Source of the DNA: the human T2T-CHM13v2.0 reference genome, Homo sapiens
Direction: 5' to 3' (one strand)
Length of the DNA stretch: 64,000 nt
Assembly: GCF_009914755.1 (NCBI RefSeq)
Contig: NC_060927.1
This document shows positions 1 through 64,000 of the stretch, one piece after another. How positions within the stretch are numbered: position 1 is the stretch's first letter; each line of letters opens with the position of its first letter. The notes beneath the pieces are model-generated. The model was not told the origin of the DNA. It was given only the letters and a program-made list of their open reading frames with translations, and made no database searches. The translations under genes and the position numbers were made by a program.

Positions 1-104
1 TCCTCCAGGAGTCATGGTTTAGTACTCGCTGGCTCAGTGTTCACAGTGGATTTATGGAACGTAACTACCACAAATAATGAGACGAGGCTATCTTACAAAT
101 GTAA

Positions 105-275
105 TCACATGACTCTGGGATTCACTTTAAAATAATCTGGGATGAGGAGCAGTGATGGGGGATAAACAGCAAAAGACAGGCCATAGATGATGATAGTTAA
201 AATTGCGCAATAAATATTTAGGGTTTCATTGTACTCTACTCTTGTGTATCTTTGAAATATTCCATAATAAAAAGT
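105..275 (+). mobile_element. Ancient L1M (L1MC/L1ME-type) 3' end fragment
   Basis: Ends in ...tttgaaatatttccataataaaaagt, typical of old L1M 3' termini; subfamily uncertain. Confidence 0.55.
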
Positions 276-299
276 CATAAAAATAGAGTAGATAAATGG

Positions 300-1245
<946 letters not shown>

Positions 1246-1248
1246 CTA

Positions 1249-1560
1249 CAGGTTGAGTAGCCCTGTGTTTCAAATTTCAGATTTTTTCAGGTTTTGAAGC
1301 ATTTGCATATACATAATGAGATAACTTGGGAGGGTGCCCAAGTGTAAGCCCAAAATTCATGTATGTTTCATATGCACCTTATACACATAGGCTGAAGGTA
1401 ATTTTAGACAATATTTTTTACTAATTTTGTGCATGAAACAAAGCTTATGTTAGTACCTATGTGTGAAGTTTTCCACTTGTGGCATCATGCCTTCACTCAA
1501 AAACTTTTGGATTTTGGAGCATTTCGGATGTTGGACTTTCAGATTAAGGATGCTCAATTG
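1249..1560. mobile_element. Tigger4 (ZOMBI/MER46)-family DNA transposon, internally deleted
   Basis: TA-caggttgagtagccct ... aaggatgctcaattg-TA termini; body matches recalled Tigger4 consensus (tatacacataggctgaaggtaatttt). Confidence 0.8.
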
Positions 1561-4179
1561 TATCTTGTTTATTTTTGTGCTTCCTCAGTCTCCCTTCACT
1601 AAAATAAAAACACCATTAAGTGCAAGAACTTCAGCCATCTGGTCCACTGATATACCTCTGGCACCTGGCAGAGAGCCTGGCACATAGTAGGTGCTTAGTG
1701 ATACTTGTAGAAAAAATTAGCTGCACAGCTTGTCTCTGCTTGAATGTTGGCATGCACAATTCTAGCGTTACCTATTATTTTGTCCAGTCTTTAAATTCCT
1801 GACCCAAGGTGTGAAACCACTTGCCTGTGTTCAAAGAACAGGTTAAGTGGCAAAACCAGGTTTTAGACCCAAGTCCTCTGATTCCAAATTTGGAGCCAGA
1901 TTCCAGAAGAATTCTCCATTCTAATCCCACCTTCTTCCTACAAGTCAAAGAACCGAGTTAACTGGTGTCTTCAATCAATTGATTACAGTATATCTATTAA
2001 AAGGCCTACCAAGAACCACTTTTGTCTCATTTTTAATGACTTCCAAAGATTCCCACAAACTCTCACTAACGTTCATATTCAAGTTTTCTGAAAATCCTTA
2101 TTCTTGTATGCCAGCTAAGATCTTTTCACCTTCATAAATCTCTGCCACAATTAGCCCATTATCAGATCAATATCCTCATCATGATTTATCTCTGTAGCAG
2201 AGTAGTGAATAAGACTAGGGAGTCAGATTTACCTTCTTAGCAGCTCTCCTGCCCTGAATTAAACAGGATGCCCCAGCATGTTGCCTTCTGCTACAAGCTT
2301 TAGTGTCTGTCTGTAAACAAACCCAAGTAAGGTTGAAAAGCACTCCTTATGAAGTAAGATAGCCAGAGAGTGACAGGGATGCCACACCAGAGAAGCTGAG
2401 CAGTCTGCCCCTGGGCAGCATCCAGTCTGCCACCCACCAGCTGGTCAGAACTAAGGCAGGACAGAGGGACACAGGAGATGGCCTGGATCACAGTTCTCAA
2501 AACAGTATGACTTCACTCCAGGGTGCCAAGAAAGGCACCAAAAATAAAAACTAGTAACAACAAAAACCCAAAGCCTGCAAATCGGAGTTGCTTTCTACCT
2601 ATAAATAGAGCAGATTATCTGCATAATATCCAGTTCACTCCTTAGTATGCGAGCCAACGCACACTCTGAAGAGTCCTGGCTAAGGGGTTGAGAGCCCAGT
2701 TTTGGAGGGTGTGTTTAAAACAACCGAGTTCAAGTTCCAGCTCCTTCACAACTCACTGTGCCATGACTTTTTCTAAGCTCAGTTTCCAATCTTTACATAT
2801 CTAAATCAATACATATCTAAAGTGGAGGTAAGCTCTATTTCTGAGCATTGTATACATTTTAAGTGTGATGATATGCATACCAGGCTTAGTACTGGTACAT
2901 GTAACTCCTTGATAAATTGTTTCATGGTTATTGTTACATCTCAAAAGACAGAGCAGAATCAGTCAGAAGTGCAAGAGAAGAGTAAGGATTAATGGAAAAG
3001 GGGTTGGAAGAAGAGACTCACTTTTTCTATGTAATGAGAGTCAGCACCGTGCTTGATGACAATAGCACAGAGGGACAGAGACAATCCCAAGAACACAAAA
3101 TACAGATGTGTCTACCATCAGGGATAATTCAACTATGTCCAGTAAAATGTTTATAGGAGTACAAATAAAGTCTGCCGGTTTTTGGTGTCTACTACACATT
3201 TGGCACATTTCACACATCTTTTTTAATACTCATAACATACCTGACGCTCAGAGGAGACACAAGGATTGCCCTGGGATTCCAGACTAGTGAGTGATAGAGC
3301 TAGGCTGCAAACCCAACACTCCCCTGGACGCTGAATAAATGTCTTTTCCAGAACAGCATGTTTACTTGAAACTAGTATTTCAAATATGGCAATAAGAAAA
3401 CTTTCAATTACATTTCATAAAACAGAACAATCTATGTCATGCTGCTTATGAGGACTCAATAACCTTACTTAAAAGATAACCCATCTAAACGGGTTAATTA
3501 ACCATTTAAATACCAAGGCCATGATGAATGTTGGCTTTAGATCTTTAAAGGGCCTGCTTCTGAATTCTGTACCTGTTTTGCTAGACTGAGACTCCTGCAT
3601 TCACACCCACTCAGACTGTCTCACCAAAGAACAGACTGTGCTCTCCTTTCCAGACCTTTTCACTCTGCAGCTAAAGAGGAATGTCTAGGACTAAGCCCCA
3701 CAAGCTATACAAACTCCTGACACAGCGCCAGGGGCACATTCACCTCTGCCCACGCTGTAACCGGTTTGATGGATGGCTTTGGATGACATTCAGAATGGGC
3801 ACCAGCTTTCAGAAGGAGGGCTGATAAAGCAGCCTCTTTAGAAACATAGACCCCAAAGGCTCCTAATGGGCATACACAGGTGCCCACCACATAGAGTTAT
3901 AGAAAATAAGTTGAAAAGTCTGAGTGAGAACTGATACTAATGAAATATGTTTAAAGCTAACAAAAAATGTTTAATGTTTTAAATTAATTTAAGTACTGGT
4001 GCCAAAACAATGACATATGATGCGTGAAATGTCCCTGGTCAGGTAATTATACAAGAAGTCTATGGATGAAAGACTGTCTAACCAATTTTATCAAAAAACA
4101 GCAAAAGTTGAAGTAAGACTAGCACCTAATTTTTTCCCTCCTGAACTCTGTTACTAAACTTTGTTACAATAGCATTATG

Positions 4180-4472
4180 GGCCAGACACAGCGGCTCATG
4201 CCTGTAATCCCAACACTTTGGGAGGCTGAGGCAGGCAGATCACTTGAGGGCAGGAGTTCAAGACCAGCCCGCCCAACGTAGTGAAACCTCATCTCTACTA
4301 AAAATACAAAAATTAGCCAGGCGTGGCGGTGCCCACCTGTAATCCCAACTGCTCGGGAGGCTGAAGCAAGAGAATCACTGGAACCCAGGAGGCGGAGGTT
4401 GCAGTGAGCCGAGATGTGCCACTGCCCTCCAGCCTGGGTGACAGAGTGAGATTCTGTTTAAAAAAAAAAAAA
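4180..4472 (+). mobile_element. AluS (Sx/Sz-like)
   Basis: ggccagacacagcggctcatgcctgtaatccc...polyA; TSD-like aatagcattatg / aattgcattatg. Confidence 0.95.
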
Positions 4473-5284
4473 TTGCATTATGGAAAATTTTAGTTCCATC
4501 TCTTCCCCCAAGATAAACCACTAATGGTGCTAGGTATGCCTTTCAGAATGCAAGAATAAAAACAGGGTTGTTTGTTTGTTTGTTTTTTACTTTTTAACAA
4601 ACCACAGCCTAAGGGATTTCAGTTTAGGTCTCAAACTTCGTCCTTATTACGTTCTAGGAAATGTTCCTACATTTACATTACAGCACATTGTTAGTAGAAT
4701 AAAAAATGAGACTGAGGAATATCAAATTTAAAACTTGTCTATAATATCAAACACTCAACCAACAACCATTTGCTAAATAATTTCCAAGTGCTAGACCTGT
4801 GCTTGACACTGAGGAAACAAAGGTGAATACAACATGGTCCCTGTCCTCCAGAAGCTTCCAAAGTAGTGCTGGAAACAAAGAATGTATACTTTAGTATGAA
4901 AAAAAGACTATAATGGCTTTGGTATAGTGGCTTAAGAGAGCTACACATAAAATGTAAGTTGAGGGTAATATCAGGAAAAACAACTCAGAGATGAGGATTA
5001 CTCAGGATTTGATTAGAACTTTTCTAAGTGGATCCTCAATGTTATCACTTTTTCCAACGTAACCCAAGATATTCACTTTGAAGAGGGCTGTGAGATATCG
5101 GCATTTGCTAACAACACTGGTATTTAGCAAATACTCAACTAGGTATCAGTAAGTGTTTATTGACTGAATAGCTAAAAATTGTCAATATCCTCCCCCGACC
5201 CAAGAGATCAGAAGGTATTGGTGTTTCTGTTGTCAAGAGAAAGTCAGTGTATTTGCTGATTGATTAACCACTTTTATTAACCTT

Positions 5285-6135
5285 TAGTACTAATTTCCTT
5301 TCCTCCAGAACTCCTCCCCCTCCACTACTCCTTATCTCAATGAGTGACACCACCACCACCCAAGACAGAAACATAGCAGTAATCCTAACACCTTCTCACT
5401 CTCATTCTCACTCCCCATCTTTAACCCCACACCAAGTCTGCTCTTCAACTTCATTCCCACCCTTAGTCCCAGCCACCGGCATCTCCAGCCTTCTAACCTG
5501 TGCTCATCTATTGGGCCCTCCCTCCAACAATCTATTCTACTCTAGCAGCAAGATGGATGTTTTTACAATTCAAATCTGGTCATGTGACTCCCTTGCTTAA
5601 AACTATTACTAACTCCACACTGTTTTCAGAATACTACCAAAGATCCTCAGCATGGCTCCAAAGTCTACATGACCTGGCAGCTTCAGGTTGTACAACTCTT
5701 CCTCATTATTCAAGCATGAAACCACTGGTATTCTCTAAGTTGTTCCCATAAGCCAAACTTCCTTCTGTCCCAGGTCCTTTGAATATCTTCTTTCCTCTGC
5801 CTGGAACCCTCCTACCCAACTTAAAGCCCCATTTTTGACCCCAGGACAAATTTCACTTCCTGAGAAGAGCCTTCTCTTGACTCTCCATAGTAGATTCCTT
5901 CCTACACCCTAATTCTCCCCACTCACCTGCCTCCCAGCCCATTAGGCCCTCACAGTACTTTTCCTTCACTGAAACATAAACCCCTGAGGGCGGAAACTTT
6001 GTCTTTACCAGCATCTATAGTTTGTAATAACATACCGATGTCTGTTCTCCGTGCTCACCAAACTGTAAGTCTAATGAAGTCAGAGACTACGTCTAGTCCA
6101 TGATGTGCCTGCAATGAATACCTACTGAATCAGTC
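5285..6135. mobile_element. L2 fragments
   Basis: catgtgactcccttgcttaaaac and ttcctctgcctggaacc motifs; heavily decayed. Confidence 0.5.
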
Positions 6136-6989
6136 TGTTTCCCAACATGTAGAAAATAATGCTGTGCAGGACAAGGGCATATATTTTTATAAAAATATAT
6201 AATTTCCAGTGGTCAATTGATATGTAGTAAGGAAAAAAGTCATAAGATGAAAGGCTAGGGGCCTCTAGCTTAGAAAAATGTCCCTAAATAACAGAAAAAA
6301 AAAAAAACATGTATATCAGCAGGAGGTAGAAAGAGCATAAAGAGAGGATTCAGAAGTGGGCCAACCCCACTTCCATAACCCACAGGCTGTGTGACTTTAG
6401 GCTCTGTCACTTAACCTCTCAGTCAGCTTCCGCATCTATAAAACTAGAACAAAAACACTTACCTGCCCGCCTCAAGTGATAAGTTGAAGGAGAGACTTCT
6501 ATGTCAAAGGAAAAGAGTTATACAAAAGTAACAGGCCATTATCATATAGCCATGGAAATCATATCTTCTTATTCCTGCTGTTTGAGTGTTTCAAAGAATT
6601 TACCTCTGGGGACAACTCCAGATTTTTTTATTGCAGAGATGAAAGGACTCCTCAAAGGCAAATGAATTATCTAGTTCAACATACTGAGTCTGACCAAATT
6701 TTCCAGCAAATTACCATGCTTGGTATAGGCTCTCCATAGGGCAGATAGAACTTAACAGGATATTGTCCTTTCCTTGAATTCAAGAGTGATTGTTGAATAT
6801 AGTTTCTGAAGGTAGAGAAGCTAAATCTCTCTGACCTCCAAATCCTTTGGAAAACAGTGTGCTATTGAAACATAGTCTACAGGAAAAAGATGCCCATAAA
6901 AAGAGGTCACAATCTCTAACGCTTACTGGGGCAGGCAGGTAACATAAAGGTGAGAGGTGGTGCAAGTAGGCCTAAAGCATAAAAGAGAT

Positions 6990-7270
6990 GAAGGGAATAT
7001 ATAAAACTTCTCCAAATCAGAAGAAAAGGGGATGCTATTAATAATTATGCTAGGTCAGTGGGAACAAACCAAGCTGTCCCAGGAAAACCAGAACACAGAC
7101 TCACCCTGACACTGTGTAGCATGATCCTGCTGACATGGGACAGCTACTGCTCAGCTCCAGCTGACGTGGGAACACTAACCTACTCTTGACAAATCTTCCT
7201 ATTTTTCAAGAAAATGCAGAAATTTAGACTTTTATGTAAAATTTTTTTGATTTGAAATGTCAGCAAGTGA
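6990..7270. mobile_element. Short hAT-family MER fragments (MER96-like then MER58-like)
   Basis: gctattaataattatgct...ctgtcccaggaaaaccagaacac..tcaccct; then tttttcaagaaaatgcagaaatttagacttttatgtaaaat. Confidence 0.45.
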
Positions 7271-7310
7271 TTTTTTTTTTCCTTCTGCTGCTGCTTCTGC
7301 TTCGTAAACA

Positions 7311-7611
7311 TTTTTTTCTTTTTTTTTTCAGACAGAGTCTTGCTCTGTCGCCCAGGCTGGAGTGCAATGGTGCGATCTCAGCTCACTGTAAGCTCTGCCT
7401 CCTGGGTTCACACCATTCCCCTACCTCAGCCTCCTGAGTAGCTGGGACTACAGGCACCTGCCACCACACCTGGCTAATTTTTTTGTATTTTTGAGTAGAG
7501 ACGGAGTTTCACCATGTTAGCCAGGATGGTCTCGATCTCCTGACCTCATGATCTGCCCGCCTCAGCCTCCCAAAGTGCTGGGATTACAGGCATTAGCCAC
7601 CACGCCTGGCC
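7311..7611 (-). mobile_element. AluY-like
   Basis: Diagnostic aagctctgcctcctgggttcacaccattc and ttagccaggatggtctcgatctcctgacctc; TSD cgtaaacatttttt at 7303 and 7614. Confidence 0.95.
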
Positions 7612-10600
7612 CCCGTAAACATTTTTTATTATAGATATTAGCAGTTGGTTAGATTTTCTTTATCTACCCATGATGTTCATAAATCAGTGCATCCACTATA
7701 AATAAGAAAGAAGAATGTGTTAAAGCTTACTTATATTCTTCCACATAATAATCTTAGGAGCTACTGTTAAGCTTAGTATGCCATACAAAATATATATTTA
7801 GGAAGCCTACTTGTGCTCTGTCTTTAAGGATTTTCTGTATCATTATTCACCATCATCACCATCAGCAGAGTTATTGTTCTCCAAGGAGATATTCTCTGTA
7901 CCACTTTCTGCTTCGGTGGGAGAATCTTTGGTTGACTACCTTAATGAACACACATGTTGAGCACCTGCCATCTGTCAGGCACTGGGCTCTTTTGCATACA
8001 TTACCTCATTTAAACTACCCAACATTATGAAAGAAAGATTCTTACTATCCTTCACCTTACAGAAGAGAACTCACAGGCTCAAAGTAACAAAACAATTTAA
8101 TTTCCTGAACAGCAGACCTGGGATACAAAATCATCAATTCTTCACAAGTGACAAATTAAAAAAAGCTTAAAAGGGTATAAGGCTTAGAGGCAAGGAGAGG
8201 AGAAACGCATGAAAGCCCAAAAGTAAGGAGTGAGAGAGAAATATCCTCGACTGTCTGGCAGACAATAGGGCTCAACATTTGTTGAATTAATAAATGAACA
8301 TGTTTGTCCATTTGCAGTTGAGGTCTTGGCATCTGTCACGTAAACAGAGTGTGTTTGGAGATGAACACACCTGTGTTTGAACATCACTTTTACCATGCAT
8401 TGGAATGTGAATTTTAGTAGATATTTAACCTTGCTCACTTCATTCTCCCACCTATAAAATGGACATAACATCAACTTACAGGGCTGTTTTAAGAAAAAAA
8501 TGGAACACCTGTGAAACACCTAGCACACTGTATGGCTCATAGCAGAAACCCAATGAATATTTATTTCCTCCATTCCTCCTAGAAGGAAGGGAAAATATCT
8601 CTTGTTTTTCTTTTTTCCACTGGCTTTATTAGTTTTCTACAAAGATCTCTTACCTCCATCACATTTATCCCTATCCCATGCTTCATTTTTTACTTCCCTC
8701 CCCTTAACTGAATCTGTCTTACCACCAACAGGTCATCCCTCCCTGTCTTCTACCAGGAAGATTCCTCTCCCCACAATCCTTTTCCTGTAGGCTGGGGTTA
8801 AAAGGGGAGGACATTGATCCTCTCCAGGCTTCCAAATGTCAATTTCAGACCAGGCGTCCACAACCTTCCTTCAGCTATGAGAAAGCAAGTTCTTCAAGGG
8901 TCAGACTTATCCTCCTCATGTTGGTGAGACCCCCAGCCTAGTGTGTAGTCTGGTCAACAACAGACCTTAGTAGATGCCTGCTGAGGGGATGAACTTGCCC
9001 TTATGAACTATTTAAATATTTCTCTGATAAATCCCAACTCTGCATCTACCCAAGGCTCATAGGATAGATTTAGTCTTCTATTTATTCTGGAGAAATCCAA
9101 CATTAATGGGTAATGAATAAGCACCTATCTAGCTCCTAAGATTATTATGTGGAAGAATAAACATAAGCTTTAACAAGTTCTTCTTTCTTAACTATTACAG
9201 ATGCACTGATTTATGAACATAATGGGCAGGTAAAGAAAGTCTAACCAACTGTTAATATCTATAATAAAAATACATTTGACTACAGAACGATAGCATTGAA
9301 AGTCATAGAACACCTTATAAAGGCAGTTTCACTGTCAGCATGTATTTCATGGAGTAGAGCCATTAAAACTACTCTACGGTTAATGGTTAGGAAAATCAGG
9401 CTCATTCATTTAGAAAGATTCAAATGATACTCACATTCATAAAACCTCTAATGGAATAGCACATTCTTTCAACAAGGGTGGGGGCTTTGTTTAAACGTGT
9501 TCTACACCTGCACACCTATGTCTTTGCTCTAGAGAAACCCCTCTGATCTGAGGCTTATTTCGTGCTGTAAGGATCATGGCTGTGGCAAAGCAAGTAACTC
9601 TAAATGACATTGGATTTGCCTCAAATTTTATTTCCATTTGACCCCTAATACATCACTATACAACTTATAGGAATAATAATTATTTTTGGTCGAGGCAAAA
9701 CTAAAGCCAAAGTTTAAATATTCTTTGTTTAGATTTCTCAAGCTTGAGACAAAGATGTCAATTAAGCCCTAATAAAGCAAGTCTGTCACTGGTATAATTA
9801 ACACCTCAGTTGAAACCTGAGCCTCACTTCTCTCCTCCCTGCACAGCAACAAGGCAGTCATCGGAGACCCCTTGTCAAAAAAATTCCCAAAGTGGTAAAG
9901 GCAGAAAAACGTACCTGTAGTACCAAACATATGGCTGGGGATGGGGTAATCTCTCAAAGGGTTTTGAGTTGACGGCCTCACACACCTTGGAATATTGCTT
10001 CAATATGGCTGTGGGGTATCATTTTTCATCACTGTGCTGTGTGTACACTGGCCAATAAATATGCAATCCAGTGACCTGACAGAGGGAGACTTGGTAAACA
10101 TCACTAGGGCCTTGTCCAGGCTGTCTCAGAGGCCTGTGTGGTATTCAGGGTAAGGTAAATTGAATGATTTTTTGAGTCTGTGGCTGTTACAAGAAACACT
10201 ATTTTGAGGGAATACCAAGGCCTGTGGGCAAAATGAGTGGGATTCCTAGAAGGGAAAGTAAAGGGAAGAAAAGTCTTAAGATAAGACAGTGTGGCCTCCA
10301 TAGCAGTGTAGCAGAGTGTGCAGAAAAGGAGTCCAGGAGCCCTGTGACCATATCATGTAACAATGTTCTTGCTTGTCACACATCCTCTCCCCAAAGTTTC
10401 TGTCTCCTAGAAAGAAGTTGTAAGTGTCTGAATTATGCTAGGATAAATCTACTGTAGAAATGGTACACATAAATTTATATTTCTAGTTTTTATCAAGACA
10501 GACACAAAAACAGATTACGATGGTAACCTATCATGGCCATTGCAGATGTCAGATGATGCCCACCACACTTCCTCCTTAAAGCACTATCCTCTGAGGATAC

Positions 10601-12336
10601 AGAGGCTCAGAGATACTCAGAGCAGCTAAGCCTTCTAATCTTCTGAATTTTCCCTGAGAAAAAGCAAGCATATACTCCCACGTGCTACTACAAGTGGCCT
10701 GACTCCCCAGGCTCCTGCTGTGTTGACAAAATTCTGCAAGCACAAATGGACCTGGTCAGAAAGAGCCCTGGTTACTGTAATTCCCTAATAGTGACATTTT
10801 CCAATCTCTGCGTCGTGTTGATCACAAAGTTCCTCTGACAGTAGAGTGTTCTGATAGCAAACTGTTTCAGCTGCCATGGTGGGGGGAACCACAAACACAA
10901 AAGCTTGAGCAGAAATACAGCCTGAAAGGTTGACTTTTCATTTACTTCTATCTCTGGAGCTCATGGCGCTATAAGCTCCAGCATTAAATTTTAAGCATTT
11001 GATGCAGGAGGATCAAGGGGAAGCCTGGGAAGTGTTTGGCTTCATCGACCGCTGGTCTTGCTATGAATTTTCAGCAAGAAAAAGAGAGGCATTGTTTGAA
11101 GAGAATGTAACATTGGACAGAATTAAAGCATCTATTTCTGGAGATTTGTGAAATATCATTAGCAAATTTTAGTTCAGAGGGTATAGGCATATGACCCTCA
11201 AGAAGGTCAGTATTCACTAGAATATGGTTTGCTATAGCGATAGAAGTTAAATCTTTTTTTAACTACCTGCAGAGATGGAAAGAGACTGTGAGCTCTTTGA
11301 AATGTCTATGATCAGGGTGAAATACACATAATATTGTAAGTTAATAACACGGTATTTCATGTTAAATGAAGCCATAATGGGGCTTTTATTGTTAGGCATT
11401 CTGCCTGATAAATTGTTGACATGATAAATATAGATTAATAACCTGAAATATCTTTTTGCTCCCTCAGTCCTTCAAGTAATAGGAATTTGAAACACTTATT
11501 TTATAACTATTGTACAATTCCTTCTGTTTTTCAACAAAAGGTCATTTTTCTATAACTATGTAGACTAGTGCATGAGGAATTAGTCATTGAAAGAAATAGT
11601 TATATCAGTAATTAGAAGAAAGCAGTGCTTTACATTTGTTTTACTCCAGTTTTTTACTCATTCTTTCAAAAAGTTATTTCAGGAACCCCTACTATGTGCT
11701 ATGCTAAATGTTAGGTGGATGATGGTGACCAAACCAAACCAATCCCTGTTTCCATGGAACAAAAATCTTTGACAAACCTTGTTTCTTCAAGATAGAGCAA
11801 GGGTTGACACCCAGTGGCTCAGTGTCATGCTTGGAACAGAGGCTCACTGGAGCCTTCTCCTGAAACGGGAAACTTCCTGCAAGGACACATAGGATCTTGT
11901 GGGATCCGAAAAAAAAAAAGGATTAGGCATGGCCAGGCTTCCCAAGACCTGCAATGAACCCAGGGCAGCCATAAATCCCCACAGCCTGATTTTGCTCTTC
12001 TTACACAAGTTATCAGCCACTTCTAGGGCTCAGCTACTTTCTATTTGCCTGCTCTACATTCTTCTTGCTGCTACTCATCAATTATAGAGAAGCAGTGGAA
12101 GGTAATGGTGAACAAGCAGACTCTGAAGCCATAAAGCCCCACTTCAAATGCAAGCTTTGCCACCTACTACCTGTGTGACAGGAAGATGTTAATAAACCTG
12201 TATGTGCCTCAGTTTATTCTTCCACAAAGTGGAGATATTAATAAAATAATCCTCATAAAGTTGTTGAAAGATTCACTGACATAAATCACATAAACACTTA
12301 GTATGATACCTCTCAGGTAATAAGTCAAACACTGAT

Positions 12337-14610
12337 TGTATTAGTCCATTTTCATGCTGCTGATAAAGACATACCCAAGACGGGGCAATTTACAAAAGAA
12401 AGAGGTTTAATTGGACTTACAGTTCCACGTGGCTGGGGAAGCCTCACAATCATGGCAGAAGGCAAGGAGGAGCAAGTCACATCTTACATGGATGGCAGCA
12501 AAGAGAGAGAACTCGTATAGGAGAACTCCCCCTTATAATAACCATCAGATCTTGTGAGACTTATTTACTATAATTGAGAACAGCATGGGAAAGACCCGCC
12601 CCCATGATTCAATTACCTCCCACTCGGTCCCTCCCACAACACGTGGGAATTCAAGATGAAATTTGGGTGCAGACACAGCCAAACCATATCATTCCACCCT
12701 TGGCCCCTCCCAAATTTCATGTCCTCACATTTCAAACCAATCATGCCTTCCCAACAGTCCCCCAAAGTCTTAACTCATTTCAGTATTAACTAAAAGGTCT
12801 ACAGTCCAAAGTCTCATCTGAAAAAAGGCAAGTCCCTTAGGCCTATGAGCCTGTAAAATCAAAAGCAGGTTCGTTACTTCCTAGATACAATGGGGGTACA
12901 GCATTGGGTAAATACAGCCATCCCAAATGGGAGAAATTGGCCAAAACAAAGGGGCTACAGGCCCCATGCAAGTCTGAAATCCAGCAGGGCAATCAAATCT
13001 TAAAGTTCCAAAATAATCTCCTTTGACTCCATGTCTCACATCCAGGTCACGCTGATGCAAGAGGTAGGTTCCCATGATCTTGGACAGCTCTGCCTCTGTG
13101 GCTTTGCAGGGTACAGCCTCCCTCCCAGCTGCTTTCATGGACTGGTATTGAGTATCTGTGACTTTTCCAGGTGCCAGTGCAAGCTATCAGTGAGTCTACC
13201 ATTCTGGGGTCTGGAGGATGGTGACCCTTTTCTCACAGCTCCACTAGGTGGTGCCCCGGTAGGGACTCTGTGTGGTGGCTCCAACCCAACATTTCCCTTC
13301 TGCATTGCCCTAGCAGAGGTTCTCCATGAAAGCCCCACTCCTGCAGCAAACTTCTGCCTGGACACCCAGGTGTTTCCATACATCTTCTGAAATCTAGGTA
13401 GAGGTTCCCAAACCCCAATTCTTGACTTCTGTGTACTGGCAGTCTCAATACCAAGTGGCAGCTGCAAAGGCTTGAGGCTTGCACCCTCTGAAGCCATGGC
13501 CCGTGCTCTACATTGACCCGTTTCAGCCATGGCTAGAGCAGCTGGGACACAGGGCACCAAGTTCCTAGGCTGCACACAGCTGGGGCCCAGTCCACTAAAC
13601 CATATTTTCCTCCTAGGTCTCTGTGCCTGTGACAAAAGGGGCTGCTGTGAAGACCTTAGACATGCCCTGGAGACATTTTCCTCATTGTCTCGGGGATTAA
13701 CTTTCGGCTCCTTGTTACTTATGCAAATTTCTGCAGCCGGCTTGAATTTCTTCTCAGAAAATGAGATTTTCTTTTCTATCACATTGTCAGGCTGCAAATT
13801 TTCCAAACTTCTATGCTCTGCTCCCTTTAAAAAACTGAATGCCTTTAACAGCACCCAAGTCACCTCTTGAATGCTTTGCTGGTTAGAAACTTCTTCCACC
13901 AGATAACCTAAATCATCTCTCTCAAGTTCAAAGTTCCACAGATCTCTAGGGCAGGGGCAAAATGCCACCAGTCTCTTTGCTAAAGCATGAAAAGAGTCAC
14001 CTTTGCTCCAGTTCCCAACAAGTTCCTCATCTCCATCTGAGACCACCTCAGCCTGGACCTTATTGTTCATATCACTATCAGCATTTTTGTCAAAGCCATT
14101 CAACAAGTCTCTAGGAAGTTCCAAACTTTCCCACATTTTCCTCTCTTCTTCTGAATCCTCCAAACTGTTCCAACCTCTGCCTGTTACCCAGTTCCAATGT
14201 TGCTTCCACATTTTCAGGTATCTTTTCCACAGCACCCCATTCTACTGATACCAATTTACTGTATTAGTCTATTTTCATGCTGCTGATGAAGACATACCTG
14301 AGACTGCACAATTTACAAAAGAAAGAGGTTTAATGGGCTTACAGTTCCACATGGCTGGGGAAGCCTCACAATCATGCAGAAGGCAAAGAGGGGCAAGTCA
14401 CGTCTTACATGGATGGCACCAGGCAAAGAGAGAGCACTTGTGCAGGGGAACTCCTCTTTATAAAACCATCAGATTTCATGAGACTAACTGCCATGAGAAC
14501 AGCATGGGAAAGACATGCACCCATGACTCAATTACCTCCCACTGGGTCCCTCCCACAACATGTGGGAATTTAAGATGAGATTTGGGTGGGGACACAGCTA
14601 AACCATATCA
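12337..14610 (-). mobile_element. Complete THE1B-type MaLR retrotransposon (LTR-internal-LTR)
   Basis: LTRs 12337-12691 and 14260-14610 (tgtattagtc...aaccatatca), ~1.57-kb internal region, 5-bp TSD CTGAT at 12332-12336 and 14611-14615. Confidence 0.95.
13135..14235 (-). other. THE1 internal ORF remnant, 366 uninterrupted codons
   Basis: ORF track ...GRGWNSLEDSEEERKMWESLELPRDLLNGFD... is the known MaLR internal ORF; no evidence of expression. Confidence 0.75.
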
Positions 14611-16179
14611 CTGATGTAGAATTAGCAAAATGCCAGCCACTGTTCTACGGGTTTATCATGTATTAATTAAAATCCTCACAACAATCTTATAATGAAAATT
14701 ATCTCCATTTTACTATTTATTTACTATTATCTTCATTTTACTGACAAGAAACCAGAACCTTAGAGATGTTAAGTAAATTGCTGAAGATCACACAGCTAAT
14801 AAGAATCTACATCCATTTCACTCCAAAACCTATGGTCTCAATGACTATGCTAATGTAATAACTGACTTAGTCTTGTCTTTGAGTCTATAAATCTTTTCTC
14901 AACCTCACTGTTACTTGATTGAAATGATCCTAACTTCGGCTCACCAAGACTTCTCTTGGTCCTGATTCTACCTCATGTTTCACTCTGTTTCCTATTTCAA
15001 ATCCAGTTCATCTTTTTATGATAAACCTCCTCAAAGTTAGCTAGTTCACCTTATGACAGGTGTTCACCCTGAACCAGTTTTCTGTTGCTGTAGGCAGGAA
15101 AGTTACTTGGTTGAAATAGCACCAAATAGAGGAGTCTGTTTGCATGGCAGCAATATGATTGACATTTCTAATGTGCCCATTCTGCAGATTCAGCAACGAA
15201 GGTTTTTAAAAGTCTGATGACTAACCCAACTTCATTCCATTAATTGTCACCAAAGATAGGACTTCAATTTGGAACTTTTTACTCTGAGGCCAGTGAACGT
15301 TCCATATTTTCTCTGGATATTTCTCTCTGTTTCTAGAGGCCAAATTCTGCCTTGTTTGGAACCATCACTCAAAGTGACTATAGCCAAAATTATATTCAAC
15401 AATAGCAAGTTAAAGAAATTGAGAAATATTCCATATCCTGGAGTTTAGTCTACTGTAAAATAAGTGTTTTGTTCACCCAAATATAATAAATTTGTTCTAA
15501 TAAACATTTTCTCTTTCCCCTTATTGATTCCTGTATCAAGATTTCCTGCTTATGTCCTAAGAAGGGAGAAACTTTTCACAGCTCTGCCAACTCACAGATC
15601 TATAGATCTTATCAGCTCACATAGTCAGATGCCACTGGAGTGTTGGAGAAAAGACTCCCAGAATCTCCCAGAATAATCTGTAAAAATTCAAAGTTTAGAA
15701 AAGAACATTAATGGCTTATGAATGGGAATTAGGCAACATGAGATACAATCCTTTTTCCCACCCCTAAGTAGAGAGTTTGTATAAAAACTAATTCTCTATA
15801 ACAAGATTAGATTTTAGTATGTACCTTTTCTTACAGGCCTGCAGGAAATATTCTGAACTTTATGCTTTTAACAATTTTGGATTAATGTTCACAAATAGAA
15901 GCTAGCTATTGAAAATTGAGAACCCCGCTATTGAAAATTGAGAAAATTGGTACCCCCAGATACCTTAGAACACAAACTATTTCTTAACTATCCTGAGACT
16001 TTGTGTCTTGGTGACCTATGTCCACTATGTTGAAATATTGACTGAGACATGTTCTCTGCTAAGGGAAGGAAGACAGGTGCTCATATTTAAGAAACTCAAT
16101 AAATTTATCTCCTGTTGGCAAGTAATTGTGACCATAACAAAACAAAGATTCCAGTTTAGCAAATCAATGGCTTGTAATC

Positions 16180-17998
16180 TCAAGGAGAGCACAAGGAACT
16201 TTATTAATGACTTTCTTAATGGTTAAATGCTGTTTACCAAGTGACCCAGAGGCAGCGTGGTTTAGTGGTTTCAACAGCATGGTCCCGAGAGTCTGACAAA
16301 CCTCAGTTCAAATCCTTCTTTTGTCTTCACTTAGTTTTTCTTCCTGAGATTTAGTTTCTTCATCGTTAACAATGAGGATATTAATATGTTTCACACAGTT
16401 GTTATGAAGAATGCATATATTAGAATGCCTGCAGAGAAAAAGAAAATAAATAAATGTTATTGCTTTCCTTTCTTTTCTCATGAGAGACGTTTTGTAAAAC
16501 AAATTTCTACTACAACAGTAAAATTTGGCATCCATGATAATCTTATCTCATTTCAACTGGTAACACCTAGCACAAAGCTATAAGCCCCTAGAGATCTTAG
16601 AGAAGTTATACAATAATAATTCTAGTCCAACTTATTCAAAAGCTGGTTACACCTTTCCTTTCAACCTTTCCACTTCATCAGTAAAGTAAAGGAGGATGTT
16701 TCTGGATACCTATATCATAGTTGAGAGAGAAAATTTAATCTAGATACTGTTCTGTGCCATCTGCTCATTTCGTATCCAGCACAGCTCTGTGGAGGGCAAG
16801 GAAGCTCAAGTCTTTGAAGATATGATGCTGGCACTCACCAAGAATTTTTATAATTCGCATCTAGGAAATGCTTAAAGCAATACACTTGGATAATTAACTA
16901 ACTTGGCATTGCTCAAAGTTCTGAGTGTGGAGAATTAATTAAAGGCAGCATTTCAAGTGTTAGCAAGGGGTAAATGGGGTGAAATTGTGACAGCTGAATT
17001 GAACAGATTGGAAAATAGATGTATGAATACAGAGGTAGCTGAGAAGTGTTTCTAACCTCTGGGAAAGCTGATTTAATTTACCACTCAGTATTTTCTTCTG
17101 CTCTTAATTTGGTTATGAGACCCAGAGTAACTATGTAAGATTGAAGACAGAGGCTCTTTCCCATGGGCATGGACATGAAAATCACAGTAGAACTACAGGA
17201 GAGCTTCCTTTAAGTAAGTATGTTGTGTGCCTTTAAGACACTAAATTTGTAGAGAAAGACACATCCATTAACCACTTTTAGAGCTCAGATGTGGGAACTC
17301 TTTCCTTATTGCTGAGGAAGTCACTTGGAAAAGAAGTCCAATGGGAATTAAAATAATCCACTTACTCTGCCAGTAAGATACCATGATCTTATTAGTCAAT
17401 AACTTTGGCAAAAAAAAAAAATTAGAAAATAGGGCATGGTGATGTAGGTGTTTTGGGAAGGAAAAGAAAAGGAAGTAAAGTTTTGACTTTGACTTTTTTT
17501 CCCACAAATGAATCTAAAGTAGCTAATTATGAAGTCATTTCATGATATTATTTTACTCTGCGACAGCCTTCTACAAAAAAAAACAAAAACAAAAACAAAA
17601 CAAAAAAACACTGCTCAGTCAATTCAGCTTTAAACAGTCTTCATTGATAAGGGCAATAGAAAGGCCAGTCAGACATTCTACTCTGAAGGCAGAATCCAAC
17701 AGATCTGATTCCAGAGCCTGGTACATGGAGTTTCCCAGATAACTTTATCTGCCCTTGCCGTCGTCTAATCTAACCTAGGTAGAAGGAGTCACTTTGTCTC
17801 CTTTAGACTCACCTTGTCATTCAGCACACACTGCCCAGAGCATGCAGACAGACTTTTGCACCCGCATGGGCACAGAGTCAGTTTTCCCAACAAAAGTCCT
17901 GATTTGGCACTGCTTTTCAGACAGTAGGAGCTTATGGGGTACCCAGTTGGCAGAGCCTCATTAGGTAATAAGAGGGAAAACTTTTCACCCTGGCAGTC
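16180..17998 (-). ncRNA. Candidate spliced transcript: exon 17998-17813 and MIR-derived terminal exon 16428-~16180
   Basis: Minus strand: tcatctcttttag acceptor (AG at 18000-17999); AAG/gtgagt donor (GT at 17812-17811); ttttctttttctctgcag/G acceptor (AG at 16430-16429); AATAAA at 16205-16200. Confidence 0.4.
16245..16430 (+). mobile_element. MIR
   Basis: gaggcagcgtggtttagtgg...ttcaaatcc...tagtttcttcatc...cacacagttgttatgaaga MIR core. Confidence 0.75.
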
Positions 17999-18490
17999 CT
18001 AAAGAGATGAATAATAATTCCCTGTGTTACTTCCTCATCAACTCCAGCAGGCAAATTAACTTCCTGCTTCATGTAATGCTCATGTTCTTTTAAATTCTGC
18101 CTGAGTACACCATAGCACTTTCTTCTCAATGGATCGACTTGTTATTTAAGGGAGGAGTAGATTAATCTACCCCCAGATATTAAAAAACATTCTCAGATAT
18201 GCTGCCTAGAAACCCAGGATAGTTTTGCACGACTAATATAGACAACTCACATAACTAAATAGTTTGCATTTTTTTTGCCTACCAGGAGCATGGAAGCCAT
18301 TCACTTATTCCCCATTTATTGAGTCAACAAATACTTATCTATTGATGTTATGTTTCAGGCATTATACTCTGCAAGACTGAGGCTTTCTTTTAGGTTCCAA
18401 GAAGACCAGAGTAAAGGTATACAAAGAAATAGTTCAGAGACAAATAGATAATAATAATCTTTTAAATCCTTCAAAATTAAAAGCAATTAC

Positions 18491-18803
<313 letters not shown>

Positions 18804-20854
18804 TTACAAGACACTACTGAGTAGATTATTTTAGAGCAAATGGAAACATGCTGGCAGTTCACAAAGGTACAATAGGGAAGAGGGAAATGTTTATTTGGAG
18901 AGTGTGCTAGAATTAAACTGCACACATGTTTTATTATGGGAGACAATCAATCCCTGAGACTGGATGGCTCATGCCAAGACTCAGCAACATAAAGTGTTGT
19001 GCCAACTTCAAACATAAAGCAACCAATCAATGGCTACCTTTTTTTGAGATCCTAATATATCCAGTGCTTTGCAGATGTTACTTCTCTTAGCCCTCACGGC
19101 AATCATTGAAAGAAGAAATTAGAATAACTTCCTTTTGGCCACCTGCCCAAGGAAGTTAACTGGTAGAAGCAAATTTAAAGTTAACACCCCAAATACAGAA
19201 GCAAACTCATGTTGCAAATGGTCACTGCCTGCCAAAGCCAACAGTATATGTGGGGAGATGAGCCCTACATATTTAAAAAGCTAAAAATATATGACAACTA
19301 TGCTAGTTGTTATATAGCTACAAAGTTGAATTATTTTCTAAAGTTCGAGGAGCTTCCAATCTATTATATAAAAGGTATATTACTGATCTCATAATATAAA
19401 ACAAATAAGTGTCAGAAGAGAACTATAAACATAGAATTGTTAGGAATAGCAATGAATTTTAGCTCGGGATAATCAGAAAATGACATTGAGCTGCGCCTTT
19501 AAGAAAATCAAACATTTTAACAGGTGGAATTTTTGACAAGAATGTAGGGCATTTGTCCTGGGAACATGGGAGCATATGACCCATTTTTGGAATGGTGAAC
19601 AGCAGTCTGGTGTGGTTATAGTATATACAATTAATAAGGAAGTATAATGGGAAATGGTGTCCAAGGAGCAGGTTGGGACCACATTGTGGAGTGAGTTTAT
19701 GGTCTATCTTGGAGGTAAATGGAAGCCATTAATGACTTTTAAGAACAAGGGATAATACCAGATGTGCATTTCATAAATGTAAATTAGAGAATGGAAAACT
19801 GGAGGAAAAACTGGAGAAAATACAGATCATACCCTGAGAGGCCAGTTAGAAACCTATTACTGTGGTGTAATCAAAAATACTGAAGTTAATGGTAGTCAGA
19901 GTAGAAGAGAGGGAATATCTTTCAAAAACACTTAATGGGCAGGATTTAGCCACCAACTGAAGGAGAGTAGAAATTAAAGATGACACGATATTGTCTAGCT
20001 TAAGTACTAAAAAGGATATATTTGAGAGTAAAGATAAAGTCAGTGAATAATCAGTCTGTATAAGAGACAAACTTAATGCATAGTCTTTTGGGGAAGCAAA
20101 AAACTAACACTGTGGGTTGGGGCTAGTAATCAGAATTCACCCAGAATTAGCCGAAATACTATGGGCCCCAAGCATTAGGATAATAAAGCAAAGACTTCTT
20201 TTTTTCTACCTTTCTTTCTGCTGAACTTGCATTTTATACTAGGTTTGCTCAACTCTCTGATCAGGTGCTTGCTCTCTGCATGTTATTGAGCTCCAACATC
20301 AGAAGTAAAATGATGAGATTTCCTTCCTCTGAAAATGTTACAGGATGTCAATGGCAGTCATGTAGTGATAGTTATGTCTGTAGTAACCGTAGTAATGACT
20401 TAACCTTGTAAAGCACTTTAAACTTTTTAAACACTCTAACACTCATTCATTCAACAAATATTTCTGGACCTCATTTACCACGGGAGGTAGCCACGATGAT
20501 CACAAGTGTATGTTCTGGAGTCAGGCTGCTTGGGATTGAGTTCTGGCTCTGCCAAACACTGACTGTGTGACCTTGAGCAGTTCTTAACTCCTCTGTGCCA
20601 TTTTCTGATCTTGTCTATAAGGTAGTAATAACAATCGTATTGGAAAAATGACTGAATGAGTTAATTCATGTAAAGCATTTACAAAAATGCCTGGGACTCT
20701 TAAGTGTTCAGTATGCTGTCATTACTTTCTATGAGACATTCTGGTGAATGCTTTAAAATGGCCAAGGGAGTTATCAAAAAAAAGAGTTTCTCTTATGAAG
20801 GAGCACAAAGTTATTGGGAGAAAATTAGATGGAATATAGAAAATTCCTAATATA

Positions 20855-21339
20855 TTTTAATTGATAACTAAAAAGTATATATATTTATGGCATACAATGT
20901 GATGTGTTGATATATGTATGCACTGTGGAAAAGCAAAATCAAGCTAATTAACATATTCATTACCTCACATATTTATTTCTTTTGTGGTGAAAACACTTAA
21001 AATCTACTTTCATAGCAGTTTTCAAGAATACAATACATTGTTATTAACTATAATCACCATGTCGTAGGATGAATCTCTTGAACTTATTCCTCCTATCTAA
21101 CTGAAATTCTGTATACTTTGACAAACATTTCTCCATTCTCTTGTCCCATCAGACTCTCATAACCACCATTCTACTCTCTGCTTCTATAAATTCAATGTTT
21201 TTAGATTTCACATATAAGTGAGATTATGCAGTATTTATCTTTCTGTGCCTGGTTCATTTCACTTAACATAATGTCCTCCACATTTATTCATATTGTCACA
21301 AATAACAGGATGCCCCCTTTTCATGGCTGAATAATATTC

Positions 21340-21405
<66 letters not shown>

Positions 21406-21525
21406 CACATTTTCTTTATTCATTCATCTACTGATGGACACAGATCAATTCCAGTCTTAGCTAGTGTAGTAATGCTTCAATGAACACAAGAGACAGATAT
21501 CTCTTTGACATACTAATTTCATTTT
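20855..21525 (-). mobile_element. L1MA (MA8/9-like) 3' end
   Basis: caagctaattaacatattcattacctcacat, cttgaacttattcctcctatctaactgaaat, catataagtgagattatgcagtattt. Confidence 0.8.
21344..21406. repeat. Compound (TA)n(CA)n(TA)n microsatellite
   Basis: Seen directly inside the L1MA. Confidence 0.95.
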
Positions 21526-23402
21526 AGTTCATATTATCTTTAAACCAAACCTTCAAGAACTTGGTTATTTATCTTTGTACCTGATCTCACTACTCCACCC
21601 CCAACTACCACTGAAGTACTTAGAATAGTAGCCAGAATAAAGTTGGCACATCTAATAAATGTTTGCTAATCTATTTATTATGTGTCCAAAGAAAGATGCT
21701 ATTAAAATGCCAATAGAATTCAAAAGGAAAGACTCTGTTCAGTTGGAGGAATCAGAGGTGCCCTTTGAATGACCACAGAGGAGGCAGCATTTGTGGTGCA
21801 CTTGGATGAATCATTGAGATTTGATGTTATGTCATGCGCCCCCACAACAGGGGAGGTAGGTAGATCACATTCTCTAATCTGACGTTTATAGATGATACTT
21901 TGCTGTAACAAAGCATGAAGGCGAAGTGACTTGCTCAAGGTCACACTACTGTAGCAACATCAGTGGGCTAGGAACTGAGTGCTCCCAGCTTCTAGACCAG
22001 TTCCATCTGGTTGGGATGGCATAGACCCTGCAGCTTTACAGACAGCTTGTTTAGCACGTTTGGCCCTCATTCTGGGTTATGGGCTATGAACAGACTAAAG
22101 TTCCTCTCCCGCAGCCTCTAAGTGCCATTGTGCACTCCATGTTTGGGCATCAATCTGCCTTGCAGCCGTCATTGGCAATGAAATTAAAGCTCAGTGCAGA
22201 GCAGATGGACCATTTCCCCATTCTGGCAGGCACACATTAGGCTCCCCTACCGCATCTAGGAGTTGCTAACACCAGCAGCAAAGGAAGGGAAGCATGACCA
22301 ACAGCTATGAGAGTGCCGTTTCCACGGCAGGCAGTGTCAGCAACTCCTCCATCTGGGGCAGCAGCAACAAGGAGACATGCCTGTGCATAGCAGGAGCACT
22401 CAAAAAACGCCCCATGAATGAACCTGGCATTTTGAATATAAAAAGGCTTCAAGATAGCCAATATGAGAAAAATCATAGTGAGAACTTCCTCACACTTACT
22501 GTACAGTTTCATATTATGTTTATTTTCAATTACACACCACACTGGGGGTGGGAAGCACCACTGTCTTTTCAGGTTTGACCCTTTAACAGTTGTGATCTGT
22601 TTCAATTTTTGTTTAAAGCTTAATGTAGAGTAGGAAAATGTATTTTACTATCTTTCCTTTGGTTGAGGTCATTTTAAGAACAAAAATACTTTTAACCTCT
22701 GTGGGACCATAGCCACCCTTTTGTATCAAGCAGGTAAAACAAAATGTCAATGTTATTGCTATGGTATTTTTGGTTTTGCCCAAATTATTTCAAATATTAA
22801 CTTGGAGCAGACAATGAGATTATGTGGATGGCAAATTTTTGACATTTCCTAGGCTATGCAAAGGACATTCTCTGGGTTATTATTCCTTCACTTTTTTTCA
22901 AAAAAACTTTCGGCTATTGGAAATTTGACAAATTTAATTTCTTGGCATGGCTGTATCAACTACAATACAACCGTTTTCTGAGTTGCACTCAAACACTGTT
23001 CTCAAAACCAGCAGAACTTTTCAAAATTAGCCACATGCCTAAAATATTATATTTCAAGTCACCCAAGGCAGAAATACAGAAAGAAATTATGCCAGATATA
23101 GAATGAGAAACACAACAATGGAATGAGGAAGAATTTCAGACAATACTCAGTTGAGGTCAGGGTTCAGGCACTGCTGAGGAGGATATAAATTATTACAAAC
23201 TTTCTTGCTGAAAATTTGCTATATTCATAAAATGAAATAAATGTCACGCAGCCATTAAAAATCATGTGACAAATCAGTTCAACTGGAAAGATGATCATAA
23301 TGAAATGTTAAAATAGAAAAAAAGCAAATTATAAAATTGTGAAAAGCATGATCCCATTTTAATAAAATATACATATTAAAGGGTATATATAGATTTTCCA
23401 CA

Positions 23403-23470
23403 TGTGTGTGTATATATATGTGGGTGTGGGTGTGTGTGTGTGTGTGTATGCGTGTGTGTGTGTTTGTGTG
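23403..23470. repeat. Imperfect (TG)n microsatellite
   Basis: Seen directly. Confidence 0.9.
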
Positions 23471-23494
23471 AATAGAGAAAAGTATGTATATGGG

Positions 23495-24205
23495 CAGTCA
23501 ATTCTCATTATTTGCATTATTTATGTTATGTAAAGTTGAATTAGCCACTATTCCTATGGGAAATAAAGAATTAGGTTTCTGTGAGCCTCTGGTCACAATG
23601 TTTCTGTCAACCAATCAAAACAAAACCTTGTTTTATGTGTGTTTTATGTGTGTTTCTGTTTGAAATATGACTTCATATATATTTTCACAAATAATTATAT
23701 GCATTATTTCTTTATAATAACACACTAGTCAAGAAGAGTTTAAATTTTTCCTGAACCTGGGTAAAATGAATATAAATTTCTCTGACTTTCAGCCTCAGAA
23801 CAATGTTGTCCATTATGCCTATTTTTATCAGGCATCATCTCATGAATCCCAAATTCAGCCATTTCTCCCTTCCATAGCTTTATCAGGCACTACTGATGCT
23901 ACTTTAGCACTTTCCAGAGCAACCTCACCTACAGGCACATATCAGCCAATTTCCTCTTTCTTTCTCTGGATGTACCCTATTGTGGATTGCTTAGCATTGG
24001 GCTTAGAGTTAACAGCATTAAAACTCATGCCTGAATGAAGCTTATCTAACACATGCATTTTTTCCATAATGCACATCACAGCTTTCCTGAGCTTAAAAAC
24101 ACTGGACAGCACTTCAGCAGTACTCTTGGGAGCGATTTTAAAGAGAAAAATTGCCAAGAAAAAGTACAAAAATGGGAAGAAGTGGCACTAAAGTGACAAT
24201 GAAAA
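23495..24205 (-). mobile_element. Tigger6/MER82-family DNA transposon, truncated on the right
   Basis: Left TIR cagtcaattctcattatttgc; ORF 23942-24169 APKSTAEVLSSVFKLRKAVMCIMEKMHVLDKLHSGMS resembles a Tigger transposase N-terminal HTH; no right TIR found. Confidence 0.8.
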
Positions 24206-24234
24206 AAAATTCTTGGAAATATATATATATGTAT

Positions 24235-24442
24235 ATTTCAGAGCCTTTCCTCATTACACCCATCCTTGCTTACCTCTCTTACATTTCCGCCCCATCTTTG
24301 TTTCTTCTTTCTCCTTAAGTTTATTTCCTTCTTGTAAAAGAAAATTTAGCTAAGATTGATAGGTTCAAGAAGTAAAACCAAAAAAAAAAAACAGTTACAA
24401 TCAAAAATTACCAGTGAAAATTGTGGTACACACATACACACA
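24235..24442 (+). repeat. Left arm of long inverted repeat
   Basis: atttcagagcctttcctcattacacccatccttgc...ttaccagtgaaaattgtggtacacac is the reverse complement of 28325-28554. Confidence 0.95.
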
Positions 24443-24467
24443 TATATATATACACGTGTGTGTGTGT

Positions 24468-25968
24468 ATACATATATCCAAGAGGATATATATATATATA
24501 TCCATCCAAGAGGACATATATATATGTATATATATCCAAGAGGATATATATATATATATATATATATCCAAGAGGATATATATATATGTATATATATCCA
24601 AGAGGATATATATATATGTATATATATCCAAGAGGATATATATATATGTATATATATCCAAGAGGATATATATATATGTATATATATCCAAGAGGATATA
24701 TATATATATGTATATATATCCAAGAGGATATATATATATGTATATATATCCAAGAGGATATATATATATGTATATATATCCAAGAGGATATATATATATG
24801 TATATATATCCAAGAGGATATATATATGTATATATATCCAAGAGGATATATATATATGTATATATATCCAAGAGGATATATATATGTATATATATCCAAG
24901 AGGATATATATATGTATATATATCCAAGAGGATATATATATATAAGAGGATATATATATATATCCAAGAGGATATATATACATATATCTTATATCCATCC
25001 AAGAGGATATATATATACACATCCATCCAAGAGGATATATATATCCAAGAGGATACATATATATATCCAAGAGGATACATATATATATCCAAGAGGATAC
25101 ATATATATATCCAAGAGGATATATATATACACAAGGGGATATATAGACACAAGAGGATATATATATAGACACAAGAGGATATATATATATCCAAGAGGAT
25201 ATATATATATATCTCCAAGAGGATATATATATATACACAAGAGGATATATATATATACACACAAGAGGATATATATATGTACACACAAGAGGATATATAT
25301 ATATATATATCCAAGAGGATATATATATATATATCCAAGAGGATATATATATATATATATATCCAAGAGGATATATATATATATATATATATCCAAGAGG
25401 ATATATATATATATATATATATCCAAGAGGATATATATATATATATATATATCCAAGAGGATATATATATATATATATATATCCAAGAGGATATATATAT
25501 ATATATATATATCCAAGAGGATATATATATATATATATATATCCAAGAGGATATATATATATATATATATATCCAAGAGGATATATATATATATATATAT
25601 ATCCAAGAGGATATATATATATATATATATATCCAAGAGGATATATATATATATATATATCCAAGGGGATATATATATATATATATATCCAAGGGGATAT
25701 ATATATATATATATCCAAGGGGATATATATATATATATATCCAAGGGGATATATATATATATATATCCAAGGGGATATATATATATATATATCCAAGGGG
25801 ATATATATATATATATATCCAAGGGGATATATATATATATCTCCAAGGGGATATATATATATATATCTCCAAGGGGATATATATATATATCTCCAAGGGG
25901 ATATATATATATATATATCTCCAAGAGGGGATATATATATATATATATATATATATCTCCAAGAGGGG

Positions 25969-26000
<32 letters not shown>

Positions 26001-26611
26001 CCAAGAGGGGATATATATATATATACACACACAAGAGGTGATATATATACATATATATATCTCCAAGAGGTGATTGATATATATATATATATATCTCCAA
26101 GAGGAGATGTATATATATATATATATATATATATCCAAGAGGAGATATATATATATATATATATATATCCAAGAGGAGATATATATATCTCCAAGAGGAT
26201 ATATATATATATATCTCTCTCTCCAAGAGGATATATATATATCTCTCTCCAAGAGGATATATATATATATATCTCTCTCTCTACAAGAGGAGATATATAT
26301 ATATATATATCTCCAAGAGGAGATATATATATATATATATCTCCAAAAGGAGATATATATATATATATCTCCTCTAGGAGAGATATATATATATATATAT
26401 ATATCTCCAAGAGGAGATATATATATATATATATATATCTCCTCTAGGAGATATATATATATATCTCCAAGAGGAGATATATATATATATCTCCAAGAGG
26501 AGATATATATATATATCTCCAAGAGGAGATATATATATATATCTCCAAGAGGAGATATATATATATATATATATCTCCAAGAGGAGATATATATATATAT
26601 ATATCTCCAAG

Positions 26612-26654
<43 letters not shown>

Positions 26655-26805
26655 CAAGAGGGATATATATATATATATATCTCCAAGAGGGATATATATA
26701 TATATATCTCTCCAAGAGGGATATATATATATATATATCTCCAAGAGGGATATATATATATATATATCTCCAAGAGGGATATATATATATATATATATCT
26801 CCAAG

Positions 26806-26846
<41 letters not shown>

Positions 26847-26883
26847 CAAGAGGGATATATATATATATATATATATCTCCAAG

Positions 26884-26926
<43 letters not shown>

Positions 26927-28320
26927 CAAGAGGGATATATATATATATCTCCAAGAGGGATATATATATATATCTCCAAGAGGGATATATATATATATAT
27001 ATCTCCAAGAGGGATACATATATATATATCTATCTCCAAGAGGGATATATATATATAATATATCTATCTCCAAGAGGAGATAGATATATATATATCTCTC
27101 CAAGAAGAGACAGATACATATATATCTCTCCAAGAGGAGACATATATATATCTCCAAGAGGATATATATATATATATATCTCCAAGAGGATATATATATA
27201 TATATATCTCCAAGAGGATATATATATATATATATCTCTCCAAGAGGATATATATATATATATATATCTCTCCAAGAGGATATATATATATATATATATA
27301 TATCTCCAAGAGGATATATATATATATATATATCTCCAAGAGGATATATATATATCTCTCCAAGAGGATATATATACATATATCTCTCTCCAAGAGGATA
27401 TATATATCTCTCTCCACGAGGATATATATACATATATCTCTCTCCAAGAGGATATATATACATATATCTCTCTCCAAGAGGATATATATATATATATCTC
27501 CAAGAGGGATATATATATATATATCCAAGAGGATATATATACACATATATATATCCAAGAGGATATATATACACATATATATATCCAAGAGGATATATCT
27601 ATATATATATATATCCAAGAGGATATATCTATATATATATATATCCAAGAGGATATATCTATATATATATATATATCCAAGAGGATATATCTATATATAT
27701 ATATATATCCAAGAGGATATATCTATATATATATATATCCAAGAGGATATATATATATATATATATATCCAAGAGGATATATATATATATATATATATCC
27801 AAGAGGATATATATATATATATATATCCAAGAGGATATATCTATATATATATATATATATATCCAAGAGGATATATCTATATATATATATATAGCCAAGA
27901 GGATATATCTATATATATATATATATCCAAGAGGATATATCTATATATATATATATATCCAAGAGGATATATCTATATATATATATATATCCAAGAGGAT
28001 ATATCTATATATATATATATATCCAAGAGGATATATCTATATATAGATATATCCAAGAGGATATATCTATATATAGATATATCCAAGAGGATATATCTAT
28101 ATATAGATATATCCAAGAGGATATATCTATATATAGATATATATAGATATATATCTCCTTCGTTACATATATATATCCATATCCAAGATATATATATTAT
28201 ATATATATCCATATCCAAGATATATATATTATATATATATCCATATCCAAGATATATATATTATATATATATCCATATCCAAGATATATATATATTATAT
28301 ATATAATGTATCTCCAAGAG
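24468..28320. repeat. AT-rich VNTR, unit (TA)n-CC-AAGA-GG-(AT)n, mostly ~20-45 bp, roughly 130-140 units (estimated from length)
   Basis: Seen directly; variant cores ccaagagga, ccaagggga, ctccaagaggaga, ctccaagaggga occur in blocks. Confidence 0.98.
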
Positions 28321-28324
28321 TTTC

Positions 28325-28355
<31 letters not shown>

Positions 28356-28554
28356 TGTATACCACAATTTTCACTGGTAACTTTTTATCATAACTCTTCC
28401 TTCTTTGGTTTCACTTCTCTTTGTACCTATCAATCTTAGCTAAATTTTCTTTTACAAGAAGGAAATAAATTAAAGGAAAAAGAAGAAACAAAGATGCAGT
28501 CGAAGTGTAAGGGAGATAAGCAAGGATGGGTGTAGTGAGGAAAGGCTTTGAAAT
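28325..28554 (-). repeat. Right arm of long inverted repeat, including (GT)n
   Basis: gtgtataccacaattttcactggtaa...gcaaggatgggtgtagtgaggaaaggctttgaaat; shares a 45-bp perfect stretch with the left arm. Confidence 0.95.
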
Positions 28555-29706
28555 TGTCCCAAACAGCAGATTTAATAACAAATACAGTCTCTAAAGAAAA
28601 TGTTTATAATCAGTTTCTTCCTTAGAGACAAGTAACAAATAGAAAAAATACATGTAAGTGTTGGCCATTGAAGGAAAGAATGATTATAGAAGATATTTAG
28701 GGTTTACTTTTTTACTGCTTATATCATTTTCTGATCAAAATTTTATCTAATAACTTGATTTACTAATAACAATATGCACCACTTGCAATTCTGGGCTCTA
28801 GGGCCTCGGCATTAAGAAATTGGATAAGGTCTTTAATCCCTTGAATTTCATAAAAATGGGAAGGTGTGAGACCTTCAAAGTGGCACATCTTTAATTACTC
28901 ACATACTTAAGTTGAGGTGTGGGCAGTTTCTCCGAGTCTGCACTAACTCCGAGTCTGAATGAACTTTAACTTCATTTAAAGAAAATCTCCATGCTTAGAC
29001 AAAGAGGCTAGAAATGAATCATAGTGAGTGACATGCTCTGATTCTCATTCCTCGTCTCTATGATGTCAATGTTTCAAGGCAGTTTCCTGTGGTGCCAGAG
29101 CAATAGTAGCATTGTGCATTCTTCTCAGGTCATCACATGGAACGAGCAATAGAAATCCAATATTATTTTCTAAAGCACAGAAGAAATAAAATTATATTTC
29201 TTCTATGCAACATCATTTCCCCATAAATCTTTCTTAACAGATATTATTTATCTGAGTCAACACTTCCTTACAGTCTATCCACATCCTATTAGTCCTAGTT
29301 TAGAGTTGGCAAAACAAAAGATAGATTTTCATGTGGGAAGAACTGTTGAATGGCAAATGTAGCCAAGATGGCTTGTCATTTTGCCTTTTCGTGCCCAATA
29401 TAGATCAACTGTGCCACTGATCAGCTAAAGCAAATCCTCCCATCCATAAAGAGTAGAAAGTGTTATACCACAGTAAAAGAGTCCTTTATGTTCATGCACT
29501 ACTCAACAAGCATTCTTGCCGAGAGCCTAGTAGCTGCTGGGAGCTATGCCAAGCACTGAAGAAAAGCTATAAAAAAAATATAGACAATGTCCCTAATATC
29601 ACGCATTGACCATTTGGTTGAAGGAGATACACAATAAACAAACAAACACACAAAGTAATTTCAGATTGTGAGGACTATGAAGAAAAAATTTTAAGAACAG
29701 AAAGTA

Positions 29707-31500
<1,794 letters not shown>

Positions 31501-32124
31501 CAAAATTTAGATCATGTCTTTTGATACTCAGCAATTTCTTGTGAGAGAATCAAACGAAACACACCACTGTGTAGTGGTAGAACAAATAATCTTTTTGGAA
31601 GTAGAAAACCATAGGTTATGTTATACTTCTGTCATTTACTGGTGGCATGCCTTGGAAAAGCCTTCAGTGTCTGTTTCATGATCTGAAAAAATGGTGCTAA
31701 CAATAACTAAGTTAACATTCACAGGATTTTTGTCATTGTTAAATAGAGTGACATATATCAAACTCATTTTAAAGCAGAAAACCACTATAAAATGCAAGCC
31801 ATAATCAGGATTATTTTATAGGTAAGAAACAAGGCTCAAGATAACTAAATGTTCAAGGTTAGATGATAAATGAAGGACCTAGAATTAAACCCCCATTATT
31901 TGATTCGTAGTCTACTGCTCTTTCCACCACACCATTTACAATTTTGTCAAACATAAAATCTACATCTCATTATTAAAAAGAAATAACTTCGCACATTTTG
32001 ATCTTTGTGCAAATACATTTATTATAACAAGAAATGTGGTGGCACACTGAGTTATAAACTGATTTTTCATGAATTGTCACCCAAAAAGCAGAAATTCTTA
32101 ATACCATACCATTACAACATATTA

Positions 32125-32449
32125 CATTCATGCACCTCTTTTTTGGTCAATGATGAACTATATAGGACATAGGACAATGGTCTCATAAGATTATAATACT
32201 GTAGTTTTACTCTACCTTTTCTATGTTTAAATATACAAATACTTACCATTGTGTTGCAATTGCCTACAGTGCTCAGTAAAGTAACAAACTTCAGATTTGT
32301 AGCCTAGGAGCAATAGGCTACACTATATAGTCTAAGTGTGTAGTAGGATATACCATCTAAGTTTGTGTAAAATACATTCTACGTTACTCACAGGACAAAA
32401 TCAACACATTTCTCAGAAAATATCCATGTCATTAAGCAGTGCATGTGTG
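32125..32449. mobile_element. Tigger3a (GOLEM/MER7)-like DNA transposon
   Basis: cataagattataatactgta...gtagcctaggagcaataggcta...cattaagcagtgcatg; TA-flanked ends. Confidence 0.8.
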
Positions 32450-33433
32450 TACTTCCTTGAGTCAAAGAATGAGACTCAGCACAACTCATTATTTTGAGTA
32501 CTAATGCCCAGTGCAGATCCTGTTAAGACTGGTGTGATTGCAAGAACAATCCACATTATGAACACTGGAAGTTTTTATATTTGCATTACCCAGAGTGACA
32601 TGCATATATAGCAACTAAACTTTGTCCAAAAATAAAATAAAATAAAATCTCTCCTGGCCCAGAGCATTGTGTTAGCCACAGAAGAAAATGGAAGGGTATT
32701 TAAATAGCTATTTAACTCACTCAGATAAATGAACTAATACAAGTAAAGTATAATACTTTGTGTGACTCATGAAAACAAATCAATGAGAATAATAAACTAC
32801 ATTTAGAACAAGGAAAAATATTGCATATTTATTACTCTTCTTTGATGTCTAGAATGAATAACGTAGTATGGGAATCTTCACTAAATTACAGTGTGAACAC
32901 ATCCAAGCTAAATTGTACACTATTGCTCACAAATTATACTTTGCTAATCAGGTAATGGTGCTGTGTCTTCTTACAAAGTAGGCACCAAAAAGTAGTCATC
33001 GCAGCATTTGAGACTGGGCATGGACTCCTAGAGTTCACTCGTTCTTTCCCAAAGTGCATTGTTGTGGCAACTACCCCTCACACACGTGTTATCAACCACC
33101 CACTAAAAAAGATGCCTGTCACTGGCCAACTAGTATAGACCCGACTTTAAGATATGGGGTGAGTGTCTGCAAGAATACTTACTACAGCCTGGCTCATTTT
33201 CTGTTTTATAAAATAAAACCACCTCTCATTTCTTGTTGACTTTCACTTTCTACCTTTTCTTCTTTATTTTTCCAAAGGGAGCCTGAGGCCAGATTTTTAA
33301 AAAGGTGTTTACTTCAGTAAACATGATTTGGCTTGTCACCTACACAATCTGTCACTAATTCTTCTTCCACAATCCCATTCACGTTCTCAGCAAATGCCTA
33401 AGCTGGGCTTCTAGATCAGTTCTGCTAGAATTT

Positions 33434-33505
33434 GTGTGTGTGTGTGCACGCGCGTGTGCATGTGTGCATGTCCACGTGTGTGTGCATGTCCACACATGTG
33501 TGCAC
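33434..33505. repeat. Alternating purine-pyrimidine tract (TG/CG/CA)
   Basis: tgtgtgtgtgtgcacgcgcgtgtgcatgtgtgcatgtccacgtgtg... Confidence 0.85.
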
Positions 33506-34007
33506 TGGAGGAACAAGACTGAAACCCTGTACTTTCTGGTTTTGTACAAGACAATGCTTTTATTAATCACCTGTCTGTTCCCTAGTACCAATAACTCCTT
33601 AAAAATTGCTATCCTAGACCATCTTCCTGTTCATCGAGCCCTCAATCCCACCCATCTCTATTATCATCACATTTAATTAAATGCCTTTGCTCTTACTTCT
33701 ACCAGAAGATGGTGATTGTAAGATATGAACTACCTTATCTTCCCTACTCCAAATATTCCAGAGTCTACTTTCCTCTGTTCCTTTGATTTTCTTCCTTCTT
33801 AATCTAAGACCTTCTTTCTTCCCCAAGACTCCATGCCTAGAATATAACCAAATGTTTTTCTACCTCTCCACATCTCCACTCCTCTTTGCCTGTCCAAGTC
33901 TCATTGAACAAAAAGACCCACCTCAAATCCCACCTCCTATAGGAAGCCTTCCCTTATGTTCCCAGAAGAAAAAGAGATATACCCCTCTTCCATATTCTTA
34001 TCACAAG

Positions 34008-34311
34008 TTTTGTTTTTATTTTTATTTTGAGATAGGGCCTTTCTCTGTCACCCAGGCTGGAGTGTAGTGATGCCATTATAGCGCCCTATACCCTCAAATT
34101 CCTGGGCTCAAGCGATCCTCCTGCCTTGGCCTCCCAAGTAGCTAAAACTAGAGGTGTATACCACTACACCTGGTTATTTTTTTATTTTTTTATGGCAATG
34201 GGGTCTCACTGTGTTGCCCAGGCTGATCTAGAAATCCTGGCCTCAAGTGATCCTCCTGCTTCAGCTTCTGAAAGCACTGGGATTCCAGGCATAAGCCACC
34301 ATGCTCAGCCC
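34008..34311 (-). mobile_element. AluJ
   Basis: ttcctgggctcaagcgatcctcctgcc and gggtctcactgtgttgcccaggctg J-type diagnostics. Confidence 0.9.
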
Positions 34312-34774
34312 ACAAATATTTTTCATACATGTGATTTGGCAGTTAACCTAATTCTGCCTTGTGACAATTGCATAATTATCTTGAATTGCTGTTTTATTTT
34401 CCTATTTTGTTATTTAACTTCGTGCATATTTCTGATATGCCTTCCCAACTAGATTTTAAGTGTTTTAAAGGAAGACATGATAACAAACATCTCTTTTCAC
34501 AATTTATTAAATATGCATAGAATTATTCACTTGATTTGATATGTGGACGTTACTTTAGATGCAATGTCAAATAAAAACATAAATGGTTTTAAAAGAGTAT
34601 CATGATGTTGATATAATTTTAGAGAGTAATTAAACAACTTACATACCCTGAAACCCACAATTCTGTCTCTAGATGTTTGCCCTAAGGAAATGCTTACATG
34701 TGTATACCAGGAGCATGACCAAGGAAACAATGCATTATTGCTTGTCACAATGAAAAACTGGAAACAATCTAAGG

Positions 34775-34980
34775 CAATAGTTCTCAATATGTAGGTTGCC
34801 CTCCAGGGGACATTTGGAAATGTCTGGACATATTTTCTGATAGTCATAATTGATGTTACTGGCATCCAGTGAGTAGAGGCCAGAGAGGGTACTAAATATC
34901 CTACAATGCACCGAACAATCCCCCAAAACAAACAATTATCTGGTTCAAAATGTGAATAGTGCTGAGGTTGAAGGACCCTG
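34775..34980. mobile_element. MER20 inserted in an old L1ME fragment (~34640-35300)
   Basis: ggggacatttggaaatgtctgga, tactggcatccagtgagtagaggccag, aatagtgctgaggttga; atctaa on both flanks. Confidence 0.85.
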
Positions 34981-37419
34981 ATCTAACTGTTCATCAGCAG
35001 ATAAGCAACTGTATTATATTTATTCAAAGGAATAACGTTAAAGCAAATGAAACAATGTGTATCAAAATAGGTAGATCTTGAAATGCAATGTTGAGTGAAA
35101 CTAGAATGTGGTGAAATAATATACACAAATGGTCTGAATGTTTGTATATTCCAGAAGCACTCAAAGCCATGTTATAAATAGAACATGAACTGGAAAGGTA
35201 TGAATCAAATTCATGATTTGGGGCTGCTTCAGGAATGGGAGGGAGAAGAATGGACCTAGGGAGGATAACTTGAAATAGATTTCAACTTTATGATATTACT
35301 TCACATTTAAAAAATCAACCAATATTCTCTAGAGCCCACATAAATCTGTTCCATCTTGTGGTTAGCGTTAGCAAGATGTTGTTGCAAAAAGAAATGCAAA
35401 TTAAACTGCTAAAAACTAATTATGAGTGTAAAATGCTCAAAAGAATGCCAAAGGTAGAAACTCATTTTATAAGGAGATGATGCCCCAAACATCTTCTTTA
35501 TTCATCTACAACCCCTGTGAGTGGGACTATTTGAGGTCAGATGCCACAGCTGTATGGCTGTGACCACTGGTTCCTTTCCAGCTTCTCTCTCTCCTCACTC
35601 ACATGTCTCATTCAAGGCCAACCTGACATCTACAGCCCAAGGCTGAGGGTTTTATGTAGATTTGTGGCTCTTCAGCCATGGATGAAACACTCCTTATCTA
35701 CACACACACTCCATACTGGGCCAATCTATTGGAAAGGACTTTTGTCAAGACACTTTCTTCTTTGATCTGATCACTTCCATCACCACAGGCTGCAGTGTTC
35801 GCATTTGGCTGATACCCACATTGGTTCTTGCCCAGTCTTTTTTTTTTTTCCAGGAAAGATATCTTCCCCCACTACCTACTATGTGCAGACAGGAATTTAA
35901 GTGAAGATAGATTCCCCCAGAACAATTTATTCAAAGATTATTTTAGCAAATATTTTCTAGGTACTTGCTGTGCTCCTGGACATAAAATCTTGATGTCTGG
36001 GCCATCTGCTGCCCCACTGCTGTGGCAGCATCTCCTTCTAAGCTCGGTTTTCCCCTGATTCCCTATGCTGCTTTAGCTAATGAGTTTCTGCCTGACGCTA
36101 CTTCCTCTCCTTCTCCACTGACTTCATAAGACCAAGATCATTACACTCATCCCAGCCCATTACACTCTCCATCATACTCTCCATCTAACAAATTGCAGCG
36201 CCCTCAAGTATTTTAAAGCATCAGAGCAAGTGAAGACTATACATGATAAATATTTATACATGATAAATAAAAATTTATCATGTACTCTAAATGATAATCT
36301 CAAATCAAAGAAATGGTTTGAGAAAAAAATATATATTCAGTATATTTTTGTTTTCTATAATACACACTATAGAAAGTAAAACCTGACAAAATGTTCTTGG
36401 CTGGCAGAAAACAGAATGAAAAGCACTGCAGGAGGTATGGATTTTGAAAGGTCAAGAAGTCTTACTCTCAGGACACCTGCTTTGCCATTTCACTTCCCTA
36501 AAGGAGCTCTGCCCATTTCTAGAGAGAGGCAACGTGCATTTACTTCTCAGGCAGATCTGCATTTTCGCCTCATAGATCTTACTGACCTATTTCTTATTTC
36601 CCCCACATAAACAATAAAAGTAATAAAAAGAGCCACATGTACATTTCACAGAGCAAATAAAAAACCAAGACATACTCATCAATTCAGTGTATCTAATTTT
36701 CACATTTTTCCTTTAGTTTCACATGAGTGAAATCTGAAAGGAAGAATACCCCATAATGTACCAACATTGCACGGTGAAGAAGTGATAGCAATATTAGAGA
36801 GCTGTCTAATGTCCAAAGCAAAACAAACCCAGCAAACCCAACCCAATCCCTCCTCTAAGAAACACTTACATTTACGCCATCTACTGAAAGTTCACCTGCC
36901 ACTTGAAGTGCAAGACACTTTGAGTTTTCTAAATGTGCCTTCTTCTATTGACTTGATCAATTTAGCTTTTCACTCATGGTGTGTATGGTCTCTGATTTAC
37001 CTTGAATTCACTGGAACCATTTGATGTTTTGGCCATTATTTTCCCATTAAAGTATATATGGTGTAAATGGATTTTCAGGTTCACTGAGAGTATAAAAAGC
37101 TTTCACTGCTTAATGAAAGTGTGTTCTATCATGTCTTATGGTTAGTGCCTACATAACCAGTTCTTGCACCAGGACAGGGTAAAATGGGAAAGACCAGCAA
37201 CCCTCTGCTGGGGTGGGGTAAGAGGGGGGTGTGATCCAGCTGTTGACACTCAAAGATGGTGCAGTTTGTGCAAGGCGTGAGATCGAGCATAAGGTAAAAA
37301 TAACAACTACGGGAGAGAGGCAAAGAATCCTACCAGTAAGGTACCCCAAAAGGTGGACACAGGATAAGAATTGCAAATCCATTAATAATATTCCAGAAAA
37401 GAAGGTAGAAAGTATAAAA

Positions 37420-37720
37420 ATACTTGATTTCGTAAAAATGTTGATTCTCCCCAAATTAATTCAAAAATTCAGAGAAATTCCAATCAAGATCCTACGAGAA
37501 TTTTTAAACTTGTAAATGTGACAAACTGTTTCTAACGTTTATCTGGAAGAAAAAGTGCTGAAGAATAGCCAACAAATTTTTATGAGAAAAAATTACAATG
37601 ATGGTCTAGTGTTAGCAAATACTAAAATGTGACATAAAGCTACAGCAATCAAAACCTTCTGGATGCCAGAATATGCAAATTATATAAATAAATTAGAGTA
37701 TAATTTAAAAACAGATCTAT
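37420..37720 (+). mobile_element. Old L1M ORF2 fragment
   Basis: Translation VKMLILPKLIQKFREIPIKI matches L1 ORF2 [21 protein letters not shown]. Confidence 0.7.
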
Positions 37721-39267
37721 GTATTACTTACAAATGTAGTCTCTAGTAAAACTGGCTCTTAACAGAAAAAAATGTCTGTAACTCAGTCAATAATTTATAC
37801 AATTTATTGTCCAAATCAGAACAGTTTGACAGTAAAAAGGAATACCAATAGGATGATAGAACAACAGCCAAATATTGAACTATCCTATGCAAATCTTGAC
37901 ATATGTCTACATAGTTACCTATAGGGCTGTTTCTGCATAATTTATAGCTCCTCATTTCACTCTCAGAGCCAGTTCGGGTACTAAATTCTAGTTGCCCAAG
38001 TTATAAGGCCTGGTCTCCAGGCAGGTGTTCAAGAGCCAAGCTCCAGGCTCTGAGAGAGGCTATGCCAAGAACAAGACAGGGCCCATATTCTCAGACATGA
38101 TTGGAAGATAACATCTAGGTTACATCTACAGGAATTTGACAGCAATCAAGGCAGAGATTTAGTTTCAATGACTTGAAATACAAGAGACAGGAGCTTCAGG
38201 TTACCCTGATGTTGAGCACCAAAATGCTGATCAAGAGGGATAGCCTCAGGTTTGGAGTGAACAGAAGATGAGGACCAAGTGCGGTATTGTATGAAGGCCA
38301 GGAAACAGACAGGACCTAGCGGTGTTTTCACTTTACTTTTACCTACTTCACAAGTGTCATAAATTTTTAGGGAAATTCTTGAGACAAACTGACCATTATT
38401 TTTACCAACATAAAAAAGCAAACTACCATAAAATGATTCTCAGTAAGAAAGCTTCAACAGTTAAAATCAAAAAAAATATGTGAAAATGGTGCAGAGGGCT
38501 GCCAAGAACTCTGATAGAGTCCATACACATTTTACTATCACTGAAATTTACATAAAGTATTTATTGCTGGACACTTTACATGCACTATCTCATTTAACCA
38601 CACCCACCACTCCAAGCTATTGTATTAGCTTCACCTAAGAGAAGCCGAGGCTTCCAGGAGACGTACCTCACATCCTGGCTAATTGGCAGAGTCAGAACTC
38701 AAGTCTTTTTGACTCTTAGCTTTTATGTCTTGTTGGTATCAGGATTAATTTGGGGGTAAATGAATAGAGATGCCTGGCAGCACAGGATAAGTCCAACAGA
38801 TACTCTCAGGAAAAACAATTGCACAAAATCTAGTCAGTTATGTTTTAGTTTTGAAGAAAATAAATACTCATTAAATTATAATTATCTGGTTTACCCGATA
38901 ACACCAAAATCACAATACCATTCTTAGAATAATCCTTGGCTCTTCTTTTGCTCACACACTCTACAATCAAATCCTGTCAGTCCAGTCCTCAAAATAGATT
39001 CAGCATCTCCAACGCTACCCTACTGCTCCACAAGCCCATCATCTCTGTCCTGACTCTTTCTAAATACAATGTCAAAATGGGTCTCTCTGTTCCAACCCTT
39101 GCTCACTGCAAGGGCTCAACCTGTCAGCCAGAAGGACTCCATTAAAAGTGACGTTGATCATGTCCATTAGATGCTCAAAGCCCTGCAGCAGCTCTCCACT
39201 TCACTCCAGGCAAAAGACAAGTCCTGGACATTGCCTACAGGCCTTTTGTGATCTGGCTTCCTGCTGA

Positions 39268-39463
39268 CTTTCTTTTTCTTTCTTTCTTTCTTTTTTTTTT
39301 TTTTTTTTTTTTTTTTGAGACAGGGTCTCACTCTGTCACCCAGGCGGGAGTACGGTGGTACAATCATAGCTCACTGCAGCCTCAACCTCCTGGGCTCCAG
39401 CAACCCTCCCAATCTTGGCCTCCCAAAGCATTGGAATTACAGGCATGAGCCATGGCACCAGCC
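39268..39463 (-). mobile_element. Alu monomer (FRAM-like or internally deleted AluJ) inside L2
   Basis: polyT plus ~150-bp single arm; degenerate TSD ctgctgactttct / ctactaactttct. Confidence 0.8.
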
Positions 39464-39615
39464 CTCTACTAACTTTCTAATGCACCTCCCCCACTTCCAT
39501 GTGACTCACTTTGCTTCTTTGCTGTTCTTCAAATACAGTAAGCACATTATCACCTCAGGGTCTACATTTGCCATTCGCCTGCCTTGAATGGGAAATCTAC
39601 TTGCTTACCTCACCA

Positions 39616-39860
39616 CCAGATCCCTTACCCCTGATCTCATGGCCAGATCCCTTATTTATTTATCTCATGGACAGATTCCTTATCTCTTTATCTCATAGCT
39701 AAATTTCTTACCTCCTTACTTCATGGAGAGATCCCTTACCTCCTTACCTCATGACCAGATCCCTTACCTCCTTACCTCATTGCTAAATTTCTTACCTACT
39801 CACTCCATAGCTAAATTCCTTACTTACTCGCCTCTAGCTAAATCCTTTACCTCCTTCAGG
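39616..39860. repeat. Degenerate 28-bp minisatellite, ~9 copies, within L2
   Basis: Units such as ccagatcccttacctccttacctcattg and ctaaatttcttacctccttacttcatgg. Confidence 0.85.
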
Positions 39861-40118
39861 TCCTCATCAAAATGTTGGTTTATTAGTGAGGTCACTAATA
39901 GATTAACTAACGATCCCCTCCTCCCACGTATCTTCTTCCCCTGCATAATATTCTCCAAGGCATTATCACCAGCCAACATGATATATATACAGTCATAATT
40001 CGTTATCTTTATCTCTTTATCCCACTTGAATGTGTTAGCTTGAACCATATGACACTGCCTTTTATGTAGGTAGAAAATGGTCAAATGTCTATAATTTCAT
40101 TTTGTTTAACTTAGTAGT

Positions 40119-40470
40119 TGATATGGTTTGGCTGTGTCCCCAACCAAATCTCATCTTGAATTGTAATTCCGATGTGTCATGGGAGGAGGCTGGAAGGATG
40201 CAACTGAATTTTGGGGGCAGGTCTTTCCCATGCTATTCTCATGACAGTGAATAAGTCTCACAAGATCTGACAGTTTTAAAAAAACAGGGGTTTTCCTGCA
40301 CAAGCTCTCTTGTCTTGTCTGCCACCATGTGAGACGTGTCTTTCACCTTCTGCCATGATTGTGAGGCTTTCCCAGCCACGTAGAACTGTAAGTCCAATAA
40401 ATCTCTTACTTTTGTAAATTACCCAGTCTCAGGTATGTCTTTATCAGCAGTGTAAAAGTGGACTAATACA
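40119..40470 (+). mobile_element. THE1 solo LTR (THE1A/B-like)
   Basis: tgatatggtttggctgtgtccc...gactaataca. Confidence 0.92.
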
Positions 40471-41704
40471 GTAACTTTATAATGATCTGTTTCATACACT
40501 GCTAAATTTCCTAATGCAGATAACACTGCCTTGCATATAACAGGTGTTCAATAAATAATTGTTTAAAAATGACTTGTTTGGCACAAGTTTTAAATAACTG
40601 AAACATGTAGAAGTAGGTAGATGTCTTGTCTAACTGATGGTAATTAATTTCCATCTCAGCCCAATTTAGTCCCCAATTATCACATCTTATATACCCAGTT
40701 AGGAAATTAGTTCAACCTGAACCACCCTTGTGGTTTCTTTGGAACTCAAAGCTAGCGGTATTCACCCCATTTGCCTCTGTCTCTTCAAAGACTTCAAAGC
40801 TCTGAGTTTTTCCTGTTGACAGTTTCAAAAAAAAAAGAAGTTATCTATTACTTTTTGTTCTTGGACCTCCCCTACATATTCCACACTTTGGAAGGGGAAA
40901 CCTGGCATGGACGAGGGCATTCTGGGGTCCCTGGCAGGCTGTTCCCGGATCACACAGTCACGGCAACTCTTTACTGAGTTAGGAGTAGGAAAAAGGTAGA
41001 AAGGCCTATCGTCCTCCCTTTCTGCTCTCTTTGTTCAAGGCTTAGAGAGTCTTGATCCCCAATCTTAATATATACTAAATAACATTTTATTTCCACTTCA
41101 TTATTTTCTTGCAGAAAGTTAACTGCTTTCTTACTATTCAACATGGCTTTTATTTTTAAATTTTAAGTATTTTAAAATTCCATGGAAGATTATGTATTTA
41201 TAGCAGTAAATGCTCAATAATATTAATATCAGACCTGCTTTTCCCCCTTTTTGAATCTGGGTCCAAAATAATCAAATAGGCTTTACCCTATTTGTTCTGT
41301 CAAATGTATTTGTACTGGGTCTGAGACACCGTAACACAAAGAACATAATCATTACTGGAATGTAATGAGGAGAATGTGCATATCTTGGGAATTACCATAT
41401 ATGCATGTTCACTACCTCTTCCTCCCCACTCTTCCCACCAACTCAGACTCCAGATCCATATTCTTTTTTGGGACTCCAGAAATTCACCAGGGATATTCTT
41501 CCAAAGGTTTGTGATACCTCCTTTTCTCTTGCTGATATAATTGCCAAGCTGTGTGAGGTAAGGAGCTCTCTATCCTGCCAGTTCTCATTTACAGACAGAA
41601 AGCCATTACATCTTCATTTCAGCCACAGACCAAATGTTCAGTGTGTCTTATTAAAAAATATTAACTCAAAGTTGTTTTAGTACAGAGTTTTCTGCTTCAG
41701 TTAC

Positions 41705-42069
41705 TGTCTTAGTCCATTTGTGCTGCTATAACAAAATGTGACACACTGGGTAATTTACAAAGAACAAAAATGTATTTTCTCACAATTCTGGAGACTGGGA
41801 AGTCCATGAAGAGGTCTGAGCATTGGTGTCTGGTGAGAGACCACTCCATTGATGAAATTTTTAATGGTAGCATCCTCACATGACAGAAGGCAGAAGTGTG
41901 AAAAGGGCCAAAGGCTGTGTGAAGCCTCTTCTTTAAAGGTCCTAAGCCCACGAACATGGGCTCCACCTTTATGGCTTAATCTCCTCATAAAGACTCCACA
42001 TCTTAATACTATCACGCTGGTAAGTAAGTTTTAGCAGAGGAATGGGGAGAGGGGCATTCAGACCTACCA
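41705..42069 (-). mobile_element. MLT1A-type MaLR solo LTR
   Basis: tgtcttagtccatttgtgctgctataacaaaat...cattcagacctacca; TSD GTTAC on both sides. Confidence 0.85.
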
Positions 42070-44970
42070 GTTACAGTCCTACCTTTCATGTCTACACCTT
42101 TCTTTGGACTGAGCCTTGGAAAGATACAAGGTGAAAAAAGAAAGAAAGAAAGAAAAGAAAGACAGGATAGGAAACATATCTACAGAGCCCTTTCTATGTC
42201 CCAGGTTCCTGTTCCATATATTGCCTTGTTTCCATCTCACGGTTTTGGGGAATCCATTAAATCTAGAGCAGGTGAGTAAGAAAATACTTGAAGTCAAGCA
42301 ATTAGGTAATCTAAGACAGTGGCTGTGTGGGAAGTTACATGGAGATGGGCTCTGAACCATCATGGGGACTTGAGCACTCTACTCTCATTTATATTCCAGA
42401 AGAGTTGTGGACATTCCTGGCCAGATCTGTGTAACAGAAGCCAGGAAAAGCACACACTGAGGGCACCCCCGCTCTGGACTGTAATGAAGGCAAAAGCGTT
42501 AGGCTTGCCAAGAAACACTTCTACTTCCTTGTTCCCCATTTAAACTTGAAATGACTTCACTATCCTTCTTTCCCCCTTTGTAATTTAGGATATGTCCAAA
42601 ATGAGCAGACAGTAAGAACAATAGCTCTAAATTATACCAACAGTTTAAATACCATTTTAACACTTAGTGCAATTTTAAATGTTGTGCATTCCTTCTACCT
42701 AGCATCTCAGTATTTTCCTTGTTCCTTTGACCTTAGTTTTGACTAGAAGCTCTTCTGTGAGGTTGCAAAAGAGTTCAACTTCTGGAGGTTACCAAGCCTC
42801 CCAGAACCATCTTTACACAAATGCAGGTATAGATCTGCTATCAGAAACAGATTCACTTTCTTTATGCCACATGATATTAATATCCTAATTCCAGAAATGC
42901 ATCTAAAGTTCAAGGACATATTGTAGCATCTTGACTTTCTGGACCAAGAACTAATATATGATTCATACAAAAATAAGAATGCTATTAAAAACTGTCTACA
43001 GTCTACCAGTTAATATTCACTGCCAAATCATAAATTACATTTTTTTTAAACACTTGATTTCTTTTAAGGTTTACCATATTCCTGATACTGTCTGAAAACA
43101 GGGAATTAATCCTTCACATCTAGTGTGATATCTGACACCTACTATGTGTTATATAACAAATGTTATGTAAATAAATGCATCAGTAAATAAAACACCCAGA
43201 GAAATTGTTTTAAAGACAAAGAAAAGGAGATTAACTTTTTTTAGAGAAAATATTGAGGAGGAATGACCTAACACTTATATTCTAGATAAAATCGAATTTT
43301 AACTATCTTTTTACTGAAACCTAAACTTCCTGGATTTTCACGCTAAAAATATTAGATTCTTAAAATAGGAGTTCTTTTTCTTAAGCGATAATCACTTATC
43401 CTCAGATATACTATGCAAAACATGTCCATTTCATACCAAATAGCTACCCTTCTAGAGTATTTGGGAAACATTTTGATATAATGAATATGGCTCTTGTCAA
43501 ACATGTTATTCTCTATCTAAATGCAAATTCATTTACAAATGACAAGCAATAAAGAAAATTAGAATCATTTTGCTTGAGTTTTGACACAGGAAGTCATCAA
43601 GGACAACTCAGGGACTTTCTCCTCTGGGGCTCCCAAGAACAAAAGCTAAACTGCAGCACTCTCTATGTATCTCGAGGGAGATTACCTGCCTCCAGACTGG
43701 TTTAAGTCAATGGATCCTGCTTTCATTTATAATTTTCAGAGGTATCCAGTAACTGATGCTTCTCCCCAGGGTTCCATCTTAAGCACCCCTTCCCTTCTCA
43801 CCCTGCAGAATTTTCTTAAAAATTCTTAACACTCCGAAGTCTGTATCTACAACCTGGACCTTTATTCTGAGTCCTAGCATGTGTCAACTGCCTACAACAC
43901 TTTCCCCAAGTGTCTTCTTTGTCATTTTCTTTACCTTTCCCAACCACTCCCTGCCTTCCCCAACAACTCCATCCACTCATCCACTCAATCCCTGCTCCAA
44001 AGCACCTCTCATTTTATTATTTTATTATATTTCCCATACTGGTTAATAATGCCACCATCCACACAGTCCCCAAAGAGAGTTTAAAAATCATTTTTAATTC
44101 CTCCCTCCATCATCTTCACTCTCTTTAGTCTAATCAGTCATCAAGCCCTGACCCTATATCTTCTAAATACTGCCTGTATTTGTTCATTCTTTTCACCCCT
44201 ACCCTTGGTTGGAGTATGGCCATTACCATCCAATTCCCTGCTCATAGTTTCATCTGCTCTAATTTATCCTCAACATTACCTTCACAGTAACATTTCAAAT
44301 ATGTAAATATGATCGAGTGGCTGACTCCCTTGCTTAAAAGCATGTGATGAAGTTCAAATTTTTAAAAAATAATTTAAATGTTTAATGGGACACCATCACC
44401 TTTCAAGATAGAGCCTGGTACTTCTGCATGGTCTTCACAAGGCAGGTGGGGAATTTCAGAATCTGACTCTTCACTCACAATTTCCTGTATGTATCATAGA
44501 CGACCCTCCCAGCCAGGAATGTTGACATGATCACAGAATACATAAATAAAAGGAGGTGATAGTTTTGCCATCCTCAGAAGTAATTAGATGACACCAGAAG
44601 TTGTATAATCAGAAAAACAGAATCGTACAGTGTTTAAAAGTGTAGACTCCTAATGTAGGCTGCTGGAGTTCAAACCCTGGCTCCTCTACTTGCCGGTTTT
44701 GAGCAAGTTATGAAGCTATGCAACCTTCATCAGTAAAATAGGAATAATAAAAATACCTATCTTATGGGGGTTTCCGGCAACTACATTAATTAAAATATAC
44801 AAAGCAACATGAAATAATAAATGTTAATATTGTAATGCCCATAATACTTTAAGAGAGATATTAACCAATGGAGCATAGCCTGACAAGGTGACCAGAATAT
44901 GAAGACAAACTGAGATTATGCCATGTGAAGAATAATTGTAGTTATATGCAACTTACAGTAAAGAAATGTT

Positions 44971-45262
44971 GGCCAGGCACGGTGGCTCACGCCTGTAATC
45001 CCAGCACTTTGGCAGGTCAAGGCAGGCAGATCACAAGGTCAGGAGTTCAAGACCAGCCTGGCCAACATTGTGAAATCCCATCTCTACTAAAAATACAAAA
45101 AATTAGCTGGGTGTGATGACGGGCGCCTGTAATCCAAGCTACTCAGAGGCTGAGGCAGGAGAATTCCTTGAACCTGGGAGGCAGAGGTTGCAGTGAGCTG
45201 AGATCACGCCACTGCACTCCAGCCCGGGTGACAGTGCAAGACTCCGTCTCAAAAACAAAAAA
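44971..45262 (+). mobile_element. AluS (Sg-like)
   Basis: Full dimer; TSD agaaatgtt. Confidence 0.95.
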
Positions 45263-46271
45263 GTCAGAAATGTTGGCAAGACATTACATGGCAAGATGTA
45301 CTAAAATATCTGGAAAGCAATCCAGAGTGTTGAACCAGGAACATTAGTGGAACTCTTGGGAAACAAATTCTAGCTCAAATTCTAGAAACACTTTTCATAA
45401 AAGAAATGTCTAACAATAAGAGGGTTTGTCATCAGAGAAAGTGGGTTCCCCTCCACTAAAGGTGTTTAACCAATAGCTGGATAACTCTTCATTTACAATA
45501 TTTCAAAGAAATTGATCAAAAAAATGCAGGGGAGAAAAATGACTTCTAAGGGACTTAGGGGTCTCAGATGACAAAGGGCTTCATATGTCACCTAACAGTA
45601 AATAGGTGCTTATAGTAATTATTTTTAGTAAATTCCATAAAGTATAAATAGTCATGGCATGAGCTTAGGTTGATTTGTCATCTAGTTTCCCTTAATAACC
45701 CTGTTTACCCAGTGATGAGTAAAATACAGATCTAGGGATGTGTCACATCATCTGAAATTATTTCCCCAGCTCCATGATTCATCGTGGACAGCTCTAGACA
45801 AATGCTCTCAAGTGGTAGCTGTCCCTGGCTACTGCAGCTGCATTTCCTTTTGTTCCCATGGAATTTTTCTTGAAAAACACAATGACTATTTTTTTACCTC
45901 TACAATTTGCTTGCAGTGTTTCTTTTCATTCATTTAACGTGTTTTGAAAGCAATATGCCAAAGGGAATTTGAGAGGAGTTTTATTTTGACCCTATGTATC
46001 AGTTTCAAGAAGGTGAAAAAGTTCAGAAACAAAGAAATTGAGTCATCTTTTGACCTTGATACAACTGAAGCTTTAAGATAAATCCATTAAAAAGAGCTAC
46101 TCAGTCGAATTCCTACTATGTACCAATAATAATTCTATTTTAAAAATAAAAAAACAGGCTAAGACGGGCTTAATAGCCAACTCAAAGCCACATGGTCAAT
46201 AAGGAGGAAAGCTGAGAGTCAGTCATGTGAGTCTAATGTCAAATATATTATGCCTGATTTCTACCCTTTAA

Positions 46272-46272
<1 letters not shown>

Positions 46273-46326
<54 letters not shown>
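46273..46326. repeat. (AC)n microsatellite, ~27 units
   Basis: Seen directly, pure. Confidence 0.98.
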
Positions 46327-46328
<2 letters not shown>

Positions 46329-47329
46329 GTTCCAGGCTCACTCCCTGCATCATACAGTAAAGCATGTCTCAAATCTTGAAGGTAGGAGAAGCCAGTGTAC
46401 CATTCTCTATGGTCCTGAACCATCTTTCACCCTGAGGAACACACCAAGGCCAGTCTTTGAATTTGCATATAATATTTGATGTTACAGTTTGTACCTGCAC
46501 GTTACTGTTTGGCCTGGATTTGTCCACTGGCTCAGGACTAGCCAGTTAGGCTCTCCCTCCCTGTAGCACCAACACCCTCCAACCCGACTCCTGGCACCTG
46601 GCCACTGGGCGTTTCCTTACCACCACCTGCACAAGAGCGATGTGATAATTTAGTCATTTAATCATCCATTTCAGCTGGAGTGTCAAGACATGTTATGCTG
46701 TGATTGGTTATGAATGGCACAGCATAAAGTTTTGCATAACTTGGAGTCCATACTGCAGCCTGACCTTTCAGAATATGGAAATTCCATGGCATGGAATACA
46801 AGAAAATGTGTGAAATGTGAGGGGAAAGGATGAAGAAAGCACCATCTCGTATTGATACTTAAGGGGCAAAAGGAATGTGCAGTGATGAATCCCACTGTAC
46901 CAAGGACCAACTCCTCCCAGACCCAAGTCTGGATTTTTCACAGTGGGTTATTCTCCAGCTGCACAACATGGACCTTCTACTTGAGGAGGCCCCAGCCTCC
47001 CACCCAGCCTTCACACAAAATGCTCACATCAGTGAGTCCATTTGATGGCCTTTCCCAGAAATTCTTCCCACTGTTATTCATTTTCTTTGGCTTTCAATAT
47101 CCACCTCTTCCAGAAGACCATCTCTAAAGTTTGTATTTATGATCCCCTCCTTGAAGTAAGGCACTGCAAAAATCTTTTTTGGGTTTACTTAGAGATGATG
47201 GGAAGCCATTGATGGATACACGTAAACTAGAAGAATTGTACTGGCATAGGTAAAAATCAACAAGAACAAGGGAGAACATGACTGTTTTTCTTTACAGGTT
47301 GTAAATTAGAATTTGAAAAAGTTCAAACG

Positions 47330-48150
47330 TCATAGTCAATATGTCCTTTAAGTTACATTTAATTTATAGATTCTTTCTCCATTTTATCTTTGCAATTTAT
47401 TTCTCTAAGGCTCCACTTTGTAGTGTAGAGTTTCTCAGTATCAATTTTGCTGACCGATTCCCACAATATTTTATAACATGTTCCTCTGTCCTCTTTACTT
47501 TCTATAAATTGTTCATAGGATCTAAGGGATTGATTATATTCAGGTTCAGGTTTTTTGTAAGACTAAATCATAATTGATATTGTAGTTGTTCTCTTTTTGA
47601 TAATAAAAATCATTCATGATCAAGGTCTCAGTACATTAACCCATTATGAGTTGCAAAATGATGATAGTTTAATTCTACTATACCATCCTCATTAACTAAG
47701 TTAAATACTTCTACAAAGAAAAACTTTAATTCACCTACTATTTGGTTTCCCAGTGCTTTAGTTAATAAAAGAAATATAGGATAAATGATGGATTCTTTTC
47801 CTATACTTACCAGGTTTCAATATAATAAGTTGATTCCCTAGCATCTTCTAATGGTGACCAATTAGTTGTTTTTTTTAAAAAAAAAAAAAAAAAAGCACTA
47901 TGAAATTATGGGTTAAACACATTTGCTGTATTTCTATTCATTTCAGCTGTTGTCCTGATTGATACTTAGATTGCCCTTTCTTTGTTCCATCTTCAAGTTG
48001 GTCCCTGAACTCCTTTGAAGCAATCCTGATAGTCTGATAGTCTTTGATAGATGCCCTGCTATCTAGTGTAATTCATCTTCCTTATTTCCTGTCCCACATC
48101 TGGAATCAGTCTTCTCCCTAAGGAATCTTTATTCCTTATAGGAACAATGC
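47330..48150 (-). mobile_element. Old L1MC-type fragment
   Basis: atctggaatcagtcttctccctaaggaatcttt and ggtctcagtacattaacccattatgagttgcaaaatg motifs. Confidence 0.5.
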
Positions 48151-48748
48151 TGGCATTTTCTCCAACGATCTTAATCCATCCTGAATGTCTATTGCATTTC
48201 TGCACTTCACCCCAACACCATGCCTCCCAGTTGAGACTCAGGGATGCAAGGAGGGATTGAAAGTTCCTCATGAATATGATGACAGATAGGTTTAGGCTCA
48301 AAGATGGCTGAAGCCCAGGGATGTCCATGACATAAATGACTTGGTAGAAATAATAAAATAATGGTATTACAATTTCAAGTGGCTACTATGACACAGCCAT
48401 ATCAAAATACCCTGCTGTAAGGCAAGCCAACCAGTTAGGAGGCAATTTGATTATTTCAGGAAAAGCAGCATGATAGGTATTGGAGTCAAACTAACTTGGG
48501 TTTGAATCCCGTATCTACTACTTGAAAATTTGCATGACCTTGGGCAAATTACTTAACCTCCCTAAGCCTCAGCATCCTCATTCATAAAATAGGATAGTAA
48601 TAACACATATCTGATAGGGTTATCAATGTAATACATGTAAAACATAAGACCTATTACATACCAAGTGCTCAATAAATAAAAATAGTGATTATTTTTGACA
48701 TTTTATTATTGCTAAAATTTATATACTGACAGACAGCAGATTCTAAAA

Positions 48749-49430
<682 letters not shown>

Positions 49431-49610
49431 ATATATATACACATATATATACATATATGTATATAGTAAGCAAAGGTTTGGTGACTGCTGGGATCTGGGA
49501 TGAGGGGTGAGGAACAGGGGGGAGTGATGGACCACCTCTAGTTTTCTGGCCTAAATCATTTCTTTCATGGAGCCTATGCACCTGACACTTTCTAACATGA
49601 AACCGCTTTT

Positions 49611-51848
<2,238 letters not shown>

Positions 51849-52869
51849 TTAATGAATGCTTCTTAACAGACTGATGTCTATTTTCCCAAGAAAACAACTG
51901 TCTCTATTGGCTGCTATAGCCTATGGGCAAAGAGGCAGTTCTTCTGGGTCTTGACAGCAGATGTTGGACAAAATAACCAAATCTGTTCTTTTGGGAGAAA
52001 TAATTTACATTTATTAGTACCTATCATGTTCCAGACATTTAATATGTCTTCTTGCATCATAGCAAAACAATTGTTGGAGGTAGCTATTACAACCTTCATT
52101 TTTACAGATAAGGACATTGAGATTCAGAGGTTAACTAGCTTACCCCGTGTCATATAGCAAAGAAGGATCAGAAGTGAGAGGTAAAAGCAAGTCCATCTGC
52201 CTTTTTGATCCATGCTTCCTCTTTGTAAACTGGGTTGTCTTTTAGGAGTATATGTGTCCCTAATTTAGAACTCAAGAATCTATATGCTACAAAATGTAGG
52301 AGATGCAAGCTCTTAAACTATTCTAAGTTATTTATGTTATTTATAGGGCTTCCTTGGCACCCAAGTCATCCTATTAAACATTTTCCAGGCAATTCTGAAA
52401 GCATAGATTTTTTTAAAGGAGTATCTAATTTAATACTTCTCAAGAGTCTTTCACCATAGAATCCAAGCAATTTGACCTGACCTGGTTTTTCTTTGACCTG
52501 TAGCCATCCAAAGAGAATCATTATTCCTGTTAACTGATTTTTTTAAATACATCTTTAAGTATAATCCTTCAATGAGTGAGAGTAGGATTTAGAATTTCAA
52601 ATACATTTTCCTTTATCTGCTTAGTGTCTTTTGCATTGTAAAAGTCTTTTGTTGTTGGATCCATTTGCTTCTAAGTGGCCTTTTACCTGAAGCCTTAAAA
52701 AAAAAAAAAAAAAAAAAAAACTATCCAAGAAAACCAAAAAGTATCCACTCTTAATGTTGGCATCTGGCCCAGAATATCTCTGACAAATGCTAATATTCAA
52801 TGATTTCTCTGAATTATGTCTCAAATCCCTTCAGTCAGGCTAATGCTCTTAATTTAGCATGTTAGGAAT

Positions 52870-53600
52870 CAGGCAGAAATATGGCCAAAAGCCTTAAATG
52901 AAAAAGAATTAAAGATGAAAAATATTTTTAAAAATCTAATAAGCATCTAAAGAGATAATAAACATCATTATTAATCAAAGAAATGAAAATGTTCAATAAG
53001 ATACCATCACACACTCACTAAAATAACTAGAATGAAAATTTAGGCAATGCTAATTTTTTGAAAGATTTAGAGTAAATGATAACTATTGTGCTCAATAAGT
53101 TATAATATAAATTTGACAATTGCATAGGAGAACTTTTTGGCAGTTTCTAATAATACAATTTAAAATACACATATTCTATATCCTATAAATTTACATGATG
53201 AAATATTATACAGTAATAACAATAATTGATAATTGCCATACAGAATGACAGTGAGGAATATTAAAAATATAGTATTACAAACATAATATTTCAAATATAA
53301 CATGACAAATAATATTATAAGATACAAAAATTACATATTGACCGATTCAAATTTTGCAAAATTTAAAAACCTATGAAATGAATCTATAATATTAAAAAAG
53401 CACAATAGTGGTTATCCCTGGAAAGTAAGTAGAGAATGGAAGGTGAATAAAAAGGGGTTCTGTGATTCTGCTACAATTCTGTTTCTTGACTTGGATGCTG
53501 GTTTTACACATGTGTTCAGTTTGTAAAAACTTATTCAACTGCACACTAAGTTTTATAGAATTTTCTCTTTTAAAGTATACACCCATATAAAGTTAAAACA
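52870..53600 (+). mobile_element. Old L1ME-type 3' fragment
   Basis: aacatcattattaatcaaagaaatgaaaat, agataccat, ttctgtttcttgacttggatgctgg..acacatgtgttcagtttgtaaaa. Confidence 0.6.
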
Positions 53601-54465
53601 TTGGCATGTTAGGTATATTAGGATATATAAAAAAGCATATTCATTTGTATACATATAAATAAACAGCTCTGTGTAAATAAGTAGCTACTAATAATGTCAA
53701 GCCTATTATTTTAATTAATCTTCATGAGAAATTTTAAAGGTTGCATTAACAGTCTCATTTTGGAGACAAGAGTATTAAGACTCAGAAAAGTTAATTAGCT
53801 TGCACCCAGTGTAATACTGATAGCAAAAGAACAGAAATGGAATTCAAACTCAGTCATCTCTATCTCCAGAGTTTCTTACCACAATTGCACTAAGCAATAA
53901 AAGACATGAATAAATCAAAGGAAGCTTTGTCCTATTGGCAAAAAGAAAGGGCTGAATGACTCAGTTTCAGGCTGAGAACACTGAGTTCAGTATGCTGGTT
54001 TCCTTCAGGAATAGAATTTTACACATATTATGAGTTCAGAGAGGCTGTGGACAAATTTAATTATAGTTCACCCAATAACCACCACAATTGGATAGAATAG
54101 GTCCAGTGAACCATATTTTCTTGGCCACAAAATACCTCCCTTACCAATTTGCCATGACACTTAAAATTTCCACAATTAATCATTAGCTCCCCTTTGGGAT
54201 GGAGTAGTAGTTTATCCATTGCATTAGAGATAGGGCTCCATGGGGAAATGGAATAGGGTGAGGAAGAAATAAGGTACAAAAACGTGGTTGGATCCTAACA
54301 CCATAAGAAGTTTTGTGCCCAAGATGCCCAACTCTAGAAATGCAGCCCATAGAAATCATTAACAAGGATCAGTGGAGGACTTTCATTTCGCCTTCCCATT
54401 TGATGCTTAATCTTTCCACCCTCGACTTTACTAGATTTGCCATGAGCATTACCGAATATTCATTT

Positions 54466-54586
54466 ACGAGTTAATGGGTGCAGCACACCAACATGGCACA
54501 TGTATACATATGTAACAAACCTGCACGTTGTGCACATGTACCCTAAAACTTAAAGTATAATAATAAAGTAAAAAAACTAAAAAAAG
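54466..54586 (+). mobile_element. Very short L1PA 3' end (~120 bp)
   Basis: acgagttaatgggtgcagcacaccaacatggcacatgtatacatatgtaacaaacctgcacg...taaagtataataataaa; no clear TSD. Confidence 0.9.
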
Positions 54587-57154
54587 TATTAACTGGGTGG
54601 TGTCTCATGTAATATGACTCACCTAAAGCCAAAAAATAAAAAAACCTACTTGCAATTTTTCAAAAAAAAAAAGAAATAAATAAACAAAATGTAAAATATA
54701 AATTACATTTAACCAAAGACAGATTATAAGTCAAATAAGTTGCAGGAACAGACCTCGATTTCAACTTTCCAAAGTAGAACATAAGAAAACTTTTCAGGTG
54801 AAAGGAACCTTAGACTCATCTTTTTCAATCCCACATGTTACATATAAGGAATAGGAGACCACGAGGCAAAACGACCCCAGTTACAGATGAGTTAATAGCA
54901 TAGCTAGTGCTCTTTCCATGGCTCACTCTTTTCTTTGTGCCTTTCTCCATAAAAAATTAAATATCACATCTATGAATGTCTACTGAATACATTTAACTGT
55001 GTGAACCTTTACACCGATTTTATCTTTCAAATCTAATATATATGTAATTCATTTTTAAGTGGTAATAGCATATACTTAATGCTTCCCATGTTGCAGACAT
55101 TTTTCACACATTAACTCACATGTATATCATATATATATTCAGGTATTAACATATATATGTATTAACTCACATATATTCACGTTACATATAGTATGTACTG
55201 TTGCATACGCACATATATGGTATAAAATTATTGCACTGTAACATCACAAAGTATATCACATAAGTTAACTCAACCTTCACAAGAACTTTATGAGGTATAT
55301 ACTGTTATTATCACGCTAATTTTACGGAAGAAAAGACAAATGTAAAAAAGCATTAGAAATTGCCCAAGGCCACTTAGATAATAAGGAGCAAAGCCTAGGT
55401 TTGGGTCCATCTGTTCATATTCTTACCATTATATTTTATTTTCTTGTCTTTTTCTCATCCTGCCACACTCTTCTATCATCCCTCATTTTCCCTCTCTCTC
55501 TAAATTTTGTGTCATGAAGAATTAATGGAAGAAATAAGCTGAATGTTGCCATCGCTTAACCATTACTTCTTTGATGGAGTTTTGGTACTTCATTTGCCTA
55601 GCAAAAATTAAATTCTGAAAAAAAATTAAATTTTGAAAAAATTCAAAACCAATGAGAGAACGTTGGTTTTGAAGTTGGACAGGCTTGGATTGAAATTTTA
55701 TCTTCACCAATGAACAGTTATGTGAACTGAGAAAATTACTTAGTTTCCTGAAAATTAGTTTCCTCTTTGGGTAAAGAGTTCTCATAAAGGTTACTGTCAG
55801 ATGCATACAAATGCATTATGTACATAGGTCTAGAGAAGTATCTCACATTTTCATGTCTATTGTTGTCATCTCAAGTTCTTCTCCATAAAGAGCTCTTATT
55901 ACAGTTTGAATCCCTATAGAAACAAGAGTTAAACCACATTCACCATGGAGGAAAGGGTGGTTTCAACATAAATCTGTCATTTATACTGATCTAGGAGGAA
56001 CACATGAGTTATGAGCAGGTTTCCTCACACCAGCTGTGTATGCGTGATGCCCAACACAGTGAAGGTTTAACAATTAAGCTGGTTTTAAATGTGTAGCATA
56101 GAAGGAATCAAAACTGAACATCAGTTGTGATTATTCACTTGTACAGCTCACTAAAGGTAAATTATCAAACAGTGAACTAATTAAGACCATGTAAAAATGT
56201 GTTTTCCATTTCTTCAGAGGGCTTTTCGGGTTCTTTGGAAAAAAATCAAACAGAAGGGCTTTATGTATCAGTATGGCCAAATTTTGAAAAAAAATTCTGC
56301 TATTTCCCCCAAATGGAAAAAACTAACATTTACTGAGTACCTACAGAATACCATATATATTATTTCAAATAATTGTCACATGGAAATCCTGTATGATATC
56401 TGCTGTTACTCTAATTTTCTTGATGAGGAAAATGAAACTCAGGGAAATTAACAATGTATTTGTGTCATATAATTACTAAATAATGGAGCTGGGATTGCAA
56501 CCTGAATCTAATTTAAAAGTTCTTTCAACTAAACCTGAGATGGTCATTTCTGATAGCTGTGATGACCATAGAAGTGATGCAATGCAAAACTTATTTTATT
56601 ATTTATGAACATGCCTAACAATCTTATATTAAAGACACCCATCCACACTTGTCTGACCTGCTTGTCTAGTCCTCTAGACCAAAGTTCTATAAGAGCAGAG
56701 GCATTGTCTGATATGTTTATCAATATGTTCCCAACACCCAACTCGGTGCCTGCCACCTAGCTAAAAGTTCAGTATTTGTTGGATAAAGAAGTGAATGCTG
56801 AATTGATTAAAAAGAATACAGATTAGCTCCACAGTCATATTTTCACAGATGGTGAAACTGGGGGAATAGGGAGTGTTTTGTCTGCAGTTTACCATTGCTC
56901 AGTGACAGAATGAAGATTAGGAACCCAAAGCTGTGAATAAAAGCCCATTGCTGAGTTTAACGAACCAAGTCAACAGCAGGCTAAAGGACAGGTACATTAT
57001 TTAACCTGAGCTGCTGTCCTCCTGAAACAGATGTCAATGCGTCATGATTATATGAGCAGCAGTTGTTTTACATAACACATGACAGAGGTCACAAGTGACC
57101 ACCACACCATTGCCAGTCAGAGGAGTCCATACATGGTTGCCCCAGCAACTGAAA

Positions 57155-60100
57155 AGCAGGCTGCAAGACAACCTAATAGAACCCTCCAGCAATCACCACC
57201 ACTTCCAAGCAATAGGAACACTACATGGAAAGACAATCCACACAAGAAAACACCTTCATAAGAAGCAAAAATCAGGTGAGCAGTCACAGTACCCGGTTTT
57301 AAAATCATAACAAGGAAAGCGCATTGAAAAGGGTAGGAAAAACAGTCTTGAATTGCCCACACTGCCACTTCCATCCCCTGGCAGAAGCTGCATGGCACAG
57401 AAAAAGAATCTGTGTGCTTGGAGAAGAGCACAGTGATTGTGGGACTTTGCATTGAAATTCACAGCTGCCCTGTCACAGTGGAAAACAACATGGGGGCAGA
57501 ACCCAGCTGGCACCATCAGACAGAATATTTAGACAAGCCCTAGCCAGAGAAGAATCACCCTTCTCAGTGGTCAGAACCTGAGTTCCAGCTAGCTCCATCA
57601 CTGTGGGAAAAAGTCCTCTAAGGTCCTAAATAAACTTGAAAGGCAGCCTAGGCCACAAGGACTGCAATTCCTGAGCAAGTCCTGATGCTGTGCTGGGCTT
57701 ATAGCCTGTGGACTTGGTGGGTGCACAACCCAGGGAGACACCATCCGGGGCAACTAAGGGAGTACTTGTGTCACCCCTCCCCCAAACCCAGGCAGTGCAG
57801 CTTGCAGCTCCAGGAGAGACTCCTTTCTTCTGCTTGAGGAGAGGTAAGGGGAAAGTAAAGAGAACTTTGTCTTGGAACTTGGATACCAGCCCAACCACAG
57901 TGGAATATGGCACCAGGCAGAGTCCTAAGGACTCTATTCCAGGCCCTTGCTTATGGATGACATTTCTAGATACACTGTGGGCCAGAAGGGAACCTACTGC
58001 CTTGAAGGGAAGAAACTAGTCCAGGTAGGATTTATCACCTGCTGACTAAAGGGTCCTTGGGCCTTAAATAAACATCAGTGGTTGCCAGGCAGTACTTATC
58101 ACGGGGCTTCAGTGAGACCCAGGGTCATGCTGGCTTTAAGTGTGACCCAGCACATTCCCAGCTGTGGTGCCCATAGAGAGAGACTTCTTCTGTTGAGGAA
58201 AGGAGAGGGAAGACTAAAGGGCACTTTGTCTTGCAGCTTGGGTACCAACTTGGCCACAGTAGGGTAGGGCACCAAGCAGGCTTCTGGGATCCCCAATTCC
58301 ATATCTTGGTTCCTGAATGGCATTTCTGGACTCATCCTGGGCTGGAGGGGTGATCACTGCCTTAAAAAGAGAAACTCAGGCCTAGCTGGGTTCACTATCT
58401 GCTGCCTGAAGGGACTTTTGTCCTTGAGTGAATATCAGCAGTAGCCAGGCAGTGGTCACTGTGCACCTTGGGTAAGAAATAGTGCTGTGCTGGCTTTGGA
58501 TCCAGTCCAGTGCAGTCCCAGTGGTGGTGGCCACAGAGGTGCTTGTGTCACCCCTCCAACAGCTCCAGGCAACTCGGCACAAAGAGAGACACTTCATTTC
58601 TTCAGGGAAAAGTTAAGGAAGAGGAGAAGAGTCTCTGCCTGGTAATCCAGGGACTTCTACTGCATCTTACCAAGACAATTAAGGTAGTATCTCTACAAGT
58701 CTGCAAGAGCCACAGTGTTACTGGGCTTGAGGTATCCCATAATGCAGATACAGCTGCAGTGACCAAAGTTTTAGATCACAACACTTCATTCCTCTTGAAT
58801 ACCTGGAAAGCCTTCCCAAGAAGGACAGATACAAACTACTCCAGACTGCAAAAACTATAATAAATACCTAACTGTTCAATGCCCAGACATTGCTGAACAT
58901 CCACAAGCACCGATACCATCCAGGAAAACATGACCTCACCAAATGAAGTAAATAAGGCACAAGTGGCCAATACCGGAATGACAGACATATGTGACCTTTC
59001 AGACAGAAAATTCAGCATAGCTGTTTTAAGGAAGCTCAATGGAATTCAAGACAACACAGAGAAGGAATTCAAAATCCTACCAGTTAAATTTAACAAAGAG
59101 ATTGAAATAGTTTTTAAAAATTAAGCAAAAATTCTGGAGTTGAAAAATTTAACTGACATACTGAAGAATGTATCAGAGTCTTCCAACAGCTGAACTAATG
59201 AAGCAGAATAAATAATTAGTGAGCTTGAAAACAGGCTGTTTTAAAACACAGTCAGAGGAGACAAAAGAAAAAAGAACAAAAAACAATGAATCACACCGAC
59301 AGGATCTGTAAAATAGCCCCAAAAGGGCAAATCTAAGAGTTATTGGCCTTAAGGAGGAGGCAGAAAAACAGATAGAGTAGAAAGTGTATTCAAAGGGATA
59401 ATAACAGAGAAAATCCCAAACCTAGAGAAAGATATCAATATTCAAGTACAGGAAGGTTATAAAACACCAAACAGATTTAACTCAAAGAAGATTACCTCAA
59501 AGCATTTAACAATCAAACTTCCAAAGGTTAGGAATAAAGAAAGGATATTAAAAGCAGCAAGAGAAAAAAAGTAAATAACATATAAAGAAGTTCCAGTATG
59601 TCTGGCAGCAGACATCTCAGTGGAAACCTTTCAGGCCAGGAGAGGGTGGCATGACATATTTAAAGTACTGAAAGAAAAAAAAAAAAAAAAACTTTCCTCA
59701 TAAAATAGTATACCCAGCAAAAATATCTTTTAAACATGAAGGAGAAAATGTTTTCCCAGACAAAGAAAAGCTGAGGGATTTCATCAATACGAGACCTGTC
59801 CTACAAGAAATGCTAAAGGAGTTCTTCAGTCTGAAAGAAAAGGATGTTAAGCAATAAAAAATCATCTCAAGGTACAAAATCCACTGAAAACAGCAAGTAC
59901 ACAGACAAACTCAGAATATTAGAACATTGTAATTGTGGTATATAAAGTACTCATATCTTGAGTAGAAAGACTAAAAGATAAACCTATCAAAAATAATAAT
60001 TACAACATCTTTTCAAGACATAGTATAATAAGGAATAAATAGAAATGACTAAAAGTTTAAAAGTGGGATGAATTGAGTTAAAATGTCAAATTTGTATTAG

Positions 60101-60632
60101 TTTTCCTCTTATTTGTCTGCTTGTTGTTTTTGTTTGTTTTTGAAATCAGTGTTAAGTTGTTGTCAGCTTAAAATAATGGGTTATAAGATGTTATTTGCAA
60201 GCCTCATGGTAACCTCAAATCAAAAAACCTACCACAGATACACAGACAATTAAAAGTGAGAAATTAAAGCATACCACTAGAAAAAAAATTACCTTCACAA
60301 AAATGAACACGGGAAGAAAAGAAGGAAGAAAGAGAAGACTGCAAAACAACCAGAAAGCAAGCAATAAAATTGCAGGAGTACATCTTTACATATCAATAAT
60401 AACATTGGATGGAAATAAATGAACATCTTCAATCAAAAGACATAGAGTGGCTGAATGGATTTAAAAAAAAAGACCAAATGGTCTGTTGCCTACAAGGAAC
60501 ACACTTCACCTATATATACACATAGGCTAAAGACAAAGGAGTGGAAAAAGATATTCCTTGCAAATGAAAACCAAAAAAGAGCAGAAGTAGCTATTCTTAT
60601 ATTGTATGAAAGAGATTTCAAGACAAAAACTA
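57155..60632 (+). mobile_element. Old L1 (L1M1/L1MA-type): 5'UTR with internal repeats, decayed ORF1 (~58930-59850), start of ORF2 (~60370)
   Basis: caccttcataagaagcaaaaatcaggtgagc 5' motif; MTSPNEVNKA...DLSDRKFSIAVLRKL ORF1; caatcaaaagacatagagtggctgaatggat ORF2 endonuclease start. Confidence 0.9.
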
Positions 60633-62857
60633 GTGATGGACTAAGAGCTCCAGCTGGGGAAGTGTCACTGCCAAGCCTGCAGCCTGACGCCCTCTCAATA
60701 GTGCCTGCATTGGGTGTCACAGCACCTGTCTGAGCACTGGGCACACCCAAGGGCAGGCTCAGCTCCCACCCAGCCTTCCCATCTTGGCTGCTGCTTGGAG
60801 CCTGTACTGTCACTGCTGCCCTTTCTCTCAGGCCACACAGCCCAGTAAACACAGCCACAAGCTACATCGACAGTGCCCATGTTCTGCTGCTGAGCCACCA
60901 TGGAGTCACTCAATCCTTGGAGCCTAAATATACACAGCCCTGCTCTCAGACATACTTCCATTAGATTTAATAGCCAGCCTTCATCAATACTAATTTTCAG
61001 CTATGGAATCAAACATATATGGCCCTACTCTGGGACACACCTCTACCAGATTTAATAGACATTCCTCATTAACACTTTCAGCTATGGAATTGCAGACAGT
61101 TGATGATGAAGCAATGATATCATAAATGAATATCAAGTCAGGGAAGCAGAATGATGCCCAAGGGTGGATGTTCTAAAACGTGACAAGAATTTTCTCTCAG
61201 TGATGACATGGCAGAGAAATAAGCTAGGAAAAAATGATAAGATAAAGTTTCTCTAACCAAGACCTCAAAGCTGGACTACAGTGATGGAGGGAAGGAATTG
61301 AGAGAGCAAGCCACCAAGCGGAAGCTGCTCTTCACCCTGGGGGGGTGGGCAATGGACAGCAGAAGGACTCAGACACAGATGCTTCCAGCCAGCCCAGTCT
61401 CTGTTGTGGTACTGCAAGGTTGATACACTCCCTGAAGCACCACGGCATGAAATGGAGGTTCCTACAGCCAAGAAGAAAGAGAAGCAGGTTCTGAGCAGAA
61501 GACGATTAAGAAGGAGCCTGTCATCCAGAAGTCCAGCCTGCTATTTGGCATGGGGCTATCAGGGATCCAAGCCAGCTACCTCATCTCTGAACACCAGCAG
61601 GTGACTCTTCCCATGCAGATGACAGCCAAGGAGTCTGAAAACAGCCCAGAGGACAAAACACCAAATCACCCCTCCCAGTCTACAGTGTGTTGGAAGGGAA
61701 TAGCTAACTCTGCCTCAAAAAACAAAGATAAAGGGAACAAGACAAACAAACAAGCAGAGACCTTTCTGCACTGAGCTGCCATCTGAAGGGATATCCAGGA
61801 CTTCAAAGGGTTCATTAGTGAGTGGATGGACATCAACACCAAGGTCTTCACAGGCTGGACAGTGCCGCATGTAACATGTAACAAGGGATATTACACGGTT
61901 GCAAAGCAGCCACTGGCCCCAGGTACAGAGGTGAACACTAAGGGCCTGGTGAACACTACGCCTTTGCAGAACACCACCAACAACAGGCATGACAAGATTG
62001 GCAACTTCCCTTGGCCCTTCACACGTCTGCTCTGTCCTGATGTCTGGGTCATTCTGTAGCTTCGTGTTCCCCTATCCTAGCTAGTCTCATGGTGCTGGGC
62101 ATGAGGAAGTAAGTTTTTGCCTCCCTAACCTCAAAGACCGGCTGTCCCCTCTATCTGCCCCCAGCTTTCTCACCTTGGATCAGTACCTGAACAGCCTCTC
62201 ACAGTATTCACAACAAGCACCATCTAAAAAAAAAGGCTTACATCCATGAGACATGCAGGTCTGGTTGTGTTTTATCAGGTGAAGGATTACACCAAGTGGA
62301 AGGAGGCCTGCAGGAGTTGCTGCTGGTCCCTGTCGTTGTCACTGTGGGACTGTTAGACCTGCAAGGCAGATCCATCCAAGTCTGGAATGAAGTAATACCA
62401 TTCCACAGGTATAGCCAGTGCATAGGATGATAGAATCAAGAATCAAAAAATGACGATTATAACCAGCTCAGAAGCAGTGAGCACTAAGACGACTCAGCCT
62501 TCATGGAGAAGTGGCTGTTTCCAGGTCTGAAGCAAAGAATGACATGATGTACCCAAAACCCTCTGTCTTGCTGGAAAGGAGGGCTGGAACTCACAGGTGG
62601 GGAGGGTCTTAAGTAATCACCACAGCTCTGTGAAGAGCCCCCTGGCCATAGGCAGTATAGTTGGAGTGTGGTAAGGACAAGGCCAAGGGGACAAATGAGG
62701 CCACATCTGCTTGCATCCATCATACTCCTTTATGGCAAGTCATGCCTGGCTATTGTGGGAGATGCTGGAATCCACAGTGCCTAGGGTGTAAAAAACAGTT
62801 GCAAAAATGACAAGTCACTGTGGGGGATGGAGGGGACTCTGAATTAAAGATTTCTGT

Positions 62858-63140
62858 GACAATCAGGGAAACCTGAACTGATTACATATTTGATGTTAAA
62901 AAAATCCTATTAAATTTTTAGGTAAGATAATGGCATTATGGTTTGTTTTGTTTGTTTTTTTTAAGGGCCCTTCCAGAGAAATGTACTGAAAAAGTCTACG
63001 CAATGTCTGGGATTTGCTAAACAATACCTGGAAAGCAGACAGGTATGAGTGGAATGGCACTGGCTGTGGGCTGACAGGTGACGCAACTGGGGCAGGGGGC
63101 ATCCTTTGAGTTTTTATATTTTTGTAATTATCACTTTTAA
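62858..63140 (+). mobile_element. Ancient L1M (MC/ME) 3' fragment inside the retrocopy
   Basis: acaatcagggaaa..., ttttaggtaagataatggcattatggtt, atgtctgggatttgct. Confidence 0.6.
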
Positions 63141-63181
63141 ACTTTTTATTATTGAGAATGTCAAAGACCCTGGAAACATGG

Positions 63182-63600
63182 TGAGGTAAGCAAGAAAATG
63201 GTCCCCAAGTGCTTACATCACGACTCCAGAAGCTATGGGTATATGACCACACATAGGAGATTATCCAGGATTATCTGGGCTGGCCCAGGGTAACCACATG
63301 AGTCCTTGCAGTTTAAGAGCTTTTCCTGGCTGAGCCACACAGATACCAAAAGAAGCAGAAAACATTAGAGCCTGAGGGCCCTCCTCAGGCTTCTTCTGGT
63401 ATCTGGCTTTGCTGGCCTTGGAGTAGGGGGCCAAGGAATGTGGTGGCCTCTTAGGGGCTGGGAACAGGAACCTCAGTCCCGCTCCTGCCAGCACCTTGAC
63501 CTTAGCCCAGTTAGGGAGGCAGATTTTGGACCTCTGACTTCCAGAACTGTAGCCTAAGATTGCAGTGATTTGTTGTAAGTTGCAATAGAAAACTCATACA
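63182..63600 (+). mobile_element. MLT1 (D/E-like) LTR inside the retrocopy
   Basis: gagattatccaggattatctgggctggccc, gccaaggaatgtggtggcctct, ctgacttccagaactgta, gcaatagaaaactcataca. Confidence 0.75.
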
Positions 63601-63977
63601 CATAAAAACTCTGTGTGGATTAAACAATATAAAATATAATATACTAAATAAAAATAGATTATGTGTGTGACAAGACTCTATATCAAGCTTTATTACAGAT
63701 TCTTTTAATGCACTAATCTCAGACTGAAATAAAGTTGAAATTAAATTTAATATTTGTACTTGAGTTATGTGTATCACTGTCCTGGTGTATGAAACACAGT
63801 TTGCTGATGATGAACAGCTGGACAGCGCTCTGGAAATGTCACCATGGGTGTTCCTGCCACTAATATTACCACCTTTATGCTTGTGAAGTCAAGCAAGGAA
63901 GATACTATCTTATATTATAATGTAAATGAAAATGAAAAATAAACCAGCTTACAGAAACTTGGAAAAAGAAGAAAATG

Positions 63978-64000
63978 TATAAAAAGAGACAAAGAAGGTC
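63978..64000 (+). mobile_element. Resumption of the interrupted L1 ORF2
   Basis: tataaaaagagacaaagaaggtc is the L1 sequence expected directly after gatttcaagacaaaaac (60614-60630); only 23 bp visible. Confidence 0.75.

What the first reader, a model, noticed from the sequence alone, without database searches (positions are those of the whole stretch)
24235..28554. ~4.3-kb PATRR-like quasi-palindrome: inverted arms around a self-complementary AT-rich array
Seen: 24235-24442 and 28325-28554 are reverse complements, ~87% identical by hand count, with a 45-bp perfect run tttatttccttcttgtaaaagaaaatttagctaagattgataggt. The spacer units are palindromic except for a 4-nt loop, so the spacer is nearly its own reverse complement and the whole block could fold back. 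Established: palindromic AT-rich repeats drive recurrent translocations such as t(11;22). AT-rich minisatellites underlie FRA16B and FRA10B. Long (TA)n tracts form MUS81-cleaved structures that need WRN. Inference: this may be an undescribed cruciform-forming, fragile or size-polymorphic locus that short reads would collapse.
Basis: partly seen in the sequence, partly recalled or inferred. Interest (0 to 1): 0.85.

Follow-up and report, generated by a model that had tools for sequence, protein, structure and literature searches.

The report
Hairpin-unit AT-rich minisatellite between inverted arms
A 3.9-kb run of about 126 head-to-tail copies of a 30-base, hairpin-forming, AT-rich unit sits in a KCNMB2 intron between two old inverted copies of a single-copy 200-base sequence; it is a real, structure-prone and already published hypervariable repeat, but not a translocation-type palindrome.

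Summary
Two ~200-nt arms are reverse complements: 168 matches, 22 mismatches, 13 gap columns, and a 45-nt perfect run. Each arm matches only its partner in the whole genome, even at E<=10. Between them lies a 30-bp-period array.

The PATRR reading fails. All 126 units point the same way, so this is a head-to-tail minisatellite and not a mirrored palindrome. The array is only 72% identical to its own reverse complement, against 69% for a reversed-only control. The arms are 67% AT and the array is 78% AT.

Single strands fold into strings of 26-bp hairpins, z = -12 to -24. 26 consecutive 300-nt segments fall below -40 kcal/mol; the published fragility criterion needs 7 (PMC6765107).

This is the only AT-tract cluster in the 314 kb spanning KCNMB2. 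It therefore matches the ">3 kb, 135 TRs, 116 AT" KCNMB2 variation cluster shown as highly polymorphic in 100 HiFi genomes.

Best reading: an FRA16B/FRA10B-class AT-rich minisatellite (a long AT-dinucleotide-rich sequence) that grew at the centre of an old local inverted duplication. It is a new member of a known kind, of modest interest.

The parts
24236..24428 (+). Left arm, single-copy part (67% AT)
   Evidence: Aligns to the reverse complement of 28353-28553 with 168 matches, 22 mismatches and 13 gap columns. Its only genome-wide matches are itself and the right arm, even at E<=10. On its own it is unstructured (z +1.25).
24274..24327 (-). KCNMB2-AS1 exon lying inside the left arm
   Evidence: Position from the hub annotation. 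On the minus strand the exon is flanked by ag|...|gtaagc. At the matching position the right-arm copy reads GATAAG instead of GGTAAG (alignment).
24429..24478 (+). Left inner compound microsatellite: (CA)n, (TA)n, CACGTG at 24453-24458, (TG)n, ATACATATAT
   Evidence: Read directly from the sequence. BLAST carries the arm homology on to 24455.
24479..28324 (+). AT-rich minisatellite. 126 units all in one orientation; each unit is a GGA(TA)nTCC palindrome plus AAGA; modal unit length 30 bp; 22% GC
   Evidence: TRF: 24467-28305, period 30, 130.3 copies. 126 CAAG against 0 CTTG, with 37 of 125 anchor spacings equal to 30. 76 distinct units, and 53 of 126 lie in runs of identical neighbours. The motif is unique to this locus genome-wide.
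25364..25633 (+). Longest homogeneous block: 9 identical 30-mers
   Evidence: The first four of these units fold as 25- and 26-bp stems with 4-nt loops, one hairpin per two units (z -12.4, 0 of 200 shuffles as good).
26369..26450 (+). Two units whose loop reads CTCC-TCTA-GGAG (26369-26380 and 26439-26450), plus the 36-bp perfect palindrome at 26410-26445 that they create
   Evidence: TCTA equals the reverse complement of AAGA at 3 of 4 positions. This is the pattern expected from hairpin-templated strand switching; that reading is an inference.
28184..28314 (+). Degenerate right-edge units (CCATATCCAAGATATATATATTATATATATAT, 4 copies) that lack the GG clamp
28315..28358 (+). Right junction: the last core, CAAGAGTTTC, runs straight into (GT)17
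   Evidence: TRF reports 28325-28358, period 2, 17 copies.
28353..28553 (-). Right arm, single-copy part (67% AT)
   Evidence: On its own it is unstructured (z +0.83).

Best explanation
This is a hypervariable, hairpin-forming, AT-rich minisatellite. It belongs with the FRA16B/FRA10B repeats and the long 'AT-dinucleotide-rich sequences' of common fragile sites. It lies at the centre of an old, single-copy, local inverted duplication.

Shown:
- There are about 126 head-to-tail units. Each is a perfect palindrome GGA(TA)nTCC plus a 4-nt AAGA.
- Neighbouring units pair into stems of up to 26 bp.
- The arms are roughly 12% diverged and exist nowhere else in the genome.

Inferred:
- The inverted duplication came first. 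Its inner ends carry (CA)n/(TG)n on both sides.
- The array then grew from the short asymmetric centre, (TA)n-CCAAGAG-TTTCG. It grew by replication slippage, which hairpins on the nascent or lagging strand promote.
- Block-wise homogenisation and occasional hairpin-templated strand switches followed.
- Today the relevant structures are local: unit-scale hairpins, and small cruciforms at most. These make the array length-unstable and probably hard to replicate under stress.
- The diverged arms, 3.9 kb apart, are relics and not a working cruciform.
- No cellular function is implied.
For: - One orientation only: 126 CAAG against 0 CTTG, and 110 AAGAGG against 0 CCTCTT. The 24-mer motif hits 65 times forward and 0 reverse, all inside the array, with controls 0/0.
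- Arms single-copy: the 2 matches per search are the arm itself and its partner, at E<=0.001 and at E<=10. There is no other inverted homology within +-10 kb apart from Alu-like pairs.
- Both arms end inward in (CA)n...CACG, and the last unit core abuts TTTCG(TG)n.
- Local hairpins dominate. In the 4,320-nt single-strand fold, 862 of 1807 pairs span under 80 nt and 1240 span under 200. Only 49 of the pairs spanning over 2 kb are not arm-to-arm pairs.
- Folding z-scores are -24.1 for a 1-kb piece (0 of 20 shuffles as good) and -12.4 and -10.4 for the two strands of a homogeneous block (0 of 200).
- Recent local expansion: 53 of 126 units sit in runs of identical neighbours, and the longest run is 9.
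- Hairpin-templated change: two TCTA loops create a 36-bp perfect palindrome, and 13 CTCC...GGAG doubly changed clamps still pair.
- Published fragility criterion met: 26 consecutive 300-nt segments below -40 kcal/mol, where 7 are needed. AT/TA dinucleotides make up 59% of the array against 15.5% in the flanks. The criterion is from PMC6765107, passages.
- Polymorphism: the KCNMB2 variation cluster in 100 HiFi samples. Its identity with this array follows from 148 of 200 AT tracts in 314 kb lying here, with no other 1-kb bin holding more than 5.
Against: - No outgroup genome could be searched, so the order of events (arms first or array first) and the age are inferences.
- The variation-cluster paper gives no coordinates in its text, and KCNMB2 does not occur in its 6 held supplement files. 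Identity therefore rests on uniqueness within the gene.
- AT content is 78%, below FRA10B (91%) and below the FRA16B block in this same genome (90%).
- The longest pure (TA)n is 18 repeats, below the ~22 quoted for cruciforms in duplex DNA. S1-END-seq found (TA)n cruciforms only in microsatellite-unstable lines.
- 55 of 126 loops have a perfect stem of only 3 bp or less.
- My energy threshold test used ViennaRNA DNA parameters, whereas the paper used Mfold.
- No breakage or cytogenetic data exist for this locus in anything I could read.
Confidence: 0.72

Rival explanations
1. One reading: a PATRR-like long quasi-palindrome whose whole 4.3-kb block folds back or extrudes a cruciform, and which drives recurrent translocations or breaks at its centre.
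For: The arms are inverted, and in an unconstrained 4,320-nt single-strand fold they pair with each other (188 arm-to-arm pairs). The array is rich in palindromes: 76 perfect ones of 24 bp or more, the longest 38 bp.
Against: - Units are all in one orientation.
- The array is 72% identical to its own reverse complement, against 69% for a reversed-only control.
- The arms are 88% identical at best and 67% AT, and they lie 3.9 kb apart.
- PATRRs are over 90% AT, nearly perfect and spacer-less (PMC4940405).
- In yeast, spacers above 8 nt already abolish the fork block at Alu inverted repeats (PMC8053094).
- Folding back would need 4.3 kb of continuous single strand.
Confidence: 0.05
2. Array first. 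A pre-existing AT-rich tract stalled or broke a replication fork, and fold-back (template-switch) synthesis then copied ~200 nt of the left flank in inverted orientation to make the right arm.
For: The arms are a unique local duplication with alternating purine-pyrimidine microsatellite at both inner ends. The same array shows template-switch signatures. Template switching at inverted repeats is an established process (PMC8604942 and PMC7954356; listing and abstract openings only).
Against: Fold-back from inside an array should leave mirrored units next to the new arm. None of the 126 units is reversed. The right-edge units are degenerate but still in forward orientation. Later turnover could have erased such traces, so this is not excluded.
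Confidence: 0.15
3. The arms are the terminal inverted repeats of a DNA transposon or MITE whose AT-rich interior expanded.
For: The layout is ~200-nt inverted termini around an AT-rich interior.
Against: Neither arm has any other copy in a 3.1-Gb genome, even at E<=10. The arms are not soft-masked in the hub's repeat list. Reading the junctions showed no target-site duplication...GTATATTTCAG on the left and ...CTTTGAAATTGTCC on the right. The search tool states that its counts are lower bounds, so very old families could escape it.
Confidence: 0.03
4. An assembly artefact, or a collapsed or expanded array in this one assembly.
For: Long low-complexity AT arrays are hard to assemble.
Against: The text of 10.1101/2024.10.04.615514 describes HiFi reads spanning the KCNMB2 cluster in HG002, and a cluster of over 3 kb in a different reference. 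The array has 76 distinct units in an ordered block structure, which a collapse would not produce.
Confidence: 0.02

Closest known systems
AT-rich minisatellites of the rare fragile sites FRA16B (33-bp unit) and FRA10B (~42-bp unit)
   Same: A tandem array of ~30-bp AT-rich units that form hairpins and vary in length. FRA16B DNA stalls replication with only 14 copies (PMC2875025 and PMC9714581). The AT-rich block is 3.8 kb at FRA16B in this genome and 3.9 kb here.
   Different: - AT content here is 78%, against 90-91%.
- The units carry CC/GG clamps and long pure (TA)n stretches, up to 36 nt here against 11 nt at FRA16B.
- Predicted hairpin energy per nucleotide is about twice as strong: -0.31 against -0.17 kcal/mol.
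- About 126 copies in an ordinary haplotype, against 7-12 for normal FRA16B alleles in the literature and about 20 in this genome.
- Single-copy inverted arms flank this array. None was found in the 1.2-kb and 1.5-kb flanks of FRA16B.
- No cytogenetic fragile site is known at this locus. A search for KCNMB2 with 'fragile site' returned 2 papers, both irrelevant by title.
Long AT-dinucleotide-rich sequences (AT-DRS, 3 kb or more) of common fragile sites, for example the 3.4-kb FRA16C fragment (PMC6765107)
   Same: Length above 3 kb, a high AT/TA dinucleotide fraction (59% against 66%), and a long run of 300-nt segments predicted to fold below -40 kcal/mol (26 consecutive; the criterion needs 7)..
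   Different: This array is a regular 30-bp minisatellite, not an irregular AT-rich island. I could not establish whether it is one of the paper's 31 listed loci, because only 109 characters of the supplement could be read.
PATRRs (PATRR11, 22, 17, 8)
   Same: Inverted symmetry with an AT-rich centre and less AT-rich ends, plus size polymorphism.
   Different: PATRRs are several hundred bp long, over 90% AT, nearly perfect and spacer-less. Here the arms are 88% identical at best, 67% AT, and separated by 3.9 kb of direct repeats.
Expanded (TA)n tracts that need WRN and are cut by MUS81
   Same: (TA)n-based self-complementary DNA.
   Different: Those are long uninterrupted (TA)n tracts, seen as cruciforms only in microsatellite-unstable cells. 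Here every tract is interrupted about every 30 bp, and the longest is (TA)18.

Membership tests
PATRR | More than 90% AT | tested here: not met
   The arms are 67% AT and the array is 78% AT. The definition is from PMC4940405.
PATRR | Nearly perfect palindrome several hundred bp long | tested here: not met
   Arm identity is 88% without gaps and 83% with them. The array is 72% identical to its own reverse complement, against 69% for a reversed-only control.
PATRR | No spacer at the centre of symmetry | tested here: not met
   3.9 kb of head-to-tail units lies between the arms, and none of the 126 units is reversed.
PATRR | Recurrent translocation breakpoints at the centre | not testable with these tools
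   No breakpoint data were available.
AT-rich minisatellite of the FRA16B/FRA10B type | Tandem array of AT-rich units of roughly 30-42 bp | tested here: met
   Period 30, 130 copies and 78% AT. This is lower than the 90-91% of FRA10B and FRA16B.
AT-rich minisatellite of the FRA16B/FRA10B type | Single strands fold into stable secondary structure | tested here: met
   z -24.1 and z -12.4 and -10.4. These are computational results only.
AT-rich minisatellite of the FRA16B/FRA10B type | Length polymorphism or dynamic mutation | tested here: inconclusive
   Only one haplotype was in hand. Runs of identical units and the published KCNMB2 variation cluster (with locus identity inferred) both point to polymorphism.
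AT-rich minisatellite of the FRA16B/FRA10B type | Cytogenetic fragility of expanded alleles (FRA10B above 5 kb) under distamycin A or BrdU | not testable with these tools
   The threshold is from PMC9714581. This allele is 3.9 kb.
Long AT-DRS (PMC6765107) | At least 3 kb, with at least 7 consecutive 300-nt segments below -40 kcal/mol | tested here: met
   26 consecutive segments, computed with ViennaRNA DNA parameters and not Mfold. TwistFlex flexibility was not computed.
DNA transposon / MITE | Multiple copies in the genome, with a target-site duplication | tested here: not met
   The only matches are the two arms. No duplication is visible at the junctions.
WRN-dependent (TA)n cruciform site | Uninterrupted (TA)n above about 22 repeats | tested here: not met
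   The longest pure runs are 36, 36 and 34 nt, that is 18 repeats or fewer. The threshold is from the introduction of PMC11797062.

The most novel reading that the evidence does not exclude
The array is a natural record of hairpin-driven repeat birth. On this reading the tip of an ancient palindrome was copied in tandem, and the units then evolved towards better hairpins by template switching: CC/GG and CTCC/GGAG clamps, and inverted TCTA loops. Better hairpins in turn expanded preferentially. The longest alleles (above ~5 kb) would form an unrecognised AT-rich-minisatellite fragile site at 3q26.32. The inverted arms would also offer a built-in read-out of array inversion.
Probability: 0.12. 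Interest if true: 0.6.

Novelty: new member of a known kind. Interest (0 to 1): 0.3.

Why it matters
The locus is one of the longest regular hairpin-unit AT-rich arrays one can read in a normal haplotype. By published computational criteria it should be hard to replicate under stress.

If long alleles prove fragile, it would add a third sequence-defined AT-minisatellite fragile site. Its unit maps are unusually easy to read, which makes it a tractable model for how such arrays arise and grow.

In practice it is an intronic region of KCNMB2 and KCNMB2-AS1 where short-read genotypes and flank variants should not be trusted.

It does not open a new category. The class, the mechanism and the locus's hypervariability are already in print.

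Tried and rejected
- **Rfam.** A scan of 23500-29500 gave 0 families.
- **Inverted-repeat finder.** Run over the block, it was swamped: 3900 pairs, and the 25 longest were all inside the array. The arms needed direct alignment.
- **KCNMB2 literature searches.**
  - With 'AT-rich': 10 papers, none relevant by title.
  - With 'VNTR': 6 papers held the terms and 3 were listed; 1 was relevant.
  - With 'tandem repeat' and 'long-read': the same paper.
  - With 'fragile site': 2 papers, both irrelevant by title.
- **The variation-cluster paper.** Its main text has 0 occurrences of chr3, palindrom-, inverted or hairpin. Its 6 held supplement files have 0 occurrences of KCNMB2.
- **Supplementary Table S3 of PMC6765107** (the 31 long AT-DRS). 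It could not be read; only 109 characters were held. The locus may be listed there.
- **The fragile-site review PMC9714581.** It has no mention of 3q25, 3q26, 3q27, FRA3C or FRA3D.
- **Genome-wide FRA16B motif search at up to 2 mismatches.** Overall it was no better than its control: 75 forward and 70 reverse, against 78 and 53. Only the exact-match cluster on contig 16 was used.
- **Wider fetch around FRA16B.** Only 1.2-kb and 1.5-kb flanks were examined, so inverted arms farther out are not excluded.
- **Mirror symmetry of unit variants.** I considered whether G-interrupted units on the left and C-interrupted units on the right mirror each other. I rejected this by eye because the interruptions fall at different positions.
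- **Transposon target-site duplications.** Looked for by eye only.
Full report
**1. What is in the sequence**

Reading 24000-28800 shows three parts.

(i) Left arm, about 24236-24428. It runs inward into a compound microsatellite: (CA)n, (TA)n, CACGTG, (TG)n.

(ii) An AT-rich array.
- Tandem Repeats Finder reports 24467-28305 with period 30, 130.3 copies, 81% matches and 11% indels. The consensus unit is TATATATATATCCAAGAGGATATATATATA.
- GC is 17-28% in 300-nt windows of the array, against 31-51% in the flanks.

(iii) (GT)17 at 28325-28358, followed by the right arm to about 28553.

**2. The arms**

- A global alignment of 24236-24427 with the reverse complement of 28353-28553 gives 168 matches, 22 mismatches (16 transitions, 6 transversions) and 13 gap columns. 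The longest perfect run is 45 nt.
- BLAST gives 84.8% over 224 nt, E 7e-67.
- Across the 3.1-Gb assembly each arm finds only itself and its partner. This holds at E<=0.001 and at E<=10. The tool warns that its counts are lower bounds.
- Within +-10 kb the only other homologies between the flanks are Alu-like pairs and (TG)n.
The arms are a unique local inverted duplication.
- The Jukes-Cantor distance is 0.126. With substitution rates of 1-2.2e-9 per site per year (rates recalled, not from a call) this suggests roughly 30-60 Myr. Gene conversion between the arms would make them look younger. Mutagenic repair next to an unstable repeat would make them look older. No outgroup genome could be searched.
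- Alone, each arm is unstructured (z +1.25 and +0.83).

**3. The array is a direct repeat, not a mirrored one**

- Splitting at CAAG gives 126 units. The reverse anchor CTTG occurs 0 times, and AAGAGG occurs 110 times against 0 for CCTCTT.
- The 24-mer ATATATATCCAAGAGGATATATAT, at up to 1 mismatch, occurs 65 times forward and 0 times reverse in the whole genome. All hits lie in this array, and the controls are 0/0.
- The looser motif with any 4-nt loop has 43 sites genome-wide, 41 of them here. The control gives 1.
- Unit spacing is most often 30 (37 of 125), then 32 (16), 28 (12) and 26 (12).
- There are 76 distinct units. 53 of 126 lie in runs of identical neighbours, the longest being 9 identical 30-mers at 25364-25633.
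- Core variants sit in blocks: CAAGAGGA 76, CAAGAGGGA 15, CAAGAGGAGA 13, CAAGGGGA 11.
- The right edge carries 4 degenerate units without the GG clamp, and the last core runs straight into TTTCG(TG)n.

**4. Self-complementarity**

- Each unit is a perfect palindrome GGA(TA)nTCC plus AAGA.
- Around the 4-nt loops, 64 of 126 have perfect stems of at least 8 bp, 27 of 126 have at least 20 bp, and 55 of 126 have 3 bp or less. With up to 2 mismatches, 61 of 126 reach 20 bp.
- There are 76 perfect palindromes of 24 bp or more, the longest 38 bp. The longest pure AT-dinucleotide runs are 36, 36 and 34 nt.
- As a whole the array is only 72% identical to its own reverse complement. The controls give 69% for reversed-only, 78% for direct half against half, and 56-58% for two shuffles. 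The 'whole spacer is its own complement' idea mostly reflects (TA)n content.

**5. Folding**

- A homogeneous block folds as 26-bp stems with 4-nt loops, one hairpin per two units. On the plus strand z is -12.4 (0 of 200 shuffles as good). On the minus strand it is -10.4.
- Two less regular pieces give z -3.5 and -3.0.
- One kilobase gives -282.6 kcal/mol, against -163.5 +- 4.9 for shuffles: z -24.1, 0 of 20 as good.
- In an unconstrained fold of all 4,320 nt the arms do pair (188 pairs). However, 862 of 1807 pairs span under 80 nt and 1240 span under 200. Of the 237 pairs spanning over 2 kb, only 49 are not arm-to-arm pairs. The array prefers local hairpins, and arm pairing would need 4.3 kb of free single strand.

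**6. Signs that hairpins formed in vivo (inference)**

- Two units carry CTCC-TCTA-GGAG in place of CTCC-AAGA-GGAG (26369 and 26439).
- TCTA is the reverse complement of AAGA at 3 of 4 positions, and the second case completes a 36-bp perfect palindrome at 26410.
- Three clustered substitutions that extend a palindrome are what strand switching at inverted repeats produces. That process gives arm homogenisation and spacer inversion (PMC8604942 and related papers; listing and abstract openings only).
- Among 116 CC-loop-GG cores, 61 are ATCC/GGAT and 13 are CTCC/GGAG, so both types keep pairing. 19 CTCC/GGAT and 15 CTCC/GGGA do not pair. Units in a block share descent, so these are not independent events.

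**7. Comparison with known classes**

*PATRRs.* They are defined as several hundred bp long, over 90% AT, nearly perfect and spacer-less (PMC4940405, passages). All three testable features fail here. In yeast, spacers above 8 nt abolish the fork block at Alu inverted repeats (PMC8053094, passages).

*FRA16B and FRA10B.*
- The literature gives 33-bp and ~42-bp AT-rich units. FRA10B is fragile above 5 kb and is 91% AT. FRA16B reaches up to 2000 copies against 7-12 in normal alleles, and 14 copies are enough to stall forks (PMC9714581 and PMC2875025, passages).
- I located FRA16B in this same genome: 20 exact copies and 1 near copy at contig 16:71116536-71117176.
- It lies inside a 3.8-kb block that is 90% AT, with a longest AT-dinucleotide run of 11 nt.
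- Its 1.2-kb and 1.5-kb flanks share only hits at the AT-rich edges. The same test on the KCNMB2 flanks returned 211 nt at 86%, E 1e-68.
- Predicted hairpin energy per nucleotide is -0.17 for the FRA16B core and -0.31 for the KCNMB2 block.

*Long AT-dinucleotide-rich sequences (AT-DRS).*
- A 3.4-kb AT-DRS from FRA16C, 66% AT/TA dinucleotides, was enough to create an ectopic fragile site under replication stress.
- 31 AT-DRS of 3 kb or more exist in the genome, 14 of them in fragile-site bands.
- The fragility criterion is at least 7 consecutive 300-nt segments below -40 kcal/mol (PMC6765107; abstract, section 20 and passages).
- Here 26 consecutive segments pass, and AT/TA dinucleotides are 59% against 15.5% in the flanks (using ViennaRNA DNA parameters and not Mfold).
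- The paper's list (Table S3) could not be read.

*(TA)n cruciform sites.* Duplex cruciforms are quoted for more than ~22 perfect repeats (PMC11797062 introduction). S1-END-seq saw them only in microsatellite-unstable lines (bioRxiv 10.1101/2022.01.19.476973, passages). The maximum here is 18.

**8. Already in print**

[quoted passage not shown] The cluster spans over 3 kb in the reference and holds 135 tandem repeats, 116 of them with AT motifs. It is plotted across 100 HiFi samples.
- The text gives no coordinates and never mentions palindromes, inverted repeats or hairpins.
- I fetched the rest of the gene span, 314 kb in all. 148 of 200 AT-dinucleotide tracts of 8 nt or more lie in this array, and no other 1-kb bin holds more than 5. 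The published cluster is therefore this locus.
- Its hypervariability is thus known. I did not find its inverted arms and hairpin-unit anatomy described.

**9. Verdict**

- It is wrong in its headline: this is not PATRR-like, not one big palindrome, and not wholly undescribed.
- Most likely the array is a minisatellite that grew from the short asymmetric centre of an old local inverted duplication. It is maintained by hairpin-assisted slippage, and it has no evident cellular function.

Noticed in passing
window 24274-24327 (- strand) and 28450-28510 (+ strand): The 54-nt KCNMB2-AS1 exon lies wholly inside the left arm and has good splice sites (ag|...|gtaagc). The mirrored copy in the right arm, which is in KCNMB2 sense orientation, reads GATAAG where the donor GGTAAG would be. 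In the antisense pre-RNA the exon could be held in a ~200-bp arm-to-arm duplex; this was not tested.
   Followed up: partly
outside the window: L019, G000:C3:181417447 (window coordinate about -118553), and L014, 181374645: Elsewhere in KCNMB2 there are isolated pure AT-dinucleotide runs of 55 nt and 37 nt. The 55-nt run exceeds the ~22-repeat figure quoted for cruciform formation, which no tract in the array reaches.
   Followed up: no
window 23419-23474 and 21345-21372: A (TG)n microsatellite lies 0.8 kb left of the left arm and matches the right arm's (GT)17 at 88-94%. A 28-nt AT-dinucleotide run sits at 21345.
   Followed up: no
window 18496-18794, 29712-30016, 34008-34299: Alu-like repeat copies flank the locus. 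The first two are direct at 81%. The first and third are inverted at 70%.
   Followed up: no
window 39637-39808: An 84-bp unit repeated twice at 80% match. It is the only other tandem repeat in the window scoring 200 or more.
   Followed up: no
L038+L036+L039, G000:C16:71114201-71118000: In this genome the FRA16B locus is a 3.8-kb block at 90% AT. The classic 33-bp unit makes up only about 0.65 kb of it: 20 exact copies and 1 near copy.
   Followed up: partly
window 28150-28172: A short non-repeat insert, CTCCTTCGTTACATATA, interrupts the array just before the degenerate right-edge units. Its origin is unexplained.
   Followed up: no

What the first reader, a model, noticed from the sequence alone, without database searches (positions are those of the whole stretch)
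24468..28320. VNTR units are hairpins with compensatory stem changes and an apparently flipped loop
Seen: the base unit is ATATCC-AAGA-GGATAT. Variants keep the pairing by changing both sides: ATATCTCC-AAGA-GGAGATAT (e.g. 26301-26330), ATATATCTCTCC-TCTA-GGAGAGATATAT (26361-26388) and ATATAGATATATCC-AAGA-GGATATATCTATAT (28041-28130). The TCTA loop is one base from TCTT, the reverse complement of AAGA. Other blocks are uncompensated. Inference: quasi-palindrome template switching copies a mutation from one arm to the other and can invert the loop, so hairpin-templated repair would be shaping this minisatellite.
Basis: partly seen in the sequence, partly recalled or inferred. Interest (0 to 1): 0.75.

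Follow-up and report, generated by a model that had tools for sequence, protein, structure and literature searches.

The report
AT-rich hairpin minisatellite within inverted repeat
This is a 3.9-kb, very AT-rich tandem repeat in an intron of KCNMB2 whose 30-base units can each fold into a small hairpin and which sits between two inverted copies of its flank; it is an ordinary unstable minisatellite, and hairpin-guided repair is not shown.

Summary
The array is real: TRF gives 24467-28305, period 30, 130 copies. I parsed 131 units of the form (TA)n-CC-AAGA-GG-(TA)n. Perfect units fold as DNA hairpins (-7.8 to -11.5 kcal/mol, z -4.2 to -5.9).

Three kinds of complementary double change exist: CTCC/GGAG, CTATCTCC/GGAGATAG, and G-9/C+9. 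Two loops read TCTA. One quoted string is misread: the real unit at 26361-26388 has one CT on the left and two AG on the right.

Compensation is the exception. Only 13 of 90 variant units, and 4 of 49 variant runs, pair perfectly. The excess over free shuffling (0 of 5000) disappears when right arms are slid by 1-3 units (9-14 units). Founder-level tests are marginal (P 0.044 and 0.021).

New here: the array lies between 208-nt inverted arms of 86% identity, found nowhere else in the genome.

Best reading: a FRA16B-like, slippage-driven minisatellite with built-in hairpin capacity. A few template-switch events, including inversion of one whole unit, remain possible but unproven.

The parts
24235..24442 (+). 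Left arm of the flanking inverted repeat (208 nt). It overlaps the KCNMB2-AS1 exon at 24274-24327 in the hub's gene table.
   Evidence: blastn against the reverse complement of the right flank: 86.3% over 211 columns, E 1.65e-61. Alignment. Only two genome matches, itself and its partner.
24423..24466 (.). Junction microsatellites (CA)n-(TA)n-(GT)n between the left arm and the first unit. They mirror the (GT)n on the right.
   Evidence: Sequence; alignment.
24467..28323 (+). AT-rich minisatellite: 131 units of (TA)n-CC-AAGA-GG-(TA)n, all in one orientation. GC content is 0.20-0.26.
   Evidence: TRF 24467-28305, period 30, 130.3 copies. Unit tables. Composition. The last core, CTCC-AAGA-G, has its loop at 28316.
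25299..25660 (+). Block of 12 default perfect units (ATCC-AAGA-GGAT), mostly with an exact 30-nt period. It is followed by 7 AAGG-loop units with the same arms.
   Evidence: rows 31-49, with 18 of 18 pairs.
26301..26600 (+). CTCC/GGAG block (units 66-75). Nine units are perfectly compensated and one (unit 68) is imperfect.
   Evidence: Fold -8.9 kcal/mol, z -5.0.
26361..26388 (+). Unit 68: ATATCTCC-TCTA-GGAGAGATAT. It carries a TCTA loop and the only right-hand (AG)2 in the array.
   Evidence: GGAGAG occurs once in the array and CTCTCC 12 times.
26431..26460 (+). Unit 70: CTCC-TCTA-GGAG, the second TCTA loop, with perfectly paired arms.
   Evidence: Fold -7.9 kcal/mol.
26600..27060 (+). Block of 14 units CTCC-AAGA-GGGAT (units 76-89). 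One extra G puts the right arm out of register, so the units are uncompensated and have odd periods.
   Evidence: rows 75-88. runs 76-89..
27058..27091 (+). Unit 90: CTATCTCC-AAGA-GGAGATAG, compensated at both +/-4 and +/-8, with 14 contiguous pairs.
   Evidence: Fold -11.5 kcal/mol, z -5.9.
27140..27500 (+). Uncompensated block (CT)1-3CC-AAGA-GGAT (units 93-104).
   Evidence: runs 93-104. A unit of this kind folds at only -4.9 kcal/mol, z -1.65.
27583..28040 (+). Units with C at +9 on the right arm only (12 units, uncompensated), interrupted by three default units.
   Evidence: character (9,'C') in units 108-112 and 116-125..
28041..28132 (+). Three units (123-125) with G at -9 and C at +9. 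The 26-nt spacer between them is itself a perfect palindrome.
   Evidence: Fold -8.9 kcal/mol.
28171..28305 (+). Four terminal variant units CCATATCC-AAGA-TATATATATTATA. They lack the right-hand GG and form no clamp.
   Evidence: rows 140-143..
28325..28358 (.). (GT)17 microsatellite, the mirror of the left (CA)n.
   Evidence: TRF; alignment.
28346..28554 (-). Right arm of the flanking inverted repeat.
   Evidence: 86% identity on the minus strand, E 5.7e-63..

Best explanation
This is a locus-specific, non-coding, AT-rich minisatellite in an intron of KCNMB2 and KCNMB2-AS1, with 131 units of about 30 nt. It lies at the centre of an old 208-nt inverted duplication of its own flank.

Each unit can form a hairpin by construction. 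(TA)n is self-complementary, and a CC...GG clamp brackets a 4-nt AAGA loop. The spacer GG(TA)nCC is equally palindromic, so the whole array is a long quasi-palindrome around any loop or any spacer centre.

I infer that the array grows and changes mainly in two ways. One is block duplication and deletion of units, by replication slippage or unequal exchange at structure-prone DNA. The other is dinucleotide slippage of TA, and of CT on the left or AG on the right of the core.

The compensated arms are three founder states that were then copied in blocks. The commonest, CTCC/GGAG, is what mirror-image slippage in mirror-image contexts (TCC to TCTCC, GGA to GGAGA) would give.

Hairpin-templated correction is not a pervasive force here. 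At most a few template-switch events, the best candidate being inversion of a whole unit that gave the TCTA loops, are superimposed. No function is indicated. The expected effect is local replication difficulty and hypervariability.
For: Shown:
- The array and its units.
- Units sit in runs: 131 units fall into 56 runs and 39 arm-pair types.
- 114 of 130 unit periods are even, as dinucleotide slippage predicts.
- The left arm has (CT)n with n from 0 to 4, the right arm has (AG)n with n from 0 to 2, and they mostly do not match. Only 11 of the 52 units with a left (CT)n are matched, in 4 of 26 variant runs.
- 77 of 90 variant units are not perfectly paired.
- Sliding the arms by 1-3 units gives as many compensated units (9-14) as the true register (13).
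- 34 of 130 shifts reach the observed 3 mirrored characters. Beside those 3 complementary double changes there are 2 same-position changes that are not complementary.
- Folding: -8.2 kcal/mol in the loop register against -5.7 in the spacer register for a perfect unit. In 95-121-nt pieces, multi-unit fold-backs with AAGA/AAGA internal loops win.
- Inverted repeats of up to 342 nt at 79% lie inside the array.
- The flanking arms are 86% identical and unique in the genome.
- The unit 18-mer is unique to this locus: 49 of 51 genome hits are in the array, and the other two are isolated.
- No Rfam family matches.

From print:
- A preprint describes a variation cluster of more than 3 kb in a KCNMB2 intron, with 135 tandem repeats of which 116 have AT motifs, variable across 100 HiFi samples. 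It gives no coordinates, so it is probably but not certainly this locus (passages).
- AT-rich minisatellites form secondary structure, stall polymerases and suffer deletions (PMC2875025, passages).
Against: - Founder-level permutations are nominally enriched for compensated pairs: types 3 against 0.92 expected (P 0.044), and runs 4 against 1.36 expected (P 0.021).
- In one search only 2 of 130 circular shifts reach 3 perfect variant types.
- Unit 90 joins a left arm seen in 2 of 131 units to the only exactly complementary right arm. This compensation exists only in the loop register, not the spacer register.
- G-9 is the exact mirror of C+9 inside the block that already carried C+9.
- AAGA to TCTA needs three substitutions without an inversion. 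The only (AG)2 right arm coincides with a TCTA loop, a 2 in 131 coincidence that I noted post hoc.
- That the array arose by amplification of a palindrome centre is an inference from one haplotype. The right end is not a clean mirror of the left.
Confidence: 0.62

Rival explanations
1. Quasi-palindrome template switching at the unit hairpins is a major force in this array. It routinely copies a change from one arm to the other and so keeps the units paired.
For: - Three complementary double changes exist.
- Free shuffling of arms never reaches the observed 13 compensated units (0 of 5000).
- The mechanism is established elsewhere. It homogenises inverted-repeat arms and inverts spacers (PMC8604942, start of abstract in the listing; PMC8794818, passages).
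Against: - 77 of 90 variant units and 45 of 49 variant runs are uncompensated.
- A 14-unit block (GGGAT) and 12 units with (CT)2-4 persist unrepaired.
- Shifts of 1-3 units do as well as the true register.
- 34 of 130 shifts reach the observed number of mirrored characters.
Confidence: 0.08
2. A few discrete template-switch events, in a hairpin or across the fork, lie on top of ordinary slippage. One inverted a whole (CT)2CC-loop-GGAG unit, which with one further substitution gave the TCTA units. One made unit 90's right arm a copy of its left arm. One created G-9 opposite C+9. This adds to the best explanation rather than excluding it.
For: - The only GGAGAG in the array lies in TCTA unit 68. 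The mirror type, CTCTCC-AAGA-GGAG, exists as unit 92.
- Every other loop variant is a single substitution.
- Unit 90's arms are complementary over 14 nt, while its neighbours each carry only one half.
- Founder-level P values are 0.02-0.04.
- Loop inversions, typically of four-nucleotide loops, and multiple compensatory changes are reported footprints of template switching (PMC8794818, passages).
Against: - TCTA is not the exact reverse complement of AAGA. No TCTT or TAGA loop exists in this haplotype: zero TAGAGG, CCTCTT or TCTTGG.
- Each event is a single case picked out after the fact.
- The +/-4 and +/-9 pairs are equally symmetric in the spacer register.
- There is no ancestral state to give polarity.
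Confidence: 0.35
3. The hairpins are maintained by selection, because the DNA or the intronic RNA structure has a function.
For: Units fold well. The array is transcribed within introns on both strands according to the hub's gene table.
Against: - Most variant units break the stem.
- There is no Rfam match.
- The unit occurs at no other locus.
- The locus is probably the hypervariable KCNMB2 cluster described.
Confidence: 0.03
4. The flanking arms are the terminal inverted repeats of a non-autonomous DNA transposon whose AT-rich centre expanded.
For: Two inverted arms of 208 nt bracket the array.
Against: - The arm finds only itself and its partner in the 3.1-Gb assembly. That tool warns its counts are lower bounds.
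- NCBI's repeat mask does not cover most of either arm, according to the hub's table.
- I saw no target-site duplication at the outer ends in the alignment, by eye.
Confidence: 0.05

Closest known systems
AT-rich minisatellites of the rare non-folate-sensitive fragile sites (FRA16B; FRA10B)
   Same: A tandem array of about 30-nt, very AT-rich units, predicted to fold into multiple hairpins, and kilobases long. FRA16B has a 33-bp unit, forms secondary structure, stalls polymerases and undergoes deletions (PMC2875025, passages).
   Different: The unit here has a CCAAGAGG core that is absent, by eye, from the FRA16B unit printed in that paper. No cytogenetic fragility is known at this place as far as I recall. 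The 131 copies lie between normal FRA16B alleles (7-12 copies) and expressing alleles (up to 2000). Unlike what I read about FRA16B, this array lies between inverted copies of its flank.
Palindromic AT-rich repeats (PATRR11, PATRR22 and others)
   Same: AT-rich DNA with inverted symmetry that could extrude hairpins or cruciforms. Such sites are polymorphic (PMC4940405, passages).
   Different: PATRRs are several hundred bp long, more than 90% AT, and nearly perfect palindromes without a spacer. Here the arms are 86% identical and 3.9 kb apart, the centre is a direct tandem array, and AT content is 74-80%. The listed PATRR on chromosome 3 is at 3p14, not on 3q.
Template-switch mutations at quasi-palindromes (arm homogenisation, loop or spacer inversion)
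   Same: The reported footprints are compensatory changes, several at once, and inversion of four-nucleotide loops (PMC8794818, passages; PMC8604942, abstract start). The array offers this kind of substrate 131 times over.
   Different: Those studies infer events on phylogenies with ancestral states. Here there is one haplotype, the loop is one base off an exact inversion, and most arm variants are uncorrected.
Flex1 (AT)n of common fragile site FRA16D
   Same: Long TA runs that form hairpins or cruciforms and hinder replication (titles and abstract starts only: PMC11797062, PMC12972899).
   Different: Flex1 is a simple dinucleotide run. Here the TA runs are cut every 14-66 nt (most often 26) by a GC clamp and loop, which sets a 30-nt period.

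Membership tests
AT-rich minisatellite of the FRA16B/FRA10B kind | Tandem array of AT-rich units a few tens of bases long | tested here: met
   Period 30, 130.3 copies. GC content 0.20-0.26.
AT-rich minisatellite of the FRA16B/FRA10B kind | Predicted stable secondary structure of the single strand | tested here: met
   Units fold at -7.8 to -11.5 kcal/mol, z -4.2 to -5.9. Pieces of 95-121 nt fold at -33 to -37 kcal/mol.
AT-rich minisatellite of the FRA16B/FRA10B kind | Copy-number polymorphism or expansion among people | not testable with these tools
   Only one haplotype is held. A preprint reports a highly variable KCNMB2 intron cluster that is probably this locus, but gives no coordinates in the text.
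AT-rich minisatellite of the FRA16B/FRA10B kind | Cytogenetic fragile site inducible by distamycin A or BrdU | not testable with these tools
   This needs cytogenetics.
PATRR | Nearly perfect palindrome without a spacer | tested here: not met
   The arms are 86% identical and 3.9 kb apart. The units between them are direct repeats. Definition.
PATRR | More than 90% AT, several hundred bp long | tested here: not met
   74-80% AT. The structure spans 4.3 kb.
PATRR | Breakpoint of constitutional translocations | not testable with these tools
   None of the listed sites is on 3q.
Template-switch (quasi-palindrome) mutation footprint | The changed bases equal the reverse complement of a nearby template | tested here: inconclusive
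   Arm changes at +/-4, +/-8 and +/-9 are exact complements. Loop TCTA is one base off the reverse complement of AAGA, and no TAGA or TCTT loop is present.
Template-switch (quasi-palindrome) mutation footprint | Excess of complementary double changes over a null that keeps relatedness | tested here: inconclusive
   Founder-level P values are 0.044 and 0.021. Near shifts equal the true register, and 34 of 130 shifts reach the observed character count.
Template-switch (quasi-palindrome) mutation footprint | Ancestral and derived states show that several changes arose in one step | not testable with these tools
   No second haplotype or outgroup is available.
Non-autonomous DNA transposon (MITE) with terminal inverted repeats | Many dispersed copies in the genome | tested here: not met
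   Only 2 matches, the arm itself and its partner. The tool's counts are lower bounds.

The most novel reading that the evidence does not exclude
The array began as the centre of an old palindrome, arm-(CA)n-(TA)n-CC-AAGA-GG-(TA)n-(TG)n-arm', and that hairpin-shaped centre was amplified about 130-fold. Since then it has recorded template-switch events inside a human VNTR. These include inversion of a whole hairpin unit (the TCTA units) and multi-site arm-to-arm copying (unit 90). Population assemblies of this one locus could then measure the rate of hairpin-templated mutation against slippage.
Probability: 0.2. Interest if true: 0.55.

Novelty: new member of a known kind. Interest (0 to 1): 0.3.

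Why it matters
As it stands this is an ordinary, if tidy, example of a structure-prone AT-rich minisatellite, and probably one already flagged as a hard-to-genotype variation cluster.

Its value is practical. The array offers 131 near-identical quasi-palindromes in one locus, with visible uncompensated and compensated states. That makes it a good place to test, in existing long-read assemblies, how often template switching acts in human tandem repeats compared with slippage. The inverted flanks also make it a candidate for asking how palindromes and AT-rich arrays give rise to one another.

Tried and rejected
- Other copies of the unit. The 18-mer search found 49 of 51 hits in this array. I read the two others (chromosomes 6 and 15) and they are isolated matches, not arrays.
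- Transposon origin of the arms. There are no further genome copies.
- Known RNA families. None reached gathering score in 24000-28800.
- Mirror symmetry of the array as a whole. All cores point the same way, and the end blocks are not mirror images, by eye.
- Free shuffling as a null. I rejected it as too liberal because blocks inflate it.
- The first character table. It was muddied by out-of-register right arms and by the terminal units, so I repeated it with those masked.
- The first unit parse. It picked up spurious TCTA inside spacers and missed one CC-less unit. I corrected this, and unit numbers after 15 rise by one.
- Literature searches. In the held library they found no paper that describes hairpin-templated change in this or another human VNTR.
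Full report
**What is there**

Tandem Repeats Finder reports one array at 24467-28305, with period 30, 130.3 copies, 81% matches and 11% indels. No comparable array exists elsewhere in the window.

I anchored units on the 4-nt loop and obtained 131 units after correcting a first parse. The first parse had picked up TCTA inside spacers and missed one unit without CC. Unit numbers below are those.

The unit is (TA)n-CC-AAGA-GG-(TA)n. The loops are AAGA in 116 units, AAGG in 11, TCTA in 2, AAAA in 1 and ACGA in 1. Of 130 unit periods, 114 are even, which fits length change by dinucleotide slippage. GC content is 0.20-0.26 across the array.

**The units as hairpins**

With 10 positions on each side of the loop, 54 of 131 units pair perfectly. 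Of these, 41 have the default arms and 13 have variant arms.

Folded as DNA, the units behave as follows:
- A default unit gives -7.8 kcal/mol (z -4.2; 0 of 200 shuffles as good).
- CTCC/GGAG gives -8.9 kcal/mol.
- Unit 90 gives -11.5 kcal/mol.
- The G-9/C+9 unit gives -8.9 kcal/mol.
- An uncompensated CTCC/GGAT unit gives only -4.9 kcal/mol (z -1.65).

The hairpin is not a special property of the unit register. The spacer GG(TA)nCC is a palindrome too, at -5.7 against -8.2 kcal/mol for the loop register. In pieces of 95-121 nt the best folds are fold-backs over several units with AAGA/AAGA internal loops. Inverted repeats of up to 342 nt at 79% lie within the array.

- CTCC-AAGA-GGAG is there. 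Units 66, 67 and 69-75 are perfect.
- TAGATATATCC-AAGA-GGATATATCTA is there in units 123-125.
- The string given for 26361-26388 is not there. The real unit 68 is ATATCTCC-TCTA-GGAGAGATAT, one CT against two AG.

**Is compensation more than chance?**

- Of 90 units whose arms differ from the default, 13 pair perfectly. Of 49 variant runs, 4 do. There are 3 distinct compensated arm pairs among 39 arm-pair types.
- Free shuffling of right arms never reaches 13 units (0 of 5000). This null ignores blocks. Sliding the right arms by 1, 2 or 3 units either way gives 9-14 compensated units and 1-3 types.
- Over all circular shifts, 12 of 130 reach 13 units and 2 of 130 reach 3 types.
- I also counted single mirrored characters, after masking out-of-register arms and the five terminal units. 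The observed 3 types (C-4/G+4, C-8/G+8, G-9/C+9) are reached by 34 of 130 shifts. Beside them stand 2 same-position double changes that are not complementary.
- Shuffling at founder level gives 3 types against 0.92 expected (P 0.044) and 4 runs against 1.36 expected (P 0.021).

So there is a marginal sign that mirrored variants lie near one another. It is not specific to the unit register, and it rests on three founders.

**The commonest pair**

The left arm carries (CT)n with n from 0 to 4, and the right arm (AG)n with n from 0 to 2.
- 52 units have a left (CT)n. Only 11 have the same n on the right, in 4 of 26 variant runs.
- The 12 units with (CT)2-4 are never matched.
- A 14-unit block has GGGAT on the right, which throws the arm out of register.

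I infer that TCC to TCTCC and GGA to GGAGA are the same slippage in mirror-image contexts. Their joint presence inside a CTCC domain that covers units 51-105 then needs no templating.

**What speaks for single template-switch events**

- Unit 90 joins a left arm found in 2 units (89, 90) to the only exactly complementary right arm. Neither adjoining spacer is symmetric, so this case exists only in the loop register.
- G-9 arose within the block that already had C+9. It is equally symmetric in the spacer register, where the 26-nt spacer is a perfect palindrome.
- The only GGAGAG in the array lies in TCTA unit 68, while CTCTCC occurs 12 times on the left. Unit 68 is the reverse complement of a (CT)2CC-loop-GGAG unit, a type that exists as unit 92, apart from one loop base.
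- Inversion plus one substitution is more economical than three loop substitutions plus an AG gain. But no TCTT or TAGA loop is present, and I noticed the coincidence after the fact.
- Template switching is documented to give compensatory changes, several at once, and inversions of mostly four-nucleotide loops (PMC8794818, passages). It also homogenises arms and inverts spacers (PMC8604942, abstract start in the listing).

**Surroundings**

The left flank 24235-24442 matches the reverse complement of 28346-28554 at 86.3% over 211 columns (E 1.65e-61; alignment). Mirrored (CA)n and (GT)n runs sit next to the array.

In the 3.1-Gb assembly the arm finds only itself and its partner. The unit 18-mer finds 49 of 51 hits in this array, and the two others are isolated. 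No Rfam family matches. The left arm overlaps an annotated KCNMB2-AS1 exon in the hub's table.

I infer that the array is the amplified centre of an old inverted duplication. The reverse order, a fold-back duplication of the flank triggered by the array, is not excluded. The right end is not a clean mirror of the left.

**Comparison with known kinds**

The closest kind is the AT-rich minisatellite of the rare fragile sites, as described in PMC2875025 (passages):
- FRA16B has a 33-bp unit, with 7-12 copies normally and up to 2000 when expressed.
- It forms secondary structure, stalls polymerases and suffers deletions.

This locus is not a PATRR. PATRRs are near-perfect, spacer-free palindromes of several hundred bp with more than 90% AT (PMC4940405, passages).

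A preprint describes a hypervariable cluster of more than 3 kb in a KCNMB2 intron, with 135 tandem repeats of which 116 have AT motifs, across 100 HiFi samples. It does not mention hairpins or palindromes and gives no coordinates in its text. It is probably this locus.

Searches found no paper in the held library on hairpin-templated change in a human VNTR.

**Verdict**

- The claim that hairpin-templated repair shapes the array is not supported.
- A few template-switch events remain possible, and existing population assemblies could test them directly.
- The locus is a new member of a known kind and of modest interest.

Noticed in passing
24235-24442 and 28346-28554: The array is bracketed by inverted copies of its flank, 86% identical and found nowhere else in the genome. 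Mirrored (CA)n and (GT)n runs lie next to the array.
   Followed up: yes
24274-24327: An annotated exon of the lncRNA KCNMB2-AS1 (hub's table) lies inside the left inverted arm. Its diverged mirror copy should lie near 28460-28515 on the other strand.
   Followed up: no
28171-28305: Four terminal units have a different form, CCATATCC-AAGA-TATATATATTATA, with period 32. They lack the right-hand GG and cannot form the clamp.
   Followed up: partly
27072-27160 (units 90-92): Right-arm positions +6 and +8 occur in all four combinations (T/G, C/G, C/T and the default T/T) within three adjacent units plus the default. This points to exchange or recurrent change between neighbouring units.
   Followed up: no
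23399-23474: A (TG)n/(TGGG)n microsatellite 1 kb upstream is 80-86% complementary to the (CA)n at 24428-24462. This is probably just simple-sequence complementarity.
   Followed up: no
39637-39808: Two copies of an 84-nt tandem unit, 80% matches.
   Followed up: no
25923-26110 (units 54-59): The right arm varies as GG-NG-AT, with N being G, T or A (GGGGAT, GGTGAT, GGAGAT), in consecutive units at the start of the CTCC domain. CTCC/GGGG pairs with one G-T wobble.
   Followed up: no

What the first reader, a model, noticed from the sequence alone, without database searches (positions are those of the whole stretch)
60633..63975. ANKRD11 retrocopy of a truncated, probably intron-polyadenylated isoform
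Seen: homology to ANKRD11 ends at ...aacaggcatgacaag (61996, NGHYK, K248), which I recall as the exon 7 end (c.744). It continues attggc (possibly a decayed GT donor) to a stop at 62057-62059, then ~2 kb non-coding to AATAAA (63938) and an A-rich tail, after which the host L1 ORF2 resumes. Established: ANKRD11 is a dosage-sensitive chromatin regulator (KBG syndrome) with repression domains downstream of the ankyrin repeats. Inference: an ancient germline mRNA encoding only the N-terminus and partial ankyrin repeats existed and may still be made.
Basis: partly seen in the sequence, partly recalled or inferred. Interest (0 to 1): 0.7.

Follow-up and report, generated by a model that had tools for sequence, protein, structure and literature searches.

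The report
ANKRD11 retrocopy with a repeated exon
An old, broken DNA copy of an ANKRD11 messenger RNA sits inside an L1 element and preserves a short form of the message that carries an extra stop-codon exon, ends early inside intron 7 and contains exon 2 twice, the doubling likely being a trace of two RNAs spliced together.

Summary
Window 60633-63962 is a near full-length, disabled retrocopy of ANKRD11 inside an L1 ORF2. Its exon order is 1-2-2-3-4-4b-5-6-7, then 1872 nt of intron 7. It ends 19 nt after the only AATAAA pair in the parent intron, where the parent has no A-run, so it records true intronic polyadenylation.

(1) A 97-nt exon 4b puts a stop after 97 codons, 404 nt before the last junction. 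From the normal start the message encodes no ankyrin repeat and is a predicted decay target. An unnamed database protein identical to the 4b-5-6-7-intron 7 frame suggests the isoform is still made. Exon 4b is also spliced in a Bos-like mammal.

(2) The 85-nt exon 2 occurs twice, joined donor to acceptor. Today's gene has one copy, and the two copies diverged as far as the insertion is old, so the template RNA already held the repeat. Trans-splicing is my lead (about 50%); a lost ancestral duplication allele (about 35%) is not excluded.

It is a known kind of fossil, and the isoform is probably already annotated. The repeated exon is the unusual part.

The parts
59000..60632 (+). Host L1, ORF1 end to ORF2 start (5' flank; the element extends further left); last 8-13 nt are the left target-site copy
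   Evidence: 8645 first-look candidates, best full-length copies 77-78% identical; left flank aligns up to the empty site in 3 of 3 paralogous L1s
60633..60926 (+). ANKRD11 exon 1 (CpG-decayed)
   Evidence: 66% to C16:95571192-95570901; 57 of 111 CpG positions changed
60927..61011 (+). Exon 2, copy A
   Evidence: 82% to C16:95498921-95498837, 85 nt, no gaps
61012..61092 (+). Exon 2, copy B, joined head-to-tail to copy A exactly at the parent's donor and acceptor
   Evidence: 80% to the same parent exon, one 4-nt deletion
61093..61235 (+). Exon 3 with the canonical start codon
61236..61378 (+). Exon 4
   Evidence: 81% to C16:95385636-95385502
61379..61479 (+). Exon 4b: 97-nt AG..GT cassette exon, frameshifting, with an in-frame stop and its own ATGs in the downstream frame
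   Evidence: 87% to C16:95372100-95372004
61480..61649 (+). Exon 5
   Evidence: 84%
61650..61853 (+). Exon 6
   Evidence: 78%
61854..61996 (+). Exon 7
61997..63962 (+). First 1872 nt of intron 7 used as terminal exon; read-through stop 62057-62059; AATAAA 63938-63943; end at 63962
62966..63042 (+). 77-nt exon annotated by the hub for a KCNMB2 transcript, inside the retrocopy; its AG acceptor is absent at the aligned parent position
   Evidence: hub gene table
63963..63979 (+). Poly(A) remnant (3-9 nt) plus decayed right target-site copy
   Evidence: read by eye against three paralogous empty sites
63980..64000 (+). Host L1 ORF2 resumes and continues beyond the window

Best explanation
This is a dead processed pseudogene of ANKRD11 in the exon order 1-2-2-3-4-4b-5-6-7 plus 1872 nt of intron 7, likely copied by L1 in an early primate germline from a spliced mRNA that ended at an intron-7 poly(A) signal and whose doubled exon 2 likely arose by trans-splicing between two ANKRD11 pre-mRNAs. 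Shown (about 0.95): the exon order, the end 19 nt after the signal, the stop in exon 4b, and the disablements. Inferred (about 0.85): the 4b plus intron-7 isoform is still made. Inferred (about 0.7): it is a non-productive, decay-prone product that diverts ANKRD11 output, since the canonical frame stops after 97 codons, 404 nt before the last junction. Inferred (about 0.9): the repeat was in the RNA template. Inferred (about 0.5): trans-splicing rather than a genomic duplication made it. The confidence below is for the whole chain.
For: Eight spliced junctions fall at the parent's AG/GT sites, and the model with two exons 2 and 4b scores 2861 against 2682 (single exon 2) and 2624 (no 4b). The parent intron holds two AATAAA, both at the end point, with TGTA just upstream and 1 A in the next 20 nt; 28 of 2341 positions would fit by chance. 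Four stops and six frameshifting indel events lie in the coding part. Exon 4b diverged like coding exons (11 of 93 non-CpG sites) and less than intron 7 (376 of 1736, p=0.026). P0001 equals the 224-aa frame of the parent 4b-5-6-7-intron 7 model letter for letter. P0046 and P0047 join 4b to exon 5, and P0047 differs from Bos ANKRD11 at 1 of 126 residues. One exon 2 copy in 214 kb of the parent locus and none elsewhere in the genome search. The copies differ at 21 of 81 sites, with branches 0.136 and 0.123 against 0.133 (56 of 420) at zero-fold sites. Random duplication would hit whole exons in about 4 of 100,000 registers. The flanking introns are 72 and 101 kb, a trait of trans-spliced and circular junctions (PMC6283421 passages).
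Against: A genomic tandem duplication gives the same RNA by ordinary splicing, and one is documented at this gene for exons 3-8 (PMC4383199); sequence alone cannot separate the two. No present-day read with the exon 2-2 junction was seen. The tail and target-site duplication are decayed. P0001 is a prediction on an unnamed assembled contig that I did not see, so intron retention is not excluded. Exon 4b keeps an ATG and an open downstream frame in human and the Bos-like records, which also fits an alternative N-terminus. PMC4383199 reports ANKRD11 mutant transcripts with premature stops that seemed to escape decay. Inverted repeats around exon 2 (36) are about as many as direct ones (31) and may postdate the insertion.
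Confidence: 0.55

Rival explanations
1. Same retrocopy, but the individual in whose germline it formed carried an intragenic tandem duplication of ANKRD11 that included exon 2 only. Ordinary cis-splicing gave 1-2-2-3, and the allele was later lost.
For: Introns 1 and 2 are a 173-kb target for breakpoints. Exon 2 is non-coding, so the allele could be near neutral, and every transcript from it would carry the repeat. An exon 3-8 duplication with repeated-exon transcripts is reported (PMC4383199). Equal branch lengths fit a recent duplication just as well.
Against: No remnant of a second exon 2 in the 214-kb human locus. It needs a rare allele to meet a rare retroposition.
Confidence: 0.33
2. L1 reverse transcriptase made the repeat by switching templates, for example from the linear mRNA onto an exon-2 circle and back, or by slipping back 85 nt.
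For: Published primers for circANKRD11 (hsa_circ_0004566) both lie in exon 2, although they are convergent and so do not define the junction. Non-colinear junctions can arise by other reverse-transcription routes (PMC4897178).
Against: A slip has only 2 nt of shared sequence at the ends of exons 1 and 2. The circle route needs two switches and a circle whose junction is exon 2 to exon 2.
Confidence: 0.09
3. The repeat is a DNA tandem duplication inside the pseudogene after insertion.
For: The two copies share 4 differences from the human parent, which could be changes made before a duplication.
Against: The unit matches the exon in length and register (about 4 in 100,000 by chance). The copies differ at 21 of 81 sites, about twice the pseudogene's own divergence and more than once (p=0.003). 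The 4 shared differences could be changes in the parent lineage; no outgroup was available to polarise them.
Confidence: 0.03
4. The 4b plus intron-7 isoform is productive. Translation from an ATG in 4b gives a 201-224-aa protein with about two and a half ankyrin repeats and no repression domains, which could compete with full-length ANKRD11.
For: The ATG at the first base of 4b and the open frame are kept in human, the Bos-like records and P0048. The stop lies in the last exon, 203 nt after the last junction. Pfam finds ankyrin repeats at 129-206. The N-terminus is said to homodimerise (PMC4383199 background).
Against: In the fossil mRNA six upstream ATGs and a 97-codon frame precede these starts. 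Reinitiation after so long a frame is poor (own knowledge). No named database entry with this N-terminus came up.
Confidence: 0.2
5. The template was a partly spliced nuclear RNA primed internally in intron 7, not a polyadenylated isoform.
For: The surviving tail is very short.
Against: The copy runs 19 nt past the A-rich hexamers and stops where the parent has 1 A in 20 nt. The last 72 non-CpG sites are better conserved than the rest, 8 changes, p=0.028, a post hoc test.
Confidence: 0.03

Closest known systems
L1-made processed pseudogenes as fossils of alternative isoforms (Shemesh et al. 2006; seen only as a reference-list entry, content recalled)
   Same: Intronless copy on another chromosome, ends at a poly(A) signal, disabled, preserves an isoform other than the main one
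   Different: Also holds a non-colinear exon junction
circRNA-derived pseudogenes (Dong et al. 2016, PMC4897178)
   Same: A donor-to-upstream-acceptor junction fixed in the genome
   Different: Here the junction sits inside a full linear message with exon 1, exons 3-7 and a poly(A) end; those copies are confined to circle exons and poor in 3' A
Intragenic trans-spliced RNA / exon repetition (PMC10450196, PMC6283421, PMC4824033)
   Same: Repeated exon at canonical splice sites, out-of-circle exons on both sides, long flanking introns
   Different: The evidence is a germline DNA fossil rather than cDNA, so a laboratory RT artefact is excluded but an ancestral genomic duplication is not
ANKRD11 non-coding RefSeq variant (recalled as NR_045839; not checked, 0 papers)
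   Same: Recalled as carrying an extra internal exon and an early 3' end, which would match 4b plus the intron-7 end
   Different: Its structure could not be verified here; the doubled exon 2 is not recalled in it

Membership tests
L1 processed pseudogene | Introns removed at the parent's splice sites | tested here: met
   8 spliced junctions
L1 processed pseudogene | 3' end at a poly(A) signal with a non-templated tail | tested here: met
   End 19 nt after AATAAA; parent not A-rich there; tail only 3-9 nt
L1 processed pseudogene | Target-site duplication at an endonuclease-type site | tested here: inconclusive
   8-13 nt, about 10 of 13 matching by eye; host L1 continuous across the insert in 3 of 3 paralogues
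L1 processed pseudogene | Disabled reading frame | tested here: met
   4 stops and 6 frameshifting indel events; no Pfam hit in the longest ankyrin-region ORF
Intronic polyadenylation isoform (composite terminal exon) | Hexamer 10-30 nt before the end, UGUA upstream, pyrimidine-rich downstream, no genomic A-run | tested here: met
Intronic polyadenylation isoform (composite terminal exon) | 3'-end sequencing support today | not testable with these tools
   P0001 shows read-through into intron 7 but not the 3' end
Poison exon | Stop more than 50-55 nt before the last junction | tested here: met
   404 nt
Poison exon | Conserved across mammals | tested here: met
   11 of 93 vs 376 of 1736 sites changed; spliced in Bos-like records
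Poison exon | Isoform stabilised when decay is blocked | not testable with these tools
   needs UPF1/SMG1 data
circRNA-derived pseudogene | Non-colinear junction | tested here: met
   exon 2 end joined to exon 2 start
circRNA-derived pseudogene | Sequence confined to circle exons, no poly(A) end | tested here: not met
   exon 1, exons 3-7 and the poly(A) signal are all present
Intragenic trans-spliced RNA | Junction at canonical splice sites with out-of-circle exons in the same molecule | tested here: met
Intragenic trans-spliced RNA | Genomic rearrangement excluded | tested here: inconclusive
   single copy in the human locus today; the ancestral allele cannot be seen
Intragenic trans-spliced RNA | RT-independent, RNase R-sensitive linear RNA detected | not testable with these tools
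   supplements of PMC10450196 and PMC6283421 could not be read

The most novel reading that the evidence does not exclude
A germline DNA fossil of a trans-spliced, exon-repeated mRNA: in-cell evidence, free of laboratory RT artefact, that linear exon repetition occurred in a primate germ line roughly 45-65 million years ago. The same molecule shows a conserved double off-switch (poison exon 4b plus intron-7 polyadenylation) on the dosage-sensitive KBG gene. Scanning all retrocopies for such junctions would measure how common exon repetition is.
Probability: 0.4. Interest if true: 0.65.

Novelty: new variant of a known kind. Interest (0 to 1): 0.45.

Why it matters
Whether repeated-exon linear mRNAs are real is hard to settle because reverse transcriptase artefacts, circles and rearrangements all mimic them. 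A full-length retrocopy with such a junction removes the first two. The fossil also dates exon 4b and the intron-7 end to early primates or earlier. Both remove ANKRD11's downstream domains, so they are candidate dosage switches, and places to look for non-coding KBG variants or for splice-switching targets. The copy itself appears to have no coding function, but it donates an annotated exon to a KCNMB2 transcript.

Tried and rejected
Internal priming: rejected. Late DNA duplication of exon 2: rejected. Second genomic exon 2 in human: none in 214 kb or in the genome search. Other human retrocopies of the 5' half or of intron 7: none; only C3 and C16 matched strongly. The repeat finder added nothing beyond the 85-nt pair.

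Literature: NR_045839 gave 0 papers. ANKRD11 plus intronic polyadenylation gave 1 paper, seen as a listing only. Searches listed nothing that describes this locus or isoform by title or abstract start; most listed papers were not opened. ANKRD11 had 0 hits in the main text of PMC10450196 and PMC6283421, in the 3 supplement files held for PMC4897178, and in the 1 file held for PMC7290577. PMC8021255 gives no exon make-up for its circle. Longer proteins with the 4b N-terminus: none among 2 candidates, weak evidence. The narwhal (P0002) and pike (P0025) models that read through the same donor were not counted as proof of conserved polyadenylation, because gene models can end in retained introns.

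Full report
Observation. The window lies at G000:C3:181536001-181600000. Genome searches with 60625-61250, 61100-62000 and 61997-63975 matched, besides the window itself, a series of colinear segments on the minus strand of C16. The third query also hit short multi-copy repeat fragments. Proteins that match these segments are named ANKRD11 by their sources. I aligned the insert to a 214-kb stretch of the parent locus. The insert runs from 60633 to 63962 in the order exon 1, 2, 2, 3, 4, 4b, 5, 6, 7 and the first 1872 nt of intron 7. Exon numbers follow NM_013275 as recalled; PMC4383199 (passages) agrees on non-coding 5' exons and the CAG at the start of exon 3. All parent segments are bounded by AG and GT.

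Insertion. The flanks are an L1 whose best paralogues are 77-78% identical over 59000-60630. Three paralogous empty sites show the ORF2 sequence continuous across the insert, with an 8-13-nt decayed target duplication and a tail of only 3-9 nt (the duplication was read by eye). The L1 continues for kilobases past 64000. The copy has 4 stops and 6 frameshifting indel events in coding exons. Divergence at zero-fold, non-CpG sites is 56 of 420 (K2P 0.148): 17 of 224 at A/T sites and 39 of 196 at G/C sites. The host L1 differs from paralogues at 80 of 504 sites, about 8% per lineage. With recalled neutral rates of 2.2-3 x 10^-9 per year this is roughly 45-65 million years. P0048, an unnamed record, shares 20 derived residues of 89 with the human copy and ends at the same stop, so it is most likely the orthologous copy in another primate.

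The 3' end. The 2341-nt parent intron 7 has two AATAAA, at 1841 and 1848, with TGTA at 1831. The copy ends at 1872, 19 nt after the second hexamer. The next 20 parent bases hold one A, and the next 40 hold 33 pyrimidines. Only 28 of 2341 positions lie 10-30 nt after a hexamer. This is cleavage and polyadenylation, not internal priming.

Exon 4b. A 97-nt cassette between exons 4 and 5 shifts the frame. From the canonical ATG the parent model gives 97 aa, with the stop 404 nt before the last junction; without 4b it gives 267 aa. Two ATGs in 4b are in frame with exon 5 and give 224 or 201 aa, ending 203 nt after the last junction. Exon 4b changed at 11 of 93 non-CpG sites, like coding exons (p=0.74) and less than intron 7 (376 of 1736, p=0.026), so it has been under selection in the parent. 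A search with exon 7 plus the read-through tail gave 45 hits among 46 candidates, and only P0001 matched the whole tail at 100%. P0001 (224 aa, 19 members, longest contig 2803 nt, unnamed assembled source) equals the parent 4b-5-6-7-intron 7 frame exactly. The model spans 2772 nt from exon 3 and 2857 nt from exon 2 to the signal, which brackets 2803, but I did not see the contig. A search with the 4b N-terminus gave 4 hits among 6 candidates. P0046 and P0047 join 4b to exon 5, and P0047 differs from Bos ANKRD11 at 1 of 126 residues against 3 from human, so 4b is likely older than primates. P0004 (Cebus) is a diverged copy with an intron-7 tail, 12 of 134 residues from marmoset ANKRD11; it may be an independent retrocopy of this isoform, which is untested. 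I recall RefSeq listing a non-coding ANKRD11 variant of this kind (NR_045839) but could not check it, so I treat the isoform as probably annotated. The hub table lists no pseudogene in the window.

The doubled exon 2. Copies A and B abut exactly at the parent's donor and acceptor. The human locus has one exon 2, and the genome search with it found only the parent and the two chr3 copies. Over 81 sites, A alone differs at 11, B alone at 10, and both differ from the parent at 4. The branches are 0.136 and 0.123 against 0.133 for the pseudogene overall. The copies were therefore identical at about the time of insertion. A random duplication of 10-300 nt would match whole exons in 36 of 874,455 registers, and the ends of exons 1 and 2 share only 2 nt. 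The repeat was thus very likely made by splicing. Two routes remain: trans-splicing between two pre-mRNAs, or cis-splicing of an ancestral duplication allele. Trans-spliced and circular RNAs share junctions and favour long flanking introns (PMC6283421 passages); here the introns are 72 and 101 kb. Inverted repeats within 10 kb on each side number 36, direct ones 31, which is no enrichment. PMC10450196 (passages) requires exclusion of rearrangements, which I cannot do for an extinct allele, and PMC4383199 shows a real duplication of exons 3-8 producing repeated-exon transcripts. I put trans-splicing near 0.5 and duplication near 0.33; these are judgements, not computed values.

Comparison. It is a processed pseudogene by every test that could be run, with the target duplication inconclusive. 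It shares the non-colinear junction of circRNA-derived pseudogenes (PMC4897178, part 1 of 2 of the text read) but fails their other features. It has the anatomy of an exon-repeated linear RNA, but membership is open. My ten literature searches found no description of this locus or of the isoform. The library lacks most subscription journals, the supplements of two key papers were unreadable, and the Shemesh 2006 paper was not held.

Verdict. Real and mostly explained: an ordinary class of fossil with an isoform that is probably known, plus one unusual and testable feature. Interest 0.45.

Noticed in passing
window 62966-63042 (+): An exon annotated for a KCNMB2 transcript lies inside the retrocopy's intron-7-derived part. 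Its AG acceptor is absent at the aligned parent position while the GT donor is shared. The retrocopy's poly(A) signal is also in KCNMB2 sense.
   Followed up: partly
P0004 (Cebus, UniRef A0A2K5QYQ1): Diverged ANKRD11 copy with marmoset-type residues and an intron-7 read-through tail; possibly a second, independent retrocopy of the same isoform.
   Followed up: partly
P0002 (narwhal), P0025 (pike): Gene models of 268 and 265 aa that read through the exon 7 donor and stop, hinting that the intron-7 end may be far older than primates.
   Followed up: no
P0006-P0012: 421-aa ANKRD11 models in several mammals that join exon 7 directly to the C-terminal exons, another use of the same donor.
   Followed up: no
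L022 about 2490-3730 (beyond the window's right end): The host L1 seems to carry a second L1 insert with an inverted segment; read by eye.
   Followed up: no
window 63250-63340 and 63430-63560: Multi-copy repeat fragments inherited from ANKRD11 intron 7; recalled as an old MLT1-type LTR, not tested.
   Followed up: no
PMC10619537, primer table: Both primers given for circANKRD11 lie in exon 2 and point towards each other, so they would also amplify the linear mRNA.
   Followed up: partly
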